IMG/VR virus record: IMGVR_UViG_3300017991_000052
Length of the DNA stretch: 64,000 nt
Strand: one strand, 5' to 3'
Source of the DNA: a virus
Part shown: positions 1 through 64,000 of the stretch, piece by piece
Position numbering within the stretch: position 1 is the stretch's first letter
Layout of the letters: each line of letters starts with the position of its first letter
The notes under the pieces: generated by a model
Database searches by the model: none
Seen by the model: the letters and a program-made list of their open reading frames with translations, nothing else
Told to the model about the DNA's origin: nothing
Program-made: the position numbers and the translations under genes

Positions 1-2
1 GT

Positions 3-1814
3 AGTTTAGATGGAAAATGGTATAAAGCACAAGCAATATCTGGTAAATTATCAAATCTTGCAGTAGCAAGTGCTGATGGTTTAACAGATGAAGAAATAAC
101 ATTGGTTAGATTTGGATCAGTAGAGGCTTCAATATCAATTCCAAATTATCAAGATATATATTTATCTCAAGATGTTGCAGGTACTTATACTTCAACAGTC
201 CCTTCCTCAGGAATAGTGACATTTATTGGAACTTCAAAAACAAGTAATGCGCTTGATGTTGCAATAGGTATTACTTCTTATTCCCTTGAAGTAACTGGTG
301 CTGAAGATGTCGGAACTGCAATAATAACAGGAACTCTTGGTGAAACAATTGTATCTGGTCAACCAGCTTATCAAAAAGAAGAAGATGGTAAATGGTACTT
401 AGCTAAAGCAACTCTTGGAACACTTTCATCTCTTTCAATATGTAAAACTGGTGGAGATACAGATTCAACTGGAACATTTATACAATATGGGAATTTAGAA
501 GATTTAACAGGACTTCCAAATAGTTCAGAATTATTTTTATCTCAAACTATTGCCGGAGAAATAACAAGTACAGAACCAGCAACTGGTGTAATTGCTTATT
601 TAGGAATGAGTAGGGGTACAACTAATTTTGATGTATCAGTTGGTGTTGTTGCTTATGATAGGAGTGGTGGTGGAGGAGATACTGGTACAGCAGTAATTAC
701 TGGGACTCTTGGTGAAGATGTTAATAAAGGTCAAGCAGTATACCAAAAAGAATCTGATGGTAAATGGTATTTAGCAAAAGCTGCAGATGGTATGGTATCT
801 TCATTATCTATTTGTTTAATTGGTGGTTCTTCTGAAGAAACAGGAACTTTTTCAAGATATGGTACATTAGAAGATCTTTCGGGATTACCTGCAGATAGTG
901 AATTATATTTATCACAAGATACTGCAGGAGAATTAGCAACTATTTATAGTGATGGATTAAATATATATGTAGGTATAAGTAGAGGGACAGATGTTCTTGA
1001 TATTGCAATAGGAGTTATTGGTGGTTCAAGTGAGGGAGGCGGAGGATCTGCTTATATTACTGGAACATTAGGAGAAACAGTAACAGCTGGCCAACCAGTA
1101 TATCAAGATAAAAATAATGGATTATGGCAATTAGCACAAGCAACTTCAGAAAAAATTTCTAATTTATCTGTAGCAACAACAGCTGGAGTTTCTGGTGATC
1201 AAATAAGTATGACAAGATATGGTTCTATTGAAAGTATATCTGGATTACCTGAAAATGCTGAATTATATTTATCACAAGATTTACCAGGCGGAATTATTGG
1301 AGAAAAACCAGCATCTGGAGTAATAGCATATTTAGGTATAAGTCGCGGATCTACTGTAATGGATGTAGCTATTGCAATGGTAGCATATCAATCGGGTTCT
1401 GGTGGAGGATCTGTTCTTACTGGGATACTAGGTGAAACAGTTATTAAAGGCGATGTATGTTATCAAAAAGAATCTGATTCAAAATGGTATAAAGCTAGAG
1501 CAGTTGAAGGGGAAATAACAAATCTTTCAATAGCAACAATTGGTGGTAGTGCTGATAGTTCAATTACTTTTACAAGATATGGTAATTTAACTGAATTATC
1601 AGGATTACCAGATTCTAAAGAACTTTATCTTTCACAAACAACAGCTGGATCACTTACAGATGTTGCTCCAATATCTGGTGTAATTGCTTATGTTGGAATG
1701 AGTATTGGAACAACACAATTAGATGTGGCAATTGGGACAATTGCTTTTGAAGCTGGTGGTGAAAGTAGCGGGTCAGGAGGACCGAGATGGTCACTATTAT
1801 TAGGAGGTATGTAA
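3..1814 (+). CDS. Virion structural protein with at least 5 tandem ~120-aa repeats (5' truncated)
   Basis: Frame is open from nt 3 (SLDGKWYKAQA...). The unit ITGTLGE..GQ..YQ...DGKWY.A.A...YLSQ..AG recurs at about 324, 696, 1056 and 1416 with Gly-rich linkers. Confidence 0.7.
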   Translation, partial: SLDGKWYKAQAISGKLSNLAVASADGLTDEEITLVRFGSVEASISIPNYQDIYLSQDVAGTYTSTVPSSGIVTFIGTSKTSNALDVAIGITSYSLEVTGAEDVGTAIITGTLGETIVSGQPAYQKEEDGKWYLAKATLGTLSSLSICKTGGDTDSTGTFIQYGNLEDLTGLPNSSELFLSQTIAGEITSTEPATGVIAYLGMSRGTTNFDVSVGVVAYDRSGGGGDTGTAVITGTLGEDVNKGQAVYQKESDGKWYLAKAADGMVSSLSICLIGGSSEETGTFSRYGTLEDLSGLPADSELYLSQDTAGELATIYSDGLNIYVGISRGTDVLDIAIGVIGGSSEGGGGSAYITGTLGETVTAGQPVYQDKNNGLWQLAQATSEKISNLSVATTAGVSGDQISMTRYGSIESISGLPENAELYLSQDLPGGIIGEKPASGVIAYLGISRGSTVMDVAIAMVAYQSGSGGGSVLTGILGETVIKGDVCYQKESDSKWYKARAVEGEITNLSIATIGGSADSSITFTRYGNLTELSGLPDSKELYLSQTTAGSLTDVAPISGVIAYVGMSIGTTQLDVAIGTIAFEAGGESSGSGGPRWSLLLGGM

Positions 1815-1815
1815 A

Positions 1816-4188
1816 ATGGCAGGAGATGGAGGATTAATTGAGATTGTTGGGGGTCAAGAATTTGATCCTTCACAAACATTAACTTTAACAAATTCTAGTA
1901 CGGGGTTAATAGTAGAAAATGATGCCGCTGTTTATGGGACTCTTACTATAGGTGCGAGTTCTGTTAAAATTAATAATGATGGTATTATATTTCCCAATGG
2001 ATCTACTCAAACTTCTGCTGGAGGTGCTGGTGGTAGCGGAGCTGGATTAGAAGTAATTGAATTAAAATCTCAACTTGAAAAAATTGGGGTAGCTTATCCC
2101 ATATCAAATCCTAACATATTAAATGAAAGTTTTACAGATTCTGCGAATGAAGTAGTTACTCTTAGAACTGCTTATACAAGCGGTGGATCAACTATTATAG
2201 TTAATGTTGATAAAACTGATTTAGATTTAATGGATGCTACAACTGGATGGACTCAAAATACTGGGACGCCAACAATTGCTCAAGATACTGTGAATTTTAT
2301 TGAAGGCACAGCTTCTGTAAAAATGAGTAAAACAGCATTAAATGGGGATGCTGATATGTATAAAGATTTTACTGCATTTAGTATGAATAATACTCTTTTA
2401 ACAGTGTCAGCGCGACCAGATACATTAACAAATGTTGATTATTTATATATTGGAATTGGATCTTCTGCATCTGATAGTGTTTGGTATAAAATTGAAGATA
2501 CCGATTTAACAGCTGCACAATGGAATCATCTTACTATAAAATATGCATCAGATACTCCTTTTAGTACTGCTGGAACTTATGTGCCATCTGCTACTACTAG
2601 AATTTGGTTTGGAATTCATACATCTTCTTCTCAAGATGTTAATGTTAGTTGGGATTTTGTTACATGGTCTCCAGATTATACTTTACCTTTAGAAATACCT
2701 CAAAGAAGATATATTTGGGATGGAACAAATCAAGAAGAGATAATAATTTCTGCTGCCGCAGGAACAGGACTTGCGCAAAGAAATACATATACTATTTCTC
2801 CACTTACTTATTCTTATGCAATATCAGATACTTTTTCTAAAAGAAGAAATATAACAATTGATACATATACACGTAGAGGCGAATTTATGGCTGGGTTAAC
2901 TGGTGATGCTTCAAAAACTGCTTATGATAAAACAGGCAAATGGCTTCAAGAATCTGTTACAAGCGGAACATTAGATTTATCTCAAAGATGGTGGGATGAA
3001 AGTTTTAAATTAACAGATGTTCCTTCAACAACACAAATAAAAGCATATAGTGTAACTGATAAAAGCGGATATTTTAAAAATGGGGATAAAATTCTTTTAT
3101 ATGATTATAAAAAAATTGGTGGTAAATATAATTCAAGATACAACTCAACAATTGGTAGTAATGCAAAAATTGTTAATTTAACTTCAGATACAACTTATGC
3201 TAGTGGTAGTTATGAATTAACTTTTAATCATGATGGAACAAATGCCGGTGTTGATTCTTCAACATGGTATGTTGCAAGATATTCTGCAGAATTAGGATAT
3301 GCTTATGGGGCACAAGCAGATAATCCCGCGATAACATTTGAAAATCCTACTACTATTGTTCCTATTGGAGATTATATAGAATTTCCGCCTTCTTTATCTG
3401 CTTACTGGAATTTTGATAATGAAGTAGAAGATATAAGATATGGGAGAAATTTAACTCAATATGGAACGCCAACTAAAATTGCAGGAAAATTTATAAATGC
3501 ATATACTGGATTTTCTAGTAGTAATAGATTTTGTGCTTTTGATACAGCATTTGATTTAAATACAGATGAACATATTACTGTAGAAATGTGGTTAAAATTT
3601 GCGACATGGACAGGGACTTATCAAGTACCTTTTGAATGGTCAAGAAATGATGCTAATGCATTATCAAATCAACCATTTTTTATAATGTATGCTACAAATA
3701 GATTTTGGTGGAGTTACCATATAACTAATGCAGCGGCTGAATTTGATCCAACTCCTTATCGAGATGGCGAATGGCATTATATTGTAGGAACATTTAGTGG
3801 CGGTAGTGGAGGATATTTTAGACATTATTGTGATGGAGTTCAACAAGCAAGTTATTATGCATCAAGTACTGGATATTTTCATACAGCTTCTATGTATCCC
3901 GCTATTGGAGCTGATACATATAGTAGTGGAACGGTTGGTCGTTATCCGTGGTTAGGAGATATTTCAGAAGTTGCAGTTCATGTTGGATATGTAATGCCAA
4001 TCGAAGAAATACAAGCAAGATATGCCAACGGATTAGGTAAAAGATATGGATTTGGAACGGGATTTATTTCAAGACTTCAAAAATCTGGAATAGATGCTGA
4101 AAAATTATTTACTAGTACAAAATTAACACGACAAGATCCTACAAATCAAAATCCAAAAGTGTTCCAGAGAGATGCAATTATAACATAA
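1816..4188 (+). CDS. Tail fibre/receptor-binding protein with C-terminal LamG/concanavalin-like domain
   Basis: Thr/Ser/Gly-rich; SAYWNFD...ITVEMWLK...DGEWHYIVGT...GDISEVAV LamG pattern; SD AGGAGG. Confidence 0.7.
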   Translation: MAGDGGLIEIVGGQEFDPSQTLTLTNSSTGLIVENDAAVYGTLTIGASSVKINNDGIIFPNGSTQTSAGGAGGSGAGLEVIELKSQLEKIGVAYPISNPNILNESFTDSANEVVTLRTAYTSGGSTIIVNVDKTDLDLMDATTGWTQNTGTPTIAQDTVNFIEGTASVKMSKTALNGDADMYKDFTAFSMNNTLLTVSARPDTLTNVDYLYIGIGSSASDSVWYKIEDTDLTAAQWNHLTIKYASDTPFSTAGTYVPSATTRIWFGIHTSSSQDVNVSWDFVTWSPDYTLPLEIPQRRYIWDGTNQEEIIISAAAGTGLAQRNTYTISPLTYSYAISDTFSKRRNITIDTYTRRGEFMAGLTGDASKTAYDKTGKWLQESVTSGTLDLSQRWWDESFKLTDVPSTTQIKAYSVTDKSGYFKNGDKILLYDYKKIGGKYNSRYNSTIGSNAKIVNLTSDTTYASGSYELTFNHDGTNAGVDSSTWYVARYSAELGYAYGAQADNPAITFENPTTIVPIGDYIEFPPSLSAYWNFDNEVEDIRYGRNLTQYGTPTKIAGKFINAYTGFSSSNRFCAFDTAFDLNTDEHITVEMWLKFATWTGTYQVPFEWSRNDANALSNQPFFIMYATNRFWWSYHITNAAAEFDPTPYRDGEWHYIVGTFSGGSGGYFRHYCDGVQQASYYASSTGYFHTASMYPAIGADTYSSGTVGRYPWLGDISEVAVHVGYVMPIEEIQARYANGLGKRYGFGTGFISRLQKSGIDAEKLFTSTKLTRQDPTNQNPKVFQRDAIIT

Positions 4189-4198
4189 GGAGTAAGAA

Positions 4199-4384
4199 AT
4201 GAAGATACAGTTTGGGAATTTAAAAGTATTTATTGATTATAGTGAAAACTATACACAGGCTTATGCTTCTGATATGGAAAATCTTTATTATCAAGAAGGA
4301 CAAGTTTCAGATATTTCATTTGATTATGATGCAGAAAAAACATATATTGTAGAAACATTAAGCGCTTCTGGGTCTGGATCATAA
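4199..4384 (+). CDS. Small tail-associated protein
   Basis: SD AAGGAG, lies within the tail operon. Confidence 0.5.
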   Translation: MKIQFGNLKVFIDYSENYTQAYASDMENLYYQEGQVSDISFDYDAEKTYIVETLSASGSGS

Positions 4385-4400
4385 TTGAGGAGGAACTAAA

Positions 4401-5525
4401 ATGGCAGGTAATGGCGGTTTAATAGGGACAGGTCCAACATTTAATACTGCAGAATTTGAGGATATGTGTAAAACATATTCTGGAACTACTACTGTTAGTG
4501 GTGCAGATGCGGTTATAAATTTACCTTTTAATTGGGCTAATGGATTTGTAAAAATTATAAGATCTTTTACATCAGGAGAATATTTTGAAGATGATATAAA
4601 TAGTATAAATACTATTATGACTTCATATGATGCTTTGACAAATTCAAACTATACATCTGATCAAATACTTGAATTACTTTCCAGTGCTTCCCCATTAACT
4701 GCAGATAAATCTACTAATTTATCGGGGGTTCCTAAGTCAGCAACGACAACCTCTTTCACGCTTCATAATAGCGGAACTATTGTATATGTGAAATATTTTG
4801 TTTATGCGCCATATACCCAAGCGGTAACGATGGCAAATTTGCAGGTAGATGAGGTAATTACAAAAACTGGGAACCAAGAAAAATCAGGAACTTTAACTTT
4901 ATCTGCGGCAGGAACAGGATTAATTGTTGAAAATGATGCTGTAGTTTATGGAACACTAACAATCGGAGCGAGTTCTGTAAAAATAGATGAAACTGGAATT
5001 ACATATCCAGATGGAAATAAACAAACATCGGCTGGCGTTCCTTCTGGAACAGTCATGATGTATGGCGGAGCAACAGCTCCTACTGATTGGTTATTGTGCG
5101 ATGGTTCAGCAATTTCAAGAACTACATATGCTAGATTATTTAATGCGATAGGAACTACTTTTGGAGTTGGCGATGGTTCGACCACTTTTAATGTTCCAGA
5201 CTGTCGAGGTATTTTTGTAAGAGGTGCAGGAAGTCATGGCAGTTTAACTAATGCTAATGGTTCTCCTTTTTCGGGAACATTAGGTACAGAAGCAAATGAT
5301 AAAATACAAGGTCACTATCATTATCTTGACCCTGCAAAACATACTAACGCACAAAACATTCCTTCACCCACAGGCGGTGGGAATGCTCTAAGTGGAGGTT
5401 CTTTTTATCCTTCAAATTGGAGTAGTACTGGTGAACCTTATAATGACGGAACTAACGGAGCACCCAGATTTGGCACTGAAACTAATCCTGCAAACATTTG
5501 TTTAACATATATTATTAAGACCTAA
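4401..5525 (+). CDS. Tail fibre protein with phage tail collar domain
   Basis: PSGTVMMYGG..AP..WLLCDGSAISRTTYARLFNAIGTTFGVGDGSTTFNVPDCRG...ETNPANICLTYIIK is a classic tail collar signature. Confidence 0.85.
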   Translation: MAGNGGLIGTGPTFNTAEFEDMCKTYSGTTTVSGADAVINLPFNWANGFVKIIRSFTSGEYFEDDINSINTIMTSYDALTNSNYTSDQILELLSSASPLTADKSTNLSGVPKSATTTSFTLHNSGTIVYVKYFVYAPYTQAVTMANLQVDEVITKTGNQEKSGTLTLSAAGTGLIVENDAVVYGTLTIGASSVKIDETGITYPDGNKQTSAGVPSGTVMMYGGATAPTDWLLCDGSAISRTTYARLFNAIGTTFGVGDGSTTFNVPDCRGIFVRGAGSHGSLTNANGSPFSGTLGTEANDKIQGHYHYLDPAKHTNAQNIPSPTGGGNALSGGSFYPSNWSSTGEPYNDGTNGAPRFGTETNPANICLTYIIKT

Positions 5526-5536
5526 AGGAGCTGAAA

Positions 5537-6016
5537 ATGCCTAAATACTATGATGCATTAGGAAGATTAAAACAAGATATAAGTGGGACACCAAGAAAAT
5601 GTTGGAATGATGAAATGTACTATATAGATACAGTTTCGCCAGATGTGGCAATAGTTGTTCCAACAGCTACAGATATAGTAACGGCAGGAACTGAAAATGT
5701 ATCAGGCGAATTAGTATCAGTATCCGTATCGGGATTTAATAATACTTTCAATGAGGAATTTTATTTAGAGCTAGAAATCAACAGAGTTCGTAATACTAGA
5801 GACTCAAAACTTGCAGAAGTAGATTATATATTTGTAAGACAAAATGAGGAATTGACACTAATAGATGAGGGGATAATAACCACAACAACAATTCCTACAA
5901 GTGCATATATAGAGTTTTTAGAATATAAAAAAGAATTAAGAGATTTACCAGATACAATAACGAGTTTTGAGGATTTAAACTCTCTAACTTGGCCAACAAA
6001 ACCATCGGGGGGATAA
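5537..6016 (+). CDS. Tail fibre assembly chaperone-like protein
   Basis: RNTRDSKL..D...YKKELRDLP...WPTKP C-terminal signature; follows a fibre gene. Confidence 0.75.
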   Translation: MPKYYDALGRLKQDISGTPRKCWNDEMYYIDTVSPDVAIVVPTATDIVTAGTENVSGELVSVSVSGFNNTFNEEFYLELEINRVRNTRDSKLAEVDYIFVRQNEELTLIDEGIITTTTIPTSAYIEFLEYKKELRDLPDTITSFEDLNSLTWPTKPSGG

Positions 6017-6017
6017 T

Positions 6018-6941
6018 ATGTATAATCAAGCTATTATAAATGGTAATTTTGATATATGGCAAAGAAACACTTCTTTTACAAATCCTTCAAATGAAGATTA
6101 CACAGTTGATAGATGGAAAGTGGTAAGGGCGGATGCTTCAGGAACTGCACCAAATGTAAATGTTGAAAGAAGTACAACAAATTTACCAGCAAATGGTAAA
6201 AGTAAATATAATGTAAAATTATCTCCAACTTCTACTGGCTCAACTGGAGTAGGTATGAAATGGTTTTTTAGACAAATGGTAGAAGATTATGAAATATTTC
6301 AAGGGAAAACAGTTTCGGCTTCAGTAACAATGACGATACCAAATGGGGCTAAAATGTATTTACAGATATGGGATTATAATAGTGAAAGCTTTTCCTTACA
6401 ACAAACAGGAACTGGAAGTGAACAAACAGTAATATTGACTCATACAGTACATGCTTTGGCAGGAGCATTAGCAGTAGGAGTTATTTTAGCATACGACACT
6501 CAATTTGTAGCAACTGTCGGAGATTATTATTTTTCACAAGTTCAATTAAATGTAGGTGAAGTAGTACTACCCTTTCAACCAAAAACTTTTGAAGAAGAAT
6601 TATTAAAATGTCAAAGATATTATAGTAAAAGTTTTCCCTATGATAACTTTCCTGGAGGTGGAGCTGATTATTCTGGACAATGTGAGCTAACAGGTAGTTC
6701 ACCAAATGATACAGTACCTTCTATGGAATATCCTGTTCAAATGAGAACAACACCTACCGTAACTGTCTATTCTCCAGCTACAGGTACTTCTGGAGCAATT
6801 AGAAATTACGAATCATCTTCTGATATTACTTCTGTGTTAGTAGATGGCACGGGAGGGGATAGATTTAGAGTATATAAAGGGAGTGCTATTGTTGATTCTG
6901 TTCTATATGGTGTTCAATGGACTGCAGATGCTGAAATGTAA
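6018..6941 (+). CDS. Tail fibre-associated protein (carbohydrate-binding-like)
   Basis: IINGNFDIWQR...DRW...VQL..G....PF.....EEL..CQRYY...MRTTPT motif typical of phage tail proteins. Confidence 0.75.
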   Translation: MYNQAIINGNFDIWQRNTSFTNPSNEDYTVDRWKVVRADASGTAPNVNVERSTTNLPANGKSKYNVKLSPTSTGSTGVGMKWFFRQMVEDYEIFQGKTVSASVTMTIPNGAKMYLQIWDYNSESFSLQQTGTGSEQTVILTHTVHALAGALAVGVILAYDTQFVATVGDYYFSQVQLNVGEVVLPFQPKTFEEELLKCQRYYSKSFPYDNFPGGGADYSGQCELTGSSPNDTVPSMEYPVQMRTTPTVTVYSPATGTSGAIRNYESSSDITSVLVDGTGGDRFRVYKGSAIVDSVLYGVQWTADAEM

Positions 6942-6952
6942 GGAGTAAAAAT

Positions 6953-7108
6953 ATGACGATTTCAGGAAAATGGGATATTAACGATTATGAAGTAGTATAT
7001 ACTGAAACTGTAGAAACAAGCGCAATTAAACGAAGTGATAATGCATTTATTCCAATGAATGAAAATAATAAAGATTATCAAGAATATTTAGAATTAAAGG
7101 GGGAATAG
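6953..7108 (+). CDS. Small tail fibre assembly-like protein (51 aa; not in ORF track)
   Basis: MTISGKW...IKRSDNAFIPMNENNKDYQEYLELKGE; SD AAGGAG. Confidence 0.6.
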   Translation: MTISGKWDINDYEVVYTETVETSAIKRSDNAFIPMNENNKDYQEYLELKGE

Positions 7109-7111
7109 AAT

Positions 7112-7258
7112 ATGCCTACACAATTAACTCAATTATGGTATTGTCCTACATGTGATTCAAATGTACCATTAGAATATGTAATTTTTGTAATGAATGGAAC
7201 TGATAAAGAAATGATCTGTAAAATATGTGGCAGTGTTTGTCAGAAAGTCCCTGTTTAA
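7112..7258 (+). CDS. Small Zn-ribbon protein (48 aa; not in ORF track)
   Basis: MPTQLTQLWYCPTC...ICKICGSVCQKVPV, two CxxC; SD AAGGGGG. Confidence 0.55.
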   Translation: MPTQLTQLWYCPTCDSNVPLEYVIFVMNGTDKEMICKICGSVCQKVPV

Positions 7259-7277
7259 ATTTAATTAAGGAGAAAAT

Positions 7278-7499
7278 ATGGCTGGTGGTGGAGGATTAGT
7301 TGGCGCAGTCGACTTATCTAATTTAACTACAGATGTTTCAACAACCGGAAAAGGAACTTTTGGGGAACTAAAAGTAACTGGTAATTCGCCAACAGCTGGA
7401 AAAGCGCTAATTGCACAAGATAGTGAAGGAAATCTTAACTGGGGCGATGTAAGCGCAATAGGTGGAAATAAATTATCAATATTATTGATGGGAGGATAA
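7278..7499 (+). CDS. Small virion/tail adaptor protein
   Basis: N-terminus MAGGGGLVG resembles those of the 1816 and 4401 ORFs; ends LLMGG. Confidence 0.55.
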   Translation: MAGGGGLVGAVDLSNLTTDVSTTGKGTFGELKVTGNSPTAGKALIAQDSEGNLNWGDVSAIGGNKLSILLMGG

Positions 7500-7503
7500 G
7501 AAC

Positions 7504-7860
7504 ATGGCAGAGCAACCAAAACGATTAGGGGCAATAACAAGTACAGTGGCAGTCACTGGGGAAGCTTCTAGTGGGCAAATTTTATATACAGTTCCTGCAA
7601 GTACGAGCGCAATCGTATCTACCGTGATTGTTTGTAATCGTGGTGGTGCTTCGGGGACTTTTAGACTTGCTCATGTAGATGGCGGTGGCGTAGCGCAATT
7701 AGCCGATGAAGATTACTTATATTATGACGTAACAATTCCAGGAAATGATACTTTTACGGCAACAATAGGTCTAGGCATGGAGGCAACCGATTCGCTTGTT
7801 ATAAAAGGAAGTCTGGAAGCAATTAATTTTGTAGCAGAAGGTATTGAAATAACTGCATAA
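7504..7860 (+). CDS. Small beta-sandwich virion protein
   Basis: LYTVPASTSAIVSTVIVCN...YLYYD.TI pattern common in phage structural modules. Confidence 0.6.
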   Translation: MAEQPKRLGAITSTVAVTGEASSGQILYTVPASTSAIVSTVIVCNRGGASGTFRLAHVDGGGVAQLADEDYLYYDVTIPGNDTFTATIGLGMEATDSLVIKGSLEAINFVAEGIEITA

Positions 7861-7871
7861 GGAGTTGAAAG

Positions 7872-9572
7872 ATGACACAGGGGTTTGTTAAAAAGAACAG
7901 TTTAAATACTGTTCAATTTGAAAATATGACGAGAATGTATTCTGGAGAAGTAACAGTAACAGGTGGAGATACTACTGTTGATTTACCTTTTGATTGGACA
8001 GGAGGTTTTATTTGGTTACTTCATTCAGCTAGTGCTACAGAATGGACTGATGCTACAGGAAATTCAATGGGCTCTTTTGCAAGTTATGATTCTCTAACTA
8101 ATTCAAATTATACTAATTATCAATTAATACAAACACAAACGGCTGCTCCTTTTTTTAATGCAGTAGCAAAAACTTATAATGATAGAGGAATTATTCAATC
8201 TGCAACTCCGACATCTTTTACGATAAATAATCCTTCTGGAACTCAATATGTAAAATATTTTGTTTGGGCTCCGTATACTGAAACTTTAACAATGACAAAT
8301 GATGGAATTCAACAAACAGAAGTTCCTTATATGACTAGAATGTGTAGCGGTTTAACTACAGTAACTGGCGGTAGTGGAGATGTAACTGTAAATCTTCCAT
8401 TCGATTGGACTGGAGGTCATTTACAGGCATTTATAAGCAATGATTCAACAAAATGGTTGTCATCAACAGGTACAGTTCAAATTTATGATGCATCATATGA
8501 TTCGTTAACTAATAGTGCATACTCTGGTGGGAATCAAATTTTTTCTCATGATATTACCGATGGTGCAAGTCACCATTTAGTTCAGAAAACATCAAATTGG
8601 CCAGGACAACCAAAATCAGCAACTTCAACTTCGATAACATTTGAAGATGATGGTGCAACTACAGTATACATAAAATATTTTGTATGGGCTCCCTATACAG
8701 CAAAATTAATGGTACAGGCCGATAAACAATTAATGTTAAATGGTGCAGGAGCACCAGAAGGAATTACACCTAACGCAATAGGCGACCAATACATAGATAC
8801 TTCAAATGGAAAACTTTGGTATGCAGTAGGAACTACAACAAGTGATTGGATAAATACAAATGGTCAAAGAACAGGTGGAATATTAATTCCTGGATATGTT
8901 TATTCATATTGGAAATTAGACCACATTTCTGGAAACGCAGTGGATTATAGAGGAAATCAAATTCTAAATCAATATGGAACTGTTCCTAATGTAAACGGGA
9001 AATTTGGAAATGGTAAAGGACCTTTTTCTACTTCTAATTATTATGGAGTAGATTCTGGTGGGTCTTCTTCTACAGTATTTGATACAAATAATTTCTTCGC
9101 TGAATGCTGGATTAGATCGACGGGATTTTCGGGTTCTAATGAAGTAATTTTTGGAAAAAATAATGGAACGACAAGAACAGCAGGTTGGGGATTTCATGTA
9201 ATTGGAAGTTCACAAAAAATTGAATTTAGAGCAGGAAATAGTTGGGCACTTCTTTCTGATAGTGCAGCTTTAGATGATGGAAATTGGCACTATTTGGCTT
9301 TTGGTAATAGAGCTATTTCTGGAGCAAATGAGGGAAGATGTTTTGTTGATGGAACAGAACAATCATCTACTGCAACAGGTGCTTCATGGGCAAAAACAAC
9401 AGCTGATTTAATCATTGGCGGTGGAGATCAAGTGGGCGCAGTTGTTGGTGCAGCAACTGTCATAGAAATTGATGATTGCGTTTATTGGAGTAGTGTTCCA
9501 TCTTCGTGGACAGATATTCAACAATATGTAACTGATAGATGGAATTCCGGGGCTGGAAAACAGTATTCATAA
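7872..9572 (+). CDS. Receptor-binding protein: two N-terminal repeat domains plus LamG-like domain
   Basis: Two LPFDWTGG...YVKYFVWAPYT repeats; SYWKLD...ECWIR...DDGNWHYL...EIDD LamG pattern. Confidence 0.7.
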   Translation: MTQGFVKKNSLNTVQFENMTRMYSGEVTVTGGDTTVDLPFDWTGGFIWLLHSASATEWTDATGNSMGSFASYDSLTNSNYTNYQLIQTQTAAPFFNAVAKTYNDRGIIQSATPTSFTINNPSGTQYVKYFVWAPYTETLTMTNDGIQQTEVPYMTRMCSGLTTVTGGSGDVTVNLPFDWTGGHLQAFISNDSTKWLSSTGTVQIYDASYDSLTNSAYSGGNQIFSHDITDGASHHLVQKTSNWPGQPKSATSTSITFEDDGATTVYIKYFVWAPYTAKLMVQADKQLMLNGAGAPEGITPNAIGDQYIDTSNGKLWYAVGTTTSDWINTNGQRTGGILIPGYVYSYWKLDHISGNAVDYRGNQILNQYGTVPNVNGKFGNGKGPFSTSNYYGVDSGGSSSTVFDTNNFFAECWIRSTGFSGSNEVIFGKNNGTTRTAGWGFHVIGSSQKIEFRAGNSWALLSDSAALDDGNWHYLAFGNRAISGANEGRCFVDGTEQSSTATGASWAKTTADLIIGGGDQVGAVVGAATVIEIDDCVYWSSVPSSWTDIQQYVTDRWNSGAGKQYS

Positions 9573-9583
9573 GGAGTTGAAAA

Positions 9584-10861
9584 ATGGCACAAGGATTTTT
9601 AAGAGATAAAAGTTTTGATGAGATAACATTATCTGATAATTGTAATTATGCTTCGGGTATTGTCACTGTTGGCGCGGGAGGCGGGGATGTAACAATAGAT
9701 TTACCATTCGACTGGACAGATGGATATTTAGAAGTACATCAAACTGATACAGAAGCTTCTCCTATTGATGGGACAACAGGACATATAATGTATGTAAAAA
9801 CTTCTTATAATGAATTAACAAATGCAACTTATACTAATCATCAAACAGTTTATATGCCAAATACTGGATATGGTGCTTCAGTTATTAAAAGCACTGCTTC
9901 CCCTGGTTGGCCAAAATCAGCAACTCCTACAAGTTTTACGTTAAATGATGATGGTGCAAATACATGTTATGTAAAATGGTTTGTCTGGGCTCCAAAATCA
10001 ACAACAATAACTATGAATTCAGTAATGGGAAAAATTACACAAGGTTCTGGTGTACCAGCTACAGTTCCAGAATTAATTGGTGATATGTATTTTGATCAAC
10101 AAACTGGAAAAATGTATGTAGCAACAGGAACAAGTGGAACTTATAATTGGGCGTTAATGGCACAAGGCGCAACAGATAGTTTTACAAAAGATTCAGTGCC
10201 TGGAATTATAAATTGGTGGAAAGCAGATGGAACACTTACAAAAGATGGTGGCAATGCTGTATCTCAATGGAATGATGAAACAGGAAATGGTGACCATATG
10301 GTACAGGCAACAAGTACAAATCAACCAACTTATACAGAAAATGTTATAAATGGTAGACCTGCTCTTTATTTTGATGGAAATGATTATTTAAGAAAAACAA
10401 GTGGATGTATAACAACTACTGTTCCCGCAACAATATTTATAGTACTTCTTTCTCCTAGTTCTTCTACAAATCAAGGAGTATTTGGTTCTTCCGATAATGC
10501 TTATGTATATGTTGGGTATCCTGTAGACGGATATGTTGGATATTTTCAATATAACAATTGGAATGGCGGGCCTGCTGTGCCTTCAACTTCATCAGCATAT
10601 CTTTATGTGGTAAATTGTACAGGTGTTGCAAATACTGGATATATGGAAACAAATAGTGGAGCAGATAAAACATTAATAGCAAATGCAAGTAGTTATGGAT
10701 TATTTACGGCAACAAGCAGAACAATTGGTGCAAATTCTAATACACTTGGTGACCCTTTTACTGGATATATTGCAGAAATAATTGGGTATAGAGGGAATTT
10801 AACAGATACAAATAAAAATATTGTTAAGAATTATCTTAACTCAAAATATGCACTTTACTAA
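9584..10861 (+). CDS. Receptor-binding protein: one repeat domain plus concanavalin-like domain
   Basis: LPFDWTDG..YVKWFVWAP repeat; WWKAD...VSQWND..GNG...INGRPALYFDG...GYIAEIIGY...YLNSKY. Confidence 0.7.
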   Translation: MAQGFLRDKSFDEITLSDNCNYASGIVTVGAGGGDVTIDLPFDWTDGYLEVHQTDTEASPIDGTTGHIMYVKTSYNELTNATYTNHQTVYMPNTGYGASVIKSTASPGWPKSATPTSFTLNDDGANTCYVKWFVWAPKSTTITMNSVMGKITQGSGVPATVPELIGDMYFDQQTGKMYVATGTSGTYNWALMAQGATDSFTKDSVPGIINWWKADGTLTKDGGNAVSQWNDETGNGDHMVQATSTNQPTYTENVINGRPALYFDGNDYLRKTSGCITTTVPATIFIVLLSPSSSTNQGVFGSSDNAYVYVGYPVDGYVGYFQYNNWNGGPAVPSTSSAYLYVVNCTGVANTGYMETNSGADKTLIANASSYGLFTATSRTIGANSNTLGDPFTGYIAEIIGYRGNLTDTNKNIVKNYLNSKYALY

Positions 10862-10873
10862 TAAGGAGGATAT

Positions 10874-11407
10874 ATGGGCGACATAAAATATAAAGCAGGT
10901 GATGTCGTTCTAGTTGAGCATTTTAATTTAATAGCATGGATTATAAAATTAGGGAATTTATGGACAAGATTATTTGATCCTGAAAAAGTTGGAATAAATT
11001 ATAATCATATAGGAATAATGATAAGTGAAAAACATATTGTTGAAGCATTAGGGAATGGTGTTATAATGAGACCGTTTCCATATAAGAAAAATTTTGCTGT
11101 ATATAGAAAAAAAAATCTTACAGTAAATTCAAGAGAAATATTAAAATCAGCGGCATTAGATCAAGTTGGAGAAAAATATAGTTGGTTTTTAATTTGTGTA
11201 ATATGTATCCTTAAATTTCTTCGTATAGAATGGTTATTCACGGGGATTGGATATACCGGAAAAATATGTTCAGTTGTTGTAGCAAAATGCTATGAAAAAC
11301 TAGGATATTTATTTAAAAGAAATGAATGTGTAGATGTTATAGATCCGGGGGATATTGCAGAACATGTTATGATTTCTGAAGAATGGACAAAGGTGGAAGT
11401 GAGGTGA
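10874..11407 (+). CDS. Permuted papain-like amidase (YaeF/YiiX, NlpC/P60 superfamily)
   Basis: GDVVL...NHIGI...VEALG.GV...Y...ICS.VV..CY; His precedes Cys, the permuted order. Confidence 0.75.
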   Translation: MGDIKYKAGDVVLVEHFNLIAWIIKLGNLWTRLFDPEKVGINYNHIGIMISEKHIVEALGNGVIMRPFPYKKNFAVYRKKNLTVNSREILKSAALDQVGEKYSWFLICVICILKFLRIEWLFTGIGYTGKICSVVVAKCYEKLGYLFKRNECVDVIDPGDIAEHVMISEEWTKVEVR

Positions 11408-11411
11408 ATCA

Positions 11412-11924
11412 ATGGTAGAATCTAACCAAAGAATAAAACTTACAGACAATTTTAATTTTGAAGAGTATTTTGTAAGTAGTAACTATCCAGGACTTGCTGA
11501 AGATGCTTACAAAGAAGTTTTAGATGATGATTTAATTCGTAGAAAACTTTCACATCATGCAACTCTTTGTGCACAGCCTATAAGAGATCATGTTGGAAGT
11601 TCTGTTTCTATAACTAGTGGTTATAGAAGTAAAGAATTAAATGAAAAAATTGGAGGGTCATCTTCAAGCGACCATATGAAGGCATTGGCAGGAGACCTTG
11701 TGGTTGACAAATATTTAGGAAATACTGAAGAAATGAAAAAAGTTTTTCAGTGGGCAATTGACAACCTTTGTTATAGACAAATAATTTGGTATCCACAAGA
11801 TGATGATAAATTTATTCATACTTCAATAAATTGGCCTGGAGTTTCCTATAAACATGAAGCGCGGGTAAAATGGAACGGTGAGTATATGTTAGCAAAAGAT
11901 TTTTTTAAGGGAGGTTATGTATAA
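11412..11924 (+). CDS. Endolysin, peptidase M15A family
   Basis: LTDNF..EE...IRD..G.SV.ITSGYRS.ELN..IGG...SDHM...AGD...FIH. Confidence 0.85.
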   Translation: MVESNQRIKLTDNFNFEEYFVSSNYPGLAEDAYKEVLDDDLIRRKLSHHATLCAQPIRDHVGSSVSITSGYRSKELNEKIGGSSSSDHMKALAGDLVVDKYLGNTEEMKKVFQWAIDNLCYRQIIWYPQDDDKFIHTSINWPGVSYKHEARVKWNGEYMLAKDFFKGGYV

Positions 11925-12109
11925 TGTGGGAGAAAATTAAAGAATGGGCAGGAATAATAGGTTCGATTTTGTTAATGATTCTAACATTGGGATTTTTCAA
12001 GAAGCAGGAGGATAAGAAAAATGTTGAAAAAAAGTCTAACGCGTCTGTTAATACTGCTGTTAATCGTAGCAAATCTGCAAGGCGCAAGCGTCTCAAAAAC
12101 CCTTTATGA
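11924..12109 (+). CDS. Small membrane protein (holin- or inner-spanin-like)
   Basis: One N-terminal TM segment and a basic tail; directly follows the endolysin. Confidence 0.5.
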   Translation: MWEKIKEWAGIIGSILLMILTLGFFKKQEDKKNVEKKSNASVNTAVNRSKSARRKRLKNPL

Positions 12110-12386
12110 TGATACTATTGAACGATTGAAAGTTCGATATGGGTCAACTTATAATAGAAAAATAAATCCTCATTTTTTAGAGTATTCTTTAGTAACAGGA
12201 AATGTAGAATATTCAGCATTAATAGATGAAGATTATGAGATCTTTATTGATACATTAATGCAAAGAATGCAGGATATTGAAATGGAAGATTTAGAACCAA
12301 AAAAAATTGAATGGTATGAATCAAAAGAATTTGGATTTGTAGTTGGAGTCTTGACGTCATATGCTATTTATAGCACTGTGAAATAA
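12021..12386 (+). CDS. Secreted/membrane lysis accessory protein (spanin-like)
   Basis: Signal peptide, C-terminal hydrophobic segment; overlaps the previous ORF out of frame. Confidence 0.45.
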   Translation: MLKKSLTRLLILLLIVANLQGASVSKTLYDDTIERLKVRYGSTYNRKINPHFLEYSLVTGNVEYSALIDEDYEIFIDTLMQRMQDIEMEDLEPKKIEWYESKEFGFVVGVLTSYAIYSTVK

Positions 12387-12409
12387 AGTTCCTTCTATTA
12401 TATATTAAC

Positions 12410-12438
12410 GGGGAGGTAGTGTAAATTACCTCCCTTGT
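12410..12438 (+). terminator. Hairpin terminator ending the structural/lysis operon
   Basis: GGGGAGGTAGT-GTAA-ATTACCTCCCT stem with GNRA tetraloop; short U tail. Confidence 0.7.
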
Positions 12439-12465
12439 GGTGTCTATATGATCAGAAAATAGTTG

Positions 12466-12494
12466 TTTAAATCCTTTCATTTTTACAGTATAAT
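12466..12494 (+). promoter_or_regulatory. Early promoter P1
   Basis: TTTAAA-17 bp (ending CAG)-TATAAT. Confidence 0.75.
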
Positions 12495-12793
12495 ATACTA
12501 ACAAATTAAGAAAGGAGATCACAATGACAGAACAACAAGAAAAAGAGATAAAAGTATTTGGAACAACAATAGAACATATAGAAGATTCTATTCAAAATTT
12601 TGATGGTAAGATATCATTTGCATTTTCAGTATTAAGTGATTCTCAAGAACTTATAGGGATGGGTGATCATGAATCTGCGAGACAGCATATCAATATAGCA
12701 AAGTATCTTTTGGGTGATGTATTAGATGATGAAAAAGTTAAGAAATATGGTCCTGAATATTCAAGGTTATACGGGAGAGATAAAAAATAACAG

Positions 12794-12822
12794 TTTAAAT
12801 TGGAAAGAAAGCACAGTATATT
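12794..12822 (+). promoter_or_regulatory. Early promoter P2
   Basis: TTTAAA-17 bp (ending CAG)-TATATT. Confidence 0.7.
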
Positions 12823-14053
12823 AAAGTAACAAAAAAAGGAGAGAACAATGAGAAAAGGAATAGCACATTTATATTGGCCAGGGTTAAGTAGATGTGGAAA
12901 TAAAAGAGGATATGATGTTGAATGTGAGATACTTAATTTTAAAAAATCTGGTTACGGAGAAGGCGGAAGAAATTATTATGGTGATCGTTATCTTATTAAG
13001 TACAAACCGAAGACACATAGCACAAAAAATGGATATAGGAAACAATGGGTAGATACAAATCAAGTAAAAGAAATAAAGGAGATATAAAATGAAAGTACTA
13101 CATGTAAATATTGGATCAAGGAAAGCAACGAAAAGGTTTGATGATAGTGTAAGCGATGAAGCGATTATGAAGGAACTTAATGAATTAATAGAAAAAGATT
13201 CTTGGGTAAGTTATGATGGTAATAGATTATTCAATGGAACTTTAATAACAAAGGAGTAAAACAATGAAGAAAGTAAAAGTATTAGATTTAGAACAAGCAG
13301 TAGCACAAGTTTTGGATTGCAGAATGAATCACAGAGCTATGTATCCAGGAGAAAAAATATCTAAATTAATAGAATATATGTTAGATGGTAAAGATAAAAC
13401 TTTAAAAACTTTGAAAGAAAAAAAGAAAGAAGATGAACAAGATTTTAATTATTATTATGGCGAAGATTTTCTCGACAAATTAGAGACATTTTTTGATGTT
13501 TACGAAAATAGAAAAGTACTGAGTGGGAATAACGAGTTTGATATAGTTATTTCTAATTATCAATCTTTTAACTATGGGAATTATCAAGAACTTAAAAAAG
13601 CTAATTTGCTTTATTTAATTAGAGAATTTGATGATTATTTTAGAGGGGATATTAAGAAAATTTATAAAGTGTATACTAAATGGACTATAATTGAAACTTA
13701 TAAAGATGATGAAGGAAAAAAGTTTTATAGTACAGAATATACTTCTAATTGTTTTGATAATTTCGAAGATGCTTTATTTTATGCAATGAATGAGCATCAA
13801 GCTGAAGCGATGGGAATACTTTATAAAGCAAAGGAGGTATAGTTATGAGAAAGTCGGCAGCTGAAGCGATAGCAAATCATTTTATGATGGAGGTAAAGTT
13901 GGCATCAGGAAGAGTAGAAGAGTGGTATAAAACAGCAACTCCCGCGGCAAAGTCAAAAGCACGAGATAGATTAGCACAATTATCAATTGAATTACATAAG
14001 TTAGCAGCATACTTAAAAGATCATGACATAAGAGATCGTAAATAAAATAGTTA

Positions 14054-14082
14054 TTTAAGTTGAAAGAAATTTACAGTATATT
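14054..14082 (+). promoter_or_regulatory. Early promoter P3
   Basis: TTTAAG-17 bp (ending CAG)-TATATT. Confidence 0.65.
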
Positions 14083-15334
14083 TAAATATCAAATAATAGG
14101 AGAATAAAATGTCAAGAACAATGGAATTATTAGATCAAATGAAATACTATTGTATTGATTTAAAAATAAGAGATGAAAGAACAGTAGCAAGTTTTATAAG
14201 GAAAATAAAACGAGCTGCAAAAAAGGAAATCAAAAATGTTAATTAGTGCAAGATGTAAATGCGGGAATGATAATAAAAATAATTTTTTTGAATATGAAGG
14301 ATCTCTTGGATATGAAGCAATAATTTGTAAAGAATGTTGTGGATATTTTGATAATGATGGAGAACATGAGGCTGATGAATGGAGCAAAGAATTTGTTAAA
14401 AATAGAAAAAAATATGAAGGGAGTAAAGACAATGAAAAAGCAAAGTAAAAATTATACAGCAAAGGATATTCCAGTTTTAAAAGAACAAAAAAAAGAAATG
14501 AAAAAACAAGCTCAAGAAACGAGGAATAAGATAAGAAAACTTGAAAAGAAAGTAGAAAAACTTGAAGAGAAAGCTGATAGTTTTGATGAAAAAGCAGAAA
14601 AAATACAAAATCTTATAGGGCAATTAAGGATTGGCGAAAGTGATGTAATTGTTGGCGATGTAGTAGCTTATATTGTAAATGATAAAGTTCGTTATGGTGT
14701 TGTTGAAAGTATAGCTTTCGATCCTTACGATAAAAAAATAGAATACAAAGTAGTTAGAATTAAGGTGAATATGGATATTCGCTACAATAATAACTCATAT
14801 GATAATTATGAGAATTTAAATCGTAAGGATTTTAAACGTTATATGACAGCTAGGCAACGCGATGAACATCTGCGAAAAATGGAAGTTGAGGAACGGGAAA
14901 AGAAATTAACTAAGCAGGAAAGAGCTCAAAAGAAATTTGATAATATTAAAGAAGCTAAAGATATGCCAGTTGAAATAAAGGATGAGGCTATCTAAAGCCA
15001 ATATTACAGACACAGGGGGGGTGTGAGATGATCATAATCAGGAGTTTATTAATAGTTTCATTAGCTTGGTTTGTTTACATTATATATAAAAAGCCTGTTA
15101 AATTAAGTTATCTGATTGCGAGATGGTCGATTGTTGGAATACTGAGTGGATTATTAGTAAGTACATTTTAAGGAGCGGGAAAGGGGTAAAGTCATGAAAA
15201 GTTATACACCAGTTATGATCAAGATCGCAGAAAAGTTAGGAAGAAGTCTGAGTAATATTAGAAAAACAAAGCAATTTGATTATGTAATGAAATTTGATTT
15301 TGTTGATATTAATGTAAAGTACGCACTTAATTAG

Positions 15335-15363
15335 TTTAAATTTTAATTTTTTTGCAGTATATT
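15335..15363 (+). promoter_or_regulatory. Early promoter P4
   Basis: TTTAAA-17 bp (ending CAG)-TATATT. Confidence 0.7.
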
Positions 15364-16178
15364 AATGAAGAGGTAAAAACAATGATTTATGAAGAAAAAG
15401 AAATTGATGAATATAATGAAGAAGAATTGAAAGCAATTTTTGGATAAAGGAAAGTAAAATGATAAAAGAAAAATATGAAAAAATAACTGGAAAAGAGCTT
15501 CCTATAAAATCAAAGATGGAACCATATATTTCTTCAATAAAATTAACTCTTGATCAATTTTATAAAATACATAAAGGATTCACGGGTTGTGGATGGGGAA
15601 GAGTAATAAATTTACCTTGTGATTATTATTGTACAAAAAATGAAAACGAATTAATTGAAGTATATGGTACAAGAAATTTAGGACATAAAACTGATATTTT
15701 TTTACTTACAAAATAAAGGAGAGTAAAATGAGTACGCGAGCAAATATAATAATTAAAGATGAATATGAAGAATTAATTTTTTATAGACATTCTGATGGAT
15801 ATCCCGAAGGAACAATGCCAACATTAAAGAAATTTCTTAATCTTGTTAAAAGTGGAAAAATAAGAGATGATGCAAGTCAAGCGGCTGGATGGTTAATAAT
15901 AATTGGACATGAAGAATATTTAAAAGATTTTAGAGGAGAGACTAAACCATTTGGGACAAAATTATTTAATAGTGAAAATGATAGACTTTCTGATTGGAAG
16001 GTTGGAGCATATGAACCAACTTCTCAAATTCATGGTGATATTGAATATCTTTATACGGTTGATCTTGAAAAGAAAGAAATAACCTATAAAAAAGTTTAAA
16101 GGAGGGATAAATATGAATGAAGATGTCGAATTACATGATATTGAAATTGAAAGCTTAACCCTATTTGATATTTTATAA

Positions 16179-16207
16179 TTGTACTTTCCCGATAAAAGTG
16201 TTATAAT
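16179..16207 (+). promoter_or_regulatory. Sigma70-like promoter, extended -10
   Basis: TTGTAC-17 bp-TATAAT with TGn. Confidence 0.6.
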
Positions 16208-17076
16208 ATCAAGCAAAGGGGGGATGGCAATGAGACTAAACAAAGAGCAGTTGAAGATCATTGAAGAAGATATGTTAGAGATTGAAGAACCGCCATGTAC
16301 AAAAGGAGGGAAATGTGAATATTTTGATAAGTGTAGTAATGAGGCTTTAGCATGTTTAAAATTTGTAGCATATGTTGCCAATAAAAAATTAGAGCAATAT
16401 AAAATATATCAAAGAAAAGGGGAGGATGTGGTTAGAACACCAACAAGAAAATTATATTTAAAAATGGTTTCAAATGAAGATTAAATGGGGGTATTTATGA
16501 AAATGTTAAGAGGGATTGTAAGAGTGCGGCGAAGATGGTGGGAACAAGTTTTATATTTTTTTAAGATCATAAACCGTTTTAATTATAAATATGAAACATT
16601 AGTTTTTTATGAAGGAGATCTTATAAATGTCGGTTATTGTGAAACAAAAAGAATCTAATAAAACACGTGATATATTTGCTAAAAGTATACAACAATACAA
16701 AGTTGCGAGATCATTCGCAAAAAGTCCTCATGAAATATTAGTAGCAACAACATATAGACAAACAATTCTATTATTAATGAAGAAATTTAAAAAAGCTGGA
16801 TTATTAAAGAAATGAAAAAATATTCAGTGCAACTTTTAAAAAGGTGTACTAAAAAAACATTAATAAATATTGTTTTGAAATTACAAAAGAAAGGAGATTG
16901 TGATGGCTGATTATATAAAAAATCCGGCCATAAGAGAGATTACAAAAGATATGCGCAAAAAGCCATGTAAGATTTGTGGTAAAGTAAAATTGATCCATAA
17001 ATATGATGCTTTTTGTAAGCGATGTAAATCTGCGGCAAATAGAATAAGTCGTGCAAATTCAAGTATATTTTACTAG

Positions 17077-17105
17077 TTTAAATTGCCCATAATTTACAGT
17101 ATAAT
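17077..17105 (+). promoter_or_regulatory. Early promoter P5
   Basis: TTTAAA-17 bp (ending CAG)-TATAAT. Confidence 0.75.
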
Positions 17106-17133
17106 AAGATATCAAATTAAGGGAGGGATTTAA

Positions 17134-17919
17134 ATGGCTGAAATAAGATTTTTATCAAAGGGAGATATAAGGAAGGTGGCACCAGCAGTTTTATCACATA
17201 ATGCTGCTGATTATGTTTCAAGTAAATATTCTTTTGTTCCTACTGATACAATTATTGATACATTAAATAAAGAAGGATGGGGAGTTACTAGTGTAACTCA
17301 ATCTAAACCTCTTAAGAAATATGTAGAACGTACAATGGTACAAAAACATATTGTAAGATTCAGAAATAAGGATGTTGATATTGAAGATAAAGAATATATA
17401 CCTGAAATAGTATTAGTAAATTCTCATGATCGAACAAAGAAATTTATGTTCTATGCAGGAATATTTAGGCTTGTATGCGAAAATGGATTAATAGTAGCAA
17501 CATCAACACTCGAAAGATTTGAACTGATTCATAAAAGCATTGAAAAAAATGAACTGCTTGGCGCGATCGAAAAGGTAATAAAAAGACTGAATTTAGTTAC
17601 TGGAAAAATTGATGAGATGAAAAAAGTAACATTGAGTCCTCAACAGCAATTAGCATTTGCAAAGAAAGCATTTGAAGTTAAATATGGACATTGTGTAACT
17701 CCATTACAGTCAAAGCAGCTTTTAGAAATTCGCAGGCCAGAAGATAATAAGAACGATCTTTGGACAAAATTCAATGTTATTCAAGAAAATGTTATGAAAG
17801 GCGGGATTGTTGGTAATAAAGAGAATGGTCGAAAAATAACAGCAAAGCCAATTACTAATGTTTTACGTATAGTAAAAGTAAATGAGAAACTTTGGGAATT
17901 AGCTGAATCATATGCATAA
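17134..17919 (+). CDS. DUF932/DUF945 family protein
   Basis: S.KY.FVPT..II..L..EGW...KHIVRFR...PEIVLVNSHD....F...AGIFRLVCENGLIV...RR.ED...DLW..FNVIQEN. Confidence 0.85.
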   Translation: MAEIRFLSKGDIRKVAPAVLSHNAADYVSSKYSFVPTDTIIDTLNKEGWGVTSVTQSKPLKKYVERTMVQKHIVRFRNKDVDIEDKEYIPEIVLVNSHDRTKKFMFYAGIFRLVCENGLIVATSTLERFELIHKSIEKNELLGAIEKVIKRLNLVTGKIDEMKKVTLSPQQQLAFAKKAFEVKYGHCVTPLQSKQLLEIRRPEDNKNDLWTKFNVIQENVMKGGIVGNKENGRKITAKPITNVLRIVKVNEKLWELAESYA

Positions 17920-20631
17920 ATAAAGGAGTGATAAACATGGGAAAAGTAAAGAAATACTATCAACTGAAACTTCAGGAAGATAAGATCAAAACAGAAAAGA
18001 ATGAGATCCGCAAAGAACTTATATCTGAGATCAAAAAGCTTCCAGGCAAAAATGAAGATAAATTTTTAATGGAAGATAATTTAAAAGCTGAAATTACTTA
18101 TAAGCGTTCTACAGTTTATGATAATCCAACTGAAACAAAGAAATATTTTGAAAAACTTGGATTAGGTGAATTAGTCAATGTAGAAATTAAATTTGATAAT
18201 AAAAAAATAGATGAACTTATTAAAAAAGGTAAGCTTAATAAAAAGGAAATAGACAAGATGCGTACAGTATCATGGACAAGTCCAACTTTATTTGTAGATG
18301 TGGTGGAGAAAGGATAAGATTAATGGAAAACAAAAAAAATGAAGTTGCTCATGTGCTATCAACGGTTTTAGGAAAAGCAGTTAGTGATATTAATTTGGTA
18401 ATTTTTTTAATGTTAATTATGTCTAATGATGAAAATCATAAAGATATAATAAATGAAATTACAAGTAATGTTAATAGGGATATTAATAATTTCACTAAGA
18501 AGCTTGTAAAAAATAAAGGGTTAATTCAAGTAGCTAGAGATATATTAGAGAATACAGAATTCGAAGATCATGATGAGAATAAAGTAATTGTTAAACTACA
18601 CGATAATTTCTCTAATATGATAAGCTTTAATTAAATTGGAGGTGGCTCACTAATGAATTTTTGATCAATAATAAACGGGGGATTTATGTGTATAATTTCA
18701 TATGAAGAAAAAATCGGCAATGAATTATTAGTTATCTATCCAGAAGAATATGTATATAGTAATAGATTAAGAGAGTTCGTAAAGATAAATAAAGAGAAAG
18801 CAGAACAGCATTTTAAAAAGCAAAAAGAATATATGAAGATCAGTAATTTTTTAGTATTTATTTGGTTTCAATTGGCAGAAAAACCTAAAGAGGTGATAGT
18901 ATTATGAATAATGAACATTGTGGTAAATATGCAAAATGTAATAATGCTGAGGGATGTGATGATTGTGAGTACAATGAAGAAGAAGAATAATATTCACGAA
19001 GATAAATCGATACATTTAACAGATGAACAATATACTTTCATTTTAAAGAAAGCTCGTAAGAATCTTGATAAAATCAAAAAGATAAAAATGGAAGATTCTA
19101 CTGAGATTGGTAATAAATATACTATAAGTAATGTAGGTCTATGTAACGACAGGCTTACCACCAGAGACACAGCGTTGCTGCCGGCTGAATTCCCCAGGAC
19201 AAGGTGGATGTTATATAGGGGAATGTCCCACAAGTGCCCGCTGGACGGTCGACAAAAACCATGTGATGTACAGGGATGGGGTGGTGGATGTTTCTATGAT
19301 TGTTTATTATTTAATAAGAAAGTAAAAACAATATCTGAGATCAAGGAATTATATGATAAAAGAATAAGGGAAATAAGTAATGGATAATGAGATAAAAACT
19401 TTACTTCAAGATATTATTAAAAGACCAAAAGAAATTGTAGAGATTATGAAAAAGCATAATATTATAATTGATAATTTAAATAATAAAATGCAGAAATATG
19501 CTTTCACTTTATATACAGATTTAGTTGAATATTCTAGTAGGGCCGAAAATCTACTTAAAGAAGCGGAGTAAAAATAAAGATGAAAAGAAAAACAATAAAA
19601 ATAAACATTGAAGCTACTCTTTCATACGAGATAAATGAATTTGATGATCTTAAATATGCAATACAAGATATAGAAGAAAAAGTAGAATCTTTACAAGAAC
19701 ATGGAGAAACAAAAATTTCTATTAATATAAGTGACAGGAAAAAATAATGAAATTTAAAATAAAAATGAGATTAATAAAATTACTTAATAAGTTTCCTAAA
19801 CTTCCAAAAGATGAAAATTGTTCTTATGCAAATGGTAATGGATATATTCAATGGAGTAAAGAAGAATATAATAATTTAAGAAATGAATTTTTAGATCTTG
19901 TAAAGGATAATCATCCTAGTTTAAAAAAGACAGTAAAAATAACTAAAGATATGGATTCTAATTTAGGAGTAATGGGAAGATGTCTTGATGATATGGATTC
20001 TATATTATATGCAGTATGGTGTAGATTTATGAAGATAGATAACCAACAAAGAGAATGGGGACAAACATATTATGCAATACATCCAGAGAAGGCAAGGAAA
20101 ACAATATGTCTGAACAAAAATTAATACCATTTCCTAGAAATTTAAAGATCAAATTTAGTCATGATTATCCTAAATTATGGGGACAAACTGTAGGTTATTT
20201 AATGGCTGTAGAAAAAATATTTTATGAAGATATTATGCAAGATCTTATAGAATATGATACTAAAATAAATGATGGAGAATATTATAAATTATATGGGAAT
20301 GAATTTTTAATATTATATTTTAGGGGGGAGAAATTAATTCCATTTTGTACTATTAGACCTTATAACAAAGAAAAAGAAGAATATTATAGATCAAATATAA
20401 ATAGGTGGTTCGACATAATAATAAAAAGGGGGTGAAATATGTTTAACTTCTTAAAGAAATTTGCAGAATCTAGAACTGCTTATACTATTGGTATGGTTTG
20501 TAATGGATTATTATTTTTTATGTCGATATTAATAGTATTAGCAGCTAGTGATAGATTAGAGGGATTATCTATATGTTTATTATTTGGTCTTAATACACTT
20601 ATATGTGTTAGTAATTTGGCAAGGATAGCTA

Positions 20632-20812
20632 AATAAGCTTATATGTGCAATTATATTAATAAGCTTATATATGCACATGATATAAAGCATAAGTATTAAT
20701 TAATAGCTTATACTTTAATTAATATTTTATACTTTTACTAAATTTCTATACTCTTACTTAATTAGTAGCTTAATATTTAACGTTATATATTAAGCATAAT
20801 AAGGATAATAAG
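20632..20812. repeat. AT-rich non-coding repeat/palindrome region (possible replication origin)
   Basis: AATAAGCTTATAT twice, ATGTGCA/TGCACAT inverted pair, TTAATTAA twice, TATACT three times. Confidence 0.45.
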
Positions 20813-21022
20813 ATGAATGTAAAAATAAAGACAAGCAGAATATTTAAATATTATGAAAATGAAGGATATGACATCGAATATGAAAAAGACAATGAGATCA
20901 AGATGACAAAATTCTCTATCAAACAAGGATTTGGGATCGGGAATTTTAAAAAAAGAGCTCTTGATTCGATGTATTTGACAATAACTTCCGATGGGGATGT
21001 GATTGATACACCATTTTAGTTA

Positions 21023-21051
21023 TTTACAATAAAAAATTTTTGTGTTATAAT
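21023..21051 (+). promoter_or_regulatory. Promoter for the replication operon
   Basis: TTTACA-17 bp-TATAAT with TGn extended -10. Confidence 0.75.
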
Positions 21052-21082
21052 TCATTCACAATTTTAAATGGGGAGGAAAAAC

Positions 21083-21520
21083 ATGGCTGAAAAATTTTCA
21101 AAAATAACAACAAGGATTCCAAGACAACAATATTCATATATTGAAGTAGAGCGAGGGTGTAATGATGCTGATGAAGAAAAAATAATAGTTGAATCAATGA
21201 AGAAAATGATTGAAGATAATGCTTTAGTAGAAAATGAAAATAAAGGGAATTTAGAAGTAATTGTTGATGGTCAAAATTGTGAAGTATGTGGTGGTAGAAT
21301 TTTAGAACAAATTGGTATTTCAAAGAAAACAAATAAACCATATCATAAACTTTGTTGTGAACACAATATTCAGATTCCTAAAGAAGTAAAACCAAATATT
21401 AATAATGAAAAAGTAATTGAAACCCAAAAATTTGTTTCGGGGACTGTTACAATAAATAATGAACAAAAGAAATATTGTAATTATCTCCGCTGGATTTCTG
21501 TAAGATCTCTTGAACAATAA
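21083..21520 (+). CDS. Hypothetical Zn-binding protein
   Basis: CEVCGG...SKKTNKPY...CC...CNY; SD GGAGG. Confidence 0.5.
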   Translation: MAEKFSKITTRIPRQQYSYIEVERGCNDADEEKIIVESMKKMIEDNALVENENKGNLEVIVDGQNCEVCGGRILEQIGISKKTNKPYHKLCCEHNIQIPKEVKPNINNEKVIETQKFVSGTVTINNEQKKYCNYLRWISVRSLEQ

Positions 21521-21532
21521 ATAGGGGTTAAT

Positions 21533-22267
21533 ATGAAGAAGCACAATGATGCAATTTGTCCTGCATGTGGATCATACAATAAATTGTATAATGATATAAC
21601 AATAAATGGTAATCAATTAAGATGTGATTGTAAAGAACAAAAAGAGAAAAGAAGACTTCTTTTAAAAGCAAATATTCCGTATGAATATTGGTTTAAAGAT
21701 TTTAATGATTATGAAGGAGATCAAACTGCTTTAAAGGAAGTAAAAGAATATATTCAAAATCTAGATAATTATTATCATGAGAACATTGGTTTATTTTTAT
21801 ATGGAAATAATGGTGTTGGAAAAACTTTAATGTTAGTTCAAGTATTAAGAGAGGCAAGTAGAAAAAAACATTCAATATTTTTTGTTCCATATTCTAAAGT
21901 AATTACAATGCTAACAAATTCATGGTATGATACGAAAGCAAAAAAAGATTTTGAAAGACAAATTGAACAAGTAGATTTTTTATTGGTTGATGATATTGGG
22001 AAAGCATATCATTCTCAAGGTGGATTAGCTGAAAGTACTTTCGAAAATTGTTTAAGATATAGATCAAATCCAACATTAATTTCTTCAAATAAAAATGTTG
22101 AAGAAGTTAGAAGAATGTATGAAGGAACTTGGGGAGAAAGTATAGCATCATTGATTTATGGAAAAAGTATTCAAATAGTTGTACAAGGTAGAGATTATAG
22201 AAAAGATATGTCTTCTAAATTAAAACAGCGTGGTCAAACTGAGATACATTATAGACCTTTAATATAA
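21533..22267 (+). CDS. DnaC/IstB-like AAA+ helicase loader
   Basis: CPAC..CDC, Walker A GNNGVGKT, Walker B LLVDDIG, G.DYR. Confidence 0.85.
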   Translation: MKKHNDAICPACGSYNKLYNDITINGNQLRCDCKEQKEKRRLLLKANIPYEYWFKDFNDYEGDQTALKEVKEYIQNLDNYYHENIGLFLYGNNGVGKTLMLVQVLREASRKKHSIFFVPYSKVITMLTNSWYDTKAKKDFERQIEQVDFLLVDDIGKAYHSQGGLAESTFENCLRYRSNPTLISSNKNVEEVRRMYEGTWGESIASLIYGKSIQIVVQGRDYRKDMSSKLKQRGQTEIHYRPLI

Positions 22268-22272
22268 TTTAA

Positions 22273-22427
22273 GGTGGGTAGTTAAGGAGCCCATGTTAAT
22301 GAGGGCTGTCAAAATAATTTCATTACTGGTGGTAGGATTTGGTATTCTAATGACTAGATAGGAATGCCATCCCTCCCGAGTTAGCGAGAACTCGTTAAAA
22401 ATTAACGCAAAAACTTAACTACCCATT
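22273..22427 (+). ncRNA. Putative structured RNA element, containing a 22-codon hydrophobic ORF at 22293-22361
   Basis: 12-bp perfect closing stem TGGGTAGTTAAG/CTTAACTACCCA enclosing three hairpins. Confidence 0.5.
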
Positions 22428-22445
22428 CTCAAAAAGGAGAATTAA

Positions 22446-23477
22446 ATGGAAAGAAAATTAGCAAGTATTCAAAAAATTGTAGATGTTAAACCAATAGAAA
22501 ATGCAGATGCTATTGAAAAAGTTCAGATATTAGGTTGGCAATGTGTTTCTAGAAAAAATGAATTTAAGCCCGGAGATCTAGCTATATATTTTGAAATAGA
22601 TTCCTTTCTTCCAATTGATGAAAGATATGAATTTTTAAGAAAAAGTTCTCATAAAATATTAACAGATGGAAGAGAAGGTTTTAGATTACGAACAATAAAA
22701 TTAAGAAAAACATTAAGTCAAGGATTATTATTGTCACTTAAAGAATTCCCTGAAATTGTCGATGCCAAAGAAGGACAAGATGTTACTGAGATACTTAAAA
22801 TAGAAAAATATGAACCTCCAATTCCAACAAATTTAAGTGGTCAAATATTTGGTAAATTTCCAACTCATATAGTACCTAAAACAGATGAAATTAGAGTACA
22901 ATCAATTCCAACAATTTTAGATGAAATGAAAGATAGACAATACTATATTACTACAAAAGTTGATGGTACAAGTTCTACATTTTATTATAAAGATGGACAT
23001 TTTGGAGTATGTGGAAGAAATTGGGAATATAAAGAAGATGAAACCAATACTTATTGGAAGATTGCTAAGAAATATAAATTAAAAGAATTAATGGAAGAAG
23101 ATAAAAGAAATATTGCTATTCAAGGAGAAATAGTTGGTCCAGGAATACAAAAAAATCCGTTATTATTAAAAGAATTAGAGATAAGAGTTTTTTCAGTATA
23201 TCTTATTGATGAACATCAATATGCGAGTATTAATGAAGCTCAAGAAATTTGTGAATCATTAGAATTACCATTTGTTCCTATTGATGAGATGGGAGATTCA
23301 TTTAATTATACATTAGATGAATTATTAGAAAAGGCTAAAGGTAAATATAAAAATACTGATCGTAATAGAGAAGGAATTGTTATACGACCTCAAATTGAGG
23401 CTGTATCTGTGATCCTCGAAGGTCGCATGTCATTCAAAGTTATAAATAACGATTTTTTACTTGGTAATAATGAATAA
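22446..23477 (+). CDS. RNA ligase, DRB0094/Rnl2-like family
   Basis: MERKLASIQKI...YFEIDS...SQGL...KTDE.R.Q...KVDGTS (motif I)...QGEIVGPGIQKN...EGIV...SFKVINN.FL. Confidence 0.9.
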   Translation: MERKLASIQKIVDVKPIENADAIEKVQILGWQCVSRKNEFKPGDLAIYFEIDSFLPIDERYEFLRKSSHKILTDGREGFRLRTIKLRKTLSQGLLLSLKEFPEIVDAKEGQDVTEILKIEKYEPPIPTNLSGQIFGKFPTHIVPKTDEIRVQSIPTILDEMKDRQYYITTKVDGTSSTFYYKDGHFGVCGRNWEYKEDETNTYWKIAKKYKLKELMEEDKRNIAIQGEIVGPGIQKNPLLLKELEIRVFSVYLIDEHQYASINEAQEICESLELPFVPIDEMGDSFNYTLDELLEKAKGKYKNTDRNREGIVIRPQIEAVSVILEGRMSFKVINNDFLLGNNE

Positions 23478-23551
23478 AAAAGGACAAAGTAGTAGTAATA
23501 GTTATATATAATACAATATATATAATTTGTAATACATAAAGGAGGTAAATT

Positions 23552-23692
23552 ATGTCAGAAATGAAGACAATACAAGTAAAGTTAAAAGATAAAGATATAA
23601 AAGAATTAAAAATTTTATCTAAGAATAGTGGGCTATCATTAAGTGCTTATATTAGAATGAATTTAAGGAGAATGTTAAAAAAATGCCAATAG
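23552..23692 (+). CDS. Ribbon-helix-helix DNA-binding protein (46 aa; not in ORF track)
   Basis: MSEMKTIQVKLKDKDIKELKILSKNSGLSLSAYIRMNL fits the CopG/Arc pattern; SD AAGGAGGT. Confidence 0.7.
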   Translation: MSEMKTIQVKLKDKDIKELKILSKNSGLSLSAYIRMNLRRMLKKCQ

Positions 23693-24426
23693 GAATATAT
23701 AAAAGAACTAAAGAACATTGTAAAAACATTTCTGAAGCTAAAAAAGGCTACATTGTTACTAAAAAAACTAAGTCATTAATTAGTAAAGCAAATATAGGAA
23801 AAAAACGCACAAAAAAACAAATAGAAAATATGAGCAAGAGTCGTAAAAAATATTTTCAAATTCACGATGCTCCAATGAAAGGTAAAAAATTCACAAAAGA
23901 TCATATAGAAAAATTACGACAAGCAAAATTAGGAACAAAACATTCAAAGAAAACAAAATTAAAGATGAGTAAATCTCGAAAAGGAAGAAAAATAATATTT
24001 TCGAAAAAAGCAAAAGAAAATATGAGTTTAGGTGCTATAAAAAGATTAATGAATGGAAAAGATAATTATGCGAGGGGGAAAAGAGGATATTTTTATTCAA
24101 AGAAGAATTGTAAAAAGGTATATTATCGATCATCATGGGAATTACAGGCATACAAAATATTGGAATTAATGAAAGAAGTAAAGAATTATTTTATAGAACC
24201 ACTTAGAATCCCTTATCTATTTAATGGAACTATTCACAATTATCTTCCAGATATACTAATAAAATATAAAAATGGAATAAAAGAATTAATAGAAATAAAA
24301 CCTAAATTTAAATTGCAAGATAAAAAAACAATATATAAGTTAAATGCTGGTATGCAATATGCATTGGCAAATAATATAAAATTTAATATTTGGGATAATG
24401 ATTACTTATTAAAAGACGAAAACTAA
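23683..24426 (+). CDS. Putative homing endonuclease: NUMOD3 repeats plus TnsA-like PD-(D/E)XK domain
   Basis: Repeated K.S...KG...(H)S..TK motifs; YRSSWE...EP..IPY....HNYLPD.LI......LIEIKP. Confidence 0.75.
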   Translation: MPIGIYKRTKEHCKNISEAKKGYIVTKKTKSLISKANIGKKRTKKQIENMSKSRKKYFQIHDAPMKGKKFTKDHIEKLRQAKLGTKHSKKTKLKMSKSRKGRKIIFSKKAKENMSLGAIKRLMNGKDNYARGKRGYFYSKKNCKKVYYRSSWELQAYKILELMKEVKNYFIEPLRIPYLFNGTIHNYLPDILIKYKNGIKELIEIKPKFKLQDKKTIYKLNAGMQYALANNIKFNIWDNDYLLKDEN

Positions 24427-24443
24427 TTTAAAAGGGGGGCGCC

Positions 24444-25685
24444 ATGAAAGCCGAATATTCTCTACTTAATGCAATATTAACACAAAATAGAATTGCTTTT
24501 GTTATTAAAAAATTAAAGCCATATCATTTTGGGGATGATTATGCTCGTGAAGTTTATAAGTTCTTTTGTAAATTTTTTAAAGAATATCATAAGACACCAA
24601 GCTCCAGTATTACAAGACAAAAATTCAGAGAATATGATTATCAAGAAGAAAATGGAGATATTAATTATTTAGTAAATGAAGTGATGAATAAATATAGTGA
24701 ATATAAATTATTAGGTATTTTAAATGATGCAGCAAATAAATTAAAAGAAAATTCAAGTGAAGAAGTTCTTAATTATGTAATAAGTAATGGATTGAAATTA
24801 AGATCAGAATCTCAAAAAGAAGAGGATCTTGATTTGCTTAATATTACTGATGAAATAATAAAAGATTATCAAGTTAGAAAAGAAAGAGGAGCAATTTCAG
24901 GCATTCCATCTGGAATTCCGAGTTTAGATAATTTAATATGTGGATGGCAAAATGGAGAATTAATTAATATAATGGCTGGTACAGGAATTGGCAAATCATT
25001 TTTAGCAACTCATTTTGCAACTCATGCATGGAGAAATGGATATAAACCATTATATATTTCTTTTGAAATGTCTCCTAAACAAATTTATACTCGAGTATTA
25101 GCATTACAATTAAATTTAAATCCTAGAGATATTAAACATGGACAATTAACTGAAGAGAATGAACAAAGATTAAAAGAATATTTAAATAATTTAAAAAATG
25201 CTACAGATGGAAGAACAAGTTTTATTGTATCTTCACCACATAATGCAACACAATCTTCAGTATTAGCTGCAATTAATAACCATAATCCAGATATTGTTTT
25301 TGTAGATTATATTACTTTAATGAAAGATGAAAATGGAGATAAAAGCTGGGAAGCTGTAAAAAATATTTCAAGAGATTTGAAGAATTTTGCTCGTAAATGT
25401 AATATTCCTGTTATTTCATTATGTCAAGCGAATAGAGAATTTGATGTTGGCGGAAGTGAACCGCCGGAATTAGATAATGTTGGGTATTCTAGAGCAATAG
25501 CTCAAGATTCAGATATAATTATTTCTATACATCAAAACAATGATCAAAGAAATGATGGGGTAATGAAAGCAAAAGTTGTAAAAATGAGAGATGGTGAAGT
25601 TGGATTACTTATTGATTTAATGTGGTATCTTAATGATGGTATTATTAGGGAAAATATACATGACTTTGGATATAGACCTGCTTGA
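24444..25685 (+). CDS. dnaB: DnaB-like replicative helicase
   Basis: G.PSG...LD....G, AGTGIGKS, SFEM, VDY, QANR, IAQDSD, KMRDG. Confidence 0.9.
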   Translation: MKAEYSLLNAILTQNRIAFVIKKLKPYHFGDDYAREVYKFFCKFFKEYHKTPSSSITRQKFREYDYQEENGDINYLVNEVMNKYSEYKLLGILNDAANKLKENSSEEVLNYVISNGLKLRSESQKEEDLDLLNITDEIIKDYQVRKERGAISGIPSGIPSLDNLICGWQNGELINIMAGTGIGKSFLATHFATHAWRNGYKPLYISFEMSPKQIYTRVLALQLNLNPRDIKHGQLTEENEQRLKEYLNNLKNATDGRTSFIVSSPHNATQSSVLAAINNHNPDIVFVDYITLMKDENGDKSWEAVKNISRDLKNFARKCNIPVISLCQANREFDVGGSEPPELDNVGYSRAIAQDSDIIISIHQNNDQRNDGVMKAKVVKMRDGEVGLLIDLMWYLNDGIIRENIHDFGYRPA

Positions 25686-26580
25686 ATTATTAACATCATA
25701 TGGAATAGATAATATCAAACTAAAAGGACATTATATACAATTATCCTGTCCTTTTCATGATGATAATAATCCTTCAGCAGCTTTTTATTTAGACAACCAA
25801 AGATTCGTATGTTTTGGATGTAGAACAAGCGTTAATATATATGAATTTATTGCTTTATTAGAAGATATTCCGGTTAGTGAAGTAAAATCTAGATATAGAG
25901 TAGAATTAAGTAAAGATATTATAATAAATAAATTAAGAACTAAGATTAATGATTTTTATAATAAAGAATCAGAAAGATCTGTAACAAAAGTATATGATGA
26001 AAGTATATTAAATAATTTTACATCTGAATATGATTATATGTTTAATAGAGGATTTAATATTGAGACATTAAAAAAATTTGAAGTTGGATATTATGCTGCT
26101 AAAAGTATGGTGTCATTACCATTTCGAGATAGGCATGGAAATTTAATTGGAGTATATGGGAGAAAAACATACCCAACTAGTAGAGCAAAATATAAACCAA
26201 TAGTTCCAATAGATTCTGGATATCCAAAGTATGATCATTTATATGGATTACATCTTGTTAGGGGAGATACATTAATGTTAGTTGAAGGGAATCTTGTTGT
26301 ATTAAAAACACATCAAGAAGGATTTCCATTTTCTGCAGCAATACAAAGTACTAATTTAACATTGCCTCATGAAAAATTGGTATCTAAATATTTTGATAAT
26401 GTTATTTTAGCTTTAGATAATGATGAACCAGGGAAAGAAGCGAGTAAAGATATATATAATAGATTAAAGAATAAAGTTAAAATATCAATTTTTAATTATG
26501 ATGCAGCTGGAAAACACGATATTGATGATATGAATAGTGATGAAATAGGAAAAGGAATAGGAGAAGCAAAATTATTATGA
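25660..26580 (+). CDS. dnaG: DNA primase (CHC2 Zn finger plus TOPRIM)
   Basis: CPFHDD..PS....F.CFGC; LVEG; LALDND.PG; start chosen from SD spacing. Confidence 0.85.
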   Translation: MTLDIDLLELLTSYGIDNIKLKGHYIQLSCPFHDDNNPSAAFYLDNQRFVCFGCRTSVNIYEFIALLEDIPVSEVKSRYRVELSKDIIINKLRTKINDFYNKESERSVTKVYDESILNNFTSEYDYMFNRGFNIETLKKFEVGYYAAKSMVSLPFRDRHGNLIGVYGRKTYPTSRAKYKPIVPIDSGYPKYDHLYGLHLVRGDTLMLVEGNLVVLKTHQEGFPFSAAIQSTNLTLPHEKLVSKYFDNVILALDNDEPGKEASKDIYNRLKNKVKISIFNYDAAGKHDIDDMNSDEIGKGIGEAKLL

Positions 26581-27392
26581 AAAATATATTACTTATTGAT
26601 GCCTATCATTTAGCACATCGAGCATATTCAAAATTTTATAATCTTAAATTAGATGAGGATACATCAGTTGGATTAATTTATGGAGTTATTAATATATTGC
26701 TTTCATACAAAAAACGCTTTCATCCTTGTGATATTGTTATGTGTTATGATACTGGACATAGTAGAAGAAGTAAAATTTGTTCAGATTATAAAGCGAATCG
26801 AACAGATACTCATAATGGATTTTTTCAACAACTTTTTATTTTAAAATGTTTATTAAAAGATATAGGGATTAAATGTGCAGAATTACCAGATACAGAGGCG
26901 GATGATATAATTGGAAGTTTGTCGATAAAAAATAAAGATGGACTTAATATAATAGTAAGTGGTGATCATGATTACTTTCAATTAATTAATGATAATACAG
27001 CATTTTTTAAAGTTGGGAAGAATGATAAATTATATGATAAAAAAACTTTTATTGATGAATTTGGTATTTCTCCAGATCGTTATGTCGAAACAATGTATAT
27101 TTCCGGAGATAAAAGTGATAATGTGCATGGAATTGCCGGAATTGGAGATAAGAAAGCACTTACTATTGTAAAATCAACAGATAATTTTGATGAAGTTCTA
27201 AAACATGAGAAAGTGAAAGATTTTATTGATATTGTGAATATTAATCGTCAAGTTCTTACTATTAATAAGTCTCTCGATGTAAAGATACAAACACCAGAAA
27301 AGCATTTAGATATTGTAAAACATTTATTCGACAATTATCTTAAATTCAAATCATTTTTAAAAAGATGGGAGGAAATAGAAAATTTTTCATAG
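26577..27392 (+). CDS. 5'-3' exonuclease / flap endonuclease (PolI N-terminal-like)
   Basis: LLIDA, YKANR, EADDIIG, SGDHD..QL, GDKSDNV.GI.GIG.K.A. Confidence 0.9.
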   Translation: MKNILLIDAYHLAHRAYSKFYNLKLDEDTSVGLIYGVINILLSYKKRFHPCDIVMCYDTGHSRRSKICSDYKANRTDTHNGFFQQLFILKCLLKDIGIKCAELPDTEADDIIGSLSIKNKDGLNIIVSGDHDYFQLINDNTAFFKVGKNDKLYDKKTFIDEFGISPDRYVETMYISGDKSDNVHGIAGIGDKKALTIVKSTDNFDEVLKHEKVKDFIDIVNINRQVLTINKSLDVKIQTPEKHLDIVKHLFDNYLKFKSFLKRWEEIENFS

Positions 27393-27421
27393 TTTACAAA
27401 CTAAGATGTTCATGTTATAAT
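27393..27421 (+). promoter_or_regulatory. Promoter, extended -10
   Basis: TTTACA-17 bp-TATAAT with TGn. Confidence 0.7.
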
Positions 27422-27452
27422 GTCATCTCATTTTACTACAAAGGGGGTCCGC

Positions 27453-28130
27453 ATGAAGGGTTTATTAAGATACAAAACAATAAAGAATCAGGGAACAAGT
27501 AATGCACTTCAAATCAAGGATGGTGAGACTAAACAAATAAGGTTTTTAGAGGATGGAGCAGAAATTCATTTTGTAAGAAGACATTGGGTTGATTTAAATG
27601 GATTTAAAGGATTTGTTAATTGTTTAAATAATCCAGATGGGGGGGTTGTTGATGAATGTCCCCTTTGTGATCGTGCCAGTACAAATTGGGGATCGCCAAT
27701 TTCTACAGCTCAGATCAGAATGTTAACGAAAGTTATTGATAGAGCTGATGGGAAAGCAAAATTATTTGAAGCAACACATTCAGTTATTGATAAATTAGCA
27801 AAAGATTATGATGCTAATAAGACAATTACTGATGTTGATTATTCTTATTCTAGAAGTATTGAAATAAAAGGTAAACGCAAAAGAACAAGATATGATCTTG
27901 ATGCTTTAAGAAATACTGCTAGTCCTTTGTCTGATGATGATAAAAAGAAAGGGTTAGAAGTAGATGTTGATGGAGAAATCAAAAGAACAGGTAAAAGCAA
28001 AGAAGAAATAATTGACATTATAAATAAAATTCAAATAAGTAAAAATCCACAAGAAAATAATTCATCACCACAAGGGGGATCAGAATCTCAAGGAGTTAAA
28101 GAAGAAAAGACAAAATCTTTTCCTATATAA
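27453..28130 (+). CDS. Single-stranded DNA-binding protein (gp32-like)
   Basis: IRFL...HW...C...CPLC...VIDR, low-complexity tail ending FPI; located in the replication module. Confidence 0.6.
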   Translation: MKGLLRYKTIKNQGTSNALQIKDGETKQIRFLEDGAEIHFVRRHWVDLNGFKGFVNCLNNPDGGVVDECPLCDRASTNWGSPISTAQIRMLTKVIDRADGKAKLFEATHSVIDKLAKDYDANKTITDVDYSYSRSIEIKGKRKRTRYDLDALRNTASPLSDDDKKKGLEVDVDGEIKRTGKSKEEIIDIINKIQISKNPQENNSSPQGGSESQGVKEEKTKSFPI

Positions 28131-28157
28131 ATATCTATTTGGGAAAGGGGGTGTGAC

Positions 28158-28364
28158 ATGACAACAAGTGTAACTGAATTTGTAAAATCTCAGCTGCATA
28201 GCGGCAATAGGGATGCTGAGGCTGTTTTTGATTTAGTTAATAAAGAAATCCAAAGTGGAAATGTGAGAAAGATGCGCGGTGATGGGGATCTTAAGAGCTA
28301 CATCAATTACATGATTAGGCCGATGAGAAAGAAAGCAGAACAGAGTGAGGGGACTGATGAGTAA
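28158..28364 (+). CDS. Small hypothetical protein with GC-richer codon usage
   Basis: SD GGGGGTG; codons such as ATC, TAC, AAG. Confidence 0.6.
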   Translation: MTTSVTEFVKSQLHSGNRDAEAVFDLVNKEIQSGNVRKMRGDGDLKSYINYMIRPMRKKAEQSEGTDE

Positions 28365-29556
28365 AATAGCAGTAATTGGATTGGGGCGTGTTGGTTTACC
28401 ACTAGCTTTATTATTATCTTCAGAAGGACATGAAATAATGGGCATTGATAGGGATGGGAAAATTGTATCCTCTCTTATGCACAGACATATGCCTTTTGAT
28501 GAACCCCAATGCAAGGAATTGCTAAGTTCTTCGACCGCCGTCTTTAGTGATGATATTTCATTAGCGAGTTTTTGTGATACTATTATTATCACTGTTGGCA
28601 CTCCATTTTTGCCGCACATCGAAATGGATTTAAATCATTTAAGGACGGCCATCGAATCTATTATCCCATCATTAGAAAAAGGAAAGTTGGTGATCTTAAG
28701 AAGCACAATAGCTCCAAATACAACTAAATTTGTTAAAAATTTAATTGAAAAACATTCTGGATATATAGTTGGAAAAGATATATTTTTAGCATTTTGTCCA
28801 GAAAGACTTGCTGAAGGTGTTGCTATAGAAGAATTACAAACTTTACCTCAAATTATCGGAACAGAAGATGAAAAGAGCAAAGAATTAGCATATGAGATAT
28901 TTAAATTTACTGAATGCATTCCTACAGATTATATAACAGCAGAATTAATAAAATTATTTACTAATATTTTTAGATATATACAATTCTCGATTCCAAATTA
29001 TTTTATGTATATTGCAGAAAATTATAATGCTAATATATTTAAAATTATAGAACTTATTAATTATCGATATCCACGCGGTGGACTTAAAAGACCAGGATTT
29101 GTTGCTGGGACTTGTTTAAGAAAAGATTTTGCTCCAATTTCTATGGATAGTTTTGGTGTAGATTTAGGAATGTTGTCATGGAAGATTAATGAATATTCTC
29201 CTTTGTTCTTAATTAAAGCAATTAAAAAATATACTACATTAACTAATAAAGAAATACTTGTATGTGGATATTCATTTAAAGCAAATACTGATGATATTAG
29301 AGATTCATTATCTGAAAAATTTGTTAGATTATTAAAAAATGAAGTACCAAAAAACTTATCAATATATGATCCATATGTAGAGGGATATAAAACTTATCTT
29401 AATATAGATTATGATATTATTTTTATAACAACTTGTCATGATCAATTTAATAAAGAATATTTTAAAAATCTTGGCGTTGATGATAATACATATATTGTAG
29501 ATATATGGAATGTTTGTAAAACTAATAAATTAATTTTTAAGAAAGGGGAAATATAA
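28357..29556 (+). CDS. UDP-glucose/GDP-mannose dehydrogenase family (WecC-like)
   Basis: GLGRVG, VGTP, LRST, CPERLAEG, AELIKL..N, G.CLRKD, FKANTDD.RDS, YDP. Confidence 0.9.
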   Translation: MSKIAVIGLGRVGLPLALLLSSEGHEIMGIDRDGKIVSSLMHRHMPFDEPQCKELLSSSTAVFSDDISLASFCDTIIITVGTPFLPHIEMDLNHLRTAIESIIPSLEKGKLVILRSTIAPNTTKFVKNLIEKHSGYIVGKDIFLAFCPERLAEGVAIEELQTLPQIIGTEDEKSKELAYEIFKFTECIPTDYITAELIKLFTNIFRYIQFSIPNYFMYIAENYNANIFKIIELINYRYPRGGLKRPGFVAGTCLRKDFAPISMDSFGVDLGMLSWKINEYSPLFLIKAIKKYTTLTNKEILVCGYSFKANTDDIRDSLSEKFVRLLKNEVPKNLSIYDPYVEGYKTYLNIDYDIIFITTCHDQFNKEYFKNLGVDDNTYIVDIWNVCKTNKLIFKKGEI

Positions 29557-30575
29557 TGAAAGTATTAGTTACTGGATCAGAAGGGTTTATTGGAGGATAT
29601 ATAGTAGATAAATTATTAAAAGAAGGTCATCAAGTAAGAGGATTAGATAATTATAGTAAGTATGGTAAAGTTGTTCGTTCATTTCATGATAATTATAATT
29701 ATACATTTGTTGAAGGCGATGCAAAAGACTATAATAAAGTAGTAGAAATTTTAGAAGGGTGTGATCATTTTATAGCAAATGCCGCATTGATTGGCGGAAT
29801 ATCAATGTTCCATGAATTTGCATATGATCTTTTAGAAGAGAATGAAAGAATACTAGCTGCTGGATTTAGAGCCGCAATCAATGAACATCTTCATGGAAAA
29901 TTAAAGAAAATAACAGTAATGTCTTCTAGTATGGTATTTGAAAGTACAGCTACATACCCCACACCCGAGGGGGAGCAATTTAAATGCCCCCCTCCTTTAT
30001 CTACATATGGCTTTCAAAAGTTAGCTACTGAATATTGGGCTAAAGGGGCATGGGAACAACATAAATTACCATATACTATAATAAGACCATTTAATTGTAT
30101 TGGTATAGGAGAGACTCGTGCGGTATGTGATAAAGATATTATGTCAGGTAACATAAAGCTCGCCATGAGTCACGTGGTGCCTGATTTGATACAAAAAATA
30201 GTTAAAGGGCAAGATCCATTGCATATTTTAGGTAATGGTGAACAAATAAGACATTATACACATGGTAAAGATATAGCTAGAGGAATATATATGTCATTAG
30301 AAAATGAGAATGCAATTAATAATGATTTTAATATTTCAAATGATGTTTCAACAACTGTATTGGAATTATCAAAAATGATATGGGAAAAAATAAAAGGAGA
30401 TAAACCATTTTCATATATTCCAGACGATCCATTTAAATATGATGTACAAAAGAGAATACCAAATGTTAATAAAGCAAAAGAATTGCTTGGATTTGAAGCA
30501 GAAGTTTCATTAAATGATGCTCTTGATGAAGTCATTCCATGGGTAAAAGAGGAAATTGAAAAAGGGGTATTGTAA
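29556..30575 (+). CDS. NAD-dependent nucleotide-sugar epimerase/dehydratase/decarboxylase (extended SDR)
   Basis: TGSEGFIG, SSSMVFE, YGFQK (YxxxK), RPFN..G, G.G.Q.R.Y. Confidence 0.9.
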   Translation: MKVLVTGSEGFIGGYIVDKLLKEGHQVRGLDNYSKYGKVVRSFHDNYNYTFVEGDAKDYNKVVEILEGCDHFIANAALIGGISMFHEFAYDLLEENERILAAGFRAAINEHLHGKLKKITVMSSSMVFESTATYPTPEGEQFKCPPPLSTYGFQKLATEYWAKGAWEQHKLPYTIIRPFNCIGIGETRAVCDKDIMSGNIKLAMSHVVPDLIQKIVKGQDPLHILGNGEQIRHYTHGKDIARGIYMSLENENAINNDFNISNDVSTTVLELSKMIWEKIKGDKPFSYIPDDPFKYDVQKRIPNVNKAKELLGFEAEVSLNDALDEVIPWVKEEIEKGVL

Positions 30576-31747
30576 TGAAGAAAATATTGTATATACTTCA
30601 ACAGTCGATCTATAACAAAAATGAGAAATGGTTAACTGCAGATTCAAATATTCAGATGATGAGAGGGCTATTAAAAGAAATTCATCACGATTTTAAATGG
30701 GATATTTTAATAGCTCCGATTAAAGATTTTGCTGATATAAAATCTTATAAAGAAATATTTAATTCTCCAAATGTAAAATTTATTCCATGGAAAAGACCAA
30801 TATCTGCTTTTGATAATCGCTATCATTTTGATACAGTTGAATTTAAAAAGATCATAGAAAAGGGTAAATATGATATTGTATGGAGCAATATTTCTGAATT
30901 GACAAGAAATATTAAAACTGTTTTAACATATGCAAAATCACAAGCTAAAATAATTCATGCTTGTTATTGGATGGATTGCCCATGTATTGGGGAAGAAAAA
31001 GTATCTAAAACTATTTCATATGATTGGAGGCAATTTGATGGAGCTGAATGCGCTGATGTGGTTGCTTTTACATGCGGATCAACTAAGCAAGCTTTTTTTG
31101 ATAATGCTAAACGAAAATTTAATAAGAAATATATTAATAATATAAAGAAAAAATCTATTATTTTTGATTTTGGATTTTCATTAAGAGAAATATTAGATAA
31201 TTATAATCCAGAAAAATTTAATAAAGCAACTATTGTATTTGGTAATAGATTAAGTGAAATAAATTATACTCATCATGAAGAAGTAATTGAAGCAGTTAAT
31301 AAGCTTTATAAAAGAAGAAAAGATTTTCAAATAATATTTACTAATCCATCACAAAAAGTAAAATGGAGCGACTTAAAAAAGAAAGTAAAACCTTTATTTG
31401 TATATTCAGAAAAACCATTAAATAGAAAAGAATATTTTGATATGCTAACGAGATCAGATATTAGTGTTAGTTTATATTTTATTGAAAGATATGGTGGATG
31501 TTTTAGTAGAGAAGCAATAGGAGCTGGGTTATTGCCAGTAGTTCCAAAAGTTTATGAATACAAAAGAATATTAGGTAATAGATATCCATTTTATACAAAA
31601 TTAAATAATTTAGAACGAGTATTAGAAAAAGCAATTATTGCTATAAAAGATGGGTATAAAGTAAAAGGGGAAATACGAAAGAGGAATGCTGAATCTTCTT
31701 TTGAGGAAGTTGGTGAAGTAGTAAAACAATGTCTATTGAAACTTTAG
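30575..31747 (+). CDS. GT-B fold glycosyltransferase (possible DNA glycosyltransferase)
   Basis: C-terminal F.NRL...Y..ML..SDI.VS....E.YG.....EAI..G motif; context. Confidence 0.65.
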   Translation: MKKILYILQQSIYNKNEKWLTADSNIQMMRGLLKEIHHDFKWDILIAPIKDFADIKSYKEIFNSPNVKFIPWKRPISAFDNRYHFDTVEFKKIIEKGKYDIVWSNISELTRNIKTVLTYAKSQAKIIHACYWMDCPCIGEEKVSKTISYDWRQFDGAECADVVAFTCGSTKQAFFDNAKRKFNKKYINNIKKKSIIFDFGFSLREILDNYNPEKFNKATIVFGNRLSEINYTHHEEVIEAVNKLYKRRKDFQIIFTNPSQKVKWSDLKKKVKPLFVYSEKPLNRKEYFDMLTRSDISVSLYFIERYGGCFSREAIGAGLLPVVPKVYEYKRILGNRYPFYTKLNNLERVLEKAIIAIKDGYKVKGEIRKRNAESSFEEVGEVVKQCLLKL

Positions 31748-32322
31748 AACAAGATATTTACAATTGCAATAAATGTAAAGAAATGGTTGAAGCTAGATTG
31801 TATCCTATGCCAAATCTTCGTATTGGGGATAAAATACAAAGATCATTTATGTTTATTGGAGAAAATCCAGGCGCACCACTTCCAAATGAGAGAGAAATAA
31901 TAAAATCACATAATGATTTTAAAAAAAGTTATGAACAAACATTTCAAATGTGTAAAATGGGGAAATTTATTAAATATATACTTGATGATCTTGGGTATGG
32001 ATGGGAAGATATTATAATGACTAATATTTGTAAATGTGCAACTCCCAATAATAGAAAGATTAATGAAGAAGAAATTCAAAATTGTTCATTATATTTAGAT
32101 AAACAAATAAGTATATTTAATCCAAAATATATAGTTACATTAGGGTCAATTCCATTAAAAAGATTTATTTCTCATGCAACAATATCAGAATATTTTGGTA
32201 AAGCAATTAATATTAGTCAGCATATTTTAATACCATTATATCATCCCTCATATATATCAAGACAGGAAAATAAAGTGGAAATTGTTAATCAATGTATTGA
32301 AAGTATTAGGAGAGTATTATGA
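31729..32322 (+). CDS. Uracil-DNA glycosylase, family 4-like
   Basis: CNKC, FIGENPG..E, TNICKC....NR....EI..C, LG, YHPS. Confidence 0.85.
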   Translation: MSIETLEQDIYNCNKCKEMVEARLYPMPNLRIGDKIQRSFMFIGENPGAPLPNEREIIKSHNDFKKSYEQTFQMCKMGKFIKYILDDLGYGWEDIIMTNICKCATPNNRKINEEEIQNCSLYLDKQISIFNPKYIVTLGSIPLKRFISHATISEYFGKAINISQHILIPLYHPSYISRQENKVEIVNQCIESIRRVL

Positions 32323-32843
32323 TTATTATTATTGAAGGGGTTGATAAGACTGGAAAAACAACATTAGCTAAAGAACTTGCTAAAAAATTAGGATTACAAT
32401 ATTTTAAAAGTAATTTACAAAAAGGGCATTTTAATAATAATGATTTTAAGAATGCTTTGAAATATGAAGGATTATTTATGATTGATTTTTTAGAGCAAGT
32501 AAATATAAATCTTATTATCGACAGAAGTTATCCAAGCGAATTTGCATATGCGCGTGCATACGAAAGAGAGACTGATGATAAAATATTATTCGAATTAGAT
32601 GATCGATGCGCAAAACTTGGAGTACTTATGATTTATTGCTATAAGACAGATAATGATCAGTATTTAAATGAACTTACTGATGAAATTATAATTGATCATA
32701 CGAAAATGGATTTAATAAAACATTGTTATGATTCTTTTTTTAAAATGACTGCTTGTAAACATTTGTATTTAAATATGGATTCTAGAGATCTTGATAAACA
32801 AATATACGCTGTAAAGGAGTGGTTAAAAGGTGTTGAAATTTAA
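32319..32843 (+). CDS. Deoxynucleoside monophosphate (thymidylate-type) kinase
   Basis: IIIEGVDKTGKTT, IDR..PSE..Y. Confidence 0.8.
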   Translation: MIIIIEGVDKTGKTTLAKELAKKLGLQYFKSNLQKGHFNNNDFKNALKYEGLFMIDFLEQVNINLIIDRSYPSEFAYARAYERETDDKILFELDDRCAKLGVLMIYCYKTDNDQYLNELTDEIIIDHTKMDLIKHCYDSFFKMTACKHLYLNMDSRDLDKQIYAVKEWLKGVEI

Positions 32844-33258
32844 GAAATTACGTGATGATGTTAAATTACCAACAAGAGCAAAGGCAGGCGATGCAGGTTT
32901 AGACGTATATTCTGCAGAAGAATTTACAGTTAATATAAAATCTGGCAGAATGCATAAATTTGCATTGGGATTAGCATGTGAATTTCCCGATGGGCATGTA
33001 TTATTAACACAAGCGAAATCGGGATTAGCTGCAAGATATGGAGTTACAACGCTTGGCAATGTTATTGATTCTGGATATCGCGGAGAAATTCATGCAATAT
33101 TGTTAAATACTGGGAATGATAATGTTATAATAGATCCAGGAGAAAAAATTGCCCAATTAATATTAATGCCTTGCTGGACTGGACAACCTAAAGAAGTAAA
33201 AAATCTAAGTGATTCTGAAAGAGGATCAGGAGGATTTGGGAGCACTGGTAACAAATGA
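32830..33258 (+). CDS. dut: Trimeric dUTPase
   Basis: AGLD, KSGL, VIDSGYRGE, KIAQL, RGSGGFGSTG. Confidence 0.92.
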   Translation: MLKFKKLRDDVKLPTRAKAGDAGLDVYSAEEFTVNIKSGRMHKFALGLACEFPDGHVLLTQAKSGLAARYGVTTLGNVIDSGYRGEIHAILLNTGNDNVIIDPGEKIAQLILMPCWTGQPKEVKNLSDSERGSGGFGSTGNK

Positions 33259-34037
33259 AAAATTATTTTGATTTATTAAAAAGAATTGATAAAAAAGGTA
33301 AGATCATTACTACTCGTGGTCATAAGACGAAGGAATTGATTAATGAGCAATTAAAAGTTGATGATATTTGTTTATATTCAGTAGATAATGTTAGAGAAGA
33401 TTATGATATTCAAAAATATTTATTTGGTGAAATGTGTTGGTATCTTGCAGGAAATATATTAGTTGACGGGATATTACCATATTCTAAATTTTGGAAAAAA
33501 GTAGCGAATAAAGATGGTACAGTTAATTCTAATTATGGATATCTTGTTTTTCATAAAGTGACTAAAAAGACAACACAATATAATTGGTGTTTAAAGTCTC
33601 TATTGAATGATGAATATTCAAGACAAGCAGTTATTCTATATAACGATAAAGATTATTATTTTAAAGATAATAAAGATTTTGTATGTACTCAATTGCAACA
33701 ATTTTTTATTAGAGATAATAAATTAATCTCTATTGTTTATATTAGAAGTTCAGATTGTATTAGAGGAATAACATTTGATGTTCCATGGTGGAGATTAGTT
33801 CAAAAACAATTATGTGCAGAATTAAAAAGTAAATATAAAAATCTAACGGAAGGAGATTTAATCATTAATTTTGGTAGCGTGCATTTTTATGAAGAACATT
33901 TTGATCTAGTAAAGAAAATGTTGCGCGGGAAGAAAAGATTCTATGAATTAGAATTAAGAAGTAAAATAATACTTGGCAAAGACCAAAAGTATTATGAAGA
34001 CCATTATAATGATTTTATAGCATTCAATGAGAAATAA
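33255..34037 (+). CDS. Thymidylate synthase-superfamily enzyme, dCMP hydroxymethylase (T4 gp42)-like
   Basis: NSNYG, SRQA, DFVCT, RSSDCIRGITFD (Asp where ThyA has Asn), GSVHFY. Confidence 0.75.
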   Translation: MKNYFDLLKRIDKKGKIITTRGHKTKELINEQLKVDDICLYSVDNVREDYDIQKYLFGEMCWYLAGNILVDGILPYSKFWKKVANKDGTVNSNYGYLVFHKVTKKTTQYNWCLKSLLNDEYSRQAVILYNDKDYYFKDNKDFVCTQLQQFFIRDNKLISIVYIRSSDCIRGITFDVPWWRLVQKQLCAELKSKYKNLTEGDLIINFGSVHFYEEHFDLVKKMLRGKKRFYELELRSKIILGKDQKYYEDHYNDFIAFNEK

Positions 34038-34470
34038 AGATAGATTATTCATGAACATTGCAAAAGAAATGCAGACGCAATCTACGTGTCTGCGCCGTTG
34101 GGTTGGTGCTGTACTCGTAAGAGATAATATTATATTATCTACTGGATATAATGGAACTCCAAGTAAATTAAACCATTGTAAAGATCATGGATGTCTTAGA
34201 CAAAAATTAAAGATACCAAGTGGCAGTAAATCTGAATTATGTCGCGGGGTTCATGCTGAAATAAATGCTATCATTCAATGTGCGATTAAGCATACCAATC
34301 CACAAAATTCTGTGTTATATTGTACTACTCATCCATGTATATGGTGCGTGAAAACATTAATAAATGCCGGAGTAAAGGAAGTTGTTTATTTAGAAGAATA
34401 TGATGATGATCTTGCTAAAGAAATGTTAAAAGAAGCAGGGATAAAAGTAAGGAAATATAGCGATGAATGA
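34027..34470 (+). CDS. dCMP deaminase
   Basis: STC.R..VGAV, GYNG, HAE.NA, PC..C. Confidence 0.92.
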   Translation: MRNKDRLFMNIAKEMQTQSTCLRRWVGAVLVRDNIILSTGYNGTPSKLNHCKDHGCLRQKLKIPSGSKSELCRGVHAEINAIIQCAIKHTNPQNSVLYCTTHPCIWCVKTLINAGVKEVVYLEEYDDDLAKEMLKEAGIKVRKYSDE

Positions 34471-35059
34471 ACAATTAGAATTTGATATGTTACAAAATAC
34501 TTCAGTTGATATTATTGAAGAACCCAAATTAACTATTGAAGATATGTATAAATTTGGTAATGATGGAGAAAAGCAATTTTATAATTGTTTATCAGAAGAT
34601 TTAAAAAAAATTATTAGACCATATAATACAATTATTAAAACTAACCCAGATCTTGCTATGTTTTATAATAATCAACCATTAATATATATTGAAATTGAAA
34701 CATTAAAACGGGAACTTAGTGACCCATTTGATGTATTAGCGGATACAACAGCATTTAAATTAAGATGTTTTAAAAGAAGAGAATGGGAGTTAACTCAAAA
34801 TCCTACTAAAACTTTTTATATTTGTCAAGATTTAATATCGAGATTTTTTCTTGGAATAAAAGCTATTCATATTATAGAAAATTGTAACATTTATACAGAA
34901 AAAGTAAAGAAATATAATGGGATGAAAGATACAGCATTTTATGATTTAAGAGGAGTACGGGATAAAATAATTTTTGATTCTTATAAACCAATAAATTTAG
35001 AAAAAGAATTATTAAAAGAATATAATTTATTAATTGAAAAAATGAAGATAAAAATATGA
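34463..35059 (+). CDS. Putative PD-(D/E)XK endonuclease
   Basis: G..GE...PDL.......YIEIE pattern. Confidence 0.4.
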   Translation: MNEQLEFDMLQNTSVDIIEEPKLTIEDMYKFGNDGEKQFYNCLSEDLKKIIRPYNTIIKTNPDLAMFYNNQPLIYIEIETLKRELSDPFDVLADTTAFKLRCFKRREWELTQNPTKTFYICQDLISRFFLGIKAIHIIENCNIYTEKVKKYNGMKDTAFYDLRGVRDKIIFDSYKPINLEKELLKEYNLLIEKMKIKI

Positions 35060-38000
35060 ATAATTTTGTACATTTACATGTTCATACAGATTATAGTGTT
35101 TTAGATGGGGCTTCAAAATCTCAAGATTATGCTAAATTAGCAAAATATTATAATATGCCTGGTCTTGCAATAACAGATCATGGTAATTTAATGGGATGGA
35201 TAAATCATTATAATGTATGTAAAGAATATAATATAAAACCAATTTTTGGGGTTGAAGCATATATTTTAGAAAATCCAGAATTTTATGAAGATATAAATAA
35301 AAAAATAGCTAAAAAAGAACAAGAAAGTGAATCTCTTACCGGAACAGATAAAACAAAAGCTCGGGCAAAATTAAAAGAATTGAAAGCAAAAAAGAAAAAT
35401 GAAGTTATTATTAATCATATTGTTTTATTAGCAAAAAATATACAAGGATTTAAAAATATAATAAAGATCTCATCAGAAGCTTATTTAAATCGTGTATATA
35501 GAAAGCCTTTAACTACATATGATATTATAAGGCAAAATAAGGAAGGGATTATCCTGCTCACTGCCTGTGTCGCTGGCAGGCTACCACAATTAATATTAGC
35601 TGATGAATTTGATAAAGCTAATGAATATGTACAGAAATATAAGAAAGAATTTGGTGATGATTTTTATATAGAATTAGAACCAAATGATATAAAAGAACAA
35701 TTTATTGTAAATAAAGAATTAGTTAAGATTGCTAATAATAATAATGTGCAATGTGTTATTACGAATGACTGTCATTATTCCGAAAAACAAGATTATGATA
35801 TTCATAATAAACTATTATTATTGCAAACCAAAGCTACTGTTCAAGATATAGATGACGGCAAAGATGTTTTCCAATTTAGTACTCAAGGATTCTATTTAAA
35901 AAATTATGACGATATTGTTGAGACAATGAAAACAAATCATTATGAAATTCATACAAATGATATTCTTAAAGCATGTGAAAATACTATTAAGATTTACGAT
36001 AAAATTGATCAAATTGATATAAAAAAAGAAAAAATATTTCCTAAATTTGAATGTGAAGATAGTATTGCTTTATTAAGAGAAGAATGTTTAAAAGGATGGA
36101 ATAGAATAGAAAAACAAGAAGAAGTTAAAGATAATATTGAAGAATATCAAGAACGTTTGAAATATGAATTTGATATTATTAAAAAATTTGGATTTGCTGA
36201 TTATTTTTTGATTGTACAAGATATTATTCAACAACATTATAAAGAAGGATATATTTGTGGTCCAGGTAGAGGATCTGTTGGTGGGTCATTAATCGCCTAT
36301 TTATTGGGAATTACAACAATTGATCCCATAAAATATGATTTATATTTTGAAAGATTTTTGAATCCACAAAGAATAAAAATTCCAGATATTGATATTGATT
36401 TTGAAAATAGAGATAAAGCGCAAGAATATATTCAAAATAAATATGGTAAAGAATATGTCGCTCCAATTGTTGCCTTACAAAGATTAAAAACTAGAAATCT
36501 TATAAGAGATATTTCTAGAGTTTTAAATATTCCATTAAATGAAGCTGATCGAGTTGCTAAAGATTTTTATTCTAATGAAACTATTGAAGATGGATATGAG
36601 AGAAGTTGTAATACAATGGGTATAAAAGTAATAAAAGATTTTTTTGATAAATATCCAGATGTTAGAACTATAGCAAATAAATTATATGATCAAGTTCGCA
36701 ATATTAGTAGACATGCTTCAGGAATTGTTGTGACTTCAGAGCCAATGTATAATCATATTCCAATGTTAGTTACAAATAATATGATATTAACTCAATGGGA
36801 AATGTCCGCTTTAGATCAAATTGGAGCTTTAAAAATTGATGTTCTTGGATTAAATAATTTGTCTATAATCCATAAAACAATTGATCTTATTAAAGAAAAA
36901 AGAAATATTGAAATTGATATAGATAATATTGATTTAGAAAACAAAGAATTATTAAATGAATTTTCACAAGGTAAAACACTGGGGATATTTCAATTTGAAA
37001 GTGAAGGAATGGTTAATTTATTGAGATCAATAAAACCAAATTCATTTAATGATATTATTGCAGCAAATGCGCTTTATAGACCAGCTGCTTTAATATCTGG
37101 ATTTGCATATGAATATGGTAAAAGAAAACGTAGTGGTAAATTCGAAAATTATCATAAAGATTTTGATGAAATACTTTCACAAACACACGGTATATTGGTT
37201 TATCAAGAACAATTTATGTATATTGTAAAACAAATTACAGGAATGAGTCTTGGCGAAGCGGATTTATTAAGAAGAGAATTAGATAGTGTTGCTGTTACTA
37301 AAGAAGAAAAAATAAAGAAAGCACGAAAAATTAATAAGATTAAAGATTTAATTATAGAAAAAGGATCGCAAAAAAAATATTCATTAGAGATGTTAGAAAA
37401 ATTATGGAAAAGTTTAGAAGGTGTAGGACAATATGCATTTAATAAAAGTCACGCTACAGCTTATGCTAAAATTGCTATGCAAACTATGTATTTGAAATAT
37501 TATTATCCATTAGAATATTTTTCTGTATTATTATCAAGTTTAAAAAATGTTGATGATAAAAAGAAAGAAGAGAATAAAATAGAAAAAGCTGTTAAAGATT
37601 CTAAAAAATATAATATAGAAATACTTCCATTGGATGTACGTTATAGTAAAACGCATTTTGATATTCAAGATGATCGTCTTCGGTATTCTTTATCATTAAT
37701 TAAAGGTATCAGTGAAACTTCAGCAGATATTATTTCAAATAATCAAGATAAATTTACTAATTTTGTTGAGTTTTATAAAAATGTTATAGAATCAAATGCA
37801 CGTATTATTAATAAAAGAGTTGTTGATGCTTTAATTTTATCTGGTGCTTGTGATAATATGCCAATAGGTTTAGATGGGTTTGTTCATCATAATCGAGCAG
37901 ATATTCTTAATTGTTATTATTATTTAAAAGGAGATGTAAATAAAAGTATATTTGATCAATATTATTTTAATAATAGAGATAAATTTAAAATTGATTACGA

Positions 38001-38454
38001 TAAAAAAAAGAAAAGTTCTTTAAAACAAGTAGAAATATTGAGAGATGAATTAAATAATGCTGAAATGATAAATTTAGAGAATGAATATTGTGGATTTTTA
38101 ACTTCTGTTGATTTATTTGATATAAATAATAGAAGAGAACGTATTAGAAAGATGGTAAATTATAGAACAAAATATTTATCTGATTTTACTCGAGATCAAG
38201 ATAGTGGATGTGCTATTGTCTATGTAGCTTCGAAACATGAAATGGAATCAAAAAAGAGTGGTGGCAGAAAAAAATATTATATTGTTTATGTATCAGATGA
38301 ACACGGTAATACAGCAAAATGTATGTTATTTGGTCAAGATAAACTTTTATATGAAACTTTACGGGTTGCTGATAGAATCTATATTTTACGGTTATCTTTT
38401 AACGCAGAATACAATAATTTCAATATTAAGAAGCTTGAGGGAGAAATTGAATAA
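35056..38454 (+). CDS. dnaE: DNA polymerase III alpha subunit (family C)
   Basis: HLHVHTDYS.LDG, TDHG, GPGRGS..GS, FERFLNP.R...PDIDIDF, HASG, GIFQFE, YQEQ, YAFNKSHA. Confidence 0.95.
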   Translation: MNNFVHLHVHTDYSVLDGASKSQDYAKLAKYYNMPGLAITDHGNLMGWINHYNVCKEYNIKPIFGVEAYILENPEFYEDINKKIAKKEQESESLTGTDKTKARAKLKELKAKKKNEVIINHIVLLAKNIQGFKNIIKISSEAYLNRVYRKPLTTYDIIRQNKEGIILLTACVAGRLPQLILADEFDKANEYVQKYKKEFGDDFYIELEPNDIKEQFIVNKELVKIANNNNVQCVITNDCHYSEKQDYDIHNKLLLLQTKATVQDIDDGKDVFQFSTQGFYLKNYDDIVETMKTNHYEIHTNDILKACENTIKIYDKIDQIDIKKEKIFPKFECEDSIALLREECLKGWNRIEKQEEVKDNIEEYQERLKYEFDIIKKFGFADYFLIVQDIIQQHYKEGYICGPGRGSVGGSLIAYLLGITTIDPIKYDLYFERFLNPQRIKIPDIDIDFENRDKAQEYIQNKYGKEYVAPIVALQRLKTRNLIRDISRVLNIPLNEADRVAKDFYSNETIEDGYERSCNTMGIKVIKDFFDKYPDVRTIANKLYDQVRNISRHASGIVVTSEPMYNHIPMLVTNNMILTQWEMSALDQIGALKIDVLGLNNLSIIHKTIDLIKEKRNIEIDIDNIDLENKELLNEFSQGKTLGIFQFESEGMVNLLRSIKPNSFNDIIAANALYRPAALISGFAYEYGKRKRSGKFENYHKDFDEILSQTHGILVYQEQFMYIVKQITGMSLGEADLLRRELDSVAVTKEEKIKKARKINKIKDLIIEKGSQKKYSLEMLEKLWKSLEGVGQYAFNKSHATAYAKIAMQTMYLKYYYPLEYFSVLLSSLKNVDDKKKEENKIEKAVKDSKKYNIEILPLDVRYSKTHFDIQDDRLRYSLSLIKGISETSADIISNNQDKFTNFVEFYKNVIESNARIINKRVVDALILSGACDNMPIGLDGFVHHNRADILNCYYYLKGDVNKSIFDQYYFNNRDKFKIDYDKKKKSSLKQVEILRDELNNAEMINLENEYCGFLTSVDLFDINNRRERIRKMVNYRTKYLSDFTRDQDSGCAIVYVASKHEMESKKSGGRKKYYIVYVSDEHGNTAKCMLFGQDKLLYETLRVADRIYILRLSFNAEYNNFNIKKLEGEIE

Positions 38455-38461
38455 AATGGTA

Positions 38462-38490
38462 TGTACTTTTGAGGGTATTTGTTATATAAT
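38462..38490 (+). promoter_or_regulatory. Promoter upstream of recA
   Basis: TGTACT-17 bp-TATAAT. Confidence 0.55.
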
Positions 38491-38511
38491 TAGTGGTGAG
38501 GAGGGCGCATA

Positions 38512-39501
38512 ATGTCTAAAAAATCTGATAAATTAAATTCAGCCTTAAAAGAAATTCGTAGTAAATATGGTGAAGATGTTATTCATAAAGGTAATGAAAA
38601 AGATTTTAATGTGAGGTTTTTAAGTACAGGTATTGCCGCTTTAGATCAAATTATGAGTGGTGGTGTTGCTGAAGGTCGCATTCATGAATTTTATGGTGTT
38701 CCATCATCTGGGAAAAGTACCGTTTGTTTAAAGATAATAAAGAATGCTCAGGATTCTGGATATAATTGTGCATATATAGATTCTGAAAAAGCATATGATC
38801 CAACATGGGCAAAAACATTAGGTGTTGATACTGAAAATTTAATATATATTCCATTTAGTAAAGCAGAAAATGTATTTGATATAATTAGAACTCTTATAAA
38901 AACAAAAGATGTAAAACTTATTATTGTTGATTCGGTTGCTGCATTAACTCCCCAAAAGGAATTAGAAAATGATATAGATAAACTCAGTGTCGCTGAAGTC
39001 GCTCGAATTATCAGTAAAGGTTTGCGCATTATGAACACAGAGAATGAAGTTAATGGTACTACAACTATTTTTATTAATCAGCTAAGAAGCAAAATAGGAG
39101 TATTTTTTGGGTCTCCAGATGTAACTCCTGGTGGTAGAGCATTAGGATTTTATTCTACATCAAGAGTAAATTTTCGACGGGGTAAAGATATAAAAGAAAA
39201 AGACAATCCAATTGGATATACAATGCATTGTAGAGTAGAAAAAAATAAAGTTGGAATTCCTAAACTTTCTACAGAATTTCCTATAATGAATGATGGGCAT
39301 ATTGATAAGGAAGAAATGTTAGTTACTGTTGCTAGCACATTAGGTTATTGGGGAGAAAATATAAATCTTACAGGTAGAACATATACATATAAAGCAGAAA
39401 AAGTTGCCAGTAGTAAAGATGATTTTATAAAATATTTAAAAGCTAACCCAAAAGTATGCGAAGAAATGGAAAAAGATATTGTTACAAAAGCGAGGAAATA
39501 A
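38512..39501 (+). CDS. recA: RecA recombinase
   Basis: STG...LD, GVPSSGKST, IVDSVAAL, FINQLR.KIG, TPGGRAL.FY, KNKV. Confidence 0.95.
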   Translation: MSKKSDKLNSALKEIRSKYGEDVIHKGNEKDFNVRFLSTGIAALDQIMSGGVAEGRIHEFYGVPSSGKSTVCLKIIKNAQDSGYNCAYIDSEKAYDPTWAKTLGVDTENLIYIPFSKAENVFDIIRTLIKTKDVKLIIVDSVAALTPQKELENDIDKLSVAEVARIISKGLRIMNTENEVNGTTTIFINQLRSKIGVFFGSPDVTPGGRALGFYSTSRVNFRRGKDIKEKDNPIGYTMHCRVEKNKVGIPKLSTEFPIMNDGHIDKEEMLVTVASTLGYWGENINLTGRTYTYKAEKVASSKDDFIKYLKANPKVCEEMEKDIVTKARK

Positions 39502-39511
39502 TAAGTAAATT

Positions 39512-39967
39512 ATGGGGGATATTGGTAGAGATTTTGAAAAAAAATGGTGTAAATTAACAGGATCAAAACCAACAATTGCTTCTGGAGCTTTTTGGTTTTC
39601 CAAAGAAGATACTATTTGCGATAGATTTTTATACCAATGTAAAGCTACAAATGCTAATGGATATGTTTTAAAATATACTGATCTAAAGCAACTTATTAAA
39701 CATTCAAATAAAAAAGGATTAGATTGGGCTTTTGTAATTAGTTTTAAAAAATACGATAAAATTTATGTAATAGTTGATGCATATACTGTGAATTCTAGTA
39801 AAGAAGTTTGTTATATACAAGCAGAAAAAAGTAAAAAAATAAGATTAGATTTATTAGAAGAATTATGGATTGATGATATACAATTAGGAATAGAAATGAA
39901 AGAAATTGATTGTGTAGTAATGAATTTCTTAGATTTTAAAAAGTTTTTGGAGGAAAATAATGGTTAA
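39512..39967 (+). CDS. PD-(D/E)XK nuclease (Hjc-like)
   Basis: GRDFEK...ASGA....KED......QCK. Confidence 0.6.
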   Translation: MGDIGRDFEKKWCKLTGSKPTIASGAFWFSKEDTICDRFLYQCKATNANGYVLKYTDLKQLIKHSNKKGLDWAFVISFKKYDKIYVIVDAYTVNSSKEVCYIQAEKSKKIRLDLLEELWIDDIQLGIEMKEIDCVVMNFLDFKKFLEENNG

Positions 39968-40781
39968 TATATTTGAAAAGCCAAAAGAAAGGTACTTAAG
40001 CATTTCACAAATTAATACTTATATGAGATGTCCTATGCAATGGAAATTTCGTTATATAGATGGACTTATAAAACCACCAAATTTCAATTTAGTTATTGGA
40101 AGTGCAGTTCATAAAGGAATTGAAACTAATTTTGAACAAAAAATAAAATCAAAAGAAGATTTAGCTATTGATGTTATTAAAGACGCGTATAGTGACGAAT
40201 TTGAAAAAAGAAAAGTAGAAATTGAAGATAAAGAAGAAAAAACAAAAGAAGGTAAATCAAAAGATCTTGGGTATAAATTATCAGAATTACATCATCAGGA
40301 ATTAGCTCCAAGAATTCAACCAAATTATGTTGAAAAAGAATTTTATTTTAAAATACCTAAAACAGAAATAAAAGATAACAAAATAAATAAGATTATAGAA
40401 ATTGATATTCCATGGGCATTTAAAGGATATATTGATTTAATTGATGATTTGCATTATGTAATAGATAATAAAACATCTGGAAGAAAATATTCTGATGATT
40501 CAGCAGATGAAAGTTTACAGTTAATTGGATATTCTTATGCATATAAACAAGAATTTGGTCAATTACCACAAGGAATTAGATATGATGTATTGATAAAAAC
40601 TAAAATTCCAGTAACACAACAAGTGTATGGAAAAATAAATCAAGATAAAATAAATCAATTTTTATTATCTACTTTTAATATATATAAAGCAATAACTTCA
40701 GGAATATTTTATCCTAGAAAGGGGACTGACTGCTCTTGGTGCGGTTATAAAGAAGAATGTTCAAAAACTAAAGTTTGGTAG
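39960..40781 (+). CDS. Cas4/RecB-like PD-(D/E)XK exonuclease
   Basis: LSISQI..Y..CP, GSAVH, G.IDL, IDNKT, QL..Y, C.WC.Y...C. Confidence 0.85.
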   Translation: MVNIFEKPKERYLSISQINTYMRCPMQWKFRYIDGLIKPPNFNLVIGSAVHKGIETNFEQKIKSKEDLAIDVIKDAYSDEFEKRKVEIEDKEEKTKEGKSKDLGYKLSELHHQELAPRIQPNYVEKEFYFKIPKTEIKDNKINKIIEIDIPWAFKGYIDLIDDLHYVIDNKTSGRKYSDDSADESLQLIGYSYAYKQEFGQLPQGIRYDVLIKTKIPVTQQVYGKINQDKINQFLLSTFNIYKAITSGIFYPRKGTDCSWCGYKEECSKTKVW

Positions 40782-40792
40782 GGGGAGATAAG

Positions 40793-42094
40793 ATGATTGA
40801 CAATGCAATGCAACTACTTGGAAGTCATTATACAGATGAACAAATAACATTTATAGGTGAATTGCGCAACAAGGGAAAAACATGGAATGAAGTCGCTCAA
40901 CATTTTAATAAAAAATATAAACAATTGGGTATTAAAACTTGTGATGCATTACGAAATGCTTATAAAAAATATAGCAATATTGATTTTAGCGATGATAGTT
41001 TTATACAAAATGCTAAAACAACTTTTTTAACAAAAAAAAGAAATTCTCGATTAGTAAAAGAAAATAAAAAGATACTTGAACATATTATTACTTTGGATGA
41101 TATTCGAGAGACATTTGATATTATATTAGATAAAATTGAATTTAAATTACATAGTCCAGTAAAATTCCCTAAAAGCAGCAAACCTATTGAAAGAACATTA
41201 GTAGCTCATTTATCTGATACACATTATGGAAATAATGTTTCAAGCGGGGAATTAGGCGGATTAAATTCTTATAATAATGTTATTGCTGCCAGAAGAACAG
41301 CTTTATTTTTTCAAAATATAGCAAATTTTAAACCTCAATATAGGGATATTACAGATTTAGTTTTAATTCTTAATGGGGATCTTGGTGCGGGAATAATTCA
41401 TAATCAAGAACACGCTGTTGATCTAATGACGAGACAATTTGCAACAATATTATCGATTATAGGACAAGGAGTTACATATTTAGCGCAACATTTTAAAAAG
41501 ATTACAGTATATTGTACTCCAGATAATCATATGAGATTTCAACATAAACAAAGTAAAGATAGGTCAACAGTTCATAAATGGGATTCATTTGCTACAATGG
41601 CGCATGTTGCATTAAAAAGAGAATTTAATAATTATAAAAATATAAATTTTATTATACCAGAATCTCCATATGCTATTTTTGATATACAAGGACATAAAGC
41701 ATTTGCGACACATGGGGATAATGTTTTTGAAGTTGGTAATGCAAGTAAAGTAATTAAAGTTGGTGATATTGCAAGTCAAGTAGATAAAATAAACAATAGT
41801 GATCTTTCACAAAATAAGAAATTTGAATTATTTTTTATAGCACATGTTCATGCTCCAATGATTTTATTATTGGATAATGGTTCATATGTATATATTAATG
41901 GATGTTTATCTGGATTAGATGCATTTGGTAATTCAATAGGTATTTTTGGGAATCATCCAACACAACAACTTATAGAAATTACTAAGGAACATATTGGCGA
42001 TTGTAGATTAGTAAGAGTCAAAGAAGCTGATAATAATAAATCTTTAGATAAAATTATTACTATGGAAGAAGATTTATTTACAGAAAGGACGTGA
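40793..42094 (+). CDS. Metallophosphoesterase with N-terminal HTH-like domain
   Basis: SDTHYG, NGD, DNH, THGD, AHVH calcineurin-like motifs. Confidence 0.75.
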   Translation: MIDNAMQLLGSHYTDEQITFIGELRNKGKTWNEVAQHFNKKYKQLGIKTCDALRNAYKKYSNIDFSDDSFIQNAKTTFLTKKRNSRLVKENKKILEHIITLDDIRETFDIILDKIEFKLHSPVKFPKSSKPIERTLVAHLSDTHYGNNVSSGELGGLNSYNNVIAARRTALFFQNIANFKPQYRDITDLVLILNGDLGAGIIHNQEHAVDLMTRQFATILSIIGQGVTYLAQHFKKITVYCTPDNHMRFQHKQSKDRSTVHKWDSFATMAHVALKREFNNYKNINFIIPESPYAIFDIQGHKAFATHGDNVFEVGNASKVIKVGDIASQVDKINNSDLSQNKKFELFFIAHVHAPMILLLDNGSYVYINGCLSGLDAFGNSIGIFGNHPTQQLIEITKEHIGDCRLVRVKEADNNKSLDKIITMEEDLFTERT

Positions 42095-42097
42095 GAA

Positions 42098-42748
42098 ATG
42101 TTTAATATAAAGTACGGTGATAAAGTTGCTGAATATTGTACAGTTGATAAATGTAAAGCTTATCCATATATTGTTGCATTAAGTAATTTAGCAGAATTAA
42201 AAGGCGCTATTAAATGCCCAAAACAATTTTGTGATAGAATGAAATTGGGTGTTATTACTTGCAGTAATTGTGGGAATACTGTACATGTATTTGAAGGGTA
42301 TTATGATAAAGATAAATTTTATTGTTTTCGATGCGATAAAAAAGAAGAAGGTCCAAAAATAGAAGATAAAAAAGAAATTAATAATCAAACAATTGATGAT
42401 AAAATGAAGATATTAAAAGAATTTCTAGAAGATAAATCAAGCAAGTTTGTATTTGAAAATTACTTTTCTATTGATGAAAAACAACAAAAAATTGTTATAC
42501 ATAATCCAATGAATACAAGTCATTTACCATTAGTATGGGATTTTACATATATGCAAATAACAGATACTTCAAAATTAAAGAAAGAAATGGGTGAGTTTTT
42601 TAAAAGTTTTTTTGATCAATTTAAAGAAGATAAATGTTCTGGATGTAAATTAGAAGAACATAAACATGCACATATGACATGTATTGATTGCTCACGAAAT
42701 CCTTCAAGCGCTGCTATGATTAAAAAAGATAGGTTTGTTCCCTTATGA
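42098..42748 (+). CDS. Cys-rich hypothetical protein
   Basis: Multiple CxxC motifs. Confidence 0.5.
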   Translation: MFNIKYGDKVAEYCTVDKCKAYPYIVALSNLAELKGAIKCPKQFCDRMKLGVITCSNCGNTVHVFEGYYDKDKFYCFRCDKKEEGPKIEDKKEINNQTIDDKMKILKEFLEDKSSKFVFENYFSIDEKQQKIVIHNPMNTSHLPLVWDFTYMQITDTSKLKKEMGEFFKSFFDQFKEDKCSGCKLEEHKHAHMTCIDCSRNPSSAAMIKKDRFVPL

Positions 42749-43008
42749 AGATAGAAGTATATTATGATAGCAATGATAAAGATTTTAAAAAACACGAGAT
42801 AGAAGGATGTGATTTTGTATATATAGACTGTAGTTTAGAAAAAAATAAAAAAATTTTTAAAGAATATGTATTTAGAAAGGATAATTTACCTACTTATTAT
42901 TTTTATTCTGAAGATAAATTAAGGAATCAATTTAAAACAAAATATATTGCATATGGTTATTATTTAACTAATAGAGAAATAAAAAGGCTGGTGAAAAAGT
43001 ATGAGTAA
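42745..43008 (+). CDS. Hypothetical protein (thioredoxin-like fold possible)
   Basis: Coupled ORF; LPT motif. Confidence 0.4.
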   Translation: MKIEVYYDSNDKDFKKHEIEGCDFVYIDCSLEKNKKIFKEYVFRKDNLPTYYFYSEDKLRNQFKTKYIAYGYYLTNREIKRLVKKYE

Positions 43009-43282
43009 AGAAGTTCAAAAAATGATTATGGATGAATGTATAGATATTGCCAATGTTCTTATTGATAAAAATAGAAAATATGGGGATTCAGTACTTAATC
43101 CAGTAAGACTTTTTTCTAAAGCAAGTACAATAGAGCAAATTAATGTTAGATTAGATGATAAAATGAGTAGAATTGTTCGTGGAGATCGAAATGGAGACCA
43201 TGAAGATCCAGAATTTGATATAATTGGATATTTAGTATTAAAAAGAATTCATAAAAAATTACATATGGAAGGGGGTGAGTAA
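43001..43282 (+). CDS. DUF1599 / nucleotide-modification-associated domain protein
   Basis: KN.KYGDS...VRLDDK.SRI...D..GY. Confidence 0.65.
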   Translation: MSKEVQKMIMDECIDIANVLIDKNRKYGDSVLNPVRLFSKASTIEQINVRLDDKMSRIVRGDRNGDHEDPEFDIIGYLVLKRIHKKLHMEGGE

Positions 43283-43285
43283 AGT

Positions 43286-43429
43286 ATGGCTACAGCAGTG
43301 AAAATGCCTACTAAAGCAGAGTTGAAGCGCGTGTTGAAGAAGTCAGAAACCTACGAAGAAGCAGCAGATTATTTTGATGTTCATGTAGAAACTCTCCGTA
43401 AATGGAGAAAGAAAACAAGACTTAATTAG
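43286..43429 (+). CDS. Small HTH DNA-binding protein (47 aa; not in ORF track)
   Basis: TYEEAADYFDVHVETLRKWRK. Confidence 0.7.
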   Translation: MATAVKMPTKAELKRVLKKSETYEEAADYFDVHVETLRKWRKKTRLN

Positions 43430-43468
43430 TTTTGTGAGGATAGATAGAGCACCGAAAAGAGGTTTATT

Positions 43469-43927
43469 ATGCGGGTTATGGCGATAGATCCTGGCAGCAA
43501 TCAAATTGGGATTGCTGTATTTAAAGGAAAGCGTTTATTAAACAGTGGAACATTTGAAGTTATTAAAACAGATTTGGCTTACTCAAAGTTATTATACATT
43601 CATAACCTTATTAAAAGTGCTCTATCTATCCACTATCCTGATATTATAATTATTGAATCATTAAAAAGTATGAGAAATGCTAAAACAACAAGAATTTTAT
43701 CAGAAATTATAGGAGCAATTAAACTTACAATAATATTAGATAATAAAGTGTACGATGAGGTTCATCCTAAAACAATGAAAAAAGTTATTACTGGTAATGG
43801 AAATGCGGATAAAGAAATGGTAAAAAAAGTTATTATAAAAAAATTTAAAAAGAAAAAAGATATTAGTTATGATGAATCTGATGCAATAGGACTTGGATAT
43901 ACTTATATAATTAATAATGACAATTGA
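43469..43927 (+). CDS. ruvC: Holliday junction resolvase RuvC
   Basis: IDPG...G, IIE, P...KK..TGNGNADK..V, DESDA. Confidence 0.9.
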   Translation: MRVMAIDPGSNQIGIAVFKGKRLLNSGTFEVIKTDLAYSKLLYIHNLIKSALSIHYPDIIIIESLKSMRNAKTTRILSEIIGAIKLTIILDNKVYDEVHPKTMKKVITGNGNADKEMVKKVIIKKFKKKKDISYDESDAIGLGYTYIINNDN

Positions 43928-45724
43928 TATTAATATTAAATGTGATGAATGTAATGAAACTTTAGAAAATGATGACAAGGTTTTTTGTTATAAATGTTTT
44001 AAAGAATATGCAGAAAAAATAGAAGAATTAGAAGAACAAGTAGAAGAGTTAGAAAAAGAAGTTGCTCAAGTAAGATCAGAAGTTGAAGATGAAGAATATG
44101 AAAAATATCAATTGCAAGAAGAATATGAAAAATTAGAATCAAAATATGAAGAATTAACAATTGATTATGGACAATTAGAAAGAAGTTTAGAAAAAACGCA
44201 AATAGTAGATGAAAGTGTATAAGGTGAAAATATGAGAGAAATATCTGAAGTAGATAGTTTTTTACAAACAATGGGACCTGGAAAATCAAGAATTCCAGTA
44301 GTATATCCAGCTAGATCATCATCCGTAATTATTGAGGATGGGATAAAAACAGATTTAACAAGAAAAATGAGATATGAACGCGGGAGAGATGTTATTTTTA
44401 AATGTCTTGATTGTAATGATATTATAGGTCAAGGAAAAGAAACTACAGATAATAGAGATCAAGTAAAAATATATTGTTTTAAGTGTAGGAATTATCATAT
44501 AGCAAATGGAGCTCTAATATGGAATCAAAATCCTTTATGGCATAAACCAGAAGAAGGAAAACAAAGACAAGATTATGAAAAATTAATGGAAGAATATATT
44601 AAAAATAATAAGCCAAAGGTGGTTGGTATATAATGGGATGTTTTGATACATTACTTTTTACATGCCCTAAATGTGGGAAAAAAGATGCTATATATGAACA
44701 ATTAAAACCAGATATTTATGGGATGGAAACATTTAGAGATAAAGAAATACCAGATCCACTTATTTTAATGTGCAAAGATGATGAATTTGTATGTTCTGAA
44801 TGCAGTACATGGTTTAGATTAAAAGTAAAAAGTAAAATTGAATGGAAATTAGTTAAGATGAGAAATCAAAATGGATAATGCTGTGCAACCATGGATTGCA
44901 TTAATATATATAGTACCAGCATTAATTTTATGTGGAGCATTAGCATTCTTTATTATGAAGATGATAAAACCTTTTACTAAATTTCTTGAAGAAAGGGGGA
45001 AGAGCCACGACATTGTGACCCCACCAATATTTCCACAAGGCCTTGTATGGCCATTTCAGCAACCAAACTCTTCCCCTCAAGAAATAAAAAAAACAAAAGA
45101 AGAAATAGAAAAAGAAGAATTACAAAAATTTGAAGAACGTAAAGCACAATTTATAGCTCCAAATATAAAAAAGAAAGTAAAAGTTAATTTTGATAATTTG
45201 GGAGAAAAAATTGTTAGTAGCAGTAAAGATGTAAATAAAGCAGTAAAATACTTAAAAAAAAAGAAAGGTGAAAAGTAATGAGAAAAGAAATAACAAAAGG
45301 ATTTGAACAATTAAGAAATATTGTTTTAGAGTCTTCTTTTGATCAAAAAAGCGACTTGGCTGATGATATAACTGATTTAGAATTTAAATTATTAGATATA
45401 GCTAAAAAATATCGTGATGATATACGCGATAAAGTAATGTCTATTAGAGAATCTTATCGTCCAATTAGAAGCCAAGTTGAAACTATTTCAAGAGCTTGTG
45501 ATAAAGCTGAAAAATGTATTAGGGATTGATTATGAATGATAAAAACATATTGGATTAATTGTAAACATTTTTGTTGTAGTGCCGATGTTGAAAATGGTAT
45601 AGTAATAGATTCTGCTCCAATTATTAAATGGGGTAAAGGGAAAAAAGTAATGGATGTTATAGATTTTTATAGAAAAAAGGGATCGTTAATAAATTATACA
45701 ATTTTAGAGGGAGAATATGAGTAG
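43917..45724 (+). other. Run of six small hypothetical genes (Zn-finger, coiled-coil, membrane)
   Basis: ORFs 43917-44222, 44232-44633, 44633-44878, 44871-45278, 45278-45529, 45536-45724, several translationally coupled. Confidence 0.6.
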
Positions 45725-46412
45725 AATTTGTGTATTAATACCAGTTTATAATAGAGAAGATACAATAGAACGTGCTATTAATTCATTAAAAGAACAGACT
45801 AATAAAAACTTTGATGTATATATTTGTAATGATGGATGTACCGATAAAACGATGGAAATTATCAATAAGACTTTGGGGAATAATCCCGGGTTTAAAGTAA
45901 CTATAAAAAATTTAGAAAATAATATGGGCCAAAATAAAGCAAGAAATATAACATTAAAAATGGCAAAAGATAGTGGGATAAAATATGATTATGTTGCTGG
46001 GCTTGATGCAGATGATAAATTTATGCCAAATCATATAGAAGATAATATTAAATATTTAGACGAACATCAGGATATAGATATTATATATTCTGATTGTAGT
46101 GTTGGAGATGGAACACCTAAATGGGATTGGGTTTGTAGGGAATTTAACGCCCCATTTTTAAAAGCATTAAATTATATTCCTCATTATGCAGTATATAAAG
46201 CAAAATATTTAGAGATTCCTTATGATGAAAATATTAAAAGATTAACTGATTGGGATAGATGGTTAAATTTACTTTTAAATCATAATGCTAAATTTGCACA
46301 TTTATGCAAAGTAACATACCATATTTTTAGGGATAAGAATTCTGTAAGTAATAATAATACGGAAAATTTAGATGAGGCAGTAAAAAAAGTTAAGGGGAAA
46401 TATAAAATATGA
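45717..46412 (+). CDS. Glycosyltransferase family 2
   Basis: IPVYNR...AINS...Q, NDGCTD, N.G...ARN, LDADD, DWD.W. Confidence 0.9.
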   Translation: MSRICVLIPVYNREDTIERAINSLKEQTNKNFDVYICNDGCTDKTMEIINKTLGNNPGFKVTIKNLENNMGQNKARNITLKMAKDSGIKYDYVAGLDADDKFMPNHIEDNIKYLDEHQDIDIIYSDCSVGDGTPKWDWVCREFNAPFLKALNYIPHYAVYKAKYLEIPYDENIKRLTDWDRWLNLLLNHNAKFAHLCKVTYHIFRDKNSVSNNNTENLDEAVKKVKGKYKI

Positions 46413-47080
46413 TAACAAGGAAAGAATTAGCAGATTTTTTAAAAGTAGCTGAAAAAGATATAGAGAAAATGTATCATGAAGAAATGAAGACTGGTATTCT
46501 TTTTAATACTAAATATAAAAATAACCCTAAACAATATTATACAGATTATGCTGATGTCTTTATGGCACAACTTTACCATTATAATTTGGTATTGAACAAT
46601 AGGGATTTATCATGGGGGACAGTGCTTAATGAATTTCCTCAAAATGGTAAATGGTTAGATTTTGGAGCAGGTATTGGGGTGTTTACTGATTATATTTTAG
46701 ATAGAAGACAAGATTTACAAGCTTCTGTTTTTGAAGTATCTCCTAAATGTATAGAGTTTTGTAAGCAACATTTTGGGGACAAAGTAAAAGTATTATCAAA
46801 AATAGAAGATTTTGAGAATGACTATGATATTATTACTTGTAATTCTGTATTAGAACATATTCCTGATCCTAAAACAACTGCTTATGAAATAATTAAACAT
46901 ATAAAATCTACAGGAACTTTTGTAACTAATTTTGTATATGATGCAGGAGTTGGGCATTTAGATGGAAAACCTAGAGAATTATTAAAAGAATTAGAAAAAG
47001 AATTAAAAGAAAAATATGAATATAAATCATGGTGGCATCCATCTTTAATAGCATTTAGTTTGGGAGGAAACAATGGATAA
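46409..47080 (+). CDS. Class I SAM-dependent methyltransferase
   Basis: LDFGAGIG, YDII....VLEHIPDP. Confidence 0.85.
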   Translation: MITRKELADFLKVAEKDIEKMYHEEMKTGILFNTKYKNNPKQYYTDYADVFMAQLYHYNLVLNNRDLSWGTVLNEFPQNGKWLDFGAGIGVFTDYILDRRQDLQASVFEVSPKCIEFCKQHFGDKVKVLSKIEDFENDYDIITCNSVLEHIPDPKTTAYEIIKHIKSTGTFVTNFVYDAGVGHLDGKPRELLKELEKELKEKYEYKSWWHPSLIAFSLGGNNG

Positions 47081-48407
47081 AAAAGAATACGAACAGTTAC
47101 AAAAAGAAACTTCATCTTGGTCAAGAAATAGTGATGGATCTTTTACAAATTATGGAAAAGATTGTTATGAGAGAGTTAAAAAAGCAATAAAGGAATTCCT
47201 CCCAGATAATTTTTATGTTCCTAGCGAAACAAATGTTTTGGTGGTTGGGTGTGGTGAAGGAGTTGAGCTTGAGGAATTTAAAAAAGAAGGATATCAAGTT
47301 ACGGGATTAGACATTAATCCTGAAAAAGTTGCTAAAGCTAAAAGTAATGGATTACGAGCCTTGAAGGGAACGATAGAAAGTATGTTTATTCGTTCTGATA
47401 TTTATCCAAGACAGGAAATTGTTTATGCTTCTCATGTGCTAGAACATGCTTTAAATTTAAAAGAATCTATAGATATTCTTAAAGAGTATGTCGGAAGAAC
47501 TTTTTATATAGTTGTGCCAATTCAACATATTCCGAATAAGTCACATACTTCTCCAATAACAAAAGAGGAAGATATTACTAAATTTTTTGAACCACAGTAT
47601 TGGAATGTGAGAACGTGGAGGGAAAGTCATTGTGATGATGAAATTCATGTTCTTGCTACAAGAAAAAAGATAGGAGTTTATACAGTAACTTGGGATAGGT
47701 TAAATGTTACTAAAGAATGGTTTGAAATAATGTATAGAATGATAAAATACCCAATCTATCAGCATATTATTGTGGATAATGGATCAAAGGATGGTACAGC
47801 AGAATGGTTAAAGGAAATAGAAAAAGATCGCAGTTTTGGGTCAAATATAAAGGTGATTTTGAATGATAAAAATAAAGGAACTGGATTTGCAATGAATCAA
47901 GCATTTGAAATTTTAGATGCAGATTATCATATAAAAATAGATAACGATTGTGAATTTCAAACCGAAAATTTGTTTAAGCAAATGTTGGATATTGCTTATG
48001 AGCAAGAAAAAAATAATCAAGACTATATGATGTCACCATATGTAAATGGATTGGTAGTAAATAAAGGGGGAGTTCCTAGAAGTAGGTATTCAACTATAGC
48101 AGGGCATAAAATTGGAATTACTAGTGCATTAGGCGGGATATTTAGATGGATGCCTAAAAGTACTCAAATAAAATATTTAGGTAAAATAATTCCGTGGTTA
48201 AATGAAACAAGACTTCATTCAACAGAAGATATGGATATTTCTGCAATAATGAGAAAAAATAACATTCCTATCTTTTATATTGAGGATATTTTTGTCAATC
48301 ATATGGATAATGAATTTAAAAGGCCCGATGCAGAATATTTTAAAAGAAGAGAGATTACTTTTAAGAATAAATATGATAAAGAAACTGGAGAATATAAACC
48401 TTTATGA
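47073..48407 (+). CDS. Methyltransferase-GT2 fusion protein
   Basis: VVGCGEG...GLDI...SHVLEH followed by VDNGSKDGT...KIDND...ED. Confidence 0.8.
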   Translation: MDKKEYEQLQKETSSWSRNSDGSFTNYGKDCYERVKKAIKEFLPDNFYVPSETNVLVVGCGEGVELEEFKKEGYQVTGLDINPEKVAKAKSNGLRALKGTIESMFIRSDIYPRQEIVYASHVLEHALNLKESIDILKEYVGRTFYIVVPIQHIPNKSHTSPITKEEDITKFFEPQYWNVRTWRESHCDDEIHVLATRKKIGVYTVTWDRLNVTKEWFEIMYRMIKYPIYQHIIVDNGSKDGTAEWLKEIEKDRSFGSNIKVILNDKNKGTGFAMNQAFEILDADYHIKIDNDCEFQTENLFKQMLDIAYEQEKNNQDYMMSPYVNGLVVNKGGVPRSRYSTIAGHKIGITSALGGIFRWMPKSTQIKYLGKIIPWLNETRLHSTEDMDISAIMRKNNIPIFYIEDIFVNHMDNEFKRPDAEYFKRREITFKNKYDKETGEYKPL

Positions 48408-48922
48408 TAGTTGTGGATTTTGATGATTTTTGCGAAGAAGAAAATAAATTAGATTTACTTTATAAATTAAAAGAAAAAATTCCCAATTTTAAAGTAACTC
48501 TTTTTACTATTCCAGGTAAATCATCGAATAAATTTCTTGAAAATTTAAAAAAGAATGATTGGATGCAATTTGGAATTCATGGGGAATATCATACTTATTT
48601 AGAATGCGAAAAATGGGATAAAAATAAGATCAATCAAGTATTAGATAAATATGAACCATTAGGTTATTATGAGAAACTATTTAAAGCTCCATATTGGAGA
48701 GGAAATGAAGAAATCTATAAAGTACTGGATGAAAGAGGATATATAATTGCTGAAAATAAGCCGATTGAGTATGTAAAAAATAAGTATTTGTTATATAATT
48801 ATTCAGTACATGGACACATATCTAATGTTTGTGATAATGGAATTGAAGAGAAATATGATTATTATAGCTCTTTAAATGGAGATTTTAAATTTATAACGGA
48901 GTTATTTAATGAAATTAAATAA
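48404..48922 (+). CDS. Polysaccharide deacetylase-like (NodB/DUF2334-type) protein
   Basis: DFDD, KVTLF.IP, HG..H...E, FKAPYW, HGH. Confidence 0.65.
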   Translation: MIVVDFDDFCEEENKLDLLYKLKEKIPNFKVTLFTIPGKSSNKFLENLKKNDWMQFGIHGEYHTYLECEKWDKNKINQVLDKYEPLGYYEKLFKAPYWRGNEEIYKVLDERGYIIAENKPIEYVKNKYLLYNYSVHGHISNVCDNGIEEKYDYYSSLNGDFKFITELFNEIK

Positions 48923-49490
48923 AAAAGAAATAGCTTTTATTTATAATTCTAATAAAATAGAACAGATTATGTATCCCCTTAAGGAATATTCTAAAGATCC
49001 AGATAAATCAGATCCTCATGTTGGGGGGCATATAAAAGCATTTTTATATATGAAAGAGAATTGTAAAAAAGATTTAACTGAAAAAGATATTCTTATAATG
49101 CATAGGCTTTTAACAAAGGATATTTTACGTCCAAAAGACAGCGGTGCATATAGAACTTGTGCTGTTTATATTAGCGGCAGACAAGCTCCTATGTATTATT
49201 CTGTAAAACCAATGATGGAAACTTTAATAGAATTTGCAAAAAGAGTTGGTTATGAGAATGATATATGGAATGTACATCATGAATTTGAAATTATTCATCC
49301 ATTTGTTGATGGGAATGGTAGAACTGGCCGTTTAATTCTTAATTGGCTTAGATTTAAAAATGATCTTCCATTAGAAATTGTTCTATATAAAGATAGAATG
49401 GAATACTATACATCTATTGAAAAATATAGAATAGGTAAAATAGTAAGTAAAAAATTGGGGGAATTGAATGGAGATAAGGCATTATATTGA
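48909..49490 (+). CDS. Fic family protein (AMP transferase)
   Basis: Canonical HPFVDGNGRTGR motif; SNKIE. Confidence 0.92.
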   Translation: MKLNKKEIAFIYNSNKIEQIMYPLKEYSKDPDKSDPHVGGHIKAFLYMKENCKKDLTEKDILIMHRLLTKDILRPKDSGAYRTCAVYISGRQAPMYYSVKPMMETLIEFAKRVGYENDIWNVHHEFEIIHPFVDGNGRTGRLILNWLRFKNDLPLEIVLYKDRMEYYTSIEKYRIGKIVSKKLGELNGDKALY

Positions 49491-50842
49491 TGATATAGAT
49501 GAAAAATTATTCTTTTCTAAAAAGAAAATTAAAGATGAATTTACTAGAATAGCGGCAAATTTATGGATTCAATTTGGTGTTGATTTAACAAAAAATAAAA
49601 CTGGTAAAAAATATAATGTGACAGATTTTATTTGGTCTACTAAAGCAAAAAAAAGATTTTATGAATTAAATTTTGATATAATTGATAAAATGAGAAAAAA
49701 ACAACAATATGGTTGGTTTATTTTACAAGTAGAACCAAAAGATGAAACAGCTAATGAAGCAAGAAATATATTTGAAGAAATAGAAGAAGAACAAAGAAAA
49801 TATTTAAAAAATAAAAAAAAGATAAATAAATATAAAATAACAGAAGAGAGTTTATGAAAAAAAGAATTAGAAAAGAAAAAGATGTTTTTATTCTTCTTAA
49901 TGAAGATTATGCAAAAAGCATAAAAAAAATAATCAATAAAAAAATTAGACAATCTAATAGAACCTTAAGAAGAGATAGATTTTATCATGAAGAATTAAAT
50001 GAATTAATAGATAATAGAAAGTGGTCTTGGTTAAGAGAACGAAGAGTGACTCCGGAATATGATGGAGAATCTGTTAGTAGAGCACATAGAAGAATGTATG
50101 TACATGGGATAAATGATATTTTAAAGTGGTTAACAAATCAAATAGCATCTGATAAAGATATTGATGTTATTTCAATAAAAAACGAATCATTATAAGGAGG
50201 AAAACAATGATAATTTACAATGATTATAAAGAGAATGATTTTTATGTAAATGTTGATAAAATTAAAGGAAAAAAAATAATTATCAATAATGTAAAAGCTA
50301 CTGCAAAATTAGTAGATTTTATGGATAAGAATTGTGATAAATGGTGGTATTGTGTTAAATTATATAAAGGTGAAGAAAATTTAGCTAAAGAAGTAGAATT
50401 AATTCATGATCTTGCAATTAAAAATATTGCAGTAGATGCTGAGAATTATACAGTTGAAGGACAATCATATATGGAATATTCATCTAAATTTGGGGATAAT
50501 GTAAGAAAATTATTAACTTTAGACGGAAAAGCAAAAGAATTAATATTACTTCCCGAGAATTTAGGTGGGGATAGATATAAAAATTATGATAAATTCGCAT
50601 ATGCTTTAAAACCAAAAGCAATTTTAATGGAGCGCACTTATCAACAACCTGAACCATGGAATATGTTTTATTATTATTGGTTAAATAAAATACGTTATTT
50701 CTTTTTATTTCCAATTATATATTTAGGTGTATGGCCAGAAGAAACTACAGGCGGATGGGCCGACAAGCAAATGGAAACAGCAAAATGGATTGCAGGAGAT
50801 AAAATTTTTTGGTATAGCGAAACAAAGAATATGCCTAGTTAA
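49468..50842 (+). other. Three hypothetical genes
   Basis: ORFs 49468-49857, 49854-50195, 50207-50842. Confidence 0.55.
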
Positions 50843-50851
50843 GGGGGAATA

Positions 50852-51631
50852 ATGAATAAAGTATTAATATGTGTTACAAGTTGTAATAGACAACCATATA
50901 CAAAACAATGTTTAGAATCTTTATTAAATAATACAGATGAGCCATTTGATTTAATCATTATTGATAATGGGTCTGCACAACCATCATTAGATTTATTAAA
51001 GAATTTTGAAGGTAAAGTTTTTAAAAATGGAACAACATGTGATGTAGTTTATAATAAAACAAATAGAGGTGTTGCACCAGCTCTTAATCAAGGTTTAAGA
51101 AAAATAAAACCTAATCAACACTTTATGAAACTGGATAACGACATGGTAATTCCAGATAATCATAGAACTTGGTTAACTGAAATGATTGATATTTTAGAAA
51201 ATAACCAAGAGAATATTAGAATAGTTGCATTATCCCCGTTTGTTTATGAAAGAAAAGATCACTTTAGAAGACGTAATATTATTTTAAATAATAATCATGA
51301 ATATAAAATTGAAGATCCAACAGGATCTCCAGTATTAGGTCCAGGAAAACTTGTTCATAATGAAGTGATAAGAGCAATTGGAGCATATAATGAAACATTT
51401 GGTAAATATGGATATGAAGATACTGATTATGCGTTGAGAGCATTAAGAATGGGATTTAGAAATATTTATTATTCTGAATGTAAAGCAAAACATATTGATG
51501 ATGAGCAATTGCCAGAAAGTAAAGATTGGAGGGGATTTAAAGATTCTCAATTAAGAAGATCTGCACAGAAAGTAAGTGCAGCTAGAATTGAATATGCTCA
51601 TGATAGGAGTAAAGTAAGAATACCGCTATAA
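50852..51631 (+). CDS. Glycosyltransferase family 2
   Basis: IDNGS, N.GVA.ALN.G, KLDND, GYEDTDY..R. Confidence 0.88.
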   Translation: MNKVLICVTSCNRQPYTKQCLESLLNNTDEPFDLIIIDNGSAQPSLDLLKNFEGKVFKNGTTCDVVYNKTNRGVAPALNQGLRKIKPNQHFMKLDNDMVIPDNHRTWLTEMIDILENNQENIRIVALSPFVYERKDHFRRRNIILNNNHEYKIEDPTGSPVLGPGKLVHNEVIRAIGAYNETFGKYGYEDTDYALRALRMGFRNIYYSECKAKHIDDEQLPESKDWRGFKDSQLRRSAQKVSAARIEYAHDRSKVRIPL

Positions 51632-51643
51632 AGGGGGAAAGTA

Positions 51644-52168
51644 ATGCCAAGATTAGAAAATTGCATTGATATGCCAGTAAAGCGCTTAGTTGCATTAATG
51701 AATTTATATGGACTTGAAACGACATGGTCTTGTTGCGGATTTAATAATGGAGAACAAAATAAAGATCATGTTTTAGGATTACCACAAATTTGGGTAAAAT
51801 TAGATAATGAAAGTTATAATAAAATAATAAGATTATTAGATAGTGAAATATTTGGTGCTACAGGTGAATGGAATATAATGATCAGAAAAATGGGGTATCA
51901 ACAACCATTAGGATTCTTTCATTGTAATTATCAAAATAGAACACAACAATTTTGGAATGATCCAAGTTCTCCGCATTATCATGAAAGAATGAATGTTGCA
52001 ATTAGGCATTTAGAAGATAAATTATTAGAATTTAAAAATGAATTTAGAGATGAAGCAATTATTAAAGATCAAAATACGCATATGAGACAACAAATGCCAG
52101 GATGGAATGCTAAACCAGCTCGAGATTGGGTAGTCAATAAAGAGCAGATATTGAGGTTATTTAAATGA
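51644..52168 (+). CDS. Hypothetical protein with TYW3-like TxxSC.G motif
   Basis: ID....LV..MN..G..TTWSCCG. Confidence 0.4.
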   Translation: MPRLENCIDMPVKRLVALMNLYGLETTWSCCGFNNGEQNKDHVLGLPQIWVKLDNESYNKIIRLLDSEIFGATGEWNIMIRKMGYQQPLGFFHCNYQNRTQQFWNDPSSPHYHERMNVAIRHLEDKLLEFKNEFRDEAIIKDQNTHMRQQMPGWNAKPARDWVVNKEQILRLFK

Positions 52169-52548
52169 AAAGATTAGTACAATATAGAATTTGGATTTAT
52201 GAAACAAAACAAATGATTCCACTTCCTCCAATTGGTGAAGAAAAATGTGATGGGCATAGAACTGGATATGCTTCTTATACTGGTAAGTATACAGATATGG
52301 AATGGTTACAAAATACTGGATTACAAGATAAAAATAATGAATATATATATGAAGGAGATATAGTTGAATATGAATTTATTGATGGGCATGGAATAGGGTA
52401 TATAGAATGGATAGATGAAAAAGCAAGATTTGTATGGATTGATATAAAAGATTGCGGAGATGGATATGGGATTCATCAACCAGATAAAAATAGAATGGAA
52501 ATATTAGGTAATATTTATGAACATCCTGAAATGTTAGAAGGAGCATAA
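52165..52548 (+). CDS. YopX family protein
   Basis: Q.TGL.DKN..IYEGDIV...EILGNIYE.PE.LE. Confidence 0.88.
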   Translation: MKRLVQYRIWIYETKQMIPLPPIGEEKCDGHRTGYASYTGKYTDMEWLQNTGLQDKNNEYIYEGDIVEYEFIDGHGIGYIEWIDEKARFVWIDIKDCGDGYGIHQPDKNRMEILGNIYEHPEMLEGA

Positions 52549-53297
52549 TGAATAAAATTCTTATTGGGATGTTAACTTATAATAGAATAGAAATGACGAA
52601 AAAAGCTATAGAAGCTTTATTTAAATGTACAAATCCAATATTTGATTTATATATTTTTGATAATGGGTCTATAGATGGGACTCTTAAATATTTAGAGAGC
52701 CTAAAATATAATTTTAAAGTTCTTAGCCAACCAATTAATATTGGTGTAGCAAAAGGGTTAAATTTTATTCTAGAACATAGAAAACCAGAACAGCACTTTA
52801 TGAAATTAGATAATGATATGGTGTTAGAAACAGATGATAAAGATTGGTTAAATAAAATGTGCGATATTTTAGAAGCTCCTTGGAATGCAAAAACCCCAGA
52901 TCATAAAGATGTTAAATTAGGAGCGCTTGGATTAAAACCTTATAAATTAGTTCCAGAACATAAAAATAAAGTTACAATAAATGGATATACATTAGAACTT
53001 CCACCAGAAGGGACATTAGGATGTGCTACTGTTTGGAAAAATGAAGCTTTAAATAGAATAGGAAAATTTGTTGAAGATTTTGGTACATATGGATATGAAG
53101 ATTCTATTCAAAATACAAGATTAGGAGTTGTTGGATATATTACTGCTTTTTGGCCAGATATAAAAATAGTTCATATAGATCCAGGTGGAGAAACTGATTA
53201 TATGAAATCTAAACATAAAGCTGCAAGAGATAATTATCAAAAATACCTTGAAGTACATAAAGCATTTGTTAATAAAACAAGATCAGTAAAAATATGA
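52548..53297 (+). CDS. Glycosyltransferase family 2 (paralog of 50852)
   Basis: TYNR, DNGS.DGT, QHFMKLDNDMV shared with 50852, YGYED. Confidence 0.88.
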   Translation: MNKILIGMLTYNRIEMTKKAIEALFKCTNPIFDLYIFDNGSIDGTLKYLESLKYNFKVLSQPINIGVAKGLNFILEHRKPEQHFMKLDNDMVLETDDKDWLNKMCDILEAPWNAKTPDHKDVKLGALGLKPYKLVPEHKNKVTINGYTLELPPEGTLGCATVWKNEALNRIGKFVEDFGTYGYEDSIQNTRLGVVGYITAFWPDIKIVHIDPGGETDYMKSKHKAARDNYQKYLEVHKAFVNKTRSVKI

Positions 53298-53647
53298 AGA
53301 AAAAAACTAAAAGAAAATATGATGGATTATTTTTTGAAACAATGTATGATCTTTTAGATCTTTTTGGAAAAACTAATAATAAATGGCATATCTTACTAGT
53401 TGGTAAATGGATCTTTTGGAAATTTAAAGTTAAGTTATTTTTTAAAGATATAGTATACAAATGGAAGAAAAGAAAAAAAAGATAAAAAATTTAATAATGC
53501 GGCCATTAGGTAAGTTGATAAAAAAATATCAACAAAAAATGAAAGCATGTGTATTTTATGAATCTTTTATATATCATAGCCTTGTATATGATTTAGAACA
53601 GGTTATAAAAAAGTATCAAGAAGATTTTGAAAAATGGAGTAAGAATA

Positions 53648-54502
53648 ATGAGTAATGTTATTAGATACTGTCATAAATGCATAAAAGCTGTTGATATAAA
53701 TAATGAAGATCAAGTTGAATATCGATTAATGGGTGAAGGATGGGGAAATCTTAAAGCTTATTATTGCAAAGATTGCGGCACTATAATAGCTGCAACTAGA
53801 TATTGGCCAATGAAAAAGGAGTTGTTAGAATTGGATAAAATTAAATGTGATATTATAATCCCTTCCGGAAAAACATCAGCCCTAACTCAACGTTGTGTCG
53901 ATAGTATTCTACAAAATAATAATGGAATGGATTATGAAATTACTATTGTTGATAATGGTAGTAACCCAAAATTAGAAATTAATCATCCTAAAGTAAAGAT
54001 CTTAAGATATGAAGAAAGTTTATATTTTTCTAAAGCAGTTAATGAGGGAATAATTAATACTAAAAATGAATGGATGGTTATTTTAAATAATGACACCCAG
54101 ATAAAGACAGTTAATTGGCTATATAACTTATATAAATGTTTTAATCATGTCCCCGGCGTTGGTATTGTGTCTCCTATGACTAATTTTATAGCTATTAATG
54201 AAGCTAGATGCCAAAGCATTCAAGAATTGCCACATGAATACAGAGAAGGAACTGTTATAGCTGCAGTATGTTGGTTTACTAATAGAAAAGTATTTGATGA
54301 TATTGGGTTATTTGATGATCAATTTAAAAATTCACATGATGATGCAGATATGTGTGCTAGATTGAGAGAGAAAGGGTACAGAATGTTTATTGACGGATTC
54401 ACTTGGATTCATCATATAGGTAGTCAAAGTGTTATAAGAGTTCCTGGATATGCAAAAGATTTTATGGATAATGCTACTAAATTTAAAAAGAAATGGGGAT
54501 GA
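53648..54502 (+). CDS. GT2 glycosyltransferase with N-terminal Zn ribbon
   Basis: CHKC...CKDC followed by VDNGS, AVN.G, LNND, IGLFDDQF....DD.D...R. Confidence 0.85.
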   Translation: MSNVIRYCHKCIKAVDINNEDQVEYRLMGEGWGNLKAYYCKDCGTIIAATRYWPMKKELLELDKIKCDIIIPSGKTSALTQRCVDSILQNNNGMDYEITIVDNGSNPKLEINHPKVKILRYEESLYFSKAVNEGIINTKNEWMVILNNDTQIKTVNWLYNLYKCFNHVPGVGIVSPMTNFIAINEARCQSIQELPHEYREGTVIAAVCWFTNRKVFDDIGLFDDQFKNSHDDADMCARLREKGYRMFIDGFTWIHHIGSQSVIRVPGYAKDFMDNATKFKKKWG

Positions 54503-54616
54503 ACATGACAGTAGAACCATTATTTGCATTGGGATTTTTGTTTGGAGTTATTTGTGGTATTATTTTAGCGCTTCTTAGTATAGTTGCTGTAGTGAGAAAA
54601 TCATTAGGGACATAAT

Positions 54617-55384
54617 ATGAAAGAAATAGATATAATAGTAGGATATTGTGAAAAAGTTAATAGCACAATAAGGCTTTTAAAAAGCTTAGAAAATATTTAC
54701 ACTAATCATTTGATATTAGTTGATAATGCAACATCAAAAGAAGAAAATGATAAACTAGATAATTATTTAAAAGATAAATGGAAAGATATAACAAAAATTA
54801 GATTAGAAACATTAATTGGTATTCCTGCTACATATAATAAAGCATTAGAGAAAATAAAATATAAATATGCTTTCTTTATTCATAATGATATGGAATTATT
54901 TGATTCAGAATGGCAAAATAAAATGTTTGATTTTATTAATAATAATGAAAGAGTTGGTTTATTAGCTTTAGCGGGGAGACAAACAATTTTAAATTGGGGT
55001 GTAGCAGATGAAGGAACAACAAAACATAATATGCGTCATTTAATTCAAGCAAAAATTCATTATCCAATGAAAGCACCATTTGAAAAAGTTGCAGTGATTG
55101 ATGGTTGTGGTTTTATAATGAATACAGAAATGAATTTAAAATTTGATGAGCGTTATTTAGTGCATCATTATTATGATCTTGATATTTCTATGCAAGTATA
55201 TGAAAGGGGATTTGAATGTTGGGCATGTAATGTCGAATGTGAACATTGGGGTGATATAGAGGGGAGTACTCGGCATGTCAAACAGTATAAGGATGCAATT
55301 AATAATGATTCAGGATTGCTTATAAACAATCGACAAAAATTTGTCGAAAAATGGAAAGGTAAATTACCTTTTAGCGTAAAATAG
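54617..55384 (+). CDS. GT2-like glycosyltransferase
   Basis: LVDN, YN.A, FIHND, VIDG, FDE...H.YD.D.S. Confidence 0.8.
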   Translation: MKEIDIIVGYCEKVNSTIRLLKSLENIYTNHLILVDNATSKEENDKLDNYLKDKWKDITKIRLETLIGIPATYNKALEKIKYKYAFFIHNDMELFDSEWQNKMFDFINNNERVGLLALAGRQTILNWGVADEGTTKHNMRHLIQAKIHYPMKAPFEKVAVIDGCGFIMNTEMNLKFDERYLVHHYYDLDISMQVYERGFECWACNVECEHWGDIEGSTRHVKQYKDAINNDSGLLINNRQKFVEKWKGKLPFSVK

Positions 55385-55402
55385 TTTTTTAAACTAAAAA
55401 AA

Positions 55403-55413
55403 TGTGATATAAT
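55403..55413 (+). promoter_or_regulatory. Extended -10 promoter
   Basis: TGTGATATAAT in an intergenic gap; no good -35. Confidence 0.45.
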
Positions 55414-55437
55414 ACCAAACTTCTGAAAGGGGTTTTT

Positions 55438-55947
55438 ATGAGACTGAACGAGTATGCAGGATTTGTAGAAGTTGATACAGAATTTAATTATGAAGCCCGC
55501 GTAGAAATTTATGATTCTATAGATATTCCACAATATATAATTGATATAGAAAACGAATATGACCAGTTAATGGAAGAACAAAATTATGTTTTAGCTCAGG
55601 GGGAATATGATCGTTTTACTGCAAAGTGGGCAAGAGTACACGATTGGTTTTCAATGAAGAGATCTCAATCAGAATATTTAGTTGCATTAATTGAATCTCA
55701 AATAGAAGAAATGAAAACCCAAGGAAGAATAGAGGCTCCACAGCAACGTAAATCATTAAGAGATAAAGAAAGGTGGTTAGAAGAAACTAATACAGAATTT
55801 AGTAAATTAAAAAAACTTTTACCAAGAGCAAAAGGTTATCATGGATTTTTTATTAATAAATTAGAAAGTGTAAAGATAAAACATTATAATTGTAAATCAA
55901 TGAGCAGATCAATTGATGGCGATAGGGGAATTGAAAGTCATCCATGA
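55438..55947 (+). CDS. Helical hypothetical protein (possibly UvsY-like)
   Basis: Coiled-coil character only. Confidence 0.4.
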   Translation: MRLNEYAGFVEVDTEFNYEARVEIYDSIDIPQYIIDIENEYDQLMEEQNYVLAQGEYDRFTAKWARVHDWFSMKRSQSEYLVALIESQIEEMKTQGRIEAPQQRKSLRDKERWLEETNTEFSKLKKLLPRAKGYHGFFINKLESVKIKHYNCKSMSRSIDGDRGIESHP

Positions 55948-56144
55948 ATACACAGTTAAAAGAAAAAATAGCACTCGAGCTTGAACCATATATTGATGAG
56001 TGGTTCGCGAGAATTAAAAAAGTAAAAGATAAAAAAGGATTTGCAACAATCCAATTAAACGCAAAGGCTATAATACAAGATGGAAAAGTAACTCAATTAA
56101 CTTTTAATGATGAACATTTAAAAATCAAGGAGGAAGATGCATGA
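55944..56144 (+). CDS. Hypothetical protein
   Basis: Coupled ORF. Confidence 0.5.
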   Translation: MNTQLKEKIALELEPYIDEWFARIKKVKDKKGFATIQLNAKAIIQDGKVTQLTFNDEHLKIKEEDA

Positions 56145-56359
56145 TCACTATTTATACTTTACCTGGTTGCGGGAAATGTACTGATATAAAAAAAATAATG
56201 AAAAGTAAAAAAATAGAATTTGAAGAAATTGATATGAGTAATCCAGATAATTTAACTGATTTAGTTATAGAGGGCATTGATATTTCTCATGCTCCAATTA
56301 TAAAAAAAGATGGTAAATTTATAACGAGCAAACAAGGAATATTTAAAGAATTAACATAA
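56141..56359 (+). CDS. Glutaredoxin/NrdH-like redoxin
   Basis: IYT.PGCGKC...API. Confidence 0.85.
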   Translation: MITIYTLPGCGKCTDIKKIMKSKKIEFEEIDMSNPDNLTDLVIEGIDISHAPIIKKDGKFITSKQGIFKELT

Positions 56360-56368
56360 GGAGAAATA

Positions 56369-58582
56369 ATGCCCAAAAAACTTAAAGTCGTTAAAAAACA
56401 ACGAAAAACATCAGATACCACAGATTTATCTTTAAATGTCGAATCTCTTTCAGAATATGAAATGATTACCGAATGGGATAGAGAACGTGTTGTTGAAAGT
56501 TTAAAAAAGGAAGCCAATATTGGAGAAAAATTAGCAAATAAAATTGCTGATACAATTGAAGATAAATTATTAAAATTAGAAGTCAAAAAAGTAACAACAG
56601 ATTTTATTAGATCTTTGATAGATGAAGAATTATTGATAAGAGGCGAAAAGAAAAAATTATTAAAACAAAAATCTCTTTCAATACCTACTTATGATTTAGA
56701 ACAATCTCTTTTTAGTAAAACAAATGAGAATAGTAATGTTCAGGCAAATAATCCTGAAGCAGTTAATATGTTTATTGCTGAAAGCGTTTTAAAACAATAT
56801 GCTTTAAACAGAGTATTTTCACAAGAAGTATCTAATGCTCATTTAGAAGGGGAAGTACATATTCATGATCTTGGGTATATAACAAGAACATATTGTAGTT
56901 CTCATAGTTTAGAATATATAAAAAAGTATGGATTAAATCTTATTAATCTTTCAACTAAATCTGCTCCACCAAAACATGCATTAACTTTAACTGGTCATCT
57001 TAATACTTTTTTAGCAAGTATACAAGCTTATTATGCGGGAGCACTTGGGTTAGGATTTTTAAATATTTTTTATGCACCATTATTAATTGGAATGGGGATA
57101 AAAGAATTAAAACAACAAGCTCAATATTTGATTTTTAGTTGTTCACAAAATGCATTTAGTCGCGGTGGACAAACCTTATTTATTGATTTTAATATTCATT
57201 TAGGAATACCAACTACTTTAAGAAATGTTCCTGCTATTGTAAGAGAAGGTAAATATTGCAATGAGATTATAATTGAAGATGATCATTTTAATGAATATTG
57301 TAAAGATGAAAAAGGATATCGAAGAGTAATGAGAGATGAAGAATCATTTCGTCGTGATTGTTGGATTTTGACTCCCGAAAGAAGAGAATTAACTCATGAA
57401 GAGATTTTAAAATATTATGAGTTATTTCCATTAAGTTATACGCCAACTGAGACAATGGCTGATTTAATAAGACAAAAAAAATATAGAGTAAAATTATTAA
57501 CTTATGATGATTTTGAAGTTCAAGCTAGAGCTTTTGCATTAGCATTAATGAAAGTATGGCATGAAGGGGATTTTAATGGAAGTATTTTTCCATTTCCTAA
57601 ATTTGATTTACATATAAATCAAGAATGTTACGATAATCAAATTCAACGCGATGCTTTAATGTATGCATGTGAAATGGCAGCAGATAAAGGAATTCCATAT
57701 TTCTTTTTTGATAGAAGTGAAACCCAACTTGCTCAATGTTGTAGATTAAGGGAGACAGTTAATGATATGAGTATGTTAGAAATGCCTGAAAAATTAAGAT
57801 TTACTGGATTTCAAAATGTTACTATTAATTTACCTCAATGTGCTTATCGAGCAAAAGGTGATCTAAAGAAGACTATTGAAGAAATTAAATATTGTATGGA
57901 TATTGCCATGAAAGCGCATGAACAAAAAAGAAAATTTATACAAGCTTTAATGGAAGATGAACATCGACCAATGTGGCAAGTTGGTAAAATTTCATTAGAT
58001 GGTGAAAGATATGTAAATTTAGATAAAGCTACTTATATTATTGGAGTAATTGGATTAAATGAATGTGTGAAAAAAATAATAGGTAGCCAATTACATGAAT
58101 CAGATGAAGCATATAAAATGGGTATACAAATTATTTCTCATATGTATTCTTATACTAAAAATTTAGCTAAAGAATATGAAATGAAAGTTGTTTTAGAAGA
58201 ATCACCAGCTGAAAGTGCGGCTGCGAGATTGGCAAAAATTGATGTAGTTAAATATGAAGAAGCTAAAGATTATGTTAAAGGAAATCAAGAAAATGGAGAT
58301 ATATATTACTCCAATTCTGTTCATTTTGCAGCAGAAGCAGACATTGATATTTTAGAAAGAATTGAAAAACAGGGGAAATTTCATCAATTGATTGAAGCTG
58401 GGGCTATTACTCATGTTTTCTTAGGGGAACAAAGACCAACTAAAGAAGCTATTTTTAATTTAATAGAAAAAACATGGAGTAATACACAAACTGCGCAATT
58501 AACTATAAGCCCAGAATTAATTGTATGTCATGATTGTGGAAGAATAACAAGGGGATTTTCATCTGAAGACGAAGAAGAATAA
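56369..58582 (+). CDS. nrdD: Class III anaerobic ribonucleotide reductase, large fragment (ATP cone; lacks the glycyl-radical tail)
   Basis: NENSN, H..G..HIHDL, RGGQ, FPK, QCCRL, VTINLP, EESPAES, YYSNS; ends after the first CxxC. Confidence 0.9.
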   Translation: MPKKLKVVKKQRKTSDTTDLSLNVESLSEYEMITEWDRERVVESLKKEANIGEKLANKIADTIEDKLLKLEVKKVTTDFIRSLIDEELLIRGEKKKLLKQKSLSIPTYDLEQSLFSKTNENSNVQANNPEAVNMFIAESVLKQYALNRVFSQEVSNAHLEGEVHIHDLGYITRTYCSSHSLEYIKKYGLNLINLSTKSAPPKHALTLTGHLNTFLASIQAYYAGALGLGFLNIFYAPLLIGMGIKELKQQAQYLIFSCSQNAFSRGGQTLFIDFNIHLGIPTTLRNVPAIVREGKYCNEIIIEDDHFNEYCKDEKGYRRVMRDEESFRRDCWILTPERRELTHEEILKYYELFPLSYTPTETMADLIRQKKYRVKLLTYDDFEVQARAFALALMKVWHEGDFNGSIFPFPKFDLHINQECYDNQIQRDALMYACEMAADKGIPYFFFDRSETQLAQCCRLRETVNDMSMLEMPEKLRFTGFQNVTINLPQCAYRAKGDLKKTIEEIKYCMDIAMKAHEQKRKFIQALMEDEHRPMWQVGKISLDGERYVNLDKATYIIGVIGLNECVKKIIGSQLHESDEAYKMGIQIISHMYSYTKNLAKEYEMKVVLEESPAESAAARLAKIDVVKYEEAKDYVKGNQENGDIYYSNSVHFAAEADIDILERIEKQGKFHQLIEAGAITHVFLGEQRPTKEAIFNLIEKTWSNTQTAQLTISPELIVCHDCGRITRGFSSEDEEE

Positions 58583-58607
58583 AAAAAAAAATATGGGGGT
58601 GAAATAA

Positions 58608-58748
58608 ATGGTAAAATGTAAGGAATGCGGATCAACAAATGTGAGTTTATTTACAAGAATTGTAGGATATTTTAGTAATATTAAAGTTTGGAATAAGTCA
58701 AAGAAAGAAGAATTAAATGCAAGACAAAAAGGGAATTATAAGTTGTAA
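58608..58748 (+). CDS. Stand-alone NrdD C-terminal glycyl-radical domain (46 aa; not in ORF track)
   Basis: MVKCKECGSTNVSLFTRIVGYFSNIKVWNKSKKEELNARQKGNYKL; own SD GGGGGTGA. Confidence 0.88.
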   Translation: MVKCKECGSTNVSLFTRIVGYFSNIKVWNKSKKEELNARQKGNYKL

Positions 58749-58906
58749 TGCACGATATGATTTACCTCGCAATGGTAGTATTATTATTACTAGGGGTAAT
58801 TTTGTATACAATTGTAGAAGCTTTTTGGAGCGGATCAATATGTTTTACTCTGTATGTAATTCTTCTATTTGTAAGTAAATTTATAAAAAAATAAAGAGGT
58901 GCTAGA

Positions 58907-59452
58907 ATGGCTGTGTTAGAAAAAGAAATAAATATGATTGAAGATGAAGAAATTAGGGAAAATACAAGAAAAATATTAAGTAAATATGAAGAAAAGATAA
59001 AAACACAGCCAACTAGTCTTAGTGGTAAGTATCATAAAAGTGATCCAATTGTAGAGATTCATTTGAAACGGGCTTTTTGGTTTGTTGTTGAATTATGTAG
59101 AGAATTTAAAATTGAAGATATTCAAAAAGATATTTTATTTTCAGCTATTTTATTACACGATATAGGTGTTTATGAATATGCTCATAAGGGGAATGTTGAA
59201 GGATGTATTGCATATTTCCCTGAAACTGGATGGTGTAAAATGAAAGATTCGTCAACACATCCATTAGATGGACAACTATTAATTGCTCAAACTCCTTTTA
59301 AATATTCTGATAAAATAGGTAAATTAATATCTGAACATATGAGTCATTGGTATAGAGGGATATCTCCAGAACCAGATTGTTTATGTAGTTATATTATTTG
59401 CATCGCTGATTATTTAGCTTCAAGAGAAAGCATAAAAATAGAGGGGATCTAA
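58907..59452 (+). CDS. HD-domain phosphohydrolase
   Basis: S.SGKYH...H...LLHDIG...H...HM...ADY. Confidence 0.8.
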   Translation: MAVLEKEINMIEDEEIRENTRKILSKYEEKIKTQPTSLSGKYHKSDPIVEIHLKRAFWFVVELCREFKIEDIQKDILFSAILLHDIGVYEYAHKGNVEGCIAYFPETGWCKMKDSSTHPLDGQLLIAQTPFKYSDKIGKLISEHMSHWYRGISPEPDCLCSYIICIADYLASRESIKIEGI

Positions 59453-60133
59453 ATGGAAATAAAAGGTTGGCATAAAGTAAGTCTCATTGATTATCCGGAA
59501 AAAGTAAGTACTTTAATATTCACTTATGGATGTAATTTAAGATGTCCTTATTGTCATAATCCGGAATTAGTTTTAAAGCGTTATAAAAAGCATTTACAAA
59601 ATATAAAGGAATGTGATATAATAGAATTTATTAAAAAGAAGAATGCAAACAAAAAATGGATTGATGGAATTTCTATATGCGGAGGGGAACCAACAATCCA
59701 AAATGATTTAATAAACTTCTGTAAAAAAATTAAAGATGAATTGGGGATAAAAATAAAGATAGATACAAACGGAACGAATCCCACTGTATTAAAAAAATTA
59801 ATAGATAATAAATTGGTTGATTATATTGCTATGGATGTAAAAGTTGATTTATTAAAAGATAAGAAATACAAAAAAAGTGTCGAATTAGTAAAAGAAATGA
59901 AAGATTATGAATTTAGGTTAACAGTTGTTCCTAAATTAATAACAGAAGAAAATATTGAAAAGATCATTGAAAATTTTAAAAATGCTAAAAGATTTTATTT
60001 GCAGAAATTTGAAAAGAGAGGCAATTTATTAAGTAATAGTTATAAAAATATAACCAATTATAAGAAAAATGATTTAGAAAAGATGTGTAAAAAAATAAGT
60101 AAATATTTTAAGAAATGCGAGGTACGGGGGTAA
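59453..60133 (+). CDS. nrdG: Anaerobic RNR activating enzyme (radical SAM)
   Basis: SLIDYP, GCNLRCPYCHNP, GGEPT, DTNG, YIAMDVK. Confidence 0.9.
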   Translation: MEIKGWHKVSLIDYPEKVSTLIFTYGCNLRCPYCHNPELVLKRYKKHLQNIKECDIIEFIKKKNANKKWIDGISICGGEPTIQNDLINFCKKIKDELGIKIKIDTNGTNPTVLKKLIDNKLVDYIAMDVKVDLLKDKKYKKSVELVKEMKDYEFRLTVVPKLITEENIEKIIENFKNAKRFYLQKFEKRGNLLSNSYKNITNYKKNDLEKMCKKISKYFKKCEVRG

Positions 60134-60609
60134 TGAAAGCAATAGTTGTCGACATAGATGGAACAATTGCAGATGACAGCAAAAGATTTGAACTCGCTAA
60201 AAATGATAATTATGATGAGAAAGAAGATAATAGTAGAACAGATTATACCGGGATTAATTGGGATAAATACTTTGATGAGATATTAATGTTTAAAGATAAA
60301 CCAAATATAGTTTTAAAAGAGAAAATTGTACAGTATAATAATAATGGTAATAAGATTGTATATTTGACTGGAAGAATGGGAAAACATAGAAATGTAACAG
60401 AGGCATGGCTCGACAAGCATAATTTCCCAAAAGGATTGCTTGTCATGAGAGATAATGGGAATTATGAACATGCCTATGATTATAAGACTAAGAAATTAAA
60501 AAATATAGTACAAATGTATGATGTTGTACATGCTTATGGTGATCGAGATGATGATATACAGGCGTATAAGGATTTTAAAATTCCTTGTACATTAATTAAA
60601 TTCGAATAA
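60133..60609 (+). CDS. HAD phosphatase (T4 PNK 3'-phosphatase-like)
   Basis: DIDGT, LTGR, T..WL, MR, K, GDR..D. Confidence 0.85.
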   Translation: MKAIVVDIDGTIADDSKRFELAKNDNYDEKEDNSRTDYTGINWDKYFDEILMFKDKPNIVLKEKIVQYNNNGNKIVYLTGRMGKHRNVTEAWLDKHNFPKGLLVMRDNGNYEHAYDYKTKKLKNIVQMYDVVHAYGDRDDDIQAYKDFKIPCTLIKFE

Positions 60610-60626
60610 GAGGAGGTGAGTAAAGT

Positions 60627-60842
60627 ATGGCGAATGTACGTTTCTACAGACTAGGCGGAGATCCAGTTGACACAGAAATCACAGAGAAGATGACAGTTAG
60701 AGCAGCACTGAAAAAGAGTGGAATCAAGTACCAAGAAGGTGATGAAATCCGGGTACAGAACAGCAAAGTTGATTTAGACACAATGATCACTCCTGATCAG
60801 GCACAGTTTGTTACTGCGATCCCGAAAGTACGAGGAGGTTAA
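60627..60842 (+). CDS. Ubiquitin-like (beta-grasp) protein
   Basis: 71 aa, beta-grasp pattern (TV..AL...G, IRV....VD.D...I), C-terminal VRGG; strong SD AGGAGGTGA. Confidence 0.88.
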   Translation: MANVRFYRLGGDPVDTEITEKMTVRAALKKSGIKYQEGDEIRVQNSKVDLDTMITPDQAQFVTAIPKVRGG

Positions 60843-60848
60843 TGAGGG

Positions 60849-60900
60849 TAATATATTGGGGGGGGTGGAACCCTTATTAGCACACCCCCTTAATATATTA
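60849..60900 (+). promoter_or_regulatory. Long intergenic hairpin after the Ubl gene
   Basis: TAATATATTGGGGGGGGTG / CACACCCCCTTAATATATTA, stem of about 19 bp with G-U pairs. Confidence 0.7.
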
Positions 60901-60916
60901 TAAAAAGGAGAAAAAT

Positions 60917-61537
60917 ATGGCAGTAAAGTTAAGTGAAGCAAAAGAACAAGAAAAATATGTTGAAATTTGTGCAATGAGGCATAAAGTTCAAGTTAAAAAT
61001 CTTAAAGAGAAATTAAAAAAAATTGAAAAAGAAACTGCAGATGCTAGTAAGCAATTAATGCTGTTTGTCCGCGCGGAATCTGATACTAGAGAACAACTTA
61101 ACGCGCTCGAGGAAGGCTTTGAAAAACATAAAAATAGATATCAAGAAGAATTTAAAGCTTTAAAAGCTTTAGAGAATTATGAACATATTGATATAACTGA
61201 AATACATGGAAAAGCAGCTCTAATTGGTTATACAGATGAAATTCAAATTGAACATGAAGGCGATATTTATAAAATTGGTAAATTTAGAGTTACAGTTCAA
61301 GATGCACAAATTTTAATTGAAAATATAACTAATAAGAGAAATGGATGTGATCATCCTCATGTTAGAGATGGTCGACCGTGTCTTGGGGATTTAGGCTCAA
61401 CTTTACCAAAATTAATGGGTAAGCATGAATACGCTTTAGTTTTTAATGTTGTTTATAAATACTTAACAAGTTATAATAAGCAAAGTCCTTATCAAAAAAT
61501 TGAAGCTTGGACAAAAAGCAGAAAGAAGGCAAAGTAA
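60917..61537 (+). CDS. Prokaryotic E2 (UBC-like) conjugating enzyme with N-terminal coiled coil
   Basis: HPHVRDGRPCLG corresponds to UBC HPN(I/V)..G.(I)CL, with Cys155; residues 1-85 coiled coil. Confidence 0.8.
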   Translation: MAVKLSEAKEQEKYVEICAMRHKVQVKNLKEKLKKIEKETADASKQLMLFVRAESDTREQLNALEEGFEKHKNRYQEEFKALKALENYEHIDITEIHGKAALIGYTDEIQIEHEGDIYKIGKFRVTVQDAQILIENITNKRNGCDHPHVRDGRPCLGDLGSTLPKLMGKHEYALVFNVVYKYLTSYNKQSPYQKIEAWTKSRKKAK

Positions 61538-62100
61538 TGTTACAAGTTATTTTTAAAGAAAAGGCTATTAAAAAAATTGAATATTTTACCCAATTGGCTC
61601 CAGGAGAAATTTCTGGATTAGGTAAAGTAGAAAAACAAGGTGATAAATTTATTATTGAAGATGTTTACTTACTTAAACAAACAAATTCTGCAGCTTATAC
61701 AGAATTAGATTCTGAAGCAATTAATGATTTTCTTATTGATATGATGAGTAAAGGAGAAGATCTTTCTAAGATAAAGTTATGGTGGCATACTCATGCTAAT
61801 TTTTCTGTTTTTTGGAGTGGGACAGACAAAGATACAATAGATAAATTTGCAAATGAATCTTATTTTATTTCTTTAGTAACAAACAAAGCTGGAGATTATA
61901 AAATTAGATTTGATTTTCACGCACCGGATAGACTGACATTTGATGATATTCCTCATGTAGTAGATTTTACAGATGATAATGATCTAAAAAGACAATGTGA
62001 AGAAGAATTTAATCAAAAAGTTAAAACTAGATTATATTGGGATGAACAGCCGCAATATGTTGAAAATAATGAACAAGAAATTGTGGAGCATGTAGTATAG
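61537..62100 (+). CDS. JAB/MPN+/JAMM metalloprotease (deubiquitinase-like)
   Basis: E24 plus H-T-H-x7-S-G-T-D, an exact JAMM motif; TAATG coupling to E2. Confidence 0.9.
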   Translation: MLQVIFKEKAIKKIEYFTQLAPGEISGLGKVEKQGDKFIIEDVYLLKQTNSAAYTELDSEAINDFLIDMMSKGEDLSKIKLWWHTHANFSVFWSGTDKDTIDKFANESYFISLVTNKAGDYKIRFDFHAPDRLTFDDIPHVVDFTDDNDLKRQCEEEFNQKVKTRLYWDEQPQYVENNEQEIVEHVV

Positions 62101-62118
62101 CGGTAAAGGGGTTAAGCA

Positions 62119-62784
62119 ATGTCAGATGCACAAAGATTTTGGAGACAATTAGATATTGTCGATAGTGATAAATTAAATATCCCAATTACTATTATTGGAG
62201 CCGGCGCAATTGGATCATTTACTTGTTTAGCATTAGCTAAAATGGGATGTTCTAATATTACAGTATATGATATTGATAAAATTGAAGATTATAATCTACC
62301 AAATCAATTTTATAGAGAAAGTGATGTTGGTAAATTAAAAGTAAATGGGCTTTATGATCTTATAAAAGATTTTACTGGAGTTAAAATAAATATTAAAAAT
62401 GAAAAATATAAAAAACAAAATGTTGAAGGAATAGTTATATCTGCAGTTGATAATATGGAAACAAGAAAAGATTTATGGAAAAAAGTTGAATATAATCCTC
62501 AAGTAAAATTATTTGTAGATGGACGCATGGGCGCAGAAGTCATGAGAATTTATACTGTAAAACCTCATGATATAGATGAAGTAAAGATATTTGAAGATAA
62601 TTTATATACCGATAAAGAAGCTGCAGAAGAAAAATGTACAGAAAAAGCAATTATATATAATGTAACTGTAATAGGAGGTTTAATTGCTTCTAATATTAAG
62701 AAATATGTAATGGATCAAAAATATATAAAAGAAATAATATTTGATTTAAAAAATCTATATTTATTAGCGAGTGAAACAAAATAA
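62119..62784 (+). CDS. E1-like ThiF/MoeB-family activating enzyme
   Basis: R..RQ, IIGAGAIGS, D.D.IE..NL.NQ, VG..KV, AVDN..TR, DGRMG, candidate catalytic Cys173 (EKCT). Confidence 0.92.
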   Translation: MSDAQRFWRQLDIVDSDKLNIPITIIGAGAIGSFTCLALAKMGCSNITVYDIDKIEDYNLPNQFYRESDVGKLKVNGLYDLIKDFTGVKINIKNEKYKKQNVEGIVISAVDNMETRKDLWKKVEYNPQVKLFVDGRMGAEVMRIYTVKPHDIDEVKIFEDNLYTDKEAAEEKCTEKAIIYNVTVIGGLIASNIKKYVMDQKYIKEIIFDLKNLYLLASETK

Positions 62785-63118
62785 TGTTATGTCTAAAAAT
62801 AAAAAACTTGATAATGTATTACTTGAAATAGCGAAAAAAAAGGAGCTAATTGCAAAGATAAACACAATTAATTATAATAGTTTTGAGAAAGATGCTTCTA
62901 AAGTTATAGATATTCTTCCTCAATTGACTAATAATGATGATTTTAAAGTATTAAATGTGTTTAATGTTGATAAAAAAGTACAGTATAAAAAATATAGCTT
63001 ATATAAGAAATTTAATATATTTATGTATATTGAAGGATTTAAAAGGGCTTTAGAAATAATGGGTGAAACTTTTATTAGTGATGCAATAAAAGATGATTTA
63101 TATGAACAATCAATATGA
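62771..63118 (+). CDS. Hypothetical protein in the Ubl operon
   Basis: Overlaps the E1 stop; start may be GTG 62771 or ATG 62789. Confidence 0.55.
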   Translation: MKQNNVMSKNKKLDNVLLEIAKKKELIAKINTINYNSFEKDASKVIDILPQLTNNDDFKVLNVFNVDKKVQYKKYSLYKKFNIFMYIEGFKRALEIMGETFISDAIKDDLYEQSI

Positions 63119-63384
63119 GTGATTATGTAATTGGGATTTTAAGTAATGAATTAGATAAATTAAAAACAATAGCATCACGACTTGAGGGCGAATTAACAGA
63201 ACATGAAGTATATGCTAATCAAACGAGGGATAGTTTAATATTAATAAGGCAAGCTATTAAAGAAATTGAAGATGAATTAAAAGGAGAATATATAGAACTT
63301 AACGAAGGAGTATCACCGATATCGTTACTTAAAATAAGTGAAATTATAAGAAAAGAAAATAATATATCGGAGGAAAGTTTATGA
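63115..63384 (+). CDS. Small coiled-coil protein
   Basis: ATGA coupling on both sides. Confidence 0.55.
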   Translation: MSDYVIGILSNELDKLKTIASRLEGELTEHEVYANQTRDSLILIRQAIKEIEDELKGEYIELNEGVSPISLLKISEIIRKENNISEESL

Positions 63385-64000
63385 GTTTATGTCAAGAATG
63401 CGGTAGAAATGAAGCTCAATATACTGCAATTTTTAATGTTAATGGCCAAGATATTCAAAAGCCAGTATGTGAACAATGTTATAATAAACTTCAATTAAGT
63501 GTTGATGACGCCACAAAAGAAGTATATCATAAATTAAGCGAATCTACAAAATTAGTAATTTATTATGCTCGCAGACAAGCAAGAGAACGAAGACATAAAT
63601 TTGTTTTAAATGATCATTTAGTTTATGGTATAATTTTAGAGAATGGAACTGGATATTCGACATTAGAAAGTGCTGGAGCAAATGTTGACCAATTAAAAGG
63701 GCAAATTGATTGGGCTTTAAATTCAGTTACTGATCTAGTACCTAGAAATAGTGGAGAAGAGCCTCAATTATCAGATGAAATAAAAGGCACTTTAAAAAGA
63801 TCTCTTGAGATTATTAATAAAATAGAATTTCCAGAAATAGAACCTGAACACATATTATTATCTATTACAGAAGATAGAAATTCAGCAATATCTAAAAATT
63901 TAAAAAGAAATTTTAATATTGATACAATAAAACTTTTAAGAGAATTAGAATCTCAATTACCAGAGTCAGTAGATCTCGTTAAAAAATATAAAGAAAATGA
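63381..64000 (+). CDS. Clp/Hsp100-like protein N-terminus (C4 Zn finger plus two Clp-N repeats), 3' truncated; not in ORF track
   Basis: MSLCQECGRNEA...NVNGQ....VCEQCY (CX2CX22CX2C), then LSESTKLVIYYARRQA...DHLVYG and LSDEIK..LKRS...IEPEHILLSI; frame open to the window end. Confidence 0.8.
   Translation, partial: MSLCQECGRNEAQYTAIFNVNGQDIQKPVCEQCYNKLQLSVDDATKEVYHKLSESTKLVIYYARRQARERRHKFVLNDHLVYGIILENGTGYSTLESAGANVDQLKGQIDWALNSVTDLVPRNSGEEPQLSDEIKGTLKRSLEIINKIEFPEIEPEHILLSITEDRNSAISKNLKRNFNIDTIKLLRELESQLPESVDLVKKYKEN

Follow-up and report, generated by a model that had tools for sequence, protein, structure and literature searches.

So far, the characterised systems of ubiquitin-like (Ubl) protein conjugation in prokaryotes either serve bacterial immunity (CBASS, Bil) or lie in bacterial operons whose role is unknown (Bub). 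The Bil system (BilABCD), a bacterial anti-phage conjugation pathway that tags phage tail proteins, occurs as Types I and II, which match operon classes 6d and 6c of Iyer 2006. Its Ubl carries a conserved Gly that in many members is followed by a few residues removed by the JAB protease, and in its E2 the classical His motif is missing while a conserved His follows the Cys (CEHH in Type II). The E1, BilD, has several domains: an inactive and an active adenylation domain and an inserted Cys domain. Bub operons (6E/DUF6527) work through Ser oxyesters and encode an E1 without a catalytic Cys together with a Ser-His peptidase. On the viral side, a Ubl occurs together with a JAB protein in lambda-type phages (TAPI/TAPK of lambda and T1), and the nearest precedent in the literature is the presence of isolated E1-like genes in Asgard viruses. 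A phage-borne cassette with all of Ubl, E2, JAB and E1 is not described in the literature searched (jumbo-phage, Bil and Bub papers and Iyer 2006, with subscription-only papers outside the search).

Here we describe four genes that look like a complete protein-tagging kit in an uncultured large tailed phage, IMG/VR record IMGVR_UViG_3300017991_000052 (152 kb), of which a stretch of 64,000 nucleotides, the window, was analysed. The full record is about 85% complete and encodes terminase, head, baseplate and tail proteins, in agreement with the viral origin assumed in a first-pass annotation of the sequence. All 62 of 62 long ORFs lie on a single coding strand, and genes are tightly packed over the whole genome. 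The four adjacent, co-oriented ORFs that the first-pass annotation had singled out all exist at positions 60627-62784 (Table 1), where they are consecutive and tightly packed. No defence genes flank them, a promoter and terminator scan of 60-64 kb gave signal no better than shuffles, and blastn and tblastn searches of cultured phages with the region or with the E2 returned no match. We considered a function in tail assembly, as for lambda TAPI/TAPK, and rejected it because the cassette has nucleotide-metabolism genes as its neighbours, with the tail-fibre genes about 50 kb away.

Table 1. Coordinates of the cassette genes and of the genes that follow them in the window.
Feature	Position	Strand	Basis
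Ubl, 71-aa beta-grasp modifier	60627..60842	+	ORF; family alignment; profile matches
E2-like carrier, 206 aa	60917..61537	+	family; AF2 model; structural matches; profile
E2 active-site motif H146-P-H-V-R-D-G-R-P-C155-L-G157	61352..61387	+	invariance; profile register with UBE2L3
JAB/JAMM metalloprotease, 187 aa from ATG	61537..62100	+	invariant JAMM set; profile
Minimal E1, ThiF-type adenylation domain only, 221 aa	62119..62784	+	Pfam ThiF; invariant Cys173
Two small overlapping ORFs, 115 and 89 aa	62771..63384	+	overlapping start/stop codons join E1 to ClpC
ClpC-type AAA+ unfoldase, 843 aa, 5' part	63381..64000	+	Pfam; runs past window end

Computation established the fold class and identity of the four parts, the conservation of their catalytic residues, their linkage and their viral setting. 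From the letters alone, the first-pass annotation had read the products as a 71-aa beta-grasp protein ending in RGG, a protein with a UBC active-site pattern at Cys155, a JAMM protease with five named residues, and a ThiF/E1 enzyme with GAGAIG, RQ, AVDN and Cys173 and no rhodanese domain, and each of these readings held. The Ubl ends in ...KVRGG followed directly by the stop codon, such that the product is already mature. Its sequence alone gave nothing significant against Pfam and stayed under the NCBIfam cut-offs; the profile of its 30-member family matches SAMP2 (2.4e-11), MoaD (4.7e-6), ubiquitin (1e-5), and also ThiS and PF1061, and individual relatives match Pfam ThiS (6 of 30) and SAMP2 (2 of 30). 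These matches point to a beta-grasp modifier with a Gly-Gly terminus. In the relatives, the C-terminus runs 1-10 residues past the Gly-Gly (GGN, GGIH, GGQ, or GG plus 10 residues), and such extended tails imply a processing protease, for which the JAB protein is the candidate.

What identifies the second product as an E2? Pfam, PHROG, NCBIfam and PADLOC have no model that matches its family, phmmer against the PDB gave nothing useful, and a word-indexed homologue search returned only its own sequence; UQ_con is matched by a single relative of 59 (2.9e-5) and the Prok-E2 models by 0 of 59. Across these 59 homologues, G121, P147, H148, C155 and G157 are invariant and H146 is nearly so, and all of these except G121 fall within the motif HPHVRDGRPCLG (residues 146-157). 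The AF2 model (pLDDT 95.9, versus a poor 46 from the single sequence) has a long N-terminal helix or coiled coil at about residues 7-83 and a UBC-fold core at about residues 86-206. The best non-helical structural matches of this model are all E2s (Z 7.0-7.3, rmsd 3.5-4.7, 115-123 residues), a moderate similarity, with a Z of about 7 inside the range that the aligner flags as possibly common. A second aligner agrees, since in the Foldseek comparison proposed by the first-pass annotation E2s are on top and dominant, with weak E values of at least 0.04. Moreover, the family profile matches UBE2L3 at E 0.004-0.01 and places HPH...C in register with HPN...C, the stretch that contains the catalytic Cys86. 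The protein combines a modelled UBC alpha/beta fold with an HPN-type motif before the Cys, its third residue being His and not Asn; because classical E2s have Asn at that position, the isopeptide chemistry of this predicted E2 may differ from theirs. The N-terminal regions are hypervariable: in relatives, large variable domains stand in place of the long helix or ahead of it. Duplication of the E2 gene is also frequent among the family loci.

The ATG of the JAB gene overlaps the E2 stop codon by 1 nt, with a TTG at 61507 as an alternative start. Among 37 JAB homologues the sole invariant columns are E24, H84, H86, S94 and D97, exactly the five residues named beforehand, and they fit the pattern E...HxH(x7)S(x2)D. 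As a single sequence the window protein does not reach curated NCBIfam thresholds, matches PADLOC JAB at 2.5e-4 and scores 13.1 bits in Pfam against a cut-off of 25; Prok-JAB is matched by 23 of the 37 relatives. The family profile matches Rpn11 (1.9e-11), Pyrococcus JAMM1 (2.9e-10), an archaeal Rpn11-like protein, CSN5 and AMSH. Both the JAMM/MPN+ motif and this significant similarity to known JAMM enzymes argue for a JAMM metalloprotease.

The E1 matches Pfam ThiF with 8.4e-20 and 71.4 bits against a cut-off of 28.1, as a single domain at residues 21-200, and its 221 residues leave no room for a rhodanese domain; a UFD or other known E2-docking domain is likewise absent. It carries R9-Q10, GAGAIG at residues 27-32 and D111 within SAVDN, and in 41 homologues, whose family length is about 215-280 aa, the residues G27, G29, G43, D51, N59, K74, D111, R116, R136 and C173 are invariant and R9 is conserved. 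Among the best 60 of 81 PDB matches, the E1 profile finds the active adenylation domain of Uba1 (3e-20) as well as Uba5, Uba6, ThiF (with full-length coverage), NAE and MoeB, with Uba1, Uba5 and ThiF at about 1e-19 to 3e-20. These are the hallmarks of a ThiF adenylation domain, the Gly-rich ATP loop and the conserved Asp included. A profile of the C-terminal half matched no E1 in the PDB, such that C173 could not be mapped onto a known catalytic cysteine, and for this reason it is a candidate for the crossover-loop catalytic Cys by position only. A complex prediction for E1, Ubl and the E2 core, run without controls, gave a best score of 0.27 against a mark of 0.32 and weighs neither for nor against the complex. 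Because the four assignments survive testing and the contig is viral, two of the outcomes that the first-pass annotation had named as fatal, a missing UBC fold and a chromosomal contig, did not come about.

The E2 family comprises 1,285 representatives at 50% identity, none of them in Pfam. When loci were fetched by scans with the back-translated E2 motif alone (57 viral and 69 cellular, the latter mostly MAG), the Ubl-E2-JAB-E1 set recurred in nearly all of the 57 viral loci, which answers the synteny search proposed earlier, and in 35 of the 69 cellular loci within 8-kb windows. Since the E2 motif was the only bait, this four-gene arrangement is far beyond chance. No other partner gene, a separate E3 included, is conserved across the family loci. 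The order NrdG-Ubl-E2-JAB-E1 is kept in relatives at 43-65% identity. Among the cellular assemblies, Mb-scale Myxococcota contigs carry several copies of the cassette, and in the E1 tree viral and cellular sequences are intermixed, with at least six switches forced by well-supported branches. The cassette family is large, mobile and sporadic, and is found in many big phages and cellular MAGs. The earlier view of a virus that carries the whole cascade is right in that all four parts are present, but because of this wide occurrence the locus is a typical member of a mobile family and not a one-off.

We consider it probable, at roughly three chances in four, that these genes together make up a Ubl conjugation and deconjugation module of this phage that is complete and catalytically intact. 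The order of transfer, the thioester chemistry, the isopeptide products and the role that we infer are as follows. The mini-E1, probably a homodimer like ThiF and MoeB, would bind the Ubl and adenylate its Gly71 with ATP. The Ubl would then pass as a thioester, probably via Cys173 of the E1, to Cys155 of the E2, and the E2 would hand it to a lysine of a target protein without a conserved separate E3, its long N-terminal helix giving oligomerisation or target choice. In relatives, the JAMM protease would trim Ubl precursors; here, where the Ubl is already mature, it would mainly remove or edit conjugates. The role is most likely a conflict function in the infected cell, in which host or rival-phage proteins are tagged, a reading that we base on two traits, the sporadic and mobile occurrence of the family and the N-terminal regions of the E2, which are hypervariable and at times duplicated. 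The first-pass annotation had put forward host takeover, a decoy function and exclusion of other phages as possible roles. Decoy or pseudo-enzyme readings, a pure decoy role included, are unlikely because every catalytic residue is invariant.

Could the cassette serve the phage against its competitors and not against the host? If it were a phage-carried, Bil-like defence cargo that excludes competing phages, whose structural proteins it might tag, its occurrence in cellular assemblies, including the multi-copy Myxococcota contigs, and the repeated well-supported switches between viral and cellular E1s would be readily accommodated. The hypervariability and frequent duplication of the E2 N-terminal regions are also what is expected of specificity modules in an arms race, and Bil, which shares the gene order, is aimed at phage tails. 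Such cargo shares its molecular mechanism with the best explanation; only target and beneficiary differ. However, even in relatives that share only 43-65% identity the cassette is found at one and the same place among genes of nucleotide metabolism, and this suggests a settled component of the phage programme and not recent cargo; neither Ubl nor E2 matches a PADLOC model, and flanking defence genes are absent here. We regard the cargo reading as possible but on the unlikely side. A different proposal takes the Ubl as a thiocarboxylate carrier of the ThiS/MoaD type that is activated by a ThiF-like enzyme for the thiolation of cofactors, tRNA or nucleotides, the apparent E2 having an unrelated role. 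The best NCBIfam names for the E1 are indeed ThiF and MoeB models, all far under cut-off, Ubl relatives match Pfam ThiS and the Ubl profile matches MoaD, ThiS and the dual-function SAMP2, and, next to a CCA-adding enzyme, the phage encodes another ThiF that is MoeB-like. But in nearly every viral locus the E1 and Ubl genes come with two companions for which sulfur transfer has no need, a JAMM protease and a UBC-fold protein whose Cys is invariant. The first-pass annotation had noted no sulfur-transfer partner in the window, an absence that extends to the whole 152-kb, about 85% complete record: rhodanese, ThiG, MoaE and Aminotran_5 (cysteine desulfurase) had no match there in searches whose positive controls matched in 11-14 of 14 genomes, although host enzymes could substitute. 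A sulfur-carrier system is, in our judgement, very improbable.

The neighbourhood suggests another elaboration, in which the Ubl marks proteins for the phage ClpC, working with host ClpP or alone, as a viral analogue of ubiquitin-proteasome or Pup-Mpa targeting. The ClpC is full length with two AAA rings, and has a Zn-finger-like N-terminus and the Pfam domains Clp_N, AAA, AAA_2 and ClpB_D2-small. Overlapping start and stop codons join it to the E1 through two small ORFs, the nearest viral relative, contig L024, has the same order (Ubl-E2-JAB-E1-small ORF-ClpC), and the JAB is most like Rpn11, the deubiquitinase of the proteasome lid. Against this, ClpC lies three genes downstream of the cassette only here and in L024 among more than 120 loci, and for this reason it is not the general effector of the family; ClpP was not found in the record; and the overlaps carry little weight because the whole genome is tightly packed. 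The two small ORFs have no family match and are not conserved family-wide, such that their membership is uncertain, and only L024 has a small ORF comparable in position. ClpC is a possible lineage-specific partner, and targeting of tagged proteins to it seems improbable. If true, it would mean a virus-encoded analogue of the ubiquitin-proteasome system inside a bacterium, in which host or rival proteins are unfolded or destroyed and the Rpn11-like JAB recycles the tag.

The full kit is here a stable part of phage genomes, and its family, with dozens of large viral contigs, is big enough to be a major unexplored branch. With an E1 close to the smallest size conceivable for such an enzyme, the cassette offers a compact model. 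How does a minimal E1 without a UFD hand the Ubl over to the E2? How are targets chosen without an E3? And what benefit does protein tagging bring to viruses of prokaryotes? Because the Ubl ends in Arg-Gly-Gly, standard di-Gly proteomics would reveal the targets directly: a trypsin cut after Arg69 leaves Gly-Gly on the Ubl-modified protein, as with ubiquitin.

How does the cassette relate to the systems described so far? The first-pass annotation had named Bil, Bub and CBASS as kin. For Bil this stands as regards layout: four separate genes in the order Ubl-E2-DUB(JAB)-E1, a Cys-based E1 and E2 (putative here), a sporadic mobile distribution, and Ubl tails in relatives that resemble those of Bil, and we liken the working mode of the phage cassette to it. 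It does not extend to membership. The phage E1 is a single adenylation domain and not a BilD-type multidomain enzyme; the E2, in contrast to BilB, has HPH 9 residues before its invariant Cys and a long N-terminal helix attached; and the carrier is a phage, whereas that of Bil is bacterial. PADLOC gave no Bil match for Ubl or E2, and no Bil chain is among the PDB matches listed for E2, JAB and Ubl. Bub and Type II CBASS (Cap2/Cap3) are alike in having prokaryotic E1/E2/peptidase conjugation machinery. The phage cassette departs from Bub in the invariant Cys of both its E1 and its E2 and in its JAMM-type protease. In CBASS, E2 and E1 are fused in Cap2, which conjugates a CD-NTase and not a Ubl, whereas the phage E2 and E1 are separate, with the JAB between them and a dedicated Ubl; the phage E1 weakly resembles CBASS E1-E2 models in PADLOC (6e-12, N-terminal part only). 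On E1 architecture and E2 motif, the sequences argue against placing the cassette in Bil, Bub or CBASS.

Among phages, crAss-like crAss001 (gp76-gp79) and Flavobacterium phage FpV4 (gp50-gp53) have adjacent E1-like and JAB genes in the same order, and FpV4 gp53 starts with a Ubl-like segment ending in ...KSGG. The JAB and E1 proteins of these phages have about double the length of those in the present cassette, and the large genes that occupy the E2 position in crAss001, cr106_1 and FpV4 are not picked up as members by the E2 family profile. The TAPI/TAPK pairs of lambda and T1 have no E1 or E2 and lie in the tail module. The archaeal SAMP system (SAMP1/2, UbaA, JAMM1/HvJAMM1) provides the best relatives of the Ubl, some of the best relatives of the JAB, a similarly small ThiF/MoeB-type E1 and a Gly-Gly end. 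SAMP modifiers double as sulfur carriers, and SAMPylation is not known to require an E2; the phage cassette, in contrast, always has a UBC-fold protein with an invariant Cys. With canonical eukaryotic and archaeal E2s of the UBE2L3/UbcH7 type this protein shares the UBC fold and the HPx 9 residues before the Cys, and it differs in HPH for HPN, in an extra beta-hairpin and shorter C-terminal helices in the model, and in its N-terminal helix of about 80 residues. Judged by sequence, the parts of this phage cassette appear closer to SAMP2, Rpn11 and HPN-type E2s of archaea and eukaryotes than to the described bacterial systems.

The first-pass annotation had placed four co-oriented genes at 60627-62784, and all four open reading frames are indeed present on the + strand. 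Their spacing is tight, with gaps of 74 nt between ORF 1 and ORF 2 and 18 nt between ORF 3 and ORF 4; the E2 stop and the ATG of the JAB gene share 1 nt, and the E1 frame overlaps the following ORF, after which two further overlapping junctions lead up to a gene for the unfoldase ClpC. Judged from sequence, the cassette is real, complete and intact, and as a phage-carried form of prokaryotic ubiquitin-like (Ubl) conjugation it represents a new family-level variant.

Features of the cassette and its surroundings (window positions unless stated)
Feature	Size	Position	Strand	Basis
ORF 1, Ubl (tag)	71 aa	within 60627-62784	+	ORF reading
ORF 2, E2 (carrier)	206 aa	within 60627-62784	+	ORF reading
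ORF 3, JAB (JAMM protease)	187 aa (197 with upstream TTG start)	from ATG 61537	+	ORF reading
ORF 4, E1 (activating enzyme)	221 aa	within 60627-62784	+	ORF reading
ORFs with acidic/polar-Ser/Thr-hydrophobic tail		62789-63118, 63115-63384, 43917-44222, 49468-49857, 49854-50195; genome 142,637-142,765
ClpC	843 aa	63381-64000 onward; L002 (locus of the same genome) 2973-5504
NrdD and separate glycyl-radical ORF	737 aa and 46 aa	56369-58748
Second ThiF region		L002 8923-11633; genome 145,922-148,632

The window E2 matches no family in Pfam, PHROG, NCBIfam or PADLOC. An exhaustive HMMER search returned 1,285 representatives (269 below 1e-10), and the matches span the full length of the protein, N-terminal helix included. 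The domain often forms the C-terminal portion of larger proteins (300-830 aa) with N-terminal regions that matched no Pfam family. G121, P147, H148, C155 and G157 are invariant across an alignment of 59 sequences, and the motif consensus is HPHV...G.PCLGN. The AlphaFold model derived from this alignment (pLDDT 95.9) presents a long helix (residues 7-83) leading to a beta-meander, after which come the HPH loop, the Cys and finally a pair of helices. Comparison with 48,161 chains in VIA-align placed E2 enzymes at the top of the non-helical matches (UbcH10, UbcH5, Ubc13, UbcH7 and Ube2S; Z 7.0-7.3), with 115-123 residues aligned, or nearly the whole UBC domain. Foldseek, a check proposed at first pass, returned a list of almost all E2s, though with weak E-values (0.04 or more). 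The best PDB matches of the sequence profile were UBE2L3 chains (E 0.004-0.01), in an alignment that begins at the first E2 helix and extends as far as HPN and the Cys, with HPH and C155 in register; in UBE2L3 the residue aligned with C155 is the catalytic Cys86. On the combined weight of the structural matches, the Foldseek list and the independent profile match, we regard the UBC assignment as sound. The E2 family is divergent and uncatalogued: UQ_con is touched by one of the 59 family members and the Prok-E2 models match none.

E1 is the sole part of the cassette that is clear from its own single sequence (Pfam ThiF, 8.4e-20, well above cut-off). The adenylation domain alone makes up the protein, with no rhodanese domain, Zn-binding Cys pairs or UFD in its 221 residues. 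G27, G29, G43, D51, N59, K74, D111, R116, R136 and C173 are invariant among the 41 members of the E1 alignment (A3), and the PDB matches listed for its profile include the Uba1 active adenylation domain (3e-20), Uba5, Uba6, NAE, MoeB and ThiF, the last over its full length. The best single-sequence PDB match (4.5e-6) is to entries 9egb, 9egc and 9egd, each of 7-14 chains; the protein in them is 264 aa long and named "THIF-type NAD/FAD binding fold domain-containing protein".

The window JAB is sub-threshold by itself (Prok-JAB, 13 bits; PADLOC JAB, 2.5e-4), and its family profile matches Rpn11 (1.9e-11), an archaeal Rpn11-like protein, Pyrococcus JAMM1 (2.9e-10), CSN5, BRCC36 and AMSH. The only invariant columns among 37 relatives are E24, H84, H86, S94 and D97, the JAMM catalytic set. 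The Ubl as a single sequence has no family match, and its 30-member profile matches SAMP2 (2.4e-11), PF1061, MoaD, ubiquitin (1e-5), SUMO2 and ThiS. Its frame stops directly after Arg-Gly-Gly; in relatives the C-termini read GGN, GGIH or GGQ, or extend 10 residues past GG or 1-3 residues past a single Gly, and such extensions would require a processing protease. The same pattern is known from the bacterial Bil system, where protease removal of C-terminal Ubl residues was shown. These family-level results agree with what had been read from the window alone, namely a UBC active-site protein with Cys155, a ThiF/E1 enzyme with Cys173 and no rhodanese domain, exactly these five JAMM residues, and a beta-grasp protein ending in RGG.

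The contig had been taken as viral rather than chromosomal, and its gene content upholds this. The IMG/VR record (152,375 bp, linear, ~85% complete by CheckV) encodes a terminase large subunit (PHROG 1.8e-21; 97% coverage in tblastn against Streptomyces phage terminases), a head protease or major head protein, baseplate, tail and tail-fibre proteins, DNA polymerase, DnaB and NrdD/NrdG, and all 62 ORFs of at least 250 aa lie on a single strand. Identity to the nearest cultured phages is ~34% at most (polymerase or terminase). NrdD, a class III ribonucleotide reductase, is followed after 25 nt by a separate 46-aa ORF with CxxC and the glycyl-radical motif RIVGY, and the glycyl-radical domain seems to have been split off as its own gene.

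Related loci were fetched with the E2 motif back-translated into two DNA patterns. The IMG/VR scan gave 61 loci, many on contigs of 50-230 kb, and the E2 profile confirmed 57; by local E1, JAB and Ubl profiles nearly all of these keep the order (Ubl)-E2-JAB-E1. The Ubl comes last in some, and several have a tandem pair of E2 genes. Two tandem E2 genes share one JAB, E1 and Ubl in L009, L043, L048, L050, L053, L090, L093 and L117, and locus L120 holds two complete cassettes in succession. Clustering of all flanking ORFs revealed no fifth conserved gene (next best cluster, 9 loci). In one subclade (L015, L016, L025 and ~6 further viral loci) three extra conserved genes directly follow E1, in clusters of 6-9 loci. 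One of the DNA patterns, scanned against 185,579 species genomes, yielded 86 stretches. Of these, 80 were listed and 69 of those confirmed, nearly all of them in MAGs, from Myxococcota, Patescibacteria, Planctomycetota, Gammaproteobacteria and a few archaea. E2, JAB and E1 lie within 8 kb in 35 of these 69, and JAB is often missing from the Patescibacteria versions. On the E1 tree, viral contig L024 and metagenomic contig L004 fall together with the window (support 98). Viral and cellular rows are interspersed, and strongly supported branches force at least six switches. Since near-identical E1s occur in MAGs of different phyla (L124 and L137, L105 and L111, L109 and L147; Planctomycetota versus Gammaproteobacteria, Patescibacteria versus Gammaproteobacteria), some of the "cellular" copies probably represent viral DNA that is mobile or was mis-binned, or very recent transfers.

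The order NrdG-Ubl-E2-JAB-E1 is kept in close relatives, and L024 also retains a small ORF and ClpC after E1. ClpC carries a Cys-rich finger before Clp_N (weak DUF7685 match). A C-terminal tail of the pattern acidic/polar-Ser/Thr-hydrophobic (...EESL, ...EQSI, ...DESV, ...EQTL) is shared by eight ORFs, against ~1.7 expected, and may act in recognition. ClpC is flanked by three of these ORFs, and in L024 the small ORF that precedes ClpC has the ending ...EESI. Farther along the genome than the window reaches, the phage encodes another ThiF of MoeB-like type (242 aa, Pfam 5e-45), whose gene adjoins that of a CCA-adding enzyme. An 81-aa ORF with the C-terminus ...PPARKG lies four genes upstream, and the three ORFs after it have no family match; the region may encode a second adenylation or Ubl-like system.

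What does the cassette do? A sulfur-transfer system is unlikely: the lack of a partner first noted for the window extends to the whole 152-kb record, in which positive controls were detected and no rhodanese, ThiG, MoaE or cysteine desulfurase was found, and that chemistry would have no need of a JAMM protease or of a UBC protein whose Cys is invariant. Defence-type cargo for inter-phage exclusion and a host-directed role are both possible. A conflict system is favoured by the mobility, the variable E2 N-termini and the cellular copies, and for the window's lineage the conserved gene order amid metabolic genes speaks for a function built into the phage. A link to the ClpC unfoldase, though attractive, is seen only in two related phages, and no ClpP was detected in the 152-kb record.

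We found no description of a phage-borne Ubl-E2-JAB-E1 cassette in the literature outside subscription journals. Bil shares its gene order and logic; however, the Bil E1 is multidomain whereas the phage E1 is a single adenylation domain, and the non-classical Bil E2 contrasts with the HPH...C155 of the phage E2. The oxyester chemistry of Bub is contradicted by the cassette sequences, and the E2-E1 fusion of type II CBASS by the separate E2 and E1 genes. Blocks of JAB and ThiF occur in the cultured crAss-like phages crAss001 (gp76-gp79, L011) and cr106_1 (L012) and the cultured Flavobacterium phage FpV4 (gp50-gp53, L001), but there a different, unrecognised large protein occupies the E2 position. 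In these blocks the JAB is ~420 aa and the ThiF is annotated as "thiamine biosynthesis"; FpV4 gp53 has a Ubl-like N-terminus (...KSGG) followed by a long tail. These blocks may encode a comparable tagging system built on a different carrier.

Follow-up and report, generated by a model that had tools for sequence, protein, structure and literature searches.

A predicted ClpC-type unfoldase encoded beside Ubl tagging genes in a large uncultured phage

Our findings indicate that a large uncultured phage encodes, as judged from its sequence, its own complete ClpC-type unfoldase, and that the gene lies in one block with a cassette of Ubl tagging genes. This block of Ubl genes and clpC in a phage is real and unusual. 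In the explanation we consider best, and reasonably likely, the open reading frame (ORF) that runs off the end of the window (the whole 64,000-nucleotide stretch analysed here) is the 5' part of a full-length phage gene encoding a class-I Hsp100 protein of the ClpC kind, one that would dock on the ClpP of the host. A hand-off from Ubl to Clp is an unproven candidate step, and an unlikely one. The predicted features, in window coordinates, are as follows:

60627–60842, + strand: Ubl, 71 aa, with an RGG end and no cap
60917–61537, + strand: E2-like protein, 206 aa, with the motif HPHVRDGRPCLG
61507–62100, + strand: JAB/JAMM peptidase, HxH-x7-S-xx-D
62119–62784, + strand: E1, a ThiF-family adenylating enzyme, 221 aa; Pfam ThiF E 8.4e-20
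62771–63118, + strand: small ORF 1, ending in YEQSI
63115–63384, + strand: small ORF 2, 89 aa, with the full tag ISEESL at its end
63381–64000, + strand: 5' part of the clpC-like gene, aa 1–206 of 843
63390–63479, + strand: zinc finger of ClpE/McsA type, C4, C7, C30 and C33 forming CX2C-X22-CX2C
63567–63950, + strand: divergent Clp_N double repeat, ~aa 63–190; Pfam Clp_N E 2.2e-12, in two stretches

Among the tagging proteins, the E1 also matched phrog_15670 (E 2.3e-26) and the PADLOC E1-E2 models (down to E 6e-12). The JAB peptidase, whose start in public gene calls is the ATG at 61537, was matched by PADLOC JAB (E 2.5e-4) and, below threshold, by Pfam Prok-JAB (E 0.089). The Ubl had no profile match and is a candidate beta-grasp Ubl by its C-terminal Gly. 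The E2-like protein, with no profile match in Pfam or PADLOC and with itself as the sole hit in a word-based protein search, is predicted from its motif, HPHV..G.PCLG, which recurs with the same spacing in a relative described below and in two other phage contigs. Small ORF 1 has two possible starts: a GTG at 62771, which gives 115 aa and an overlap with E1, and an in-frame ATG at 62789 (109 aa), the one chosen in public gene calls. It had no family match in any profile search made.

Small ORF 1, small ORF 2 and clpC are joined by ATGA overlaps at 63115–63118 and 63381–63384. On the + strand, neither the interval from the Ubl operon to clpC nor the stretch immediately behind clpC contained a terminator-like site; the first credible terminator lies beyond a 155-aa ORF that follows clpC, and one weak 6-pair match falls inside clpC. 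Overall, the promoter and terminator scan did not yield more sites than shuffled sequence did. This layout makes it likely that the genes from the Ubl cassette to clpC form a single transcription unit. Since genes in this genome generally run in the same direction and overlap, coupling alone is weak evidence for a common function.

At base 64000 the clpC frame has not yet closed, and the gene ends at what corresponds to window position 65912 (L002 3973–6504). The full ORF of 843 aa is a class-I Hsp100 protein with both AAA+ modules. An initial annotation, made from the window, had reported the ATGA junctions, the CX2C-X22-CX2C finger and the two Clp_N repeats of the ORF at 63381, all of which we confirmed, and had proposed an Hsp100 unfoldase whose AAA+ modules were invisible in the window; these were found beyond its edge. 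The closest solved match to the full ORF was B. subtilis ClpC over aa 50–830 (E 4.5e-218, 730 bits), and thus the finger and Clp_N observation is not due to chance. Searches with Pfam identified AAA, AAA_lid_9, AAA_2 (E 2.4e-63) and ClpB_D2-small. Walker A and B motifs lie at 258–265 and 328–333 in D1, and at 581–588 and 651–659 in D2, which has the pore loop GYVGY; pore loops and sensor-2 were found in the AAA+ modules. The annotation had pointed beyond the window to Walker motifs and an IGF/LGF loop as a check, and both were there, the loop as an IGF at 705–707 in D2, aligned with the VGF ClpP-docking loop of B. subtilis ClpC. From this three-residue motif and the alignment we infer that the phage ClpC would dock on ClpP.

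The same check had included a clpP gene, and here the outcome was negative. The phage genome is a circle of ~179.8 kb, rebuilt from a 152-kb record and the remaining 28 kb, and Pfam searches of both parts found no CLP_protease. With no clpP in the phage, host ClpP is the plausible, presumed partner of the phage ClpC. PDZ_2 and ClpS had zero matches in the 152-kb record. The phage does encode an HSP20 protein, ~25 kb from clpC. A tblastn search against INPHARED revealed no close phage; several of its top "phage" records, short and unannotated, may be host DNA. Assigning a host or donor from ClpC similarity was rejected, as the best bacterial ClpCs were all 42–52% identical and came from many phyla.

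The predicted protein resembles the ClpC of Bacillota (B. subtilis ClpC/MecB and S. aureus ClpC), the unfoldase of the ClpC-ClpP protease, in its Clp_N repeats, which align to the ClpC N domain, its two AAA+ modules, the position of its coiled-coil M-domain, its D2-small domain and its [V/I]GF loop. Unlike ClpC, it has an added N-terminal zinc finger, a strongly diverged N domain and an M-domain shorter by ~16 residues than that of B. subtilis ClpC (from alignment gaps), and its gene has no mecA, mcsA/B or clpP alongside. In ClpC, the M-domain binds MecA and forms the resting state; the short M-domain and diverged N domain of the phage protein could alter regulation.

The finger is, by sequence, a four-Cys zinc module of the ClpE type with a predicted zinc site. 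As the annotation had suggested, it could be aligned to ClpE (PDB 29hb_b, E 0.0022, aa 3–43 to 2–42), and it also matched McsA (8wtb_B, E 0.0037); a match to Pfam DUF7685 was under the cut-off of that family. The likeness to E. faecalis ClpE (PDB 29hb) extends residue for residue through the CX2C-X22-CX2C module and includes the ClpP-docking loop. In ClpE, C3/C6/C29/C32 bind zinc and VGF loops dock on ClpP, the finger is homologous to the N1 domain of ClpG, and no adaptors are needed (PMC13125188). However, ClpE is described as having a disordered linker after its finger and no Clp_N domain (PMC13125188), whereas the phage protein has the Clp_N double repeat; its AAA+ core matches ClpE at 589 bits over aa 213–818, compared to 730 bits for ClpC. 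The ClpG/ClpK proteins of heat-resistance islands share the order of zinc N1, Clp_N-like N2 and two AAA+ modules, as well as a small heat-shock gene in the genome, and PMC13125188, citing Lee 2018, portrays ClpG as a disaggregase that works alone. The phage protein differs from them in its IGF loop and in ending at D2-small, with no C-terminal extension. Membership of this family was ruled out, with NCBIfam scores of 715 bits for ClpK and 673 bits for ClpG against cut-offs of 1900 and alignments that begin at aa 51–53.

The N-terminal region is what sets this protein apart. Used as a query, the N-terminal 210 aa retrieved only themselves in a word-based search and 922 matches among 1.84 billion representatives, of which a single relative spans both the finger and the N domain. 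Sequence searches gave no example of a finger followed by Clp_N together with a ClpP loop outside this lineage. The AF2 pLDDT was 46 for ClpC aa 1–210 and 52 for small ORF 1, both with few relatives, which is too poor for a fold search. A complex prediction for these two, run on two-row alignments and without controls, scored 0.00 and speaks neither for nor against an interaction.

In the relative, the ClpC N-terminus is 62% identical and all four finger Cys are invariant. Samples that contain this lineage are JGI 3300017963, 3300017971, 3300018080, 3300025697, Ga0075116, and ENA ERZ27256773 and ERZ27315476. The N domain of ClpC binds phospho-arginine (pArg) or adaptors; in each Clp_N repeat, the acidic residue that precedes the conserved His, which we take to be a pArg contact, is not the same in both phages (D/A and E/V). 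The relative carries a block in the same order, Ubl-E2-JAB-E1-small ORF-ClpC, with protein identities of 34–69% and with different flanks on both sides. Its Ubl (68 aa, with an NGG end) is 47% identical, and identities are 57% for E2, 48% for JAB and 69% for E1. Its homologue of small ORF 1 (117 aa, 34–37% identical) overlaps clpC by ATGA, such that small ORF 1 lies directly upstream of clpC in both phages, while small ORF 2 is absent from the relative. The annotation had raised the two small ORFs as possible adaptors, and of the two just ORF 1 is conserved beside clpC. In two of three samples, codon 301 of the relative's clpC reads TGA and ends the frame early, and in the third it reads GGA, so the gene may be dispensable; the Ubl genes are intact alongside this nonsense variant.

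The annotation's expectation that Ubl operons neighbour Clp genes held in this one close relative, where the block is conserved, and failed elsewhere. AAA_2 was absent from 18 of 18 further phage records that carry related JAB-E1 genes; several of these records have the E2 motif, and five are at least 90% complete. An IMG/VR scan with the single E1 protein returned nothing, and an alignment query was needed to retrieve these related JAB-E1 records. Conversely, of 50 whole viral records that carry Clp genes, none has the E1 family. Across genomes, the cassette and the unfoldase therefore co-occur within this lineage only (2 phages). Clp ATPases without Ubl genes are found in many large phages (phrog_4871; 565 viral contigs), among them Atu_ph07 (PMC6102473).

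A further feature of this genome is a short C-terminal tag, [E/Q]-S-[L/I/V/M], which ends 33 of 306 ORFs (0.45 expected). The tagged ORFs are all of 41–176 aa, and 26 of the 33 are grouped in a single block that follows a sigma-like gene. TGA, TAA and TAG all follow the tag, indicating true protein ends. Both small ORFs upstream of clpC are tagged, ORF 1 with YEQSI and ORF 2 with SEESL, which makes the tag a rival substrate signal. The small ORF of the relative ends in KGDTI, and none of the 12 genes checked there is tagged. The TGA stops also bear on the relative's codon 301, where TGA stands at a conserved Gly codon: genetic code 25, in which TGA encodes Gly, was rejected because 14 of the 33 tagged ORFs in the window's phage terminate in TGA, because the relative keeps an ATGA overlap that uses a TGA stop, and because the codon is GGA in another sample.

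In the reading we prefer, hexamers of the phage ClpC would dock on the barrel of host ClpP, and the phage-specific N-terminal region would pick the proteins fed to it. The outcome would be a substrate selector for the host protease that belongs to the phage, with Ubl conjugates, proteins with ESL-type C-terminal tags, or misfolded proteins as candidate substrates. Coupling to a conserved small ORF and the cassette, and inheritance with them as a six-gene block, suggest that ClpC and the Ubl cassette probably serve a common process. The annotation's interpretation thus stands as regards the Hsp100 protein, its docking loop and the plausibility of host ClpP, and does not as regards the delivery of Ubl conjugates. 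In such a direct tag-and-degrade pathway, the cassette would conjugate Ubl, the ClpC N-terminus or the small ORF would recognise it, ClpC would unfold the conjugate into host ClpP, and JAB would recycle the Ubl. The retention of six genes in two phages at 34–69% identity while both flanks changed is in line with this pathway, as are the ATGA overlaps and a finger-plus-Clp_N N-terminus that is limited to this lineage and always beside the cassette. Nonetheless, we regard it as unlikely given the mutual absences described above (AAA_2 in 18/18 JAB-E1 records and the E1 family in 50/50 Clp records), a finger of a type that binds misfolded or aggregated proteins rather than Ubls (PMC13125188), the relative's nonsense variant in clpC with intact Ubl genes, and the failure to identify a Ubl-binding element. 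An equally improbable scenario is a self-contained phage pathway in which Ubl would mark, for example, host defence proteins, and the zinc-finger ClpC, with or without the small ORF, would feed them to host ClpP.

Two other explanations would leave the Ubl genes aside. ClpC with host ClpP may instead remove small, mostly early-block phage proteins that end in [E/Q]-S-[L/I/V/M], with the tagged ORFs upstream of clpC being substrates, competitors or adaptors, and with the Ubl cassette being a neighbour with a separate job. The excess of tagged ORFs, which include both ORFs upstream of clpC, argues for this possibility, as does the lack of an encoded PDZ_2 or ClpS reader in the 152-kb record. However, nothing assigns the tag to ClpC over host ClpX or another reader, and in the relative the tag is missing from the small ORF and from all genes checked, as is small ORF 2 itself; we give this explanation little credence. 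In general quality control, ClpC would disaggregate or unfold proteins together with the phage small heat-shock protein, whether or not ClpP takes part, and so keep phage proteins soluble; this would reduce the Ubl adjacency to inherited gene order. It draws on the link of ClpE/ClpG-N1-type zinc modules to misfolded or aggregated substrates (PMC13125188), on the HSP20 gene, and on the Clp ATPases of many large phages that have no Ubl genes. Yet it leaves unexplained both the conservation of the block amid changed flanks and the divergence of an N-terminus with one relative among 1.84 billion representatives, and HSP20 is ~25 kb distant. We consider it possible, though doubtful.

The cassette itself resembles the anti-phage Ubl operons Bil (BilABCD) in its order Ubl-E2-JAB-E1, in the Gly-Gly end of its Ubl and in the HPx...PC(L) signature of its E2-like protein. 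It differs in being phage-borne rather than in a defence island, in its small proteins, and in the small ORF and Clp unfoldase gene that come after it. Comparison with PADLOC returned generic E1 and JAB models only, and two Bil preprints make no mention of Clp. The Pup-Mpa-proteasome and SAMP/ubiquitin-Cdc48/proteasome systems are similar in concept, in that the genes for a small protein tag stand next to one for an AAA+ unfoldase passing substrates to a self-compartmentalised protease, whereas the N-terminus of the phage unfoldase is not homologous to the Mpa or Cdc48 receptors and no Ubl receptor was found. Among phages, SPO1 produces Gp53, an adaptor-like protein that retargets host ClpCP (PMC6873191). 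SPO1 thereby exploits Clp proteolysis by bringing only an adaptor for host ClpC; this phage would do so by bringing the unfoldase itself.

"Tag, then unfold or degrade" in a bacterial virus may thus be put forward as a testable idea. A recent study takes the view that Ubl conjugation in bacteria probably does not serve as a degradation signal (PMC11601603). If true, the pathway would be a viral counterpart of the ubiquitin-proteasome and Pup-Mpa systems and a counter-example to that view. The six-gene system offers a concrete, clonable way to ask what bacterial and viral Ubl conjugation does. Whatever the role of the Ubl, supplying an unfoldase instead of an adaptor would be a distinct route by which a phage takes over host proteolysis.

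Behind the E1 gene (62119-62784) of the Ubl cassette, the initial annotation had described two small ORFs leading into an unannotated ORF at 63381. This gene order is present, with ATGA overlaps at both junctions, between small ORF 1 (62771-63118) and small ORF 2 (63115-63384) and between small ORF 2 and the ORF at 63381. The start of small ORF 1 is ambiguous (GTG at 62771 or ATG at 62789); public gene calls take the ATG. The window comprises bases 76592-140591 of a 152,375-base IMG/VR virus record (CheckV completeness 85%), and positions past its end are given on L002, a part of the same record (window position = L002 position + 59408). The ORF at 63381 runs 843 codons in all (L002 3973-6504). 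The N-terminal finger (cysteines C4, C7, C30 and C33) and the two Clp_N repeats, both stretches matched by Pfam, were borne out, and both AAA+ modules, which the annotation could not see within the window, lie past its edge. Intact motifs comprise Walker A and Walker B in each module, the two pore loops and sensor-2. The Pfam matches to the AAA+ part of the ORF were:

AAA
AAA_lid_9
AAA_2 (E 2.4e-63)
ClpB_D2-small

The best solved match of the protein is Bacillus subtilis ClpC (residues 50-830 aligned, E 4.5e-218), followed by ClpB, ClpC1, ClpE and ClpA. The ClpP-docking loop that the annotation had suggested looking for was also found: IGF at 705-707 aligns with VGF of B. subtilis ClpC, and it is this D2 loop that docks ClpE and ClpC onto ClpP in cryo-EM (PMC13125188). 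Compared with ClpC, the region between D1 and D2 (M-domain) lacks ~16 residues. The finger (residues 3-43) aligns with the N-terminal end of Enterococcus faecalis ClpE at E 0.0022 and with the first McsA finger at E 0.0037. The ClpE N-terminal module binds zinc through C3, C6, C29 and C32, is homologous to ClpG N1 and contributes to misfolded-substrate binding (PMC13125188). ClpE has the same finger type, but the phage protein differs from it in having a Clp_N domain, which rules out a ClpE identity. ClpK and ClpG were also rejected, their models scoring 715 and 673 bits, respectively, against a cut-off of 1900. On the combined domain, motif, ClpC-alignment and finger matches, the phage protein is, as judged from its sequence, a hybrid: its finger is of the ClpE type, its N domain and core are of the ClpC type, and it has a ClpP loop. 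Gene identity and the presence of this loop are solid.

Clp ATPases are already known in phages (phrog_4871; 565 IMG/VR contigs), including the jumbo phage Atu_ph07 (PMC6102473). None of the best 80 viral matches exceeded 50% identity or aligned to the first 42 residues, and a word-based search with residues 1-210 returned only the protein itself. A full HMMER scan, covering 1.84 billion representatives, returned 922 Clp_N matches, among which only P0004, the finger-ClpC protein of a second phage, covered finger and N domain (62% identity). Assigning a host from ClpC similarity failed, the best bacterial ClpCs being 42-52% identical and drawn from many phyla.

We gathered related JAB-E1 pairs via E1 alignment, obtaining 18 IMG/VR loci (27-42% identity), several of which also show an E2 motif and a Ubl whose C-terminal GG bears a short cap. 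At these loci Ubl operons and Clp genes were not neighbours: a Clp gene was absent from the flanks of all 18 loci and from all 18 records as a whole, 5 of which are at least 90% complete. The E1 family, phrog_15670, occurred in 0 of 50 whole Clp-bearing viral records. Since both reciprocal record searches were negative, the cassette-Clp pairing is limited to this lineage, where it is conserved as a block. In other phages, the four-gene Ubl-E2-JAB-E1 cassette (L084 39-3564; also loci L091, L092, L093 and L099) has a far larger E2 (357-584 aa) and likewise JAB, and its Ubls have one or two capping residues after the final GG (in L084 the end is G-NI). The L084 cassette directly precedes genes read as replication genes.

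Other public contigs, one of them 180,493 bases long, also carry the window's phage, and its genome was closed as a circle of ~179.8 kb (31% G+C), the 28 kb absent from the record being covered by walking a 91-kb ENA contig. Across the whole phage (G000 with L110 and L112, the loci covering the rest of it), the C-terminus [E/Q]-S-[L/I/V/M] is found on 33 of 306 ORFs, where 0.45 were expected from how often such tripeptides occur internally. All of these ORFs span 41-176 aa, typically ending hydrophobic-x-[D/N/E]-E-S-[L/I], and 26 are grouped in a single block (L110 7214-17226) that follows a sigma-like gene. Those in the window include:

43917-44222, tagged ORF
49468-49857, tagged ORF
49854-50195, tagged ORF
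62771-63118, small ORF 1, ending YEQSI
63115-63384, small ORF 2, ending SEESL

Several other genes of this phage were recorded. An HSP20-family small heat-shock protein is encoded ~25 kb beyond clpC (L110 18283-18735); it and the Clp unfoldase together resemble a small kit for proteostasis. The gene for NrdD, the anaerobic ribonucleotide reductase, is in two pieces, a 737-aa ORF (56369-58582), ending just past one CxxC pair, and, 25 bases on, a 46-aa ORF (58608-58748) with the second pair and an RIVGY motif; each matches Pfam NRDD in public gene calls. We take RIVGY to resemble a glycyl-radical site. Beyond the window lie:

L002 7356-9123, cluster of 12 tRNA genes (Ala, Gln, Gly, Glu, Ile, Trp, Asp, two Arg, Phe, Cys, Val), ~0.85 kb after clpC
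L002 11905-12633, second E1, MoeB/ThiF-like, 242 aa (Pfam ThiF E 5e-45)
L002 14768-16375, RtcB RNA ligase gene split by a 251-aa ORF into halves of 132 and 282 aa

This second E1 has no relation to the E1 of the cassette; its gene neighbours that of a CCA-adding enzyme, with the tRNA cluster ~3 kb upstream, and a role in tRNA modification is possible. The RtcB insert, read as a homing endonuclease, likely reflects either an intron or the insertion of a free-standing endonuclease.

The phage encoding P0004 was found on 4 contigs from 3 samples. Its block, spread across two contigs, consists of Ubl (68 aa, C-terminal NGG), E2, JAB, E1, one 117-aa small ORF and finger-ClpC, with the same overlaps; small ORF 2 is missing.

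Protein identity between the relative and the window's phage
Ubl, 47%
E2, 57%
JAB, 48%
E1, 69%
Small ORF 1, 34-37%
ClpC, 66-69%

The flanks differ: upstream, the relative is without NrdD, NrdG, HD and HAD genes, and on the downstream side come a Band_7 gene and orphan ORFs, with the sigma-like gene reached after 3 kb versus 15 kb in the window's phage. Its small ORF ends KGDTI, and 0 of 12 genes checked carry the tag. At codon 301 of its clpC, a conserved Gly in the D1 pore-loop region, two samples have TGA (L113 2632-2634 and L114) and a third has GGA (L195 4518-4520); where TGA occurs, clpC is broken into ORFs of 300 and 507 aa. The variant is nonsense rather than recoding, because TGA serves as a stop in both phages, ending 14 of the 33 tagged ORFs in the window's phage and an ORF at the relative's ATGA overlap.

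No CLP_protease gene was found in the 152-kb record or in Pfam listings of the remaining 28 kb, and neither ClpS nor PDZ_2 in the 152-kb record. With clpP lacking from the phage, host ClpP is the candidate partner, onto which the unfoldase probably docks. Phages can retarget host ClpCP through an adaptor, SPO1 Gp53 (PMC6873191).

What the unfoldase would act on can be read in several ways. A direct hand-off of Ubl-tagged proteins to ClpC, as the initial annotation had proposed, is favored by the conservation of the block while its flanks changed and by the lineage-specific N-terminus, but the cassette and Clp do not co-occur outside the lineage, the finger belongs to a quality-control type and a nonsense variant occurs in the relative's clpC; we consider it improbable. 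No link between a phage Ubl cassette and a Clp unfoldase emerged from literature searches or from two Bil preprints, and Ubl conjugation in bacteria has been stated to be unlikely as a degradation signal (PMC11601603). AF2 models of the ClpC N-terminal region and of small ORF 1 were of low confidence, and a complex prediction for the two returned no answer. It is similarly doubtful that the unfoldase reads the C-terminal tag, which is present on the two small ORFs ahead of clpC and absent from the genes checked in the relative. Plain quality control is a possibility, albeit a tentative one. All three are about which substrates are chosen, and the hand-off and the reading of the tag are both compatible with an unfoldase that would dock on host ClpP.
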